Origin: Zygnema circumcarinatum SAG 698-1b
Lineage: Eukaryota; Plantae; Zygnematophyceae
DNA length: 64,000 nucleotides
Assembly: GCA_037447605.1 (NCBI GenBank)
Contig: CM074815.1
Location: 868,001-932,000 of the forward strand
Direction: 5' to 3'
Positions within the stretch are counted from its first letter, which is position 1, and each line of letters begins with the position of its first letter. Both the position numbers and the translations under genes were made by a program. Shown here in pieces: positions 1 through 64,000 of the stretch. The notes beneath the pieces were generated by a model, which worked only from the letters and a program-made list of their open reading frames with translations, did no database searches and was not told where the DNA came from.

Positions 1-150
1 AAAAGGTCTTCGTCGTACCGCGAGAGGCTACAGACCCTACGAGGGAATGCGAGAGGAATCTCGTCTTTAGTACTCCCGAGAATTGGCCGATCCATAGGAA
101 GAATGGGGGCTGCCGACCGCATGGTACATGGTGATCTCTGGGTAGGAGAC
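1..150 (-). mobile_element. Fragment of Ty3/Gypsy family B (region just after the protease); host sequence left of the Copia insertion
   Basis: Reverse complement (gtctcctacccagagatcaccatgtaccatgcggtcggcagcccccattcttcctatggatcggcc) aligns by eye to ~48101-48161 of the Gypsy B copy and continues the host sequence that resumes at 10871. Confidence 0.8.
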
Positions 151-1131
151 TGTTAGTGTATAGTAGTTAGTCACTAGACAAGTTGTTGTTAGGTTATTGA
201 ACATTGTGCGTGTGTTGTGTCATGTGGCCCTTGGCGTGATGTGCGCCTAGACGTGTGAGTGATGCGGACTTTGGTCGATTGGAAGCTGGCCTTGTGGTGA
301 GAGGAGGTGGCGAGCGGCGTGACGATTCGAAATAATGACGTGTATGGGGCCAGCGGCCGCGGTCGCCGAATCAGAGATTGTGGCGTGACAGCATGAAACT
401 GCGCGCCAAATTTGAAAGTGGCGTGGCGGTATTGTACTTTAGATTGATTTGGACTTAGTATGAAGTGGCGTGGTGTCGGCGCGCGATTGAGAATTATGCG
501 AACTCGTAGGTATGCGGTGGCGTGAGATAGCGGTTGTGGCGTCATCTATCTTAGAGGCAAAAGGTGAGATCTCTGGCGCCAAGGCGTGGATTGAAACGAC
601 TGGTAGGATCCGTGAGCCAATTTGAATCGTGTGAGTCACGAGGATCGGCAGTATGAAGTTAAGATCGGGATAGGGCCCTTGCGGGCCGCTGATGCGATGT
701 TGTTAGCTCAAATAGCATGTTATCCCGTGTGTAGTGACATAGTACTTAAGAATTGTTTTGTTGTAGGCAAACAATTCATTGAGCCTGTAGTAGTCTGTTA
801 TCTTTGTTGGGTGTTGGAGCACTACACTTACTTTTCGTCTTTGTGAGGTAGTGGTACGTGAGATTACTGGGTGGCCGATTTGAGAGGGGTCCTCTCAATG
901 TATGAGTGAATTCACTATTAAGGAGTTTTAGAGCCTGGAGCTTTCTCCTATTCATTTCTCTCTGTTATTCCGCTGTGCATTATTTGCTGTGATTCACTCT
1001 GTGAGTAAAATGGGCTATGAGTGAATGTGAGAGATTTGAAGATGTCATCGTCGATTGGAACGCGAACTCCGATGGAGGGTGACCCGAATGGAGGAACGGA
1101 CGGCAGCAGTGGAGGAGTCCCTCCACCAACA
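151..1131 (+). repeat. Copia 5' LTR
   Basis: Starts TGTTAGTGTATAGTAGTTAG, ends CCACCAACA; homologous to 9879-10870. Confidence 0.93.
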
Positions 1132-2378
1132 AGTGGTATCAGAGCTCATGGAGACTCGGAGGACCACGTCAAGTTCAGCATTCCGGCCTTTGATGGGCAG
1201 GATTACAAGGCGTGGAGATGGAGGTTGGTTCCCCTGCTTGTTGGCAAGGGGTTGCTTGGGTATGTTGATGGCAGCATCAAGGCGCCGGAGTTACCGGTTG
1301 GAGCCTCAGCGGAGCAGCAGTCGGAGCACGACGTGGCGCTCGCACGATGGAAAGCCAAGGACAACAAGGCCCTGACGCAGATTGTAATGAGCGTAAGAGG
1401 AAGTCCGTCCTCTATGCTATATGATCTGAAAACCTCTCATGCCATGTGGAGATGCCTAGAGGAAATGTATGATGTAAAAGACAATGTGACGATCGTCAGT
1501 CTTTACACGCAGCTAGGCAAGATGAAGATGACTTCAGATGAGAAACTAGAAGCTTATATGGTCAGGTTTGATGCTCTGATGGAGAGGTTCATAGCCCTTG
1601 GGAAACCATTAGAGGCAGACCATAAGATAAGCCAGTTTCTAGGGGGTTTGACCAGTAGATTCGATGTGGCAGTGGCGGCTTTGAGGACAGTCCTGACTAA
1701 TACCACGATGACTCTTGAGCAAGTCAAGCGTAGGATAAAGGAGGAGGACTCCATTCAGGATGTCGGCAGCCCTGAGGAGAAAGTGCTTGCGTTGCACACT
1801 CGACCGAATCGAAGAGGAGGCGCCCCGAAGTCAGCCCGAGGAGAACGCTCGGCAATTACGTGTTACACGTGTGGCAAGACCGGCCACTACTCCAGCGATT
1901 GCTTCAAGAACAGAGGCAGCCAAGAGAAGGGAGGAAACGCGACTTCATCCGGCAAGAAGGAGAAGAAGGCGTTCGGTGGCACTTGCTTCAAATGCAAGAA
2001 GAGAGGCCACAGGAGTTCAGACTACAAGGTAGCAGTTGAGAACAACCTCATGCTGGCGGAGAATACTGAGAATGCGTTTGTGGGAAGGATTCAGGAAGAG
2101 GATCCGAAGCGGCCGTGGCTGATTGATTTCGGCGCTTCTACGCATATGTGCGGAGACACATCGATGTTCTCCAAGCTCGATAACTTGGAGAAGACACGCT
2201 CAGTCCATTCAGCAACCGGTGAAGGAGTCACCGTGACGAGAGGTGGAGCCGTGAGGATGATACTCGGAGACGGCTCGGTCATCAATGAAGAAGACATACA
2301 AGAGAAGTTGTCAATTGGTGACGTTCTTCACACCCCTGGGCTAAAGCAGAATTTCATGTCTGTTAGCCAAGTGTGTAA
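1042..2378 (+). pseudogene. Copia gag plus aspartic protease region
   Basis: IPAFDGQDYKAWRW...GLLGYVDG N-terminus; CCHC knuckle CYTCGKTGHYSSDC; second knuckle CFKCKKRGHRSSDY (last C lost); protease motif WLIDFGASTHMC; ends at the N gap 2379-2388. Confidence 0.88.
1134..1145 (+). promoter_or_regulatory. Copia primer-binding site (initiator tRNA-Met)
   Basis: TGGTATCAGAGC 2 nt after the LTR end; canonical plant tRNAiMet PBS. Confidence 0.93.
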
Positions 2379-2388
2379 NNNNNNNNNN

Positions 2389-3116
2389 GTTACCTTCTTG
2401 CGACCAACTGTCCCCCCCTCCAGTGGGTAAGCTTTGCTTACCCAGCACTCAGAGGAGCCGCATACCGTGTGTATGAGGGCCTCTCTGATGAGATTGGGGA
2501 CGATTGGGATAAGTTCAGAGATGAACTTATCAAACACTTTGGGGCCTTGGATCCCGGCTTGGAGGCCCGGGATAAGTTTCAGAACATGGTCCAAACCGGC
2601 AGCGTCAAGCAGTTTCTGCGAGACCTGCGACAAGTGGTGCCCCAAATCACCACTCACAAGCCTGGACAGGCTGAGTTCTTTTTCCACTTCAGGAATGGCT
2701 TGAAGCCACACCTGAGGAAGCAGCTAAGAACTAACCCACGGACTCTGAAACCGTGGGACCCCGCTGACTCTGAGCTGTACTTTGATGCAGCCATTCAGTT
2801 GGACACCGCCCCTGCAGGCGATGCAGGCCCTTCCCGACCCCAGCAGAGGTCGGGCGACGTTACAGGGTCGTGGAAGGCGGGACCCTCAGCTCCTGCCAAA
2901 CTGGCAGGAAAGAACAAGCGGAAGCAGCCGGAAGTGGCTGCCCGCCCACCCACTGCACGGCCGCAGAAGTTGACTCCAGAGGAAATGGAGAAGATGCAGC
3001 GGGAGAACAAGTGTTTCCGCTGCCGCAAGGAGGGGCATAAGGCCCGGGATTGCCCTCTCAACACCAAGGACAAGAAGGGCAAGGGGCCGGAAAACCCCAA
3101 CCCACCAGCAGCTTAG
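2389..3116 (+). pseudogene. Chromovirus gag (retrotransposon gag domain plus CCHC knuckle), 5'-truncated by gap
   Basis: WDKFRDELIKHFG...QTGSVKQF...FRNGLKPHLR and CFRCRKEGHKARDC; stop at 3114-3116. Confidence 0.88.
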
Positions 3117-4950
3117 GGGTCGTTGCTGGTGGACATGCTAGGCTAGGGGGAGGGAATGGGGCTGCCATCAAGGATAAGAGACTATTGTTTCTTAGAACCT
3201 CGGACATTCTTAATTTGGTGGGCAGGACTTTGGGAGTGCAAGATCTTTTTGTGTTTGATGTACTCCCTTCTTCCATTTCTCTTTCCCCTGCCACTGTAGT
3301 GACTCCTCCTGGGTTTATGGATGTGGTGATGCATGGTCAATGGAATGTGTTTATCCTCAATGTCATGGGTAATGATGTCTTGGTGAATTGTGCCACGGAT
3401 GCCATGCATGTCATGCGGGACACATCCCATATCCTTGGGCTGCATGTGCTGATTCCTCAGCACTTGGCAGTTCGCACTTTTCCCAACGCCAACTGGCGGT
3501 TGGTGAAACAGTTGAGGAAAGGGCACCCGTTGGTGCAAGAGATGGAAGGATCCACCAGCTTGCTGGTTGGCTCACCCTACACATTGGTGTGGAGGACGGC
3601 TCGTCCTCAACCTTCGCATATAGTGCGATCTATGTTCCACCTTGCCCATCGTGCCATGACCTTCATCGGGTCAGCCAATGGCCACCCAGCAGTTCTACTG
3701 CTAGATACTGGGGCAGATGCTAACTTTGTTAGTTCTGCGTTCACCCAGAGATTTGGGTTGACCACAGATCCCCATTCAGAAAGTGTTACTTTCGGGGATG
3801 GACGCAAGGGCCAGATCTCTGGTAGCGTCACACTCAAGATCAAGCTCCAATCCTACTCCGGGGCAGTCAAGTGTCTTCTAACACAACTGGCCCCTGGTAC
3901 TGATGTTATTTTGGGGAGTGCTTGGTTAACCATGGTCAAAGCACAAATGGACTTTTCTGTCCCACATTGCATTCTGCACAGTGGTGACAGGCGGCTTACC
4001 CTGCACCCTGGCAGAGCCACATCCTCTGCTATCAAGCAGCCTGCTACTCCTTATCTGTGCTCAGCTATGCAATTGGCCAAAGCAGTTAAGGAAGGTTGCA
4101 CCTTGTTCATGGTGCATGTCATGGCAGCCACTGAGGATGTTCATGACGAAGATCAGGAATGGCAGATCACATCTACGGATGTGCTCTCGGCTGTTCCATC
4201 CCAGATCCAACCTCTGTTGGATGAATTCAGGGATGTCTTCCCTGATGACCTCCCAAGGGGGTTGCCCCCATCGAGAGGGGTGGGGCACACAATCCCTCTT
4301 GAGCCTGAGCAAAAGCCGCCTTGGCGGCCGATCTATCGGTTAAGTCCAAAGGAAACCGAGGAAATGCGTAAGCAGTTGACTACTTAACGGGACAAGGGCT
4401 GGATAGAGCCCAGCCAAAGCCCTTTTGGGGCGCCCATCTTGTTTGTCGGCAAGAAAGATGGCTTGTTGAGGATGTGCATTGATTATCGTGCACTCAACAA
4501 GATCACCGTAAAGAATCGATTTGCTTTACCACGTATCGATGATCTGTTGGATCGTCTTCACGGCGCCAAAGTGTTCACATCACTTGATCTTGCTCAGGGG
4601 TATCATCAGATCCGCGTCACGGAAGCTGATGTGCCAAAAACTGTGTTCCGGACGCCGATTGGTCATTTCCAATATAAGGTGTTGCCCTTTGGATTGACTA
4701 ATGCTCCGGCAACTTTCCAGGCTGTCATGAACGAGATGTTCATCGGCATGGACGAATTGGTTTTGGTTTACCTCGATGATATCCTTGTCTTCAGTAAGAC
4801 GGAGGAGGAACATCTTGAACACGTTCGAAAAGTGTTTGAGACCCTGAGGAAACACCAGTTTTATGCCAAGAGGAAGAAGTGTCACTTCATGCAACGTGAG
4901 TTGCTCTATCTTGGGCATATCTTGAATGATCAAGGCCTTCGGCCTGATCC
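3089..4950 (+). pseudogene. Chromovirus pol: unknown N-terminal domain, protease, reverse transcriptase
   Basis: [71 protein letters not shown]. In-frame TAA at 4385-4387. Confidence 0.9.
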
Positions 4951-6150
4951 TGCCAACTGCATCCCCTCACACCTCCTTTTCGGAAATGGGATAGTGTGGG
5001 TATGGACTTGATCACAGATCTTCCTGTGACACCTCGGGGGCATGACTCCATCCTCGTCTTTGTCGATCGACTCAGCAAGATGGTGCATTTTGCACCAACT
5101 ACTAAGACAGCTGGGGCCGACGAGATTGCACGGTTGTATGTTGACAAAGTGTGGAGCCAGCATGGTCTTCAGTCAGAAATTGTGTCTGACCGTGATCCAC
5201 GATTCACCGGCCATTTCTGGACGGAAGTGCTCAAAATCGTTGGGACCAAGCAGGCGTTGAGTACAGCTTTCCACCCGCAAACCGATGGCCAGACGGAACG
5301 GGTGAACAGGATCCTGGAGGATTACCTCCGGCATTATGTGGGACCTACCCCGGATGGGTGGGACGAACTGCTCCCAGTGGCAGAGTACGCCATCAATAAT
5401 GCTTTCCAGGAGTCCATTGGTACCACCCCTTTCTTCTTGAACTTTGGCCAGCATCCTCTAAATCCCCTGCAACCAAGGGATCAGCCCCCTGATCCGTGGA
5501 ACATGGGCGTCCACAGAACCCCCGATCCTTGGAAGCTGAGAGGAACTGATGGGACTCAACCTCCCGCAGTCAGATCTTTTGTCCGGCTAATGTCTGAGGC
5601 GCTGCAGAGGGCACGGCAGACCCTGCTAGCGGCCCAGTCGCGACAAAAGGCCTATGCTGACCGTCACCGTACCCAACTCACCTTCCGTGAGGGCGATGAG
5701 GTGTTGCTAAGTACGGCGAACTTGAGACTCAAAGCTTATGGCGGAACACGTAAGCTGTGGCCCCGTTTCATAGGACCTTTTAAGGTCGTGAAGCGAATCA
5801 ATGATGTCGCTTACAGGTTGGATTTACCATCCCACGTGAAGGTGCATCCGGTCTTTCATGTGGGCTTGCTAAAGGTCTACCGTAGCGATGGGAGGATCCA
5901 GCCACCTCCCCCACCAGTGGAGCTTGAGGGTGAACTTGAGTATGAAGTTGAAACCATTCAAGCCCACCGTCTTGTGAGAAAGGGTCGATCTTCCCGTCAC
6001 GAATACCTCGTGAAATGGTTGGGCTATGGGGTTGAACATAGCACATGGGAAGCCGAGGGCAACTTAACCAATTGCCAGGAGCTCATCAACTTGTACCGGG
6101 AGGCTTATGTCACAGGAGAGGCCGGAGCGCAGGGCGCACGGGGTTCCTGA
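4951..6150 (+). pseudogene. Chromovirus integrase core plus C-terminal chromodomain
   Basis: [43 protein letters not shown], then chromodomain EYEVETI...YLVKWLGYGVEHSTWEAEGNL. Confidence 0.92.
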
Positions 6151-6304
6151 GCCGCCCCCGCAACTCGAAAGGGACTTGACCGATTATCGCCGAGCTCTCC
6201 TTGCTATCACGTAGAGTTCGACGCGTGCCGTTGAAACTACGAGCTGCCTTTACTACCCCACACACGTGAACGAGGGCGTTCACATCCTCACAGGGGGGGA
6301 GTAA

Positions 6305-6720
6305 TGTAGCGAAACGCTACAGTCACCCACGGGAGGTGTACTTAGGGCGCGCTCCGTCCTAGTACTCTCACCCCGGGCGCGGGCCGAGTGGCCAAGGCGT
6401 CGGGGACCACCTAGGACCGGGAAGGGTCCTGGGATCGAACCTTGCGAAGGTTGCAAGGGTTCGATGNNNNNNNNNNGCATTCGTACGTTGTACACCTCTG
6501 ACCCATTCGAGTCAGAGAGGAACACGTGGCGGTCTGCCACTGGACAGCCTTGCTTCCAATCCTCCATGCTGGTAGGAGGTTCAACGGGGGAAGCGTAAAG
6601 GGGCGAGGGTGACTGTCGTCACCCAACCAACGTACCGGCATTCGGTTGCACCCCCGCTCGGGGCTGCGCCACCCTCTGAAGTTCTTGCTCTCTCTCTCTC
6701 TCTCTCTCCGGCCCTCTCTC
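6305..6720 (+). repeat. Chromovirus 3' LTR (gapped; right end uncertain)
   Basis: TGTAGC start 3 nt after the PPT; N gap at 6467-6476; no clear terminal CA before Copia coding resumes. Confidence 0.6.
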
Positions 6721-8364
6721 GCTGAACTCGGAGTGCTGGTGTGTGATTCCGCGCAGACTGAAGAGGCGTTTTTCAGTTGTTACAATGAGAGAGGAGGGCT
6801 GTATTTTCTTGATTACAAGAGGGAGAATTATGAGCATGCCAATGCAATCTCAGAGAATGCCGTAGATGTATGGCATAGAAGACTTGGTCACTTACACCAT
6901 AGAGGAATGCAGTAGTTGGCTGAGAAGGGGTTAGTCCGTGGGCTAGACCCGGGTGTAGTGGAGAAGGAGCTTGGGTTGTGCCAGGAGTGTGTGGAGGGCA
7001 AGGCGCACAAGAGACCATTCGTGAGGAGTGGAGACGGGTCCTATCGAGCGCGAGAGAAGTTGGAATTGGTACATTCTGACTTGTGTGGCCCAGTTACACC
7101 GGCGACCAACGGCGGAGCACGTTACTTCGTCACGTTCCTCGACGATTACTCGAGGAAGATTTGGATTACGCTCCTCAAGGACAAGTCGGAGGCTTTCGGA
7201 GCCTTTCGAGATTGGCTGAACCAGGCGGAGACAAAATCAGGACAGAAGCTGAAGGCTTTGCGCTCAGACAATGGCGGCGAATTCAAATCGAAGGAGTTCG
7301 CAGGGTTCCTGAAGAACCGCGGTATAAGGCATGAATTCTCTGCCCCCTATTCCCCTCAGAGCAATGGAGCAGCTGAGCGAGTGAATCGGACATTGGGGGA
7401 CATGGCTCGGACCATGTTGATTGATTCCCCCTTTCCAGCTTCTTTTTGGGGAGAAGCGGTTTCTACTGCTGCGTACATTAGAAACAGGTGTCCGTCTTCT
7501 GTTCTGAAAGACCAGGTCCCTGAGCAGATGTGGAGTGGGAGGAAGCCCACAGTTTCCCACCTGAGGACCTTTGGCGCGCGATGCTGGGCTGCACTGCCCA
7601 AGGCGCGACAGAAGAAGAAATTCGACCCTCGAGCGGTGGAGGGTTATGTTCTCGGCTATAACACCAACAGCCGCACGTATAGGGTGTGGAACCCTCGACT
7701 GCAGGAAGTCCTGAGCACGAGGGACATTACAGTTGATGAGGGAAGTGCTGTTGAACGTGTTGCAGACTCTCAGATTTTTCCTCCAGTGAAAGCGGATTTC
7801 AAGATCGTGTATGAGGAGGGAGAGACAAGTGGAGAGCGTGATGTCACTGTGCAGGATGCCAGCACATCACAGAGCGAAGGAGCCGAGCTAGCAGCTGCGT
7901 CAAGCCAGCCTGCTGAAGTTGGAGAGTCGCCAGAAGAGGCGCATGCGGAGGGGCCGCAAAATTCGACGGAGACGATTCCACTGCACTCTCAGTCCAGTGG
8001 AGAAGAGGAGAACTCCGTGGAGACGGTGCCGCTGCACACGCAAGAGTCTGAGGACCTTGAAGCGGCCGAGAGAGAGGCTATGTTAGCTAACATGCCTCCA
8101 GGTTTTGTACCCGGACTCTACTTCTATCCGAGAGGACGAAGCGCGAAGGAGATTCGGAAGAGCAGTCGGGACAGGAGGCGACCAGATCGGTATTCGCCTG
8201 AGAACAACCTCATCCAAGAAAGAGTGCCTTCAGATTCAGCTGACCTCGTGGGAGTTGCCCATTGCTTTATGATCACGCGAACCACGCACCTTGGAGGAAG
8301 CCGCATCTACCTGAAAGTCGACATGGCGACAAATGGCGGTGGGCGCATCGATGTCGTTTTGTGA
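6721..8364 (+). pseudogene. Copia gag-pre-integrase and integrase
   Basis: GLYFL, WHRRLGH, CQECVEGK, LELVHSDLCGP, ALRSDNGGEF, PQSNGAAERVNRTL, KKFDPRA. TAG at 6913-6915 interrupts the frame. Confidence 0.92.
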
Positions 8365-8399
8365 CAGCCTTGATGTAGAACGCGACGCGGAGGTGTTCG

Positions 8400-9860
8400 A
8401 GGAGCTTCTCAAGGGAGGCAGCTATTGGTCGCAAAATGGGTCTTCGCAAAGTCGCGAGGAAGTAATTTTAAGCGGGATGATACAAGTTAGCGCGCTTAGT
8501 GGCAAAGGGATACGCCCAGAAGTATGGAGTTGACTACGTGGAGACTTTCGCTCCAGTGGTAAAGTTCAACTCCTTGAGAGCCTTGATTTCCATCGCAGCG
8601 GCTGAAGGAATGCATGTCCATCAGCTGGACATCAAGACGGCATTCCTGTACGGAGATCTAACGGAAGAGATCTATATGGAGCAGCCGGAGGGGAAGGTGG
8701 TCCCAGGAAAGGAACACCTAGTCTGTCGACTAGTGAAGAGCCTATATGGTTTGAAGCAGGCGCCCAGAGTGTGGTACGAGAAGATAGATGATCTTCTGAG
8801 GAGGAATGGTTTCGACCGATTCGAAACAGATCATTCCGTGTACCGTCAAGGAGAGGGGGCGGACATCATGTTCGTCGGGATCTACGTTGATGATCTCATA
8901 ATGGTGAGCCTCTCGCTTGAAAGAATCAGTTCCTTGAAAGAGTTGCTTCAAGCAAATTTCAAGATGTCAGATTTGGGGGAGGCGCAGTATCTGCTTGGGA
9001 TGCAGCTGAAGAGGGGGCAAGATGGCAGCTTATTCTTGTGTCAGAAGAAGTATGCATCGGATGTTCTTGCCCGGTTCCACATGGAAGATTCTAGGCCGTG
9101 CTCCAGCCCGATGGAGATAGGCGCTAGATTGTCGAAGGAGATGTCACCTTCGAGTGCAGCAGAGGCACAGAAGATGTTCGGTGTGCCTTACAGGTCTGCA
9201 ATTGGGAGTCTGATGTACCTGATGATTGGAACGCGTCCGGATCTGGCGAAAGCAGTGAGCTCGGCCAGCCGATTCATGGAGAATCCGGGCCTCGAGCATT
9301 GGGAGGCCGTAAAAAGGATATTCAGATATGTGAGAGGGACGCTTGATTATGGGATCAGGTATGAGAGGGGGCCAACCAGAGTGATTGGCTATACAGACTC
9401 AGATTGGGGAGGAGATGTCGATACGTCACGCTCGACTTCAGGTTTCATTTACCTGTATGGAGGTGGAGCGATTTCGTGGAGCTCCAAGTTGCAGGACTCG
9501 GTAGCGTTATCGAGTACAGAGGGCGAGTACATGGGTGCTTGTCATGCTGCAAAGGAGGGCGTATGGTTCCAGCAGTTCTTTGATGAATGCAAGAGAGAAC
9601 AACGCCCGATTACCTTGTTCACCGATAATCAATCATCGATTGCCCTGGTGGGAAACCCGGTGTTTCACAAGCGGACCAAGCACATCAGAGTGCAGTACCA
9701 TTATGTACGGGAGTTGGTCGAGGAGGGTTTGATCGATGTGAAGTTCGTAGGNNNNNNNNNNACGAAGGAGCAAGCCGCCGATATGCTGACGAAAGGAGTT
9801 AGCGGAGAAACCCTGCTGGTGAATGGCAGGTTGGTTGGGCTGGGGCCCATGCAAAACTAA
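8400..9860 (+). pseudogene. Copia reverse transcriptase and RNase H
   Basis: YGVDYVETFAPV, VHQLDIKTAFLYG, SLYGLKQAPR, GIYVDDLI, GYTDSDWGGD, FTDNQSS, RTKHIRVQYH, QAADMLTK. Confidence 0.93.
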
Positions 9861-9878
9861 AGTCCCAAAGAGGGGGAT

Positions 9879-10870
9879 TGTTAGTGTATAGTAGTTAGTC
9901 ACTAGACAAGTTGTTGTTGGGACATTAGTTTTGTGTGCGTGTGTTGTGTGTGTGGCCCTTGGCGGCGATGTGCGCCTAGACCGACGGGCGGCGGTACGGA
10001 CTTTGGTCGGTGGAGAGGCGCGGCGCGGCGGAGTCAGAATTGACGAGGCGCGACGCGACGATTCGAAATGTGACGTGGCGTCACGCGCTGCGGCTGCCAA
10101 TCGCAGTTGTGATGTGACGCCGCAAACGCGCGTGTCGAAGTGACGTGCGCGGCGCCAGCCTTTGGATCTGGCTGATCGGGACTGGGCGCGAAGTGGTGCG
10201 GACACGTCGGCGCGCCATCAGACTGTATGGAGCTGCGTCGATTGTCGAGGTGTCAGACGACCGCGAGGATTGACGTGCCACCCACCGCAGGCAAGGCGAG
10301 ACCCTACGGCGCAGACGTGGATCGACGGAAGCCGAGCCGGATCCCACGGAAGCAAAAGGCGCACCCCGTGTGAGCTCACGAGGATCGACGGCGAACACTG
10401 AATCGGGAGAGGGCCCCCAGGCCGCTCGGCTAGTCCATGTTGTTACTCCGCACATGTTGTCACGTGTGTAGTGACATAGTACTTAAGGATTGTTTTTGTT
10501 GTAGGCTAACAATTCATTCAGGCTGTAGTAGTCTCTGTTATGCTGTTCGCTCGTGTTGCGACACTACACTTACTCGTGCTGTGAGGTAGTGAGCTGTGAG
10601 ATTACTTGGGTGGCCGATTTGAGAGGGGGTCTCTCAATGTATGAGTGAATTCACTATTAAGGAGTTTTAGAGCCAGGAGCTTTCTCCTATTCATTTCTCT
10701 CAAGTATTCCGTCGCAGTATTATCATAGGATTCACTCTCAGGAGTAAAATGGGCTATGAGTGAATGTGAGAGATTTGAAGATGTCATCGTCGATTGGAAC
10801 GCGAACTCCGATGGAGGGTGACCCGCATGGAGGAACGGACGGCAGCAGTGGAGGAGTCCCTGCACCAACA
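9879..10870 (+). repeat. Copia 3' LTR
   Basis: Follows PPT AAAGAGGGGGAT; same termini as the 5' LTR; followed by the TSD GAGAC. Confidence 0.93.
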
Positions 10871-11339
10871 GAGACCTGCGCCGTGGCGTGGCGTTTGGGG
10901 AAGGCGGAGGTGGCAAGGGACTCGAGGATGATGGGGAAGGAGCAGTCTGTCCCGCCAGCAGATAAGTGCAGCTGACACGTAGCAAAGTCGATTTGTGCTC
11001 CCATCGCGATGAGCCAATCTGAGCCCAGCAGGATAGAATAGTGCTCAGCGGCCGTGATGACCGCATTCACCGTGGCTCCCATCTCGCCAAGGCTGATGAT
11101 CACTTGGGCACTGCCCAATCCTTCATGTAGACTCCCCTCAACCCCCACATATCGGGGAATGGGCTCGAGCGTCTTGTCCAACTTAACCCCTGCAGCCTTC
11201 ATCACTGGCTTGGACAGAACTGTGCGCATAGCTCCTGTGTCGATCATGGCCTTGCTGGGATGACCGTTTAGCCATACATTGACAATGATTCGCACGTTGG
11301 GTGTTGGGATCAGAGGGAGGACATGAATCTGGCGAGGAG
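10871..11339 (-). mobile_element. Gypsy family B retropepsin region (host sequence right of the Copia)
   Basis: Minus-strand VWLNGHPSKAMIDTGAMRTVLS...ILLGSDWL; homologous to ~47700-48100. Confidence 0.88.
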
Positions 11340-11349
11340 NNNNNNNNNN

Positions 11350-11523
11350 GAGTGCGCCTAGCTGGATGGTGTGCCGTTCCGTGGGCCGCCAACACCTGGC
11401 GCCGCCTTCTCGCATTTTCCGTCGGCAACTCCTGGATTATGCCGGTCCGTGACACTGAATATGAATATGTCAAGTACAACTGAACGGGCGCGGATCCGTC
11501 GAACGCAGCTCCGTTACGCTACA
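11350..11523 (-). repeat. Start of the Gypsy family B 5' LTR (minus strand)
   Basis: Reverse complement is nearly identical to 44672-44845 (TGTAGCGTAACGGAGC...). Confidence 0.88.
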
Positions 11524-11583
11524 TCGTTTTGGCGTTGGCGTTGCGAAATGCGTTCGTCTGGTTTTTTCTGTCTGCTCGTGCTC

Positions 11584-12438
11584 GGGCCGCATAATACCGT
11601 ACAGTCGTACGACCGTACGACCGTACATGTTGTAAAGGCGTTGTAAACTAATATATATCAGCCGTTATCTATTCGTCACAGTTGTATAATATAATATATA
11701 ATATATAATCGTAACTAATCCATCCCTAGTCGGCCATACTGCTGGGCGGCGGGGGGAGGGGACTTAGGGGACAGCGCCAGCTGCGAATCTAACGGTGGCG
11801 GTTTCTAGGACGACAACTCTCAGGGAACATGAGGGAGACCGCGTGCCTGTCGGGACTCGACCTTGTCGTTTGAGATAATACCGATCTTGTACGGAGGATG
11901 GTCTGTCGGACGTGGTACGAACGGTGCCACATGGCTTGTTGATATGAATGAATCTTGTCGTTCAGTGCATGGTGGCGAAAGGGCTTATTGGGCGTTTCTT
12001 ACAGCTGGTATATGCGGTTAAATCTAACAAAACTGTGGATAAGAACGGTGGTGACGCAGAACTGGCACTTGTGGACTGCGCGTTTGACGCAACTGTGCCC
12101 TTCATAGAACATGTGGTGGCTTTATGGCATTTGTCGTTTTCATTTTTCTACGCGCACAGCGCCGGGCGATGGGCGCCTAGTGCTGGCCACCCGCGGAATA
12201 CCGCTGGCCGTTTAATAGCATCAGCGCTGGATAACGAACGATATATCGAGATATTTTTTCAACCAATATCGATATATTGCGCTATCCGAACCGCTCATTG
12301 GCTGGTACGGCGGGCTTCTAACGGTACGGCTTGGAAAGTACAGTACGGCATATGGCGGTACTGTACGGTATTGCAAAAAGTATGATACGGTGCCGTACAA
12401 TAGAGCACACAATCGTAGCTTACCGTACTATACGGCCT
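11584..12438. mobile_element. Putative non-autonomous DNA transposon with inverted CCGTAC subterminal arrays
   Basis: Four GTAC cores at 8-bp spacing (11599-11626) and eight at 12305-12428, mostly in the inverted GTACGG context. Imperfect ~18-bp TIR (14/18 matches). No TSD found. Confidence 0.4.
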
Positions 12439-12939
12439 CGGCCTGCACTCGCCAGCTGGAGTGTAGCAAGCAGCCATGGCGAAATTTGAGCGACGGTCCA
12501 TGGCGGCATGCGCGAATCTCTTATCCTTATGCAGTCCTAATAGCAGGGCGCAGGGAGGAGCTTGAATGGATGTGAGCTGAAATGTCTCGCTTGAACAGAG
12601 TGTTTCGGTTTGAGGCAACCCCGCTATGGAGCTTCTTTCAAAACGCTTTCGTGCAGAAACTGAGCTTTAGAAGGTTACGAGCGATTTATGTCACCAGGCG
12701 CGTGGATTAGGGGAGGATTTGATGCTGTAATTCAATTCGTAGGGATTTCGAGTTAAGGAAAATGGCGAACCTTGAAGCTTTCGTTTCCAAGAACTGAAGG
12801 CAAATTTGCTTTCTATCTTTCTTGTAGAATAAGGACTTGCAAGAGTTACTTTCCAGCTGCTCTCTGCAAAAGGAGAAGATCGGAGATGGTTTTGATGCGA
12901 GTTTCTGCAGAGGTGGACGATTCTTCTGAGCGTTCAGCC

Positions 12940-15900
12940 ATGGCTGTAGGCAGCGAACTTTCATCTTCTCACAAAATAGTTGATTCAAGCAAGAAGCACA
13001 AAAACGCAGTAGCTGGTGCCATTGCAGGGAGCGTGACGGCTGCTATTCTGCATCCGTTGGACATCGTAAAGACTCGCTTTCAAGGTCTCACTTGTTTCTA
13101 CACTCCTCTTGATAGTTGAAAGCTTACAGTTTGAAAATATTTTTTTCACTGCACCCTTTGTCTAATCTCAAGACTTCAAATTGAGCTCTTGTTTGGCTTG
13201 AAACAAACGTGGCGAGATCATCAAGGTGACTGGCTTGGAAATGGCGTTGCTTCATGCACTTACGAGGCGGTTATTTCGACACAATAAACTTTGGCCATCT
13301 AAGCGGCATGCACGATAGATTTTTTGCTGTTGAACAGAAACGTAGCACCTGCAGATTGGGAAGATTATAGAAGAATGACTTGATCTCGGTTTGTTTGAAC
13401 TCGTCGTTAAAAGCGATATTGACAATATGGAACACTATTCACAAGATGAAATATCTACGTTTTAATCTTCATCCCTTTTTTTCTAAAGCCTTATCATCCT
13501 TACTTCTCCTTCATTACTTTTGGAGCACAAATGACTGCTAGATGGATCAAAAAAACCCGAGGGCTCGGGTGCTGAAGGGTTTTATGAAGAGTCCTGGAGG
13601 GAGCGGACTGAAGTCATGAGAGTGAAGGGAGGACTATGACTCCTGTTCCGACATACAATTATATTGGTGCCATGCACCAGGCATGCACGACTTTATGATA
13701 TGAGAATTTGTTGATCATACCGATGTTGATGTATGTGGATGGCTCGAATCAAACAAATCTTCATTCAACTGAGATACAAAATTCGTATTGCCTGCATGTC
13801 TGAAGAAAAATTCATTTCGTGGTTCATGCAGTGTCTGATGGACTAGACAAGACGATGCCACACTATAAAAACACGTGGAATGCTCTGGTGACGATTGCGC
13901 AGAAAGAGGTACACGCGTTTTGGGATGATTGCTGCCAAAGTGGCCCCATTCTATGAACTGTTTGGAGTGCCATGCCAAGCACGAGAGGTCGTTGCACTGA
14001 CTTCAGGTGCGGAGTAACGGAGTGAAGCAGTCGACTAAACAAGCATGTTAATTTGATGGGTGGGATGGGACCTGCAATGCTGCAGCGATTAAAGGGGCTA
14101 TATGCGGGTATCACTCCTGCTCTTCTTGCTAATGGTGTCTCATGGGGCGTTTACTTCTTTTTGTGAGTGTGCAAACTCCCTATTCCTTTGTTCGTCTTCA
14201 TCTGTACTGGTTTTGTTGCACTCCTTTACTGTGAATGCATTGGGCTTTTGTATTAAGGTGCCACTTGGCATTTAAGTCTGCGCAGATTGGGTGCTTATGG
14301 TCAATCACAAATTGACTGTAGTCCAAATTCGAATTTGTGTTCAATCATTTGATGTACCCTGAGCTGAAAATATGGTAAACAGCTTTGATCAAAGAATCGA
14401 TTCCGGACTCGGAAAAGTTGATTTAATCCCCTCATCATCAGCACCGTCAGCCAGTAAAGAACCTTATCCTCGATTGAAATGTGAATATTCAGGAAATATT
14501 GCCTTGGCCATTTCTTCGACCGATGTCAGGAAGAGTCTTCGTTTGCGGATGGCAACTTTATTTTCCTTTTGGAAAATGAAGTTGGTTTTGGAGATAAGGT
14601 GGTTTGAAGGTGGCTTTATGTTGTATTGTTACTTTGTCCCAAATGATCCACAAACGTAGCCACGCGCTTTAATAAAGCTTGGAAGGTCTATAAATGTTCC
14701 TTGACTAGCATTGTATCGGAATGGCATGGGGTGAACAGCTACAGTCGAGCCAAAGAGCGCTACACTCAGCTCAGCACAAAGCCTCTGGGGATGGGTCTGC
14801 AGATTGCATCGGCAGTAGAGGCTGGAGTTTTGGTGAGTTATCTCTCTCCCCTTGGTTCCTCCCTCCCTCCCTCCCTCCCTCCCTCCCTCCCTCCCTCCCT
14901 CTGCTGCTCCCACTCCCACTTCCACCCCCCATTCCCCAACCACCTCTCGCCCTACTTTCACTTCCTTTCTCTCATTCTTTCTTGCACCTTGTACCTTGTG
15001 CTTGACCTTATACAAGTTGAGGGGTTTCCGAGCATCTGATTTGCCAAATAGGATTCGGAAGAGACCAAAGATGTCATTCATTGCATCTTGTATACATCTG
15101 GGTTTCACATCAGCGCTGACCTCACAGCATCATGTTTTCTCATGTTCTCGCTTCTCGCACCAGTTGATGTGCTTGACCCCTTAATTTTCCTTGCCCAATG
15201 TAACTTGGACACCACTTTCAATGGCGTAGCTGGGCTCCCTACAGAGTAACGGCACATGCGAACGTCATTATACTGCCTTCCTTACCTCTTGGTTAGACCC
15301 AATAAGTTGTGCCAATAAGGCTAAGTGAAAATGCTTGCCGGACTGTGTCCTCGTCAGCATCAAGCCCTTCATCTCGTGCTATGGCATCTGCTAAAGGATA
15401 GATCGGATGAAGTTCTAAGAATTCCAAAAGGCGCTAACATGCTGAAGCACTTCCTTTGATACTGTTTGTTTCCTCTGCAGACATCTCTCATAACCCACCC
15501 CTTGTGGCTATTGAAGACTCGCCTGCAGTTACAAGTTCCCACTACTGTTGGGATGCGAGCTGGACCTCCTCCTTATCAGAACGCGTTGGGTACGTTGTTT
15601 GCTTCAGCCAATTACACCTTCGCATTTTGTTTTGTTCCCCTTTCCTAATTTCACATTATTCATCATGCTGAAGACCTATTGACCTATTGACCTATTGATT
15701 AGCCTATTGATGACCATCTGGAAGGTGTCCAAATGAGTGCCCATGTATGCGCTGCAGGAGTGTATCTGACCACTGCCTCGTCAGCTCCCATGTTTTCGTG
15801 TTGGTTAGACTGAGTATTCCCAAGTTAGTAAGGTGCCTTAGTACCTTGTTAAGAGTGTTTCTCGTGCGTCGTTAGTTGAAATCTCCACGATTAGGGGCGT

Positions 15901-18278
15901 GAAGCGCAGATGCGGTACAAAGCATTTGGAGGCAAGAGAAAATGTTTGGCTTCTTCCGTGGACTCGGTCCAAGTCTTGTTCTGGTAGGCCACCTATTTCC
16001 CGTGCTTACTCCGTTAAAGATATGCTCGAAAGCTGTCCCTAAAAGCGGCGTTCTTTTTCAGAGTTATGGCTCGTTTTCATGTTTAGAATCACTTTAATTG
16101 GTTGAATCTCCGGAGTTGAACACCGAACCTGTCCACTTCCGAAACTCGGAATTTCAAGTTCTTCAGCCTGCGTAAATCATAGCCGGTGTTTAGAGTGATG
16201 AGAACTTCGTATTGGGAGATTATTGCTGCCAGGTATCGCATGGCGTGATACAGATGACGAGCTATGAGGAGATGAAGAAGATGGTGATACGTGTAAGGGC
16301 TCCAACATCAAATCAGTTTTCGAAAGGCTCCCAAGGTGGAGACGTATTGGTAATGATTACCTTGCAACTCATCTTGCCAAAATGATTGTGAGCTGGCCAA
16401 GTTTGGAGCAGCATGAATGGTCAATCTACATCTGAAGCATGAGTGGGTGAATTTGCTTAATGTCACCAGAAAGAAGGACCCTCCTGAAGTCCTGCTTCCT
16501 TTGTCGGATAACTTAATCTAAAGGCAACTCCGTGTGCACGAAATGCGTTTCCAGCACTCATCAAAAGCTGCCATGTTATGCATGACTTGATTTTTCTTTC
16601 AGTTTGTGAAGGGAATCACAGGCAAGTGTTCTCAGACATACGTTGTTGCAGTCAGCCGACCTTTTGAACTATATTATGGGTTGCTATTTTTTTGAAGCGT
16701 CTGTTTTTTAAGGGCTTTGCTCTGCATCGCTTTTTAGAATCTGTTTGAAAACACAGATGGTTGTCCATTTCTCTTATGATATGCAATACCCATTAAAGTT
16801 GTAGCTGAGTGAGTGTTATCTTGGGTGCAGGGAGCAAAAGACTATTTTGCATTGGGCTTTTCTTCAAAGACTGTTGCAGTGCTAACTACATACCCTTTTC
16901 AGGTGCTCTTCTCTCTCTCCTCCCTCTCTCTCTCTCCGACACTCTCTCTCTCTATCTCTCTCTCTTCTTCCCTACCCTCAGTGACTGTGTTCGGTGCTCT
17001 TAGCGGGATGCCTGCACAATCTAAGCTTCAATATTTATGCCTTCAATCTGTTCATGTGAGGCTTTGTATCGGAGTTGTTTACAGGAAGCTAGTCATTTTA
17101 CGCTTCGGTTTTCATGAAATGAACAAATTAGTGGATGCTGTTTGGTATGCACTCAATTGATATCTTCTTCCGGCTGCTGTTTTGGTCCAGCTTAGCCTCC
17201 AAAACCAGTGATGCATTGTTTGCAGCCTTGCTGAGTCTCACTTAGAGATTCGTGTTGGCCATTGAATGCAGGTAGTTCGATCTAGGCTGCAGGTAAGCCT
17301 GCTATCCAGTCCCTTACTGTAGTCACCTCCAAGCAGAGTACAAACAATTGTATGGTCATTTTCGGACCGAGAACTTGAAATTTTGAAAGGATGAAGGGAG
17401 AGCGTCCAGATGGTGGGGAAAGAAGTGTGTCTGGTGAAGGGGAGTGAGAGGGTAGTCTGAGGCGAAAGGAGGAGAAGGCGATGACTTTCGTTTGCTGAAG
17501 TCAGTGCCAATTGTAGGCCGTGCTCTAGTTGCCTTTTTTTTTCACTGCTTATAGCTCCACTTGGAATCCGGAAGTAGGAGTTTTCCTTCAATCGGTAGTT
17601 CATCACTTCAGCAGACAAATGAACTGTGCTGTGCTTCTCCCTCCTCGTTTCAACGGTTTCTTTGTTTCTTTATTGTCTGTCCGATCACCCTTCATGCGTG
17701 TCGGCGTCTTTTCTTCTAAGCGCACAGCTGTATGGATGGCTCTGTACAGCTCTGTATGGCCCTCTCTACTCTTTAGGCCCACAGAATGGACGGTCTGCAA
17801 GGAAGCCCCTATTCAAGGGAGCTGTTTTTTGTGCTTCATGCAGCAACGGCCTGACGGCGCAGGGCAGCTCAAGTATGCAAACGGCTGGAAGGCGGCGCAA
17901 GCCATTGCAAGGTGCTCCCTCTCCCTCTCTCCCTCTCTCCTTCTCTCCCTCTCTCCCGCTCCCCCTCATCTTTCAGACAGAATTTCTGAGTCCAGCAAGA
18001 GCTCTAGAATAGCCCAAGAGACATGCTTTTGCAGTCATGTTGGGAAAAGTAGCACATGTGGAGAGGCACTCTGAAGGCTTGTGCGGTTCTGTGAAGGATG
18101 TCAATGGGAAGGGAGGGGAGTGAGCTTGTGCTGAACTCCAATCTCCTGAGCGCTTGTGGGCAGGCACGAAGGGTGGCGGGGCTTCTTCAAGGGCTTCGTG
18201 CCCCACATTCTGAGAGTGGCGCCCGGCAACTCCCTCACCTTCTTGGTGTACGAGCTGATGCTTAAACTTCTCAACTGA
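12940..18278 (+). CDS. FOLT1: Mitochondrial-carrier-family folate/FAD transporter (FOLT1/SLC25A32-like), multi-exon
   Basis: Exons encode AVAGAIAG..HPLDIVKTRFQ, YKNTWNALVTIAQKE, LKGLYAGITPALL..VSWGVYFFF, HPLWLLKTRLQLQ, VSHGVIQMTSYEEMKK, SSKTVAVLTTYPFQ, VVRSRLQ, QRP, FFKGFVPHILRVAPGNSLTFLVYE, with GT-AG boundaries. An in-frame alternative ATG lies at 12886. Confidence 0.92.
14862..14900. repeat. (CCCT)n microsatellite in a FOLT1 intron
   Basis: Tandem cctc/ccct units are directly visible. Confidence 0.85.
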
Positions 18279-18613
18279 CCCTCACTTCACATCTCCCTCT
18301 ATTTTTTCTCAGTCTGACTCTCGAGTCAGAAGCCCCAAAAAGAAAATAATTGCGCTTGTTCTGCTGCTTCAAAGCTCCATCTGCGTCTAGAGTGGTTAAA
18401 CCCCCTTGTTTAGTTAGTTTAGCGCTTCTTAGTGAGATCGAACTTTTCAATAATGTTGTACACTCATTCATTACTACAGCGAAGCTCCTGGGGCCTCGCA
18501 ATTCCAGGGGGCGCCTCAAACCCATTCGTCTCCAAGCGAGCGTCTGTTTTTGGAACGATTGTTGTTTCTGAACCCCTTCATTGCTGTGAGGTGATGTTAC
18601 TACAACCGACACA

Positions 18614-19070
18614 CCTTCCATGCATCAAAAATGCATGTTCCGACCCATCGCATCCGACCCATCCCATCCATCCCTGATGTATGCATTGCCAATTTGCCAT
18701 ACCGTTGTAAGTTGTCATGTGTATCAAAAGAAAGGAAGTGGCATTGATCTCACAATGGCGATGATGTCATCAAATGTACATGGACAAAATCAGCATGGGG
18801 AACCACGAGAAACAACTTGGTCGCCAACTAAGGGACTGGAAATCCAACATCATGGCCATCCAAGCCCCCATGGTCTGCCCCAACGTCCCTCCATGTATTG
18901 AAAATGCATGTTCCGACCCATGCCATCCATCCCTACTGTATGCATTGCCAATTTGCCATACCGTTGTAAGTTGTCATGTCTAATCCAAGTCACTGCAAAT
19001 CCACATGATGGCCATCCATCCATCCATCCATCCATGCCCCCATCCTCGCCCCCATGGTCTGCACCACCGT
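18614..19070. repeat. Imperfect ~270-bp tandem duplication with a (CCAT)n tract
   Basis: aaaatgcatgttccgacccat...gccaatttgccataccgttgtaagttgtcatgt occurs at 18628 and 18901; the downstream catggccatcc...cccatggtctgc block is also repeated. Confidence 0.8.
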
Positions 19071-19573
19071 GCCACGTGGCACCCCCTCCCTTGCTCTCTC
19101 CCGGCCAATCCCGGCGCGTCCCGAGCCTTTATCGGCCAGCGCCGCCGCCACGTGTCCACGTCTGTTGACTGCCGCCCGTTGAACTCCCGTCCCGATCGCG
19201 CAATCTCTGCCGTCCGTTTGACTCGGCCAAAATTTGTCCTTGGGAGCTTGAACCGCACACTTGTCCGTCCCACGGCTCGACCCTCCGCCTTCAGACCGCC
19301 AGCCAATGGATGTCTGCCACGTTGGACTCTCACATGACAGGGGCCGCGCTGATTGGCTGGGTCTGGCTAATTTTGCCAGTCTTTGGCTGACGGGAGGGAA
19401 AGGAAGGGAGGGTTGCTCCTCTCGGCCCTTTGGCTCTTTTTTTAGCTTCTCTCCCTCATCTTGAAGTTGGAGCTTGGAGCTGCCAACAGGCAGGTGTTGG
19501 AGAGCGCTTTGCTGCTTCTGCTTCTGTCTTAGCTCGACCTTTCCTTATTGTACATTGCAGCAGCATTTACGCC

Positions 19574-22500
19574 ATGGCTGCCAGCGTTGGTGCGACTCTG
19601 CAAGGACTTGCGCAGCCTTCAGCCGCGCTTTGCTGTGTGAACTCAGCTGAAGTGGGGAATAGGAGCGCATCAGGCTATGGTGCTTCGGCATTCTTTGGCA
19701 AAGCAGGTCTGTTGCAAGCATTGTCAAAGCACAAGCTTGTAGCTTCTGCCAACTGGCGGAGGTTGCATTTTGACACTTGCTCTGCAAGTTGCGGAAAGGT
19801 TGAACGCTTTGCTAGGTTCGCTGAAGCTGAGAGGAGAGATACAAGCCTTTTCTTGGATTTCTCTATGTAGTAGAGTAGGTCTTGTATCTCTTTCATCTGC
19901 CTGATCCTGTTATCAAAGTCTGCGGGCTATGTGAACACCGGATATCTGTCGGTACGATGCTACACTGAAAAGACTGCTGAAAATGCAGAAGGCTATCCAG
20001 GAGCGTGTGGTTTTTTAGCTATTATCCGTCCTTGTCGCGTGATCATTCAAGAATCAACCATGCTGCATTCTACAAACGGAATTTGTGTATCTTTGCTGTG
20101 GGTTTAATTTGTTGAAACCTGCTCTTAGTTTCCTTTGCTTCTCGTTTCTAAAAAGAAATTTTTTGTTCTTGGGAGATACAGGTCACTCGCTTCTGCACAA
20201 TGCAGCGGTGCGACAGAATGCCGGCGTTAGAAGAGGGGTTAGTCTTGTAACAGAGGCCAAGATTCGAGAAATTTTTATGCCTGCATTGAGTTCCACAATG
20301 ACGGAGGGGAAGATCGTTTCGTGGGCCAAGAGGTATGCCTGTGTGTATGTTCATTGAGAGCTATTTTTTACAATATACAAGATTTCTGCTTATGTTTAGG
20401 TTATGCTAGCCGCAGTTGAGGATAAGAAGCCGGGAAAACGGCCACAAAGCAAGATAAGATATGACGTCACGAATGTTTTTTGGTTCTATTAAACTCACAA
20501 CTTGACGTCTTTCTGTCAGTGCAAGTGCTTGTGCTGTTTCTGCAGTGAAGTACAGATTTTTGACTCGTCAAGCTGTCATGTTCATTTTTCTCGGTTCTTT
20601 TTTTGAAGCGTCAGCGAGAAGAAAAGACATTATGAGATCAGTGTTTCTTGAATGAATGAGAACCTGATGGATACACTGATGCCTAAATTTTTAAAATACT
20701 GATACTGAAATTCACTCTGTTTCGGCAGCTGCCACATTTGCTGCTAATTTCTTCCATTTGATTCTATAGTTAATCTGTTATCATTTCTGATGCTCTTGTG
20801 CATTCGCCACGAGTAGCCTTGTAGCACCACTAATTTGTCAAGAATTATAGAAATCTCTTATCTGAGCTCCACTGACCGCATTACTACGTTGTGGATAGTC
20901 GCTATCATTCGCTTGACAAGACTGTCAGAACATTTTCTGCCCAGTGCACCAAACTTCGTGCTTAGAAGCAATTTAATGCTAATAGCTGAAGCTTCGTTAT
21001 TGCAGTGCTCTCTTCGTACCCTTAGGAACAGCTGTTCATTATGTTTGTGATTGATGTAGTGTTTGATGTTGTTTTGGAGGGCAGTGAGGGGGACAATGTC
21101 AGCAAGGGCGAGAGCGTGGTCGTGGTTGAGTCTGATAAAGCAGACATGGATGTGGAGACATTCCATGACGGAATTTTGGCTGCAATCATGGTGCAAGAGG
21201 GCGAGGTACTAATTGTCACTCATTCCGTGTAAAGAAAGACCTATTGGAGGAATGCTTAGTTTTTGTCTTCTTTCTAGTCGACAATTGATTTATACTTATT
21301 CCGGTGTCGCGTAACACAGCCATTTCGTAGCTAGCTACATTCTTGCCAGCCACGCTTTGAAATCCTTCACATTTTGCTGTGTTTCTTGTGAAGCTTTCCA
21401 CGCTTGTAAGGGCTTGTCGATCATCAATACACTAGGAAGGCTCTCAGACTTGCCATTACTTCCTAATCTCTATAAAATGCTTTTGTCCGTCAGAAGATTC
21501 CACTGGTCTATGCGAAAATCGAAAAAGGGTTAAGCAACTAGATGAACAACATCAAGCATTCGCTGGAATTATGAAGCATCATTTCCGCTTGCTCATAAGT
21601 TCAGAACTAGTCCTCAGCCAAGGAATCCAATTCATTCGCCACATCCCTGCCTTGTTTTGGGGTCTGGCTGGTACTTAGGTTGCACCTGTTGGAGCTCCAA
21701 TTGGCCTTCTTGCTGAGACGGAGGATGAAATTGAGGAGGCAAAAGCAAAAGCAGCTTCTTCCGGCAATGGAACTGCTACCGCCGCCCCTGCAGCAGCCGC
21801 TGCTCCTCCTCCTCCTGCTCCTGTAGCTGAAGTTGCTCCTCCTCCACCTCCCCCACCTCCTTCTGCACCTGCCCCAGTCGTCCAGTCGGCACACCCTGCA
21901 GCAGCAGGTGGCAGAATCGTAGCGACACCATATGCGAAGAAGCTGGCAAAGCAATTCAAGGTACTCTTGTCGTCATATACTTTTTGGACAACATCACTCC
22001 GTCTGACTGTCTCTATACAGTGAGCTCACAATGCACTTTGACCCATATCTGCATGGACTTCAATCTGAACCATTCTGTAAGCATAAAGTCTTTTCTGCCA
22101 AGAAGACTGAAGGCTGGTTATGTACTCCAGAATACTCTTGATATGAAGTGTTTCATTGCTCGTCATAGTATGATGGTTGAGACTGAACGCAATACCTGCA
22201 TTGTCCATATAGAAAGTTCTCTTGTTACTAGAAGGCTTTCAATCTAGTCTTTTAGGGACGCGGGTTTTAGCCATTGACTGGAGCTCGCTTACGTTTGGAA
22301 TTCAACTCTTGATGTTTATAGAGGGGTTGGTACTTCTGAAAAATTAGGCCCCAGGATTTGTGACAAGTACATGCAACGGCCAATGGAAAGCATGTAGTAG
22401 GTTGCATTTGTGGGGGGCGAAGTCATATCAGTTTAGGGACACAAGTGTTGCATTTGTGTCGGAGAAGTAACGTCAATTTAGGGACATCATGCAAGAAGTC

Positions 22501-25500
22501 AGAAGTGGATAGCCTGGCTGGCCTGTAGGTGGGCCACTTGTAGAATGGGTCACCATCAGCGAGTGCCAAGAAAGTCATCGTTGTTAAAAAAACCTTGTGG
22601 AAGAAGTGGAAATGTGAGCAAGTTGCGAGACACGTAGATGCTGTGAGTTTCCATAGGGCCTCGGCTGACAATTTGCAGTTTTAAATAAACTCCAAATCTT
22701 TAGTAAACAAAGATTTATGTTCATGGAGAGTACAGGCATCAAATTTCAGTGTTTATTCAAAAAAAAGTTAGATTGATGATTTTACAAGCTGTTTGTCCAC
22801 ACTCTTTTGCTTTTCAGCAGGCCTTTCGAATGCGTCATGGTCTATGATTTTTTCCATTTCCATTTTCTTGTAACTGCAGAGAATAGTGACTTGAAGTACG
22901 GTTTCATTTACTTGTCCTCAGAGCTCACTACATCTCTGACTTACCTCTATTTCGACCCCTTGTCCATAGTTCCGAGCTGCTGCTTCCTTCTCGAAGCTCC
23001 CTATGGCGAAGAAACTGAAACTGTTCTGAGTTTTGTGGTGCAGGTGAATCTAGCCACCATCGCTGGCAGTGGACCCCTAGGCCGAATTGTAGCAGCAGAT
23101 GTGGAGACTGCAGCAGGAAAAGCTCCGGCTGCTGCTCCCTCTGTGGCTGCCACTCCTCTGGTCACTCCTGCGGCACCTGCCACCCCCGCCAAGGCGGCTG
23201 CTCCTCCTCCTGCTGCCACAGTGGTACCTGGTACAACTGTGCCTTTCACGACCATGCAGGGTGCTGTGTCCCGCAATATGGAAGCCAGTTTAGCAGTGCC
23301 GACATTCCGTGTGGGCTACACCATCACAACGGATGCACTAGATGATCTCTACAAGAAGGTGAGAAGGATTTGGTTATGCCGACTTCCACTGCAGGTTTCA
23401 CTTTGGCCCTTGTGATTTTAGTTAATGAGAGTAGTGGGGTCCTCAAACGTGCTATCACTACCGAGGCTGTTTGCCTCGTTGGAGTTTTCAAGGAAAGTCC
23501 TTGCTTGTAATTTGAAAGGTGCCTATTCTCCTCGGCTTTGCTATTTCATTTATTCACTTGCTGCATTGGCAGACATGAACCCTTAAGCCTTTGTGTCCAA
23601 CGATTTCCCCGCACTTGTACACAATGTCAGTACTAGACTGTAGTCAGTATTCATGATGTCAGTGACGAGTCTCACCTTTCTCTTGCTTACTGAAGTTGTG
23701 AACAGTTTCAGAATCTTCTTTTTTTTATTTTCTACATCACTGGATTTTCCGGACTCATAGTCCTTGGCTCTAAAGGAGCACTGATCGACAAGTTCGTGTG
23801 TACGCGCCCTCCCTCTTCCCACCCGACTGACGCTTTGCCGAAAGATGCTTGACATGTCTGGATGTTTTTCTTGAATGTTTGTGCAGATTAAGTCGAAGGG
23901 AGTCACCATGACCGCATTGCTCGCGAAGGCAGTGGCAAATGCATTGGCAAAGCACCCAATTGTGAATGCAGCCTGCAAGGATGGCAAGAGCTTCACTTAC
24001 AACAGCAGTGTTAATGTGGCTGTTGCTGTCGCCATCGATGGTGGCCTCATCACCCCCGTGCTTCAAAATGCAGACAAGGTGAGAACTTTCTGTCTCAACA
24101 ACATGAATCTCGATAATATACCTGTAAGCCATTTGTAGCACCGTGATGGCTATCTGTGAATAAACAACACCCTGACTAGGGTGTTTGACTGCATGTTCAG
24201 ATGTTGGCCTGTATCTTAGTTTTTTGAGAATTCATAGTGTTAGTGCCATACCATCCATTCCTCCCATTTACCTCGTCTCAAGTCCATCCAGCTCACCTGT
24301 CCCGTTTCTCCCAGCTGTTCCGCCCACACATTCATTTACATTTCTATCAAAGACAGGGGGCAGTAAAACCTGGAGGCAGTGTTGATGGTCATTCCAAGGC
24401 TGCTCTATTTCCGTCATTCTCATGTTTGATAGCCTGTCATGTGTCTGTCCGTTACGGTCTTCTTGTCTACTTGTTGCTCTTCCAGTGGTTTCAGTGGCTT
24501 TCCAATCGTGCCTTTGGTAGCTTGTATTCTCCATAACAGGAAGAGTAGAGTAGTACCAGTCACTATACAGTGTTAAATTGCCTACTTTGGCACTCATCTG
24601 GTTCTTGGCAACCCATGCCTGTGCCCATGCAGACGGACATCTACAGTCTGTCGAGGCAATGGAAGGAGTTGGTGGACAAGGCACGAGCCAAGCAGTTAGC
24701 ACCACAGGAATACAACTCAGGTAAGTCAAACTTATGATTGCTTCGGGCTTGCGATTTGGTATCATGGGATGCCGGCTTATCAAGATGACACTTGGACCTC
24801 TGCGTGGTAATTTTTCTATTAAGCAAAGAGCAAATGAAAGGTGATGGCCTGTGGTCACACTGGGATCGGTAATTGGTTGTGGCTGTGATCAATCTAAGTT
24901 TTGAGGTTATACCCATCGTCAATCCTGCTGCAGGATAGGTTGAATCATTTTTTTGGGAGCTGCTCATAGCTATATTATTCCAACTGAAACTTATTATTTC
25001 CTAACTTCTGTCCACAGTGAAGAAGTCCACAGTCCACAGTGTCCACATTGTCTGCTAATGTAGCGTTTGGGATAAGGACACTCTTTCTTGCTAGCAGCTC
25101 CCTGATCATACCTCAGGTTCGGAATTATGACAGTTGAGTTCAGTTTCAATTGAGGTGGAGGAAACTGTGCAGTACAGGGGCCCTATAGATCAGTCCGCAG
25201 CTTTGTTAAGAACTGGGGATGAAGTGCTTAAGTCTTTAGACGAATTGAATTATGTAAATGCAAAGGTCAGTCTTTTCACTGGAGGCAGATTTGAGGCTTG
25301 TACTCATGTCAGATCGAGTAATGCAGGTACATTCACCCTTTCCAATTTGGGCATGTTTGGAGTGGACCGATTCGATGCCATCTTACCGCCTGGAACAGTA
25401 TGTGCACCTCTCCTCCATCGCCTCTGTATTACGACCTTTTTCGGTCTCTTGCACTTAATTTGCCATATCTCTCACGTTTGCGGGGTATAGTGCTAAGCAA

Positions 25501-26249
25501 ATAGTTGAAAATCCTAAGTAAGCATCCTGAATTGCTCCAAACTGTTGCTAAAATCTCTATTTATTAGCACGAGTCTCAATGTAGTTCAACCGTATAAATA
25601 CATACTTCTGCGCTGTGACAGAATAATTTGTTCAGTTTGCTCGCATGTACCGCATTTGATCCGGCCCTCACAATGAGCAGGTCAATTTGCTTAGACGTGG
25701 CTTGCATGATGCCCATAATCGTGAAGGACTCGTCCAAGCCGTATTCCTGCAATATCGATACCATGCATGTTGATTGAGTGGTGTATGTATCGTGGTTGCG
25801 TTGACTTTGATGCAGGGCGCCATTATGGCTGTGGGAGCATCTCGGCCGACGGTTATCGCTACAGCAGACGGCCTCTTTGGAGTCAAGCGTCAGATGCAGG
25901 TGAGGCAATCCTCCATTCAAACTGTCTTCTGCATCTCCGTTTAGTGCTACGGACAAGGTCCCTCCATTGCTGAGTCTTTTACGATGTCTGATCACCACGT
26001 TGGTACATTAAAGTCCAGAGGGCCATTCGACGAGTCTTGTAACCCCCTCTCCAACCTCCGTAAGGGCTTTGAAGGTCCTCTGTTCCCCACTCCTCCGTAG
26101 TCGTCAATTTAGGTGCAATGTTTAACAGAATTCTCCCGCTTCAGGTGAATGTGACAGCTGACCACCGCATCATCTATGGCGCCGACCTCGCTTCCTTCCT
26201 TCAGACGCTGGCGGAGATCATCGAGAACCCTGCAGACTTGACAATGTAG
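19574..26249 (+). CDS. LTA2: Plastid pyruvate dehydrogenase E2 (dihydrolipoamide acetyltransferase), multi-exon
   Basis: Transit-peptide-like start; IREIFMPALSSTMTEGKIVSW; lipoyl motif VESDKADMDVE; E3-binding IVATPYAKKLAK; catalytic region GTFTLSNLGMFGVDRFDAILPPG and VTADHRIIYGAD; ends ENPADLTM*. Confidence 0.95.
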
Positions 26250-27193
26250 AGTACCGCTAGACTTGCAGCTAGAAAAACTATAGGAGCAGAGATTCGACAA
26301 ACGGGATGATCATATCGATGGTGATGTGGTCATGGCAGTGAAGCTTTATAGCAGACCCAGGGCATCATGTAACGATGTCAATAGGGTTTTTTGCCGAGAA
26401 TGGGAGGAGATCGCGAACGCTCCTCTCTTGCTTTCTACTCCAGTCATATAGTTCCATAGAAAAAGCAACAATTAGGGCTGCTTAATATATTCGAGCGGGA
26501 GTGCTAGGTGGGTTGGCCATGAGAAGTAACAGTTCGGGGTTCTGTACATCATGGTTCAACACAAAGCGCGGCCATGATGCATGTGACGAAAGCCTTTCCT
26601 TGCCTGCTTGAGGCGCGCACAGTGGACGTTTGTCTGTGTCTGTGTGTGGGATGTCTTCTATTTATCGGGTTGAAAAAGCAACTTCACTATCCTTCAGTGG
26701 AGGACGGACGCTTCATGAGCTGGGGAGCTAGGGGACTGGAAGGTGAATATTATTAATAAAGAATGTTTTGTGTAAGAAGACGAACGAAGGCAGAAGTGCT
26801 TGTGAAGTCCTGTTTGTCATTTTTTTTTTTTTTTTTTTTTGTTTTGTGAAGTACTCCACGTTACGATTGAAGAATGTGATGGAACATTGACTTCTCTTTC
26901 CTTTGAAATCGAGTAGTCCACGACCATGACGCGTTAGCCGTGGAATTAAACACATGTCAAGAACTTGTTCATTTTGAATGTGGAGTACAAATAATGAGAC
27001 AACATAAAGCAGGACTAAAACCTGGAGAATTGGCAGCTTAACTTTGGAACTGAAACTGGAAATGAAACTGGAGCTGAAGCGAGAAATTTGAGAAATCTCG
27101 TGCAGTGGCGGCCAACTGGCTGGTACGCATGTGAAGGCTGCTTCTTTTCCTGATGGTTTCAAGGTCTGGGGGAGGAGCTGGCCCGCGGAAACC

Positions 27194-28654
27194 ATGGCGG
27201 CAGCGATGGGCCGTGGGCCTTCCTCCCTCCCTCCCCCTCTCTCCCACTACGAGGCTCTGGGCGTGTCTCGAGACGCGCCTTTGGAGGCTATTCGGCGGCA
27301 CTACCTCCGTGCCGCCCTTCTGCTGCACCCCGACAAGCGCGTCTCTCCCTCTTCCTCCCTCTCTCCCATTGACTTGCACACACCCGTCTGCTCAGCGACT
27401 TCTCCCTGCTGCGAGAGCCGTGGAGGTGGGAATTCTTTGTCTGAAGGGCTCCGCTGCGGCACTGCGAATGGCATTCCTGAAGAGGGCGAGGAATTGAGAG
27501 GTAGTGCCACTTGTCAGCAGGAGAGCGCCTCTGCAGAAGGACATTTTCTACAAGTGCAAGAGGCTTGGGCAGTCCTACGAGACCCCGCCTCTCGGGCTTT
27601 GTACGATCGCCAGCTGGCAGGTGGGTTGGAATCCCTTAAATTGATGGACGCACACACCTGTCTTGTTATATGCTGTTACTTTTATGCCGGTTTGTATTTG
27701 TGGATGTTTTTCATTTCCTGTATGAAGATTTTAGGGTTCTTTGGTGTGAGACGGACTTGATTGGATAGAGGATATATGTGTGTGAGAGAGAGGGGGGGGG
27801 GAGGGGAGGGGAGGGGAGGGAGAGAGAGAGAAGAGAGAGAGAGAAGAGAGAAGAGAGAGGGAGAGATAGAGAGAGAGATTGAGGGAGATGGAGGGAGAGA
27901 AAAATCTCAAGACGAGCCTCTTTTCGGGCCTCTTTTTTTTTTCTTTTCTATTTGCATCCATTACAACTACATTTTGAATTGGTCCTTTCAATTCTATGCG
28001 TTGAATGTGTCCGGTATTGTCAAAGTGGTGTTTTATAGCCCGGTTGACACTTCGAGGTTAAGAACATTTTATGCTTGGATGCTGGTACAAATAGTCGTAT
28101 TGAATTGACAAGAGTAGAAATGAGTTCACTTTCTGACTCCAGTATCCGTATGTCTTAGAGTATCTTACTACACGTAAATTGAAAACTATCTATTTCACCA
28201 GCAACTTAGCATTATCTAATTCACTAGCACCGTTGCAATTATCTGCTTCACTAGCAACTTTCCATTCATTTAAAATTCACCAGCCACTCTGCAAAGCCAT
28301 GAGCATGTCTTTTGACCCTCCATTCCATATCTATGCGCTGCAGCTTTGGAAAGCCAAGCTTGCTCTACAGCAAATATCCCTGTCTGGGACGAGATATCGC
28401 TGCTTGAAATGGAGCGCGAGGAGGAGAGCGGCACCTTCATATATGTCTGCCGATGCAGTGACTGCTTCGAAGTCACAAAAGAAGATGTGCAGGAAGCGTT
28501 GATTTTTGGGGGCTCGGATGGCTCATTAGGGCAAAAGCATGCTGGTTCCATGGCCAGGCAATGCGCCAGTGCAGTGATTTCCCCCACCATTATCGTTCCC
28601 TGTAATTCATGTTCCTTACACATACGCGTCTCGATTTCGCTTGATGGTGATTGA
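27194..28654 (+). CDS. DPH4: DPH4-like DnaJ protein (J domain plus CSL zinc finger); exons 27194-27620 and 28344-28654
   Basis: HYEALGV...LLHPDK...FLQVQEAWAVLRDP..RALYD, then YVCRCSD and VPCNSCSL; the phase-1 GT-AG intron is in frame. Confidence 0.85.
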
Positions 28655-28996
28655 TCCAATAAATCTGTTTCCTTCTGTTTTCATGACTCGCCTGGATTCA
28701 ATTTTGTCTGAGCACGTTGGTTATGTAAAAACAGAAGTTACCCCATCCTTTTCTTTCAGATCCAAATGGCTTTTTCAACATTGGTCAAAGTAGAAGTCAC
28801 CCTTGGAATCACATATGTTGGAATCTGCTCATGCCATGTAATGATTTCAGAAGATGTTTGGCGGTCAGCTCAGACAACATTGGACAGCGGAGACTCAAAT
28901 TCGAGCAATTTTTAATCGGACTTTTCCATTGTGATGTTGTTGGGTCCATGTCAAAACTTAAATGCATTTCAGAAAACCCCTAAGCGGCAAACTCTT

Positions 28997-29487
28997 TCAA
29001 TTCAAACCAAGTTGAAGAGGAGGAAGTGGCATTAATCTCACGATGAAGTTGAAGGCGTTCTTTGTAAGCAGTCATTACTGATGCCAACATTTCAGAAAAA
29101 AGGAAAGGGGGAATGAAAACCGAATAGACTGATCAACATCCCATCCTCCATCATCTCGAAAAGCGGAGGAGCTTTGGCACATGCTTACGGTAGAAAGATC
29201 CGCCGGCACAATAATCGACAATACTGACTCGTATCGAGCTTCTTCGGCTGCAAGACAAGCCCGCTCCCTCCTCAGGGCCTCAAATCTCTCATAGAAATCT
29301 TTATACAGTGGTGAGAGAATTGTAATACAGCAAGCACTCAAAGCGTATTTATCGACGACAGTTTGTTGATGCTTTCGGCATACAACCAAAAACACTCAGG
29401 AAAAACGTGCACTCGAGGGAGAGGGAGCGAAGGGGGAGAGGGAGTCAGAAAGACAGGATACGTACCAGCCGCCGGAACACGCCACAT
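28997..29487 (-). CDS. Candidate small spliced ORF (~64 aa), unknown function
   Basis: ATG exon 29487-29466 (donor GTACGT) joins in phase to exon 29298-29189 (acceptor AAG, donor GTAAGC); possible last exon 29059-28997. No homology recognised. Confidence 0.35.
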
Positions 29488-29568
29488 TTACCTTTTTAAT
29501 TAGATTGTCGAAGCAAAGTAGTACTCTTTTCCCTCCTGCAACGAAGAGCGCTTTGTGGCTCTGCAGCC

Positions 29569-32097
29569 ATGGCCGCTGCAACAGCCATATCTTCCATAAC
29601 AGGAACTTCCTGTATCCGCCACCATTTTCAGAGTAGAGAACAATTCCTTTACATAGCGCCTTGTAGTAATTATTTTCACCAATCTGGATTCCCTCATCTG
29701 CAGCTTCACTCCTTAACGTGTCTCAATTTTCATCCCAGCACGCAGGGAGGGGGTTTTGGAAAGAGGAAATATATCAGGAAAATAGCTATTCTGGCTGAAT
29801 TAAGAAAAGGATCCACTCGAAACCTTACAGAGCTGTGTAACACGCTGAAAAGCTCGTTTTTTGAGGTAAATTTGATGCCGTATCTGAATGCATGGGTAAA
29901 TATATTCTTCTTAAGGGAGCGTGTTTGTAATTTTCCTACATTGCACCTTATGAAAAACTTGGAGTACCTTCATTCTTTTGGGATAGCGGAACTGTATGTA
30001 TGTGCATTGGTGTCAAGTCGGCAGAAGAATGTTCTTTTTAAGATCTCTGCAAGAAATGTTACTTAACTTCTTCCCTCGACAACTTCCCTTCGCTTCCATC
30101 CATTCTCCTTCACTTCGCACTTGATCCCAAACTTGCCATATCATTGTGTCTGTATTCATTCACACTTGGAAACAGCCAATGTTCTTAGCTTTAGAATTGG
30201 TTTACGTGTGTTGACCTCGTGTGCAATTTGGAATCTGTCAGCTGTGTGTGCAGAATGCCGGCAGACCTGCTGCAGCTGCGCTGCGTGACTTTGTGGGAGC
30301 TGCAACGGAAGCTTTTCTTTCGGGAAACGCCCGAGAGAGACTCTCCTTAGAACTGGCAGTAAGCACTTTTCCGGAATCCGCAACAGTGTGAAGCCCTTGC
30401 TGTTTAAAACTCTTGAACGCCCTTGAATGCCTTGTAATGCTTATGTCAAGTGATCCTGGGCATCAATGTTGACAAGGTTGATGATGCATCTTCATTGCTC
30501 GAAGGGCAGTATGGTGGTGGCAGTGCCTCGGAGTTTCGGTTGGATGCTGCCGGCTATCGACTGACCGCTGCAGAGGAGCGCTACTGCTGCCAGTGGTTGG
30601 ATGCAGTAGGTGACAGTAGGTTTACAGTTTGATGCCACATTTTTTTGGTTAGTTGGTGAGAGCGATCAGGTTGGCCAAGTCAAATTTGATAGGTCCTTTT
30701 ATACGCTACAAATACTGTCTGATAGTGCTCATAAGTTCCGTCTGATTCCAAATTGTAGTGTATGGTTTCAAACTCTGGAGCTCATGAGTGTCAGTTTTTC
30801 AATTCTTTGCAATTGCTGCGCTCTATTTCTTCTAGTATTGACGTGGTTATTTGCCGTTTGTCTACTGACAGGTTTATCTCACATTGCAGTCAATGCAAAT
30901 TCGTGATAATGAAGCATCAAGGAGCTTCATCTCTGACGACAAGTGGCTTCTGAGCATCGTCCAAGTGAGGCTCGTGCAGTTGCTGGACCGTGTTAGCAAG
31001 TCAGGCTTTAAAAACGAGGCAGGAAACATCTGCGACTTTACCGACTTGTGTCATCATCTTTGTGTCTTGGAGATCCCTAGAAAACAGTGAAATTTGAAAT
31101 TTGAATCCCAGCTCCAGTTAACTTTTTGTTGAGCCTGTTTTGCAAACCTGTGAAGCAACGATGCTTCATTTGTTCTTATTGACGGAATGTACTGACTGCC
31201 GAGATTCCCCCCACGAACTTTTTCTGGCAATAGGGCAGGAATGTGAGAGGTGGCTGCATAGGAAGAAGGCTAAAGGAGCCAAAAGCTGAGGTGGAAGGGT
31301 GAATGGGGGGGGGGGGTGGGGGGTCATAGAGAGTACTTGAAGGCCAGCGAACGCAAGAGGAGCAGGTGCGCTGCACCTTCTGCCCTTCAAACTTCCACCA
31401 GACTTTATATTCTACATACGAATTCCTGAAGTGTAGACTTTGGATGAAATTCAATCAATCACAAAACGACCTGCTTGGGTTTTTGATAGAAGTTTGCTTC
31501 AAAAGTTTGAGAGGTGTTCCATCTTTGTTTGTAAATAGCCGCTAGAGGATCAGGTAGACTAGCCCGATGTTTTCACTTGTCAGGTGAGGGCCTGCAGGCC
31601 TGTCTTGACGACTATGGCACTTTAATGTATGTGTACCTGTTCATATAGCTTTGTGGTTGTGAACGTATACTCTTGAGCAGTGGACGTAAACAAGGGCACT
31701 CGGGAGCAGAGGTGCAGAGTTCGGTGAAGTTTGACCGGGCGCTGGCGACAAATGGAGAGTCGGGAGGGGTTGCGGCTGAGAAGGTGGTAATCAGCCCTCA
31801 ATGGCTTCCTATCAGCCAGCTGATTCTGCTCACGGTGAAGGTCAGTCCATTCCCAGATGATATAGGACTCTTCAGGTTCTAGCAATCAGTTATTTCTCTC
31901 TCTTCCCCTTATCTGTCCGAGGGAGAGAGAGAGCGAGAGAGAGAGAGAAAGAGAGAGGGGGGGGGGAGAGAGTGGTATGGTAGCCTCAGGGTAGCACTGT
32001 TACGTCAGTTGATGGCTGATTTAGGTCAACTGAAAAGTTGTTTGCTCGCCTTTGGCTGCAGGTGGTCCAAGAGCTGCAGGACTCTGACGGAGCATAA
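29569..32097 (+). CDS. Uncharacterised multi-exon protein, probably plastid-targeted
   Basis: Ser/Ala-rich MAAATAISS start. Phase-0-compatible exons 29569-29865, 30242/30254-30358, 30477-30605, an exon from ~30871 (VYLTLQ) and a last exon 32062-32097 (VVQELQDSDGA*). Middle exons are uncertain. Confidence 0.6.
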
Positions 32098-32566
32098 GGG
32101 ATGAGTTAGGCTGCTCTGAACCCTTTTATGCTCCTCTCAGCTTCTAAGGAAACAGCTCGCACGTTCTGTGGCTTGGATGTAAGGCAGCTGAAGGAAATGT
32201 TGTCCACCGACTCAAGCTGCGTAGCCATGTAACAAGGCGTTGCTACAACAAATAAGATAACCAAATGTGTAGTATCTTAATACGGAGATTGTTCCCACTC
32301 AAGTTTAGCTCTTTAGGGTAATAGAACGAAAGAAATAGACGGAGGTATGGTAGGACGTGTAGGACTTGTGAAAGCTTCCCTATGCTGAACATGGCAGCGC
32401 AGCGGTGCAGGCCTCCATAGGGCAATAGTTTTTAAGTGACGTAATTTCCCAAGCCACGCCCCGCCACCCCCAATGCATAGCATCTCGAATATCGGACCCA
32501 TGCTTTCTTCTTCTTCTTGTTCAGTGAGGCGGCCGTTGGTTGCCTTGCCTGCTTACCTTCCAAAGC

Positions 32567-32648
32567 GGTTTGCGATCTGTGGTTTGCGGTTTGCAGTTTG
32601 CGGTTTGCAGTTTGTGGTTTGCAGTCTTTGGTTTGCAGTTTGCGGTTT
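32567..32648. repeat. Degenerate 7-bp tandem repeat (R-GTTTGY), about 12 units
   Basis: GGTTTGC/AGTTTGC/GGTTTGT units; homologous tract at ~35700-35795. Confidence 0.8.
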
Positions 32649-32958
32649 CATATGGCGTCAGCGACGTACTCCACTTTCCAAACTTGGCGACAGCTGGAAG
32701 ATATAATTAAATAACCGTAGCGCTATACCCCATTTGTACCCGAACTCCTCCCTCCGTGTCGTGTCTTGGCGTGTCTGCCACGGCATCCGTCCTCTGCGCG
32801 AGTGCTGTCCAGTGTCGATCAATCGGGATGCCACGTGTGACTATTGCACACGTGACGAGACGCCATTGGAAGATGGCTCCTATGCGTTTCGAATTCCTGA
32901 ACGGCAGCAGGGAGCCACAAGGAAGTCCACCTTCCAAAAAAATTGGAAAGAGGAAGAG

Positions 32959-33829
32959 ATGAGGAGAGAAGCAGCACCAGGTCGAAGGGCTTCTCTCTGC
33001 GTTTGTATTATATTGTGTTGTGTTGCTGGAAGCATGGCTGAACGCTTGATTCGCGAAGTATCAGGTATACTATCTCCTTGCTTCTTCCGGGTGAAGGTGG
33101 AATGCTTGAAACACAGAAAAGCAGTCTGATCAGCGATAATGAGAGCTGTGCAGGAAATTTATTTTCGGTGACAGGCCGGTGTTTGGTCATATTTTTGTGT
33201 GATGAAAATTTTGAGGTTGCAATTCTGGACTGAAGAATCTGAAGAATTCTTTCTGCAGGCTGAAAGTTTATGCCGCAGTTTCCTCTTTCTTAAAACCCAA
33301 TCAGAGTGAGTAGAGTCGAACTGGATTTGATTGAATGTAGTACGGAACACCTTCAGCGTGTCTTTGCCTTTATCGTACACACTTCGGTTATCATGGAGCC
33401 CTGCGTCTGCGCAGGTTATATTCAGGTGTTTCGTAGAATTTTTATCCTCCTCCCAGGCTTTGAACTAGGTGTTGACAGAAAATCAGACCGTCACAGAAAA
33501 GTGTATATGAAAATCAATACTCCTGGTATGTGAAGCAGGAAAACCTTTAGCAGTTGACGGTGCAGTTTCAAAAGCTTGGTGTTTGAGAATCTTGTATTGA
33601 CATGCTTTGTGCCCTTGCATTCTCAGACATGCAGAAGATGGAATGGCCCGAGTTAGTAGGAAGAGATGCAGAGGATGCCAAGCGCATCATACAGGCGGAA
33701 GCCCGTGAAATCGAGCATGTCCAGGTGGTGCCTAAGGGCCACCCCACAACCCGTGATTACAGATTGCAACGAGTTCGAATCTTTGTGGATGAGCGGAACA
33801 GAGTCCACAGCCCTCCAAGAGTCGGCTGA
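32959..33829 (+). CDS. Potato inhibitor I family serine-protease inhibitor, copy 1 (signal-peptide exon 32959-33064, exon 33627-33829)
   Basis: MRREAAPGRRASLCVCIILCCVAGS leader spliced in phase 1 to EWPELVG...PTTRDYRLQRVRIFVD...PRVG*. Confidence 0.85.
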
Positions 33830-35478
33830 CATGATCGGTCATATGACTCTCCCAACTGATCGGTGCGTAATGTTTTCAGAAAGGAAAGTTCCTGCATAAG
33901 GGAGCAATTAGCGGAGCAGCAGCAGCAGGGACGAAGCATTCGAGCTGACTGAAGGTTTCGGTTTGCACCGGGCGTTGAAAGTATTGGGATTGTTTGAAAC
34001 TGTCCCAGTCAGAATTTGTCATTTTTAGTTTTTTGTCTAAATGAGCGCATTGCCTCACATAGCGCTCATTGTCTGTTCATAAACAATGTTAAAGTTCTTA
34101 GTTTACAAAAAAAAGGGGGTTGACAGGGAAAGCTTGCGTATTTTGTCCGAGTGGGGTAGTCAATATGACTGAGTTGATGTCGTAAGGGGCTCATGATTTG
34201 CATAGCATTTGCATAGCAAAGGTAGAATTCTTTCAAAAGGTGAAGAAGGACAAATAGAACATCATGCCTAAACCTACCGCTTTTGATGTCTTGTTTTCTG
34301 GCCCGATATTACTGGCAAATGCAGTGGCGTTGGTTCCTCACAAAAGGAAATTCGACGTGCTGTTCGGAAACATTTCACACTCCATGAGCTTGTAGAATAG
34401 TCAATCACACTGACATTGCTTGTCCAAATACTTTTATATGAACATATTGACTAAGGCTACACAAACAATCGTGTGACCATGTTATGACATGTACTACTTC
34501 CTTTAAAGGGAAGAAACTAATGAAATACGTGAAAAAGTCTAGATCTATTGACGGGGAGAAAGATGATGTACGAACGAGATAAAAAGAAATGGTAATTTGT
34601 AACATGAGGCCCTTGTCTCCCTTTCTAGCTCTCTCTCTCTGCCTCTCGTGTGATGTTGGTTTCCAGCGAGCTCCAAGCGCTCACCAATGCCCCTGAACTC
34701 CCCCGTCAAACCCTTTACTGTACTAGCGTAAGGGATCGGGAGCAAGGCCAACCTCTGGCGAGACGCCACGTGGCATGGGGTCGGCTCTAACGCGCGTCAG
34801 AGGTTTGCCGCACGTCTACCGCCTGACGAGAGCTCGCAGTACAAATGTACAAAGCCGTACAGATCACACGGTCAGTCATACAGTACAGTACGGTGCACCG
34901 TACGACCGAAGGATGTCGACCATACGGTACAACCGTACGGTTGCTAAATGGTGCGCGGAGCACCATGGTGGGTAGTGTATATAGCTCGGTACTATACACC
35001 TTGAGGTTCGATACAATGTATAATACTGTATTAATGTTGGAAACTAGAGCCCGGTCTCTCTCACTAACCTCACTCTCATACATGCTTGTAATTCAGCAAG
35101 AGCACAGCCTGAGGGGCCGCCATGGGCAAGGGGAGTGTCCGTACCGAAACCTCGTACCGAAACCTCCTTCCTTCGCAGACCGAAGCTTCCGCGGCCCTTC
35201 GCGCCTCCAATAAGCCGTACTAAGCTAACTCGCAGCCGCGCGGCCTATCGCCGCGCGCCACGTGTCTAAACGTCACTTATCGATTCTAAGCGGACTCCAC
35301 TGGTGGCGCGGCCTATCGCCGCCCTCCATGTGTCCTGTTCAAACCTGTCATCTTCCCACTGAGAACAGCGCCCTAGCGTCCTGTTCAGAATATGACCGAA
35401 TCTTCTAAGGACCGCCGACAATAGCTAAGGACCGTAAAGTGTACTACGCTAGCCTATACCCCTATTGTACACTACACT

Positions 35479-35570
35479 CGTCCTCCTCCTCCTCGTCCTC
35501 GTCGTCTTCTCCTCGTCGTCGTCTCCTCCTCCTCGTCCTCGTCGTCTTCTCCTCGTCGTCGTCTCCTCCT
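35479..35570. repeat. TCC/TCG low-complexity tract with an internal ~42-bp duplication
   Basis: Directly visible tandem units. Confidence 0.75.
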
Positions 35571-35699
35571 CGTTTCCCCCTCGTTTCCTCAGCACTGGCC
35601 GAGCCCGTCCGCCCGCTCGCCCCCTTCGTGAGCCGCCGCCCGCGACCCGCAGCCCCGCTTTCGCGCACGACCTCCACTTTGCGCTTTCTGGTTCAAGAT

Positions 35700-35795
35700 T
35701 TGCGGTTCGCGGTTCGCGGTTTGTGGTTTGTGGTTTGTGGTTTGTGGTTTGTGGTTTGGGGTTTGCGTTTTATGGTTTGTGGTTTTTGGTTTTCC
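35700..35795. repeat. 7-bp tandem repeat (GGTTTGT)n upstream of inhibitor copy 2
   Basis: GGTTCGC x2, then GGTTTGT x5 and degenerate units. Confidence 0.8.
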
Positions 35796-36787
35796 GTTTT
35801 CTGGAGGGATGATGCTAGTGACGTACTTCAATATTTAAACAGCGTAAGTAAATAGCCGCAGGGCCGCTATACCCCATTTGTACCTGAACTCCTCCCTCCG
35901 CGTGTCCGCCACGGCATCCGTCCTTCGCGTGCGTGGTGGACTTGAGTGTCGACCAACCTCGGGACGCCACGTGTCACTAATGTACACGTGGCGAAATGGC
36001 TGTTTGATTGTTTCGATTTGGAGCGGGGCAGCGGAAGGTCTCTTCGCCTTCCAAGGTTTGACTCTGAAAGTGGAGGAAAGAGGGAGGAGGAGAGAGAAGC
36101 TAGGAGGGTCCCAGGGGCAGCGCTCTGCTCTTGTGTTCCATTATTGTATTGTATTTCTGTAAGGATTGAAAAAAGCTTGATTCGCAAAGCATCAGGTATA
36201 CTATCTCCTTGTTTCTTTCGCGTGAAGGTGGAATGCTTGAAACACTTAAAAGCAGTCTGATCAAGCGGAAAGGAGAGCTGTGCAGAAAATTTCATTTTCG
36301 GTGACAGTCCGGTGTTTGATCATGTTTGTGTGTGAATACAATGTTTCTGTTTCAATTCTGCAAGACAGTTGTATTCGATCAGGAAAGTGAATGTTGGCTG
36401 AAAGTTTATGCCGCAGTTTCCTTATTCTTAAAACCAATCAGAGTGAGTAGAGTTGACTGGATTATTGAATGTAGTAAGGAATACCTTTAGCGTGTCTTTT
36501 CCTTTACCGTACAGTCTTCGGTTATCATGGACCTTAGCGTCTGCACATGTTATATTCAGAGGACAGAGCAATTATCTTTATCCCCGTCCCAGACTTTTAA
36601 CTAGGTGTTGGAAGAAAACCAGGACGTCACAAAAATATTGTGTATATCAATACTTCTGCTGTGAAGCAGAATAAAAGCAACCATTATTGGAAGCAGGAAA
36701 ACCTTTCGCAGTTGACGGTGCAGTTTCAAAAGCTTCGTGTGTGAGCATCTTGTATTGACATGCTTTGTGGCCCTTTCAGTGTCAGAC

Positions 36788-36988
36788 ATGCCGAAGATGG
36801 AATGGCCCGAATTAGTAGGAAGAGATGCAGAGGATGCCAAGCGCATTATACAGGCGGAAGCCCGTGAAATCAAGCATGTTCACACGGTGCCTAAGGGCGC
36901 CATGGTTACCATGGATTACAGCGTGCACCGAGTTCGAATCTTTGTGGATGAACGGAACAGAGTCCACAAGGCTCCAAGAGTCGGCTGA
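36788..36988 (+). CDS. Potato inhibitor I family inhibitor, copy 2
   Basis: MPKMEWPELVG...AMVTMDYSVHRVRIFVD...APRVG*. The upstream exon homologue (donor at 36196) has no in-frame ATG. Confidence 0.85.
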   Translation: MPKMEWPELVGRDAEDAKRIIQAEAREIKHVHTVPKGAMVTMDYSVHRVRIFVDERNRVHKAPRVG

Positions 36989-38028
36989 CATGATCGGTCA
37001 TGTGACACTCCCAACTGATCGGTGCCTAATGTTTTCAGAAAAAATTCCTGCAGAAGGGAGCATTAGCGGAGCACCAGCAGCAGGGACGAAGCATAAGAGC
37101 TGATTGAAGGTTTCGATTTGCAACCGGGCGTTGAAAGTATTGGTTTTATTTGGATTGTTTGGAACTGTTCCGGTCAGAATTCGTCATGTTTAGCTCACTG
37201 TCTAAATGAGCGCATTGACTCACATGGCGCTCGTTGTCTGCTCATAAACAATGTTAAAGTTCTTATTTGTACAAGAAAAAAGGAGGGGTTGAAAGGGAAG
37301 GCTTGCCTATTTTGATTGAGTGATTGGTAGTCAACATGACTGAGTTGACGTCTACTTGTCGCATGTAAGGGCTCATAATTTGCAAAACAAGGATGGATTT
37401 TTTTCCTTTTCCAGATTGCTCTTTCAAAGGTGAAGAAAGGCAAGCAGCAGAACAAACATGCCCAAACGTTACATCATCGATGTCCTGTTTTGTGCCGTGA
37501 TATCTAGATCCTCAATGGAATTACGTTGGCTCCTCACAAAATGGAAATCCTATGTGCTGTTCGGAAACATTCCACGCTATAAAGTAGCAGTATAGTCACT
37601 CACACCGCCATTGCTTGCCCAGGCACTGTCATGTGAACAATTTGGCTTAAGACGAAGCAAACGATCGTGTGAGCATATCAGCTGAGCGAACAAGTTCATC
37701 ACAGCCAGAACCACACCGTCGTTAACACCACTGTCACAGCCATTACATGACAGTTGACAGTTGACAGTTGCTTGCAGTCTACAGGAACTTCTTGCATTGA
37801 CATGGGGGTTCGGGGTAGGCTGTCAGTACTCGCAGACGCCTCATGGAAAGATTGATTAGTCAGTACCCGGACGTTTCCCGGCGCTGCATCAAATAGAACA
37901 GTGTATATGAAAATCAATGCTCTTGATATGTGAAGCAGGAAAACCTTTAGCAGTTGACGGTGCAGTTTCATTTGCTTCGTGTTTGAGCTTCTTGTATTGA
38001 CATGCTTTGTGCCCGTGCATTCTCAGAA

Positions 38029-38220
38029 ATGAAGATGGAATGGCCCGAGTTAGCAGGAAGAGATGCAGAGGATGCCAAGCGCATCATACAGGCGGAAGCC
38101 CCTGAAATCAAAGATGTTCAAATAACGAGCGGCATCATAACCTGTGATTACAGAAGGGACCGAGTTCGAATCTTTACGGATGAACGGAACAGAGTCCGCA
38201 GCCTTCCAAGAGTCGGCTGA
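38029..38220 (+). CDS. Potato inhibitor I family inhibitor, copy 3 (5' exon absent)
   Basis: MKMEWPELAG...SGIITCDYRRDRVRIFTD...LPRVG*. The duplicated block spans only ~37885-38965. Confidence 0.75.
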   Translation: MKMEWPELAGRDAEDAKRIIQAEAPEIKDVQITSGIITCDYRRDRVRIFTDERNRVRSLPRVG

Positions 38221-39544
38221 CATGATCGTCATATGACTCTCCCAACTGATCGTTGCTTAATGTTTTCAGAAAAGAAAATTCTTGCAGAAGGGAGCGTTAG
38301 CAGAGCAGCAGCTGCAGGGACGAAGCATTAGAGCTGATTGAAGGTTTCGATTTTCGATCGGGCGTTGAAAGTGTTGGGATTGATTGGAACTGTCCCGGTC
38401 AGAATTTGTCATTTTTAGTTTTTTGTCTAAATGAGCGCATTGCCTCACATAGCGCTCATTGTCTGTTTATAAACAACGTTAAAGTTCTTAAAATTACAAG
38501 AAAAAAGGAGGGGCTGAAAGGGAAGGCTTGCATATTTTGTTCGAGTGATTGGTAAGTCAATATGACTGAGCTGACGTCTATTTGTCGCATGCAAGGGCTC
38601 GAAATTTGCAAAACAAGATGCGTTTTTTTTTCTTTTCCAGATTGCTCTTTCAAAGGTGAAGAAAGGCAAGCAGCAGAACAAACATGCGCAAACGTTACAC
38701 CATCGATGTCCTGTTTCCTGCCGTGATATTTAGATCCCCAATGCAATGGCATTGGCTCCTCACAAAATGGAAATCCTATGTGCTGTTCGGAAGCATTTCA
38801 CTCTATAAAGTACCAGTATAGTAACTCACACCAACATTGCTTGCCCAGGCACTGTCATGTGAACAATTTGGCTTAAGACGATGCAAACGATCGTGTGAGC
38901 ATATCAGCTGAGGGAACAAGTTCATCACAGCCAGAATCACACCGTCGTTAACACCACTATCACAGCCAATATCATCACCACAATCTCATCATCATTATAA
39001 CCATCATCGACATTCGCAAAAATATGGTTTTGCATGTTCAAAACTACTGATTCGCTACAAAGTAAGCTAAGACCCTTAGGAGGCAAAGCTATGTTGAACC
39101 CTATCAGGCCTTCCGTTAAGGCCAGCAAGGCGAGTAGTACAGTGCTTCCGGCCACACCCATTACTTCTGCAAAAATAAATCTTTTCTCTCACAATGTGTG
39201 AGCTAAACCAAACTCCGAGCTCACCTCTCATGGTGAGAGTCTGATGCTAGGACCTAGCTTTGCACTGAGGAGACTCGAACAAGATGCCGTTTCTTTACAA
39301 TCTGCCGACACCCCGCTCTCCTTAGCAGGGTAAAGCTTATTCTCCATCCTCACCATCCCTCGAGACATCCACTAAACTAACCTCAAAGTCATGATAATCC
39401 ATCCAATGAAGGGCACAGACTTGCCTGCGCTCTTTATGCATGCCTCAAGGGCAGTCAAATGGCCACATATTCTTGGCAGACTATACACACAAACACTAGA
39501 CTTTAGAGTACATGCCTTTTGAGGCTGTTCACAACAAAATACAC

Positions 39545-42500
39545 TCAAATTCTAGATATCTGCAGAGAGAGGGTGCCAATGCTTATCTCTTCAGCAGCCG
39601 CTGGTGCGAATACCTCCAAATCTGCAAATCGTGTTGCAGTAGTTAATAGTTTTCGGCACTCTTCTGCTGCCGCAATTCCAGTTTGATAGGCGCCGTGGAC
39701 AGTTCCCGGAAAATCACGACTTGTGGCTTCTCCAGCAAAGAAGAGAGTGTCTACCGATGCTCGAAGTCTATTGTAAACGTCCACAGGACTGCCAACTTTA
39801 TCATAGGTATAGCATCCCATGGAGCTTGGATCTGTGCCCCAGTGGGTGACGAAGGAGTCGAGCTGCAAAGGTAGACCGATACAGGAGGATGGAATGAGAA
39901 TGTTGTGAAAAGCAGGATGAGATATTCACATGTCGAGACAGAAGTTCCAAAAAAGGCAATTAGTCAGAATTCACAAACATCTCAGAAACAGGAAAGCTTA
40001 ATGCATGACAGGACGATAGCATGAAGGAATGACTTTCGAGATTCCAAATGTAAGAAGCAGAAGAATACTCAGTTTATTCCGTCGAATCAAGCCATGACAG
40101 GTTTAGGCATGAACCGGAGAGCCCTTCAACTTCTGACCAAGAGAGAAGGCAGACTACAAAGACCGTAAACAAGTCTTTGATTTGGTTAGCGTAGCAACCA
40201 GTGATTAACCTCCCCGCACATGCCCATACAGGCAGGCTACAGAACTACAACAATTTCATAGCTCAAGTAGCTCTAAGAAAACGCTACTGAGAGATAAGGC
40301 TTGCTTACCGGTTCAGGAGCAGCTGGTAGGACCTTCCTCAGCTGAGACATAGCATACGCCACAACCCCATCATCTGAAAGTCTTTCGAGGTCATTGGCTA
40401 GGCTGCCGGCTGGCATGAAAACCAGTACTGGGTTTCCCGTAGCTTTATGGAGATTCAGGAAATAGCTGCACTTGTATGTGCTGTCAGCCACTACTCCCAG
40501 GAACTCCACATTGGGCCAAAACGGTGCTCCAAACTTCAGTGCAACCTTGTTCTCATTGCCAATACCTATGTCTGCGATGGCTTTTCTTTTCCAGTCTGGG
40601 AGGGGAGGCTCAAACTGTATACTTCCAGACTGTAGGACTCCAAGAGGGACAGTGATCACTGCAGCATCTGCATTGATTGAATCTCCATGGTCTGTTGTGA
40701 TATGGACCTTATTTCTCAAGCGTTTGATGGTTTGAACACTGCAAACCAAAAAAAACAAGCAGTGAAAGAAAAATATCGTTTAGCAGTTTGCGGAACCTAA
40801 AGATTCTGACAGTGACGAATTTACGAAGGAGAATTCAAAAAAAGGGGCTGAAGGGCAAATTCAAAACAACATAAAACCCTGCATAGAACGGAGAACATTA
40901 TGGCTATGTAAAGATTCAAGATTCCATCAATAACTTAGACTGCTCGGAGTTGGGTGATGGGAGGCTCACTTACCGATGATTAAGTCTGATGTCAAGCCCC
41001 TCAGACAAGGCAGCAAGGACTGGCCAATAGCCCTTCACCATAAGACCATGCCCCCCTTCCAAAAGATCTTCCTGCAAGGCAGAAACACGTCGGAACATAT
41101 TACTTCATTGTTATGCTGAAAGGAGATCCATACACAGTAACAGTTCATTGGCTGTACAGTCAACCATGGCAAGTTAACAAAAGCAAGCTGAGATAAAACC
41201 GCATGAAACCACTCTTTAACTACCTCTGTGCGTAAATTTTCTAAGCCCTTCATCTGCCTGTGATGAACAGCTTCTGCTACAATGGCCAACGCTTTGTTTC
41301 AGAACTACTCATTCTTTAGTCAGAAACAAGGCTTCAAAAGTCCACTACAGTGAACAAAGAGGCCCTGTTTGTCGGCAAGCGTTACTTCAACCGTTATCTG
41401 ACTATGGAATGGACACAACCCACCTCATCCCAATGCTTCACAGAGAGGTTCTCCATATCAGTAGCAAACCAGCCCTCCATTCTGCAAAGGTACCATTGCA
41501 GAACTTTTTGTTCCAATCCCACAAGCCTGCAAAGCAACCAGGGTGTTAATAACATTACTCATAACAAACTCCAACAGAGCTTCTTGGGAGCCCAAAAACC
41601 AAGAGCTAACTAATGGAAAGCGCTAAGAGACTAAGGCAAAGGGCTGGATAAATGATCTTGCGAAAGGTTGCAAGCAAATGACCACTTAAATGAAAGTCAA
41701 GGACCAGCTGATAAGCTTCATGAACAGATCGCGTCAATATGTTCAAAAAGGAAGGGACCTTCCTAGGTACACACAAATCCCAACTGCAAAATTTCATTTC
41801 TCCTACATGCATTTGCTTGTAAAGAATATTCCGGATGCCCAAAAGTATTCAACCATAACCAAAATTGTTCATCATGTGCATACAGCTGCCTCGCTGATAG
41901 GCGAAAATATCTACCCCAAGTTGTGTAGAGAGCATTACCTTAAATGCGGCCGTGATTCTAAAACCCTTTCCAAAGCTGCTTTCATGCATAGGTCCTCTTT
42001 TAAAGAGTCTCTCAAAACCCTTGTCTGCACACATTCCAAAAACAAGAGATTAGTAAAAAAAACCGATCAACCAATCACTTATGTTACTTACAAGGAAGAC
42101 TTCCTTCAAGAAAGTTCAAAAAGTCTGAAGCCGAAGAACTGAACATTAAGAATTCAACCAAAAACCGCTCAAACACCTCTAAATCTATGTCCTTACCTCC
42201 TCCAAGATTTCCTCAAACACGTCGCCCACACGTGCCACTAACTCAGGCGGAACTTGCTGCCCGTCGTGCTCAAAAAGCGCGTAACTGCATAAGCACCATA
42301 AACGCATTGCCAGGAGTTAGAAACTATAGCAACATTTTCCAAAAGGGGAGCACACACAAGTTCCATATACACGCACACCTCCTTCCGGCTTTGTGCGCCC
42401 GTTCCATGCGTTCGTTTCTTAACTGAGGTGAGGAGAGTCGCAGAGATAGGTGCCCTGTGGCCCAGTGCAGGAGCTGCCAAAGGGGGTGTGTGGCTGAGGA

Positions 42501-44117
42501 AGAATTCCCGCTCTGAGCGCTTTTAGGGTTTGGAAATTCACCTTCAGCAGCTCAGGGGTGACAGCCTGGCCTTGGTAGAGCCACCACCTGGCAGCATGCC
42601 TGTTGTAAAGGCGGCTACAAAACGGCCCTATAGGCACACACTAGAGGCCTGCTGATAGCATGCATGGGATCCCAACCAATCAACACAACGGTAAACTGAA
42701 ACCACGTTAGCATCAGCTGGGTTTGCAGTCCCCAGAGATACCACGAGTTTTACAGGCCTTCCTTTTTACATTACGACACGCAAATCGGGAGATTCGCTGT
42801 CGTGCAAATGTGGTTTGATGCAACAGATGAGGCGTCTCACAGAGAGAGAGAGAGCCTTCCGCTTCAGGATGGCTTTATTTCATAACTGTAGCAGGTTGCT
42901 ATGGCTAGCCCATAGCAACCAATAAACACACTTTGACAAAGTTATCTATAGATAAGATTTACAGCGTATGCAGTATAAATGTGTGAGTATCGCTGAAAGC
43001 AGAAGTAGTTGATAACAATAACCATGAAAGTTGAAAATTTACAACACAGCCTTAACACGCATCACTGCATGGTCTCGGCAGAAGGATAGTTCATGAGCGA
43101 GGCATGTAACATCGAACAATATGCTCTTCACGAAAACGGAAAGCATGGATAGGGACTGGTTCGCTGCAACGAAAATCTGCATACCTTTCTAGGTCATGAT
43201 CATAAAGCACCGAGTCCTCGCCACAAGTGCGGTAAAGAGGCAGCTGGAGGCGAGTAATTACATTCGCCAATGGATTGGATGAACACACACCATGTAACCT
43301 GCAAGGTAAAAAAGTGACATATTTCAAATATAAGAAAAAGTGAGAACGGAGTACCATTAAGCAGCCAGTCCTGCGATGTTCAGAGATCAAGATTCCTGGC
43401 TGCCCCACCATGAAGCCCCCATGTCAACGGGGAATCCAAAGGAATAGTCAGTGTAGACGCGACCTCCAATGCGATTCCGAGATTCAAGCACTATGACCTG
43501 AAGTGGTAAGGGCACAACAGAGCGAAAGACAAAGGCAATTAGCTAAACCCTGGCAGTTGATAGCCGAGTCAGAGTACGCCATATTGACTAAAGCTAACTA
43601 CTCATGTAAACTGAATCTTCCCCCTCCCCCTCCCCCTCCCTCTCCCCCTCCCTCTCCTTCTCACTTTCCCTAATTTTGTAGCAGTGAAGGACCTGACAAG
43701 GAGACAGTTGGAGGGGGGAGAGCAACAATAATGAACCCGAAGCAAACAACTGAAAAGAAGCTGAAACTGAAACTGAAACTGAATTACAAGTTGGCTGCAC
43801 CCGAATCGCGCACACCTGAAATGCAGCGTTCCGCAAAGCTCGTGCAGCGGCGAGGCCGGCAAAGCCACTTCCCACCACAACAACAGTCGGCGATTTGGAT
43901 GAAGTGTGGGATCTGCCTTGTCTACCTGCAGAGAGAATAGGAGGAACAGCACCGATCAATAACATCATCATACATGCATCATAAGTCCTATCATATGTAT
44001 CATGGCATCATATCAAATCATATCGAATGCAAAGGCTCTTTAAAACAGAAAAAAAAACTGCAGCATCACCTGCCCATTCGAGAGAAAAGGGATGGGAGAC
44101 AAACCGCATGTCGCCAT
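39545..44117 (-). CDS. PAO: Polyamine oxidase (PAO2/3/4 clade), multi-exon
   Basis: [108 protein letters not shown], ends LQISRI*. The 13-nt first exon (44117-44105) is inferred from phase. Confidence 0.93.
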
Positions 44118-44671
44118 CACGGAGATACAACAGCAGGAAGAGAAAGATTATTCAAAATCTGGTGCAGTGGAGAACACTCTGATGAGATTTCCTTTTCCAA
44201 TTTCTCCCGGAATAAGTCAGCCTTGAATCAGGCTGATGACTTCGAAACTGCCGTCAAGAAAACTCCGATGGAGCTGCTGCGTCTAATACTAGGCCCAAAG
44301 AAAGGAAAAGAAACCCGATGTTTCAAGATTCTCCCTTGCAGATATGCAACAATCAGAAATGCTATAAGCTGCACGATGGGAGAAACTGGCATGCGGACCT
44401 TGTCCTGCAGCCTCCGCTCTGGGGGAGAGAGAGAGAGGGAAAGAAGGCAAAACACTTCGCAACTAAGCGAAGAGAAGTCCCTTCTGCCAAAAGGTTGCAA
44501 ACAAATGTCCAATCACAGCCGTCCACGTCTTCAAACGGCCTACGTGGCATTCCCAGATTGGTCAAGGCCCCAATAAGTACCTCCGATGGAAAGCCACGGC
44601 CTACGGAAGGGGTCGTTCGTACACATTGGTACGGAACCGATTCGTAAAAATGTACGAAAGCGAACCGGCCC

Positions 44672-45667
44672 TGTAGCGTAACGGAGCTGCGTTCGACGGA
44701 TCCGCGTCCGTTCAGTTGTACTTGACATATTCATATTCGGTGTCACGGACCGGCATAATCCAGGAGTTGCCGACGGAAAATGCGAGAAGGCGGCGCCATG
44801 TGTTGGCGGCCCACGGCACGGCACACCATCCAGCTAGGCGCACTCGGAAGCGCCGCAACATGCCGCCGATTGTCAGCAGTTGACCTATCAGAAGGCCCCA
44901 CGTAGGTAGTCAGGCCTCTTAGTGGGCAGTTGGCCAATCAGGGACTGTCACTGCTAAGGCTCAAGATCTATTGTCAGAGTGTTAAGTAGATGGGATGTCA
45001 GTGATGCTTGTTTGTCTTTTAGTGCTGGGCTTAGTATTTGTATTTGCTGTGTGGTTTGTTGTCTTGTTCTTCTCTTCTTCCTCTTCAGTTCCAGCAACAG
45101 ATGCTAAGTGTGAGAGAGAGAGAGAGTTCCATGCCATAGATAGAGAGAGAGAGAGAGAAGAGTCTTCTTGCTGATAGCATTTGGACGTCCCATTCAGCCC
45201 AGCTAGACAAAAGATTTTAGTGAGAAGATCCTTTCATTGTAATGACTATCCCCAGCCAACCGCTGGCTGGGGTGACTTTCCAAAATACGACCTTTATCTA
45301 AGTTGAGTCCTGTCTTCCCTTTGTTGTCACTATGCCAAGCTACCATCTTGTGAAATCCTGCCTTATGCTCCGCCCAATGACCAATGATAACTAGAAGCCT
45401 AGCTAAGAGAATAGCCGAGGAGAGGACAGGGGAGGAGAGCCCCCAAGGAAGGGCTCTTTGCGCATCGGGTCCAGCCGCCGGAGGGAACATCTTCAGGATC
45501 CCTACGTCTTCCGCTGCGCGTACCTCTGAATCCCCCGGATCCTGGCTCTATGCTGCAGGCAGACCCACAGCACCAACCCAACCCCTCATTAGTTTCAGCA
45601 CGGACGCGCGAGTGGCCGTACAGCACCTGCAAATAGCTCAGCAGTCTCCTCTTAACCCCACTTATCT
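44672..45667 (+). repeat. Gypsy B 5' LTR
   Basis: Its 3' part is nearly identical to 50351-50702 and its 5' part to the reverse complement of 11350-11523. Confidence 0.88.
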
Positions 45668-48600
45668 TGGTATCAGAGCAGAAGGTTTTGCAGATCCACG
45701 TACCTTGATACGTGAGGCTGCCGATCCTGTGACCCGTGTCACAACTGCCATGGATGAAGAGCTGCAACAAGAGGGACAAGCATATCTTCATGAGTATTCA
45801 GAGGAAGACCTGGGACCTCAAGAAGAACAAGCGATCGGAAATCCAAGGACGGATTCAGACTCAGAGGAAGAAGCAGTCAGAGAGAGACTGAAGATGGGCA
45901 TCACCGAAGAGAACCCTTATCCCAGTTTGGCTTACCTTGAGCAGATCGAGTCGATTGAAGAGCTGCAGCGACTCCATCTAGGCAGTGATGGCCATAAACT
46001 TCGCTGGCGATATGCACGCAGGATGATCAAGCTTGCAGCCTGCCCAGTCGCTGTCACGGCCGCAAATGCCGTGAAGAGAGGAGTGCCGTTCGAACCTGAG
46101 GTCCCCCCCGCGGCCCACCAGGGACACAACCCACGGGATCTCAGTCGGATAACTACTGCACCAGGAGTNNNNNNNNNNAGGCCTTGTTAGAAAGGGCAGA
46201 GCGAATTCAAAAGGATCAAGAGAGAGGCAACCGACATGTACGACCACATTACATGAATGCTACAGATCCACGACAAGATCGACTCTACCAGCAGTTCTTA
46301 AAGACACAGAATCAGCAGTTGTATGATCCCTACGCTACATCTTCTAGGAACAAGCCGTCTTTCTCCGGCATCCCTGCTCAGGACGTCCGGGCAGCCCTTG
46401 TGGTGCAGCCTCTGGCTATAGCCAGCGCGACCAAGCCCCTTCCCCTTTCCCCATACCCTCATGATCCTGCGCATCCCATCGAGCCGTCGGTGAATCCTCA
46501 CATACCCGATGTTTCTCGTCCAGGATATCGGGGTCCTTACTCCGATCGAACACCCGAAGAGAGAGAAGCCGCCAGAGCCGATTTGCGCCGTCGGATGACA
46601 GAGGCAGGGGTTCCAGAGGGCGTTTGTCTTGCCTGCGGCCTGAATCATAATCCGCGGCTGCGTTGTGGACCATGGACCTGCACCTTCTGCCAGATCACGG
46701 GACATGATGCCCGTGTATGCATGCGGAGACTCTCAAGTGAGAAGGCCCGAAAGGGGAAAGAGGCAGCAGCAGGGAGCTCACCTGCAGAGATCACCTTCAT
46801 GGATATGCTCCCGACTACTCCCACACTACCGAGAACTCCGGCTCCCTTTCGCCCGCCTCCACCTCCTTCACCCACTTACACCATCCTGCAACGACCGCCT
46901 ATGCCACCTGCACCCCATGGGAGTGCCCTTCCTGACAAGCGCAATTGGGTCCTGAGCACTGATCCTGCTCCCCCGCTCAGCACCGCCCGGATCCGCAGCA
47001 GTGAGGCTCGCTTGGTCCCAAACCCCCCATCACTTCTGGAGGGGTGCCCAAGCCCGATGGCCGAAATCCAGCTCCCACTGCGCAGGCTCCCTATAAACCA
47101 GGAGTGAGTCTCATTCACATCTCCTGCCATTCCTCCCTGCACATGTCAACGGCGCCAGCTCCTCGGGCACGGCTCCACCGGTCGCCACCCCTGTCCGGAG
47201 AACTTCAGTCCTCCCTCCTTCCACGGGTCATCCCTTGGGATCCATGCCTGAGGAGGAAACTGACGATCTCAATGAGGATGAGCCGACAGCGGCGCAGCCA
47301 GAGCCGACAACACCGACGACAGAAGAAATGCATGTCAACCCGCTCCATCGCCCTTGACACCGGACTCTGCCCCAAGCGCCGATGGTGGACCCTGCCCCAC
47401 AGACGGTGTCCCTGATTGACGCATTGGTTCATCGCTCATGGGAGCAACTGAGTGGGCGTACTGCCTCACCAGTTCGTGAGTCGTGGGATTTTCTGGGGGC
47501 CGGTGAGTCGTAAGCTGGCCGCCTGCAGAGGGCCACCTCCAGCCTCACATGGTCCCCATGGCACCTCCTCCGGACATCCCCTCGCCGGCAGATATCCACC
47601 ACATGGCCACGGCGCCTCTTCCAGACCCAGTTCGCTCTCCCCGCCATCCTCCTCGCCAGATTCATGTTCTCCCTCTGATCCCAACACCCAACGTGCGAAT
47701 CATTGTCAATGTATGGCTAAACAGGTAACACGGCAGAGCCATGATCGACACGGGAGGGCTGTGCGACGCGGTCCTGTCCGGCCGGTCGTGGAGGGCTGCG
47801 GGTTAGGGCTGGACAAGACGCCGAGCCCATTCCAGTGGCGGTTGAAGGGGAGCCTGTCATGAAGGATTGGGCGGTGCCAGCGTGAGTCATAGCCTCGCGG
47901 ATGGGAGCCACGAGTGAGATGCGGTCATCACAGCGAGGCGTGTTGTGTATGGTGGGCTCAGATTGGCTCATTGCGATGGGAGCACGAATCGACTTTGCTA
48001 CGTGTCAACTGCACTTATCTACTGGCGGGACAGACTGCTCCTTCCCCATCATCCTCGAGTCCCTTGCCACCTCCGCTCCCAAACGCCACGCACGCGGCAG
48101 GTCTCCTCCGAGATCACCATGTACCATGCTGTGGCGGCCCCCATCTTCCTATGGATCGGCCAGTGTGATCTGAATGACAGAGCTCCCCCTTCATGCTCCC
48201 CGAATCCAGCCCTGTCTGCGCCGGCAGAGGGAACTTTTGGTGCCGGTGATGGCTGCACCCGGCTTCCCGGCCCACGAGCCAGCAGAGTGGACCACTGGAG
48301 CACGGGGGGGGTCATGGATGAGCCGGCGGTGCTCTTCAACCCAATCAAGCATTCTCAACTACGCCAAGTGCTGCGCCGAAATCACCTAGTTTTCGCACGA
48401 CATTCACTCGACATCGGCAAGACCCACCTGATTGAGCACCACATCGATACGGGGATGCACCTCCGTGATGAGCCATGACTCCCTGCCGGTTCCGCCACTC
48501 GCGGCCGATGTCGACGACGGGTCGGTGGGGAGCGTGAAGCCGGCTTGGTGGAAGCACCGAGAAGGGCCTGAGCAGGCCCGGCCGTCTGCCCCAAAGCCAG

Positions 48601-50350
48601 ATGGCACACTCCGCTTCTGTGGAGACTCTCGGAAACTGAATGCCATAACGATGGGATCCTCCTCGTTCCCGGATATGGGACCTGATTCTGCAGCGTGTCC
48701 CCTAGAGACCGATGGTGCGCCTCGTGCTGGGATTCCTGTCGCAGGTCCCCTGCGGCAGCGAGGATCGCTGCGGGCAGGGCTTGGTGAGCTCGCGCTTCAT
48801 CCCAGTGGACGTTCCTTCCCTTTCAGACTGGGGATTGCAGCCAGCAGCTCACAGGCGCCTGGCCAACCAGGTGTTCGGCCCCTGTCGTGCCTTCTGCGAG
48901 CCTTACGTGGATGATGCTTCGATCCACAGCAAGGACTGGTCCTCCCACCTGCAACACATTGACCAAGTCCTTCAACAGCTCATCAGTGCGCGTCTGAAGA
49001 TTGCACCCAAGAAGTGCAAATGGGGCCACCAGGAGATCACTCATCTCGGGCACCGCCTCGGTATCAATGGCCTGAAACCATCACTCGACAAGATTGAAGC
49101 GATTGACCTTATGCCGATTCCACAGAACCTCACTCAGCTCAAGTCTTTCTTGGGACTCACCTCATTCTATCGCCAATTCATCAAGGGCTATGCCCTTATC
49201 GCGCGTCCCCTACATGCCTTGGAGAAGCACGGAGTCCACTACGAATGGAGCCGAGCGCAGGATCTGGCCTTCCGGCGCTCAAGAGTGCCTGCTCAGGGCT
49301 ACCTTCCTGCTGGGTTGGCTCGGTCCCACCTGCCCACCATCATTGGCGCTCAGACCCAAACGGGCTTAGGCGGTCACAACCAAGCCTTCTCGGATGGGGA
49401 ACACCCGGTCAGTTATGCTAGCAGGGTTTGTTCAGAAACCGAGACCAAGTACAGCCCTACTGAGGGTGAGGCCGCGGCTATCCTCTGGGCACTCGAGAAG
49501 TTCAAGCTCTTCACGGCCTACCAGCCCATTATCATCAGGACTGACCACATGCCCCTCACTTGGCTACACATTATGGCTACCCTACGACCTAAGTTTGCAC
49601 GATGGGTGATGAAGTTGGAGGAGTATAATGTACTTAAGGTCACTCACCGTCCCGGCNNNNNNNNNNACCTGGCTGCACATCATGGCTACCCTACGCCCTA
49701 AGTTTGCACGATGGGTGATGAAGTTGGAGGAGTATAATGTACTTAAGGTCACTCACCGTCCCGGCTGCAGTCACGGCAATGCTGACGGCCTCAGTCGCAA
49801 TCCTTCGGCCCCCCTCCTCTGTCACGATCCGGCCGTCCCTGAACCCATCCCTCCACCCACTCTCTTGAACCCTGAGCATCTTCCCATTGAGATTTTTATT
49901 GCCGATCAAGACTTGCATGATGTCATATTCGCAGATGGGCTGATCGATATTCCGGCCACGGCCACCACCCTCCATCGCTGGCAGGACCCTGACTTCACCC
50001 ACGGCCACCCCCATGCGGATCCGTGGGAACTCCTCATGGATGACGATGGCGAAGCTCCCTTTCTTCCTCCCCATTTCCCCAGCGCCAATGACGTCCATTC
50101 AGAAACCTCCCTTCTGCGCTACGTCATGACCCGCACATTGCCCCCTTTTATCACGGACACCGAGAGGTCTCGGCTGCTCCGCCGCGCTCGGAACTTCTCT
50201 GTTGATGATGAAGGACAGATTCTCTACCTCCCCTCCGGCCTTCCTGTTCCTTTCCCCAACGAGCGCATGGAAATTCTGGACGTCGCACACGATTCCCAGC
50301 CCGGCGGATTCCACCTTGGCCAGAAGAAGATGGTCGCCCTNNNNNNNNNN

Positions 50351-50710
50351 CCCTTTGTTGTCACTATGCCAAGCTACCATCTTGTGAAATCCTGCCTTAT
50401 GCTCCGCCCAATGACCAATGATAACTAGAAGCCTAGCTAAGAGAATAGCCAAGGAGAGGACAGGGGAGGAGAGCCCCCAAGGAAGGGCTCTTTGCGCATC
50501 GGGTCCAGCCGCCGGAGGGAACATCTTCAGGATCCCTACGTCTTCTGCTGCGCGTACCTCTGAATCCCCCGGATCCTGGCTCTATGCTGCAGGCAGACCC
50601 ACAGAACCAACCCAACCCCTCATTAGTTTCAGCACGGACGCGCGAGTGGCCGTACAGCACCTGCAAATAGCTCAGCAGTCTCCTCTTAACCCCACTTATC
50701 TTGTGCTACA
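50351..50710 (+). repeat. Gypsy B 3' LTR (3' portion, after gap)
   Basis: Matches ~45317-45667 and ends TGTGCTACA. Confidence 0.88.
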
Positions 50711-50791
50711 GCCCTCAGCGGTGGGCGTGGCTCCGTCCGTACGAACATAGGGACGTACGGCGGAAAGCGCCGCTGGGGAAATAAAAAGACA

Positions 50792-51385
50792 TTTAGGGTT
50801 TAGGGTTTGGAATTTGTAATTTACACAGCTTTTTGGGCTAGATACACACCCTAAAAAACCTTAAAAGCCCCACGATAAAATCTGACAGGCAAAAAATTGT
50901 GTACAGTAGTTATCAAAAAAAAATATAAGGTGTGTAACTAGACCCTAAGTAGGGTTTACCGCACGTGTTTATGGGTGGAGAACGGTGACACGACGTTACG
51001 ATTCTTGGGAAGATCTCGGCGGCAGGAATTTTTCCTTTTCGGGCATGACGTCACTGCACTTTTAAGAAACCGAGTTTTTTTAATTTTCGTACTTTTCGGT
51101 AATGGTTTTTTTTCTTTTTTGTTTGGCTGAAACTGGCCAATGGCCAGTGGACAATGGGGAGAAAATTTCCGATTTTAAATTTCCGAGTTCCTACCTTGGG
51201 GCTTGGCGAGATGAAAATTGAAAAATTGGAAGTTGGAAGTTTTGTGCTATAGCTATTGACGGAGCCAGTTTCAGCCGCCGTTAAATTGTGAACACATGTG
51301 ACATGTGACCTGACCGTCATTTGTGACGCTGTTTTTGTATGTGACCGCAGTCGGCAGTTCAGTAACATGGAACGGGTTAGGGTTT
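50792..51385. promoter_or_regulatory. Telo-box cluster and site-II motif upstream of SF3B1
   Basis: TAGGGTTT at 50794, 50801, 50950 and 51378; TGGGCT at 50834. Confidence 0.55.
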
Positions 51386-51622
51386 CCTTTGCGCGCTCTG
51401 CCGTACCCTAAAGGCGAAGCCTTGAGAGTCGCTGATTGTGCAAGCTGGCAGGGCGGAGAGGGAGGCTCGTCTGGCAGGCTGCTTAACTCTCAGAGAAGCA
51501 TTTCAGGCATCAGAAAGAGGCTTATTATTCCTTGAGCAGAAGGAAATTTCTTCTCTTTTTCTGATTTTGGTGCTTTTTTTGGACTAAAATACTCTTATTT
51601 GAAGGGCCGGTTTGTTTGAGCG

Positions 51623-54600
51623 ATGGATATCGACTCCGACATCGCCCGTGTGCAGGAGGAGCGGCGGAAGAAGGAGGCGGAGCTTGCCGCCTTGTCTGCT
51701 GTTAGCTTTGACAAGGAGCTCTACGGTGAATCTAATCGTTTCGAGGGTTACGAATCTTCAATTCCAGTGACTGAAGATCAGGAAGAGCAGGATGCCACAG
51801 AGCGTGATGTTGCCAGGTCAGTGAATGGCTGCCTTTATCCGAGGGCCTTTTGGGATGTTTCTATGCTTGAACGAAGGATTTAGGGGAAATTGAGCAAGAG
51901 ATAGTGAAGCTGCTTCAATAATAGGGTTGAGGTATCAGATTTTTTTTCTGGCTATGTTGTCATAGCGTTGTAACTAGGAAAGTTTTCCTAATGTTCAGTT
52001 GTGCATCAGCCTCACGAGAAGGGCTTTTTGTTGGAGCTTGCAGGAAACTGGCGTCCTATACAGCTCCGAAGTCTGTTCTGGCGGATTTGCCGAGAGGGGA
52101 AATTACTGACGAGGAGGTATGCTTTCCAAACCTTTCTTTATTACCGCTTTTGCTGCGCGTAGATTTCGACTTCATATTCTTCTTGTTTCAGCTTCCGCAA
52201 GTGCTTTTTCTTGTTGTATGGAAGTGTTGGTCCTATTACAAGTCTTTGTTTCGATTTTGTATCTGCGATAGTACACACTTGCATCAGTATGTGACATAGA
52301 GAATATGCAGTTGTCGCGCGTTGCTGTTTATAGGCAGAATTTCTAAATATGATGGTTTCCCCTCGTGGTTGGGGCTGGGTTGTCCAGCTTGGTTTCAAGA
52401 AGCCTGGAAAGATTATTGACAGGGAGGATGATTACCGGAAGAGGTGGCGCAATCGGATTATTTCCCCTGAAAGAAACGACGCCTTTGCTATGGTGCGTGT
52501 GGCGTCTCTTCTCGCAGACATACGTGAACCAGGAATGCCATGCCTTTGTTTTTTTGGGTATTTCTGTCTCGCTTCACAACCAGTTATCCGGTTTTTTGGA
52601 GTTCCTGTGGCTTCTGGGAAATGTCTTGTTTATGCAGTGGGGAAGGATATGCGGAATAGTTGGGATTGGGCTTGTTAACTTTTTCCCAGCGTGATCAATT
52701 ACCCATGCAGATTTTGCAAAGAGAGTCTCAATTCGATTGTAATTAGCAGGTGAGCATGGTTGTGCGTTTGCCACACAGCAGCAAATGCTGCTGTTATTCC
52801 TAGTCGTCAGCTTCCAGGATGATGTGAATCCTGTTTATGGTTGTGGTCTGAGTGTTGATATGAAAATTTTAATAGTTTGAAAAGGCATGGCTTGCAGGGT
52901 GATAAAACACCTGATGCATCCGTAATGACGTACGCTGATGTCATGCGGCAACAAACCCTAGAGCGGGAGAAAGAAGAAACATTGCGCTTGATTGCAAAAA
53001 AGAAGCAGGAGGAAGCAGAGCGTAAGGCTGCAGAGGAGTCAACTGCTCCAACAAAGGCACAAGTAGGGGCTACTGCAGCCCAAGAAGATGCAATGCCAAC
53101 TGCTGGCATGAAGAGGAGGAACAGATGGGACCAATCCCTTGACGACCCAAAGTAAGTTGTTACCTTCAAGCATGTACAATGAAAACCCGAGTTACTGCAC
53201 TGCCACCTGCTTCAGCCAACACTCTTAACAATTTGCAGCAACTAGATACTGAGAACTGAAGTGAAGAGAGCGATTTCGGGTCTTGTATTTCATTGTTGAC
53301 AGCGCATTCGCTGGTTGTGCGGTGTTGTTGTGCTTTCAGGAAAGCAAAAACATCAGATTGGGATGCTCCCGATTCAACTCCTGCTGCAAGTCGGTGGGAT
53401 GCTCCAACTCCTGGACGACCGGGAGTGGATGCTACTCCCACACCAGGACCTCGGCGTAATCGTTGGGATGAAACACCCACTCCTGGACGAGTGAGTGTTT
53501 ATACATCCCTCTGTTCGTTTTGCATCCGTCATAGAAATACCTTCACCTGTCAAGCTGATGCATGGCAGTTCCTTTGCTTATTCTTATGATTGCCTCCACG
53601 TGTTCCTGACATATTGCCCTTTTTTTTTTGAAGCATTGCAGTTGGCAGATGCGGATGCAACTCCTGCCGGGGGAATGACCCCGGGAGCGACACCTGCAGG
53701 CATGACTTGGGATGCTACACCAAAGGCTATTGGGGCTACTCCAACTCCAAAGAAAACTCGTTCCCGTTGGGATGAAACTCCCGCTACAATAGGCAGCGCA
53801 ACCCCTATGCTTGGTGCAGTGACTCCTTCTGTGTTTACTCCAGGAATCACTCCATTGGGGGGATTGGATATGGCCACCCCAACACCGGGACAGATCGCTC
53901 TTCGTGCTCCTTTAACACCTGAGCAGTACAATATGATGCGGTGGGAGAAGGATATTGAAGAGAGGAATAGGCCATTGTCTGATGAGGAGTTAGATGCCAT
54001 GTTTCCTCAGGAAGGTTATAAGGTTCTTGAACCTCCTCCCACCTATGTTCCCATTAGGACTCCTGCTAGGAAGCTATTGGCCACTCCTACTCCTCTTGGA
54101 GGGGCTACTCCTCTGTACCACATTCCAGAAGAAGATCGTTCCCAGAAATTTGATGTTCCTGGAGAGAGTGCGTCAGGTTTACCATTCATGAAGCCGGAGG
54201 ATTATCAGTATTTTGGCGCATTGCTTCAGGAGAAGGATGAGGAATCTTTAAAACCAGAAGAGAGCAAGGAGCGGAAGATTATGAAGCTTTTGCTGAAGGT
54301 TTGTCTTGTCTTCCAACTCACACAAACATCTTCATTCTCATTGCTTCACCCGTTGTCCCTTTTCAAGTCTGGATAGGGCTTGGATAGGAACCTTGCATCG
54401 TCTTCTCGTGCTTGAATGGTATTTCTAGTTGGCTCATGGAATTGATTTTTTGTTTGGCTGTTATCCAGGTTAAGAATGGCACACCCCCACAGCGAAAAAC
54501 AGCTTTGAGGCAGCTAACGGATAAGGCAAGAGAGTTCGGGGCCGGTCCTTTGTTCAACCAAATCTTGCCTCTGCTTATGTCTCCAACACTTGAAGATCAG

Positions 54601-57600
54601 GAACGGCACTTGTTGGTGAAAGTTATCGATAGGATTCTATACAAACTCGATGAGCTTGTGCGTCCGTTTGTTCACAAAATTCTCGTTGTCATAGAACCTC
54701 TTTTGATTGACGAAGATTATTATGCTCGTGTTGAGGGCCGAGAGATCATTTCCAACCTTAGTAAAGCAGCAGGTTTGGCAACGATGATTGCTGCCATGCG
54801 TCCGGATATCGACAACATTGATGAATATGTGCGAAATACTACGGCTCGTGCGTTTTCAGTTGTAGCTTCCGCTTTGGGCATCCCTGCTTTGCTTCCCTTT
54901 TTGAAGGCTGTTTGTCAGAGCAAAAAATCATGGCAGGCAAGACACACGGGTATCAAGATTGTTCAGCAAATAGCCATACTCATGGGCTGTGCAGTGCTGC
55001 CCCACTTAAAGTCGTTGGTCGAAATTATTGAGCACGGATTGGACGATGAGAATCAGAAGGTAAGTTTCAAAGAACTGCAAGCTCTAATGCCGCGATGATG
55101 CAAAAGGACTTTCTTGACAATCAAATCATGTATTGTCTAACCTTTTTACCAGCTGTGGTTCAAACTTTATGATTCACATAAATACTATTGGTAGACATGT
55201 TTGGCAGGTGTTTCGGAGTGGTGTAGCACTCAATAGACAAAGCGAAGCTGTAGATTCTGCTATAAATGCTGGGTATTCCTTTCGTCTCTTTCTGTACACA
55301 ATCCCGTGCAGTATACTTGCCTTGGGAATGTTATTGTTTTTGCTTGTCAGGGTGGTTGCTCTGTTCTCCTTAATGTTAACGAATATCCTCTTCTGTTTGG
55401 ACCCTGCTTGCAGGTGCGGACAATCACTGCCTTGTCATTGGCTGCTCTTGCAGAAGCATCAGCACCTTATGGAATTGAGTCATTTGATTCAGTCCTGAAA
55501 CCACTCTGGAAGGGTATTAGGCAGCACAGGGGCAAAGTTTTGGCAGCCTTTTTGAAGTCCATTGGCTTCATCATTCCTCTCATGGATGCCATGTATGCCA
55601 GTTACTACACAAGAGAAGTCATGGTGATTCTTATTCGCGAATTTCAGTCCCCTGATGAGGAAATGAAGAAGATTGTGCTGAAAGTCGTAAAGCAGTGTGT
55701 TGCCACTGACGGAGTAGAGCCTGACTATATCAGGGCAGAGATTTTGCCCGAATTCTTCCGCAATTTTTGGGTGAGAAGGATGGCTTTGGATCGTCGAAAC
55801 TATCGGCAATTGGTGGAAACGACTGTTGAAGTTGCGAACAAGGTGGGAGTTGCGGATATTGTGGAGCGAGTAGTGGAAGATTTGAAGGATGAGAGCGAGC
55901 CTTATCGGCGAATGGTAATGGAAACAATTGAGAAGGTTGTAACAAATTTGGGGGCCTCAGATATCGATGCGAGGCTTGAGGAGTTGCTCATTGATGGCAT
56001 CCTTTACGCTTTCCAAGAGCAGGTAGTTACTCGCCTTTTTATTTTGTGTGCAAAAAAATCTACTCTTAATCGACAGCGGTGTTCTTTAGGTGATGTATTT
56101 TTGTTGTTCAACCTCTCGTTTGGGTTTGTTTTTTGTTTGATATCTCTCAAGTTCTGTCTAGAATGTTTGTGCTACGCAGTTTGAATGTCACATTGGGTCG
56201 ATTTGTTTGTCGATCATAATGCACTTTTGCAGAGGCAAGTTCGTTGTTTAAGTTGGCGTGAATCCTAACAGTCTTTTCTTTTTTTCTTTTTGTGTCACTC
56301 AGACAAGTGACGATGCCAATGTTATGTTGAACGGATTCGGAACGGTAGTGAATGCTCTTGGGCAGCGAGTGAAGCCCTATCTGCCTCAGATTTGCGGTAC
56401 AATCAAATGGCGGTTGAACAACAAAAGTGCCAAAGTCCGACAGCAGGCGGCGGATCTTATCAGCCGTATTGCAGTGGTGATGAAGCAATGCCATGAAGAG
56501 CAGCTTATGGGACATTTGGGAGTGGTTCTCTACGAGTATCTCGGAGAAGGTATGTGCGGATGCTCTTCTATCCTCTGACCTCGAGCAAATGGAGAGAGTT
56601 TGTTTGGTAGAGCTGATGTACTGTGGAGTACAGGTTCTATGTTCCCTTTGTGTTCTATGTCTGTGTTTGAGGAAGTTGATTGGGGGTGTCAGACAAGCAT
56701 AGCTTCTCCCTTGTCAGCAGGTAATGTGTGTTGCAGTCTATTGTTTGAAGGGAATTGGTAAAGCAAAGCCATTTTCATTTTCATTTTCAGTTTTCCTGGC
56801 TCAAAATCCGTAGTGTTCCTTCTACGCTTAGATGCGAAGAGTGTCGTTATTTTTAATAATATTCTCACAATCACATAGAAACATGGAACAATTGGAAAGT
56901 ATTTTCTGGCGAAATAGCCACATTATTACACCCAGTTTTGAAGCTTGCCTTGCAGCTTCTATTTGTCATTCTGTCATCGTCCCACAGGCCCCACCAGTTG
57001 TCATTTGCAACTATTAACCTATTGCCGCTTTCATGTGTTTGTGAATGACATGTGCAGAATATCCGGAGGTTTTGGGTTCTATTCTGGGTGCACTTAAGGC
57101 CATCGTCAATGTCATTGGTATGACCAAAATGACACCCCCCATAAAAGACCTCCTCCCACGGCTCACTCCAATCCTTAAGAACAGGCATGAGAAGGTGCAG
57201 GAGAACTGCATTGACCTCGTCGGACGCATTGCGGATCGAGGAGCGGAATTTGTGCCAGCTCGAGAATGGATGCGAATTTGCTTTGAGCTTTTAGAGATGC
57301 TGAAAGCGCACAAAAAGGGTATCCGGCGTGCAACTGTGAACACTTTTGGGTACATCGCGAAGGCCATCGGACCACAGGATGTGTTGGCAACTCTTCTGAA
57401 CAACTTGAAGGTTCAGGAAAGGCAGAATCGTGTATGCACAACTGTGGCGATTGCCATTGTGGCGGAGACTTGCTCGCCCTTCACCGTCCTTCCGGCTCTG
57501 ATGAACGAGTGAGCACCTTTCTTTTTCACCCGCTCTCTGAACCCCATTGTCGGGTTTAAGTTTGGAGGTTTGTACAATTGCATGGTCGACAGGCTCTCAG

Positions 57601-58332
57601 GCTCTTAGCAGGTTTCTTAGTTGTTGCATGGTCTAGATATGCAAGCAGTCATCGTATTGGAAAGGTTGATGTTCTTGTTGTTACCTTTTCTGCTCAGTCA
57701 TTAGTCAACTACTAGGCAGAGTATGCCTTTCAAATCAATAGCCATCACCTTGAACGTAGACCTTTCTCGCTCTGTGAGCTTATCCCTCTGTAACCTACTG
57801 TTGATCTGCTTTCATTTGCAGATATCGCGTTCCTGAGCTGAATGTCCAAAACGGAGTCCTGAAGTCCCTCTCCTTCCTTTTCGAGTACATTGGAGAAATG
57901 GGTAAAGACTACATCTACGCTGTCACTCCTCTCTTAGAAGACGCCCTTATGGACAGAGACCTGGTTCATCGCCAAACCGCCGCTTCAGCAGTGAAGCATA
58001 TGGCATTGGGAGTTGCAGGGTTGGGCTGTGAAGACGCTCTCGTGCATCTCATGAACTATGTATGGCCCAACATATTTGAGACCTCTCCCCATGTGATCAA
58101 TGCTGTCACGGAGGCTATTGAAGGTATGCGTGTCGCTTTGGGCCCCGCAGCAGTGCTCAGCTATTGCCTGCAGGGGCTTTTTCACCCGGCGAGGAAAGTT
58201 CGAGAGGTGTATTGGAAGATCTACAATTCGCTGTACATAGGTGCCCAGGACGGGCTGATTGCCTCGTATCCTAACTTGGAAGATGAGGCCAGCAACACGT
58301 ACAGCCGGCCTGAGCTCTCTATGTTTGTCTGA
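51623..58332 (+). CDS. SF3B1: Splicing factor 3B subunit 1 (U2 snRNP), 11 exons
   Basis: TP-rich N-terminus (RWDETP repeats), [35 protein letters not shown] repeats ([25 protein letters not shown]), ends [10 protein letters not shown]. All inferred introns are GT-AG. Confidence 0.98.
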
Positions 58333-58862
58333 CCTGGATAAGGTGCGAGAGAGAGGGGGGGGAAAGTGAGGGGGAGCGAAGGGAGAGCTTTTAGTTGAAT
58401 ATGACTTGCTCCAGTTGGAGCTTAGTGTGTGTGGGTGGGCTGAGGAAGGGGAGCTTCTAATGCACTCGAACAAGGTTGTGGCTCTCTATTTGCTTGTAGA
58501 CTGCAGAGATGGGCAATGAAAGAATGGTGCTTGTGGAGGCTTTCTGTTGACTGTGATGTGAGTGATTCCCTATGTGTGGGAAACTGCGGGGTAGAAAAGG
58601 AGTTTTCTCATGAGTATGCAATGTCCAAGGAGTGAATGCTGCTTAGTTGAACTAATCGTAACCGTTTAAAAAAGCACAATTTTAATCGGTTAATAATTGT
58701 GTTTGTCAACTTCCTCATGTTCGGTTGTGACCACTTCTGATTGGCAGTCTCTCACTCTTTCGCTCTCTGTGTGTCTGTCCCCTCCCTCTCTCGGCGTATA
58801 GAGCTACTCCCATAAACTGTACGCGCAAAGGGGCTTCTGACTTCTGACATAAAAAAAAAATC

Positions 58863-59019
58863 TAAACCTAAACCTAAACCTAAACATACCTAAAAACCCT
58901 AAAAACCCTAAAAACCCTAAAAACCCTAAAAACCCTAAAAACCCTAAAAAACCCTAAAAACCCTAAAAACCCTAAAAACCCTAAAAAACCCTAAAAACCC
59001 TAAAAACCCTAAAAACCCT
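58863..59019 (-). repeat. Interstitial telomere-like array: (TTTTTAGGG)14 plus a (TTTAGG)3-4 leader
   Basis: Plus strand shows 14 units of A5-6CCCT at 58892-59019 (12 with A5, 2 with A6), preceded by TAAACC x3; flanked by a direct repeat CTGACTTCTGACAT-A9/10-TC. Confidence 0.9.
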
Positions 59020-60846
59020 CTGACTTCTGACATAAAAAAAAATCGATCAGGAATCGTTTTACATCGTCATAGCAGCTGAAAGTCACGTCTCTCCCTTCCC
59101 CTCCCCCCTCCTCTATCTCCTTCTTCCACCCACTCCGACCCCTTTTTATTCTTCTTACTTCTCGTTCCACTCTCGCTCTCTCTCACTCTCGTTTTCTTTT
59201 TGTCTCTCTATTTCTCACTCACTTCTTTCAACTTTTTTCTTGGGAAAAGGGATAGAAGATGAAACGTTTCTTAGACCATGGGTATTTGACTCACTTGCAA
59301 AATTTCACATGTGTGCTGACCTATGTATACTCCATAAATTCAATTCAGTTGAAGAATAGAATTCGATGAAGTGCTCCATCTTCCAAAAACATGTGTACAG
59401 ATGTGTATTGGAGTAATGAATGGCACCTTTCCTAGCGGCTTAGGTGAAGCATATTACATCCTTGGACTCAGACACAACATCGTGTCTATAAAACAATCAT
59501 CCAAGCGAGGTTTTGAAATTACCTTCTACGAAAAATGGGCAATGCAAAGTTACGAACCCTAAGGACGGTGATATCATACTCCAAAGCAAATATGAAAAAT
59601 AAACTTTACTTTCACTTTTAATTCCATTTGTCACCAAGGCTCGACCCAGGAGAAGGTAGGGAGGGGGTGGGGGGGGGGAGGGGGGAAGAAGACGAAAGGA
59701 TGGAGGGAGGGGCAGGGGAGGGGGTGGGGAGGCGGTCACTTCACCTCTATCGACTGCTCCACAGGCTTCTCCGGAACTTGAAGAAGTTGCTACTGACCAC
59801 GGGGCTTGCCCATCGCCACGTGGGCGGCTGTGAGGAGGAGTACCGTCCCAAAATGGAGGAAGGATAGGAGTTCTCGGAGCTACACTTGCGGCCTATCTGC
59901 ACTGCGGGTCACGGCTTGCAGCCTCTCTCTCTTCCTCCTCTCCACCTCCCTCTCTCTCTCTCTCTCTCTCTCTTCTGGCGCTCTCTCTCCCTCCCTCTCC
60001 CTCTTCGCTGTGCTGCTTTCGTGGCGCCGTCGGCACTTTTTGCTCCTTTTTTCCACGTCAACTGATTCGCGGCTGCTTTCAGAGTCACATCGCTCAGGCA
60101 AGAAGCAGCGTTCAGGTGACAGCTTTTGCTCCAATTTTGGGTTAAGTTTGGGTTAATTTTGTTACCTTTCATGTCGGTTCTTTATAGTCGTTTTTCTGCT
60201 TATGTACCTGTTTTGGATCTCTCCGTCGTCGTGATGTCAACAATATCTATTATTCTACGTTAGGGAGGCTACTTTGGAATGTGACATGCGAGACCTGAAA
60301 ACTCCATATGTCGATGCGTGTATGGTTTCAAGACATGACGTGGTCCATATGGAAGGTTGAATCTGTCAATTCAGGCCATGTTCCGATCACATAATCAATT
60401 TGTTCCACAAATTTGGTTTGACAAAAAGGCAAAATCAATCTCGAATCTCCGTCTGCTACATTTCGTAAACGCTCGTTTTAATGGAATTTGCTTGTTGAAC
60501 CCATTTCACTTCCCAGGGCCTCATTAGGGACTCTCCGCGCTTTCCTAACCACCTGCTTACCTAAAAGTTGCTGTGCAGCAGCACCTTCATGGGGCACCAT
60601 GATAATGGTCCACCTTGGCCTCTCCATGGGAGACATAGATGTCTGGCCTTCAGATATGAAGCACGAACTAAGGAGGAGGTTACACCTACGTGGACATGCT
60701 TTTGCTGAGGAATTTTCGAAGTATTGGTTCCGAACAGAGCATGCCTGTGCCTGGGAATGAATAGCCAATTGCTTTTGCAGAAATGCAGGGAGGGAGAGTC
60801 AGTTTGTTTTTTCAACTGAGGAAGAGGGTTGGCAGAGTGCCCTGAC

Positions 60847-61698
60847 TCAGACGAGGGCCAAGTTATAGACCTGCTCCATCAAATTCTGCGTCGCACTTTC
60901 TGTCGGGAGGCTCCGCAGAACCCCTGGGGTCCACTGCGTGATGATTCCGGCGCAAATTGCAAACCGCAAGGCCCTTTTCAACTGATCTTCATCTTCCAAA
61001 ATTTTAGGGTTAAGAGAGAGCTTTCGCAGAAACCCTGCAAAACAGAGAAATGGGGCGTGTCAATGCAAAAGGTCTTCAGTAAAAGTGAGTACAACCATGC
61101 AATAAGCGAAAACCACGAGCATCCCACAATAGGGTTAAAAACAACCTCCCTTTTCTAAACCCGGCAACAAGTCTGAGCATCCGCAGCTGTACCCACCTGC
61201 TATAAGTGCATCCCCTGAACCTGTCCGGTCACAGGAGTAGGCCGCTATAATAACATCCTCTGTACCACGAACAAGTCCGTCGAAGTTGTGAGCATAGTAA
61301 TGAACGCTCCAAGTCCCATTCGTGACCAGAAGAAGCTGCAGGTTTTCGGTAAGGATTGTTGAAACCTCCTCTCTCGAGTAATGGATCAGATTCCCCAACC
61401 CCCGCGGCTGTTCATTCGCCGCAGCACTGAGTTTAATGGCTTCTTTCCGGCGCTCAAAGTATGCTTCGTTGATTAAAAACTCCAACTCTACTCGAGACAC
61501 CTTCACAACATCTGCTTCCACCCAGACTGGAAGCAGAGCAGCCCAGGCTATTTCCACAGAACGCCATAGAGGGAAGGGGAGGTTCACATCCAACACAACA
61601 AGGGCCCCGCTATCCTTTGCGAGCTTTACTGCTGCAAGAGTGGCTGATCGAGAAGGCTCATTAAGGAGGCTAAGGGTGGTCACATGTAAGATGGTTGC
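60847..61698 (-). CDS. FLN1: Fructokinase-like 1 (pfkB family, plastid RNA polymerase-associated), last two exons 61698-61197 and 61034-60847; 5' part unresolved
   Basis: DVNLPFPLWRS, VKVSRVELEFLINEAYFERRK, LLVTNGT..HYY..FDG.V.GTEDV, CDRTGSGDA, LRFAICAGIITQW, LPTESATQNLMEQVY match recalled FLN1 motifs. Confidence 0.85.
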
Positions 61699-62464
61699 CT
61701 GCCACAAGCATGCAAACATGGAACTCAGAAGCAATCAGCCGCCCTTCCTTCTCAGAGTCAAGGGCAAACAGATACCTTTCCTACAACCGTCCGAGAGAAC
61801 GACTGTGGGTCGCAGCTTAGAAGCTCCGGCTTGTACTATGAACCCAGGGGGGACCCGATAAGAAGGGGATTTATCTATCTCGATCAGAAGGATTTTAGGG
61901 AGGCCACGAAGGCTTGACAAGCTCCATGGGAAGGCTCAGTCCACTCTAAAGAGATTTTTCAAAAGGCATACAAGCTCGTCTGAAGCGCAAAGGTTTTGGC
62001 TGCCTTTGTTTGGAAGACTGGTAAGGACGTTCATTACTTTCCGCATAAGTAAAGCATAAAAACATGAAGTTACATAAACATGGTGCATGCCTTACTTTTG
62101 CAGGTACAATACCCACTTGACACTGAGGAATTCAACATCGTGAATGATTCTAAGACTATTCCCGCCGCTTTCTTATAAAGAAATGAAAAGGAGATTTAGG
62201 TACAAAAGCGCAAGGAAAAGAGGAAAAAATTGTGAACACAGGAGCTCCAAAAATGCCCGATATTTGTTCCTTCTCAAACAGCCGAGCAACGTTCGCCGAA
62301 TCAGCTTGCATACAAGAACGTATGACTCTTTTGTCAAACTTCAGTTCCAGGGGTTTCAAATTCAACAGACTGCCTCTACCCGCATGTATTTCTGCTCACC
62401 TTATCATGCCAGATAAATTCTTCGATGAGCGCAAGAGAGACACAGGCGAGGGAGGGAGGGAGGG

Positions 62465-64000
<1,536 letters not shown>

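Follow-up and report, generated by a model that had tools for sequence, protein, structure and literature searches.

Background

The closest described counterparts of the locus reported here are the interstitial telomeric sequences of mammals, short pure arrays of telomere type lying in unique DNA, which provide a precedent for telomeric insertion at breaks (PMC2246262, PMC8537989, PMC7215372). Random filler and short overlaps occur at their junctions, a duplicated target is present in a minority of the loci, and the G-strand is joined to a 3' end of the break. In the primate, rodent and horse loci described by the Nergadze/Giulotto group, the telomere unit is proven, there are empty orthologous sites, nucleotides in register with the repeat are enriched and some flanks are derived from telomerase RNA. 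The horse loci provide the diagnostic features: in-register nucleotides at 77% of loci compared with an expectation of at most 25%, and occasional telomerase-RNA-derived flanks (PMC7215372). The locus described here resembles these insertions in its array, its type of junction and the attachment of its G-strand; it differs in that its 9-mer is only putatively telomeric, in that a single nucleotide is in register and in the 25-26-nt duplication that surrounds it.

Two other systems are relevant. When a break leaves complementary 3' protrusions, fill-in by CST-guided Pol alpha-primase and subsequent joining by NHEJ produce small tandem duplications (PMC8355091). Class 1 templated sequence insertion polymorphisms are foreign inserts flanked by a target-site duplication of more than 10 nt (PMC5110952).

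The T-rich telomere motifs of the green lineage (T4AG3 in Chlamydomonas and Klebsormidium, T6AG3 in Cestrum) follow a common TnAG3 formula (PMC6549138, PMC3622300). T5AG3 is a documented but minor slippage variant of a T4AG3 telomerase and accounts for 1.8% of the units in Chlamydomonas telomeres (PMC6549138). In contrast to these T-rich motifs, the product obtained by TRAP from the Zygnematophyceae tested (Zygnema circumcarinatum, Micrasterias and Mesotaenium) is the Arabidopsis-type T3AG3 (PMC3622300). T5AG3 as the main telomere unit of any organism was not found in the searchable literature.

Anatomy of the insert and its flanks

The window analysed here is a single stretch of 64,000 nucleotides of the Zygnema genome. 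It includes an insert of 157 nt (58863-59019), in which a 26-nt leader of TTTAGG type is followed by an array of 14 units, 12 of them T5AG3 and 2 of them T6AG3; the minus strand is the G-rich one. The features are as follows (coordinates, strand, description):

58836..58862, no strand assigned: target-site duplication, left copy, (T)CTGACTTCTGACAT-A10-TC; the window has just one other copy, and 0 are expected by chance
58863..58888, minus strand: leader or filler, read directly from the sequence as (TAAACC)x3 followed by TAAACATA on the plus strand; on the inserted G-strand these are 3'-terminal units of TTTAGG type
58889..59019, minus strand: 9-mer array (T5AG3 x12, T6AG3 x2), G-rich on this strand, defined by TRF and by reading unit by unit
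59020..59044, no strand assigned: target-site duplication, right copy, CTGACTTCTGACAT-A9-TC, which shares the T at 59019 with the array

The insert is bounded exactly by the two copies of the target, CTGACTTCTGACAT-A10-TC and CTGACTTCTGACAT-A9-TC, with no spare bases on either side. The sole difference between the 26-mer at 58837-58862 and the 25-mer at 59020-59044 is one A in the homopolymer (A10 compared with A9). Since both copies are preceded by a T (58836 and 59019), the duplication may be 1 nt longer (26/27 nt). The 25-mer has exactly two matches in the 64-kb window, compared with 0.00 expected from 100 shuffles. An initial annotation of this DNA had described both the array with its leader and an exact target duplication of about 25 bp; unit-by-unit reading, TRF and this count of matches bear out the two descriptions.

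On the plus strand, the array begins with one CC-TAAAAA unit and continues with units of the form CCC-T-A5/A6. The A-runs of all 14 units are 5,5,5,5,5,5,6,5,5,5,6,5,5,5, so that changes in the length of the T-run are the only kind of impurity, and no T4AG3 unit is present. For the pattern (CCCTAAAAA)2, no chance matches are expected. TRF describes the region 58889-59019 as an array of period 9 (14.3 copies, 96% matches, score 244) or, alternatively, of period 37 (5,5,5,6; 3.6 copies, 98% matches, score 255). The 37-nt higher-order period is based on the two T6 units, which are too few variants to carry weight, and is not statistically meaningful. A second small TRF array, AAACCT x4.7, is located at 58858-58885.

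The orientation is best seen on the minus strand. Here, read 5' to 3', the target ends with ...GTCAGA and is followed directly by the GGGTTTTTA repeats. At the far end of the tract, GGTATG, (TTTAGG)x3 and TTTA lead into the GA-T10-ATG... of the other copy of the target. At each junction, 1 nt can be assigned to either side.

Neither the leader nor the flanks have a further copy within the window, so that membership of the flanks in a mobile repeat has no support there. The junction between leader and array is likewise without a second copy, both in the window and in 21 metagenome loci fetched for comparison (see below). A Pol-theta-type origin for the leader, in which its core would be a templated filler copied from the flanks, was considered and rejected: the shared 5-mers, ACATA and TAAAC, are at chance level (P ~0.56).

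Insertion rather than growth in place

To place the duplication in context, flanks of 60 nt were compared for 14 of the window's tandem arrays, using a threshold of at least 8 nt for a direct repeat. Only the T5AG3 array is flanked by such a repeat; none of the other 13 arrays tested is (0/13). Together with the exact flanking of the insert by the duplication, this argues for an insertion and against growth in place. When the target is rebuilt without the insert and with one copy of the 25-mer, the result is plain sequence that includes no TnAG3 seed.

The alternative, that the array grew in place from a chance seed and carries an unrelated small flanking duplication, or that the locus is an assembly artefact, is very improbable. 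The window is indeed rich in long simple repeats, for example the (AG)n tract of at least 1.5 kb at 62469-64000, and the difference between A9 and A10 could be a homopolymer error. Growth in place is nevertheless difficult to reconcile with the exact fit of array and leader between the two 25-mers, with the lack of flanking repeats at the other arrays and with a single-copy target that reconstructs cleanly and contains nothing telomere-like from which an array could start.

We therefore consider the locus to be an insertion made during the repair of a break, whatever the enzyme, with a probability of about 85%. It is also well supported that this was a recent, one-off event which left a clean scar with both junctions preserved: the copies of the target differ in homopolymer length only and the array is 96-98% pure. 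The earlier proposal of a healed break is thus strengthened by the singular position of this array among the 14 tested. At least one telomere-like array in the genome has in all likelihood arrived by insertion, not by growth in place, and provides a clean natural case, from an alga closely related to the land plants, in which DNA of telomere type entered an internal break. The origin of the other telomere-like arrays becomes testable: how many of them carry duplications, and which enzyme made them.

Proposed break geometry and repair path

The copies of 25/26 nt, with nothing between them and the insert, are what the scar of a staggered break should look like. As the target is duplicated, both 3' ends of the break must have been kept. 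This geometry, a stagger of about 26 nt whose two 3' ends both survive, is known from repair and is also a possible substrate for telomerase, which adds to the support for a healed break.

The insertion, the duplication, the orientation and the 1-nt overlaps at the junctions are read directly from the sequence. The geometry of the break is inferred from the duplication; the repair pathway and the donor are likewise inferred. The spacer behind the SF3B1 gene (see below) would have suffered a break at an A-tract, in which the cuts in the two strands lay about 26 nt from each other and left complementary 3' protrusions; sequential nicking or a template switch would be equivalent to such a staggered cut. 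The T5AG3 tract would then have been attached to the 3' end of the minus strand (...GTCAGA followed by GGGTTTTTA...) and its far end joined to the 3' end of the plus strand (...A10-TC) through the 26 nt of irregular TTTAGG-type filler. Filling in both protrusions would produce the 25/26-nt duplication. The duplications obtained after CST-guided fill-in are similar in that both 3' protrusions are kept and filled in and the stretch between the nicks is duplicated. They differ in being plain and in having been observed in cultured mammalian cells (PMC8355091), whereas here 157 nt of repeat lie between the copies and the enzymes are putative.

Origin of the repeat tract

For the tract itself we slightly and tentatively favour, at somewhat less than even odds, DNA-templated copying of a T5AG3 minisatellite already present, as a filler acquired by synthesis-dependent or template-switch repair. 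The TRAP result for Zygnema telomerase, T3AG3 (PMC3622300), points in this direction, as do two unrelated metagenome contigs in which arrays of T3AG3 type include variant blocks of T5AG3 (L007 and L017, see below). The slightly better fit of period 37 than of period 9 (98% compared with 96%) would also be in keeping with a copied tract, though it depends on two T6 units only. Against copying, the sole impurities of the array are errors of telomerase type, and a 3' protrusion is the natural substrate of telomerase.

These last points suggest the other main candidate, in which a telomerase with a T5AG3-type template extended the 26-nt 3' protrusion of the minus strand, the C-strand was filled in and the tail was attached by error-prone end joining. 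We regard this as doubtful, if only a little more so than copying. Changes in the length of the T-run are the type of error that telomerases make, and the purity of the array, with extra Ts as its only errors, is compatible with telomerase without being proof of it; the same class of slippage is seen in Chlamydomonas telomeres (PMC6549138). The geometry deduced from the duplication would suit both telomerase and CST-Pol alpha, and the mammalian insertions cited above show that telomeric DNA can be added at breaks. Moreover, the 5' end of the G-strand abuts the 3' end of the target with 1 nt in register, the orientation that telomerase would give. This orientation is in keeping with the earlier proposal of telomerase action; other points are less favourable. 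[quoted passage not shown] In addition, the TRAP product of Zygnema is T3AG3 (PMC3622300), the array has no T4AG3 units, T5AG3 has not been described as a telomere motif in the searchable literature and the TTTAGG leader is not accounted for. The duplication had been presented as the known signature of telomerase in mammals, but target duplication accompanies just 3 of the 66 interstitial telomeric loci of the horse, or 5 of 66 if complex cases are included (PMC7215372).

The suggestion that the leader is derived from telomerase RNA also finds nothing in its favour. Rfam returns no match at the gathering threshold anywhere in the window and only chance-level hits at 58300-59700. The flank derived from telomerase RNA that characterizes the TERC-ITS subclass is not recognisable, the leader itself being a simple TTTAGG repeat. 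A search of the window for a telomerase RNA template, a check proposed in the initial annotation, gave a sole near match, CCCTAAAAAACC at 50849, which was rejected as it has no Rfam support. This T6AG3-like motif belongs to an inverted telomere-like pair at 50792-50866: (TTTAGGG)2.4 lies on the plus strand about 90 nt past a 3' LTR, and CCCTAAAAAACC follows some 40 nt further on in the opposite orientation. The first SF3B1-like exon ORFs lie approximately 2 kb downstream of the pair, which is without Rfam support for an RNA gene.

A further possibility is target-primed reverse transcription by a non-LTR enzyme, using as template either an RNA that contains the repeat, such as a T5AG3 array transcript or excised intron, or an element with extreme 5' truncation and a tail of T5AG3 type. 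This process classically keeps both 3' ends and leaves a long duplication, and the 25-26-nt duplication observed here, together with the A/T tract in the target, would fit it. We nevertheless judge it quite improbable. Neither end of the insert carries a poly(A) or an element body, neither of the inferred nick sites resembles the T-rich L1-type consensus, and in either orientation the A-tract lies at the end of the duplication opposite to the expected one. The junction between leader and array is unique in both the window and the 21 loci. The Pfam retroelement domains in the 18 ORFs of at least 200 aa are of LTR types only. Within the window, then, nothing supports the reading of the array as the tail of a retroelement. 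Class 1 templated insertions (PMC5110952) are similar in carrying a foreign insert between long target-site duplications; unlike them, the locus has no poly(A) tail, typical nick-site motif or identifiable source transcript.

T5AG3 as a possible telomere unit

The initial annotation had also raised the possibility that the array reveals an unusual telomere repeat for this organism. The locus does not show what the telomeres of this alga are made of, and the window provides no backing for a T5AG3 telomere. If T5AG3 were present at the chromosome ends, the motif would be new to the searchable literature and would contradict the published TRAP result for Zygnema.

A stronger version, which we consider unlikely, is that the telomerase of the alga really makes T5AG3 along with T4AG3 and routinely heals internal breaks with 3' protrusions. 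If so, this zygnematophyte lineage would have left the plant-type T3AG3 for a longer, T-rich unit. Routine healing by telomerase and C-strand fill-in would seed the telomere-like arrays of the genome, including those that fill introns, and the present locus would be the first clean and datable example of such healing with both junctions intact.

Comparison with metagenomes

JGI metagenomes were scanned with (CCCTAAAAA)4. The scan identified 21 loci of 4-6 units each, none with a clean duplication; these are unrelated to the Zygnema genome and are silent on that genome. A scan with 22 nt of the target gave no match. In two of the contigs (L017:2902-2958 and L007:1560-1595), T5AG3 units occur in blocks of four inside long, degenerate arrays of T3AG3 type, from which it follows that T5AG3 blocks can arise as variants in plant-type telomere-like arrays. 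Another, a marine metagenome contig (L001:1-110, Ga0115012_10251239), has about 110 nt of CCCTAAAAA units at its start, oriented as at a chromosome end, and could be the T5AG3 telomere of an unknown eukaryote.

Genomic context

Two genes flank the insertion (coordinates, strand, description):

57898..58332, plus strand: last coding exon of SF3B1 with its stop codon, identified as an ORF with E 6e-71 to human SF3B1 (chain 5ife_C, residues 1161-1301 of 1304)
61135..61734, minus strand: exon of a convergent pfkB-family sugar kinase gene (PF00294, E 5.5e-05, below the Pfam cut-off; 30-52% identity to PfkB proteins)

SF3B1 was identified exon by exon and its name rests on the match of the last exon; further SF3B1-like exon ORFs are located upstream. 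A word search with the pfkB exon retrieved only distant PfkB proteins (26-52% identity), and an exact look-up of five ORFs of the window in a protein collection gave no match. The insert starts 505 nt downstream of the SF3B1 stop codon, in the 3' UTR or in the intergenic spacer that separates SF3B1 from the convergent pfkB kinase gene. It is non-coding in effect in either case, with no coding consequence. No function is evident for a single scar in a non-coding spacer.

The window contains several other repeated elements. The (AG)n microsatellite at 62469-64000 (at least 766 units, 98% pure) runs off the end of the window just beyond the pfkB gene and is unusually long for a dinucleotide repeat. 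On the plus strand, the region 1021-9860 looks like a nest of LTR retrotransposons: the outer ORFs are of Copia type (gag and beta-barrel at 1021-2430, integrase at 6916-8364 and RVT_2 at 8499-9860) and are interrupted by gag, protease and integrase-chromodomain ORFs of Gypsy/chromovirus type (2469-6150). A second Gypsy-type element at 45317-50700 (plus strand) has LTRs of about 350 nt (45317-45665 and 50351-50700) that are 99% identical, with RT-RNase H ORFs between them, and is probably a recent insertion. Finally, two arrays of a GGTTTGY 7-mer, of 12-13 units each, are present in similar positions at 32565-32648 and 35699-35804, approximately 3 kb apart.
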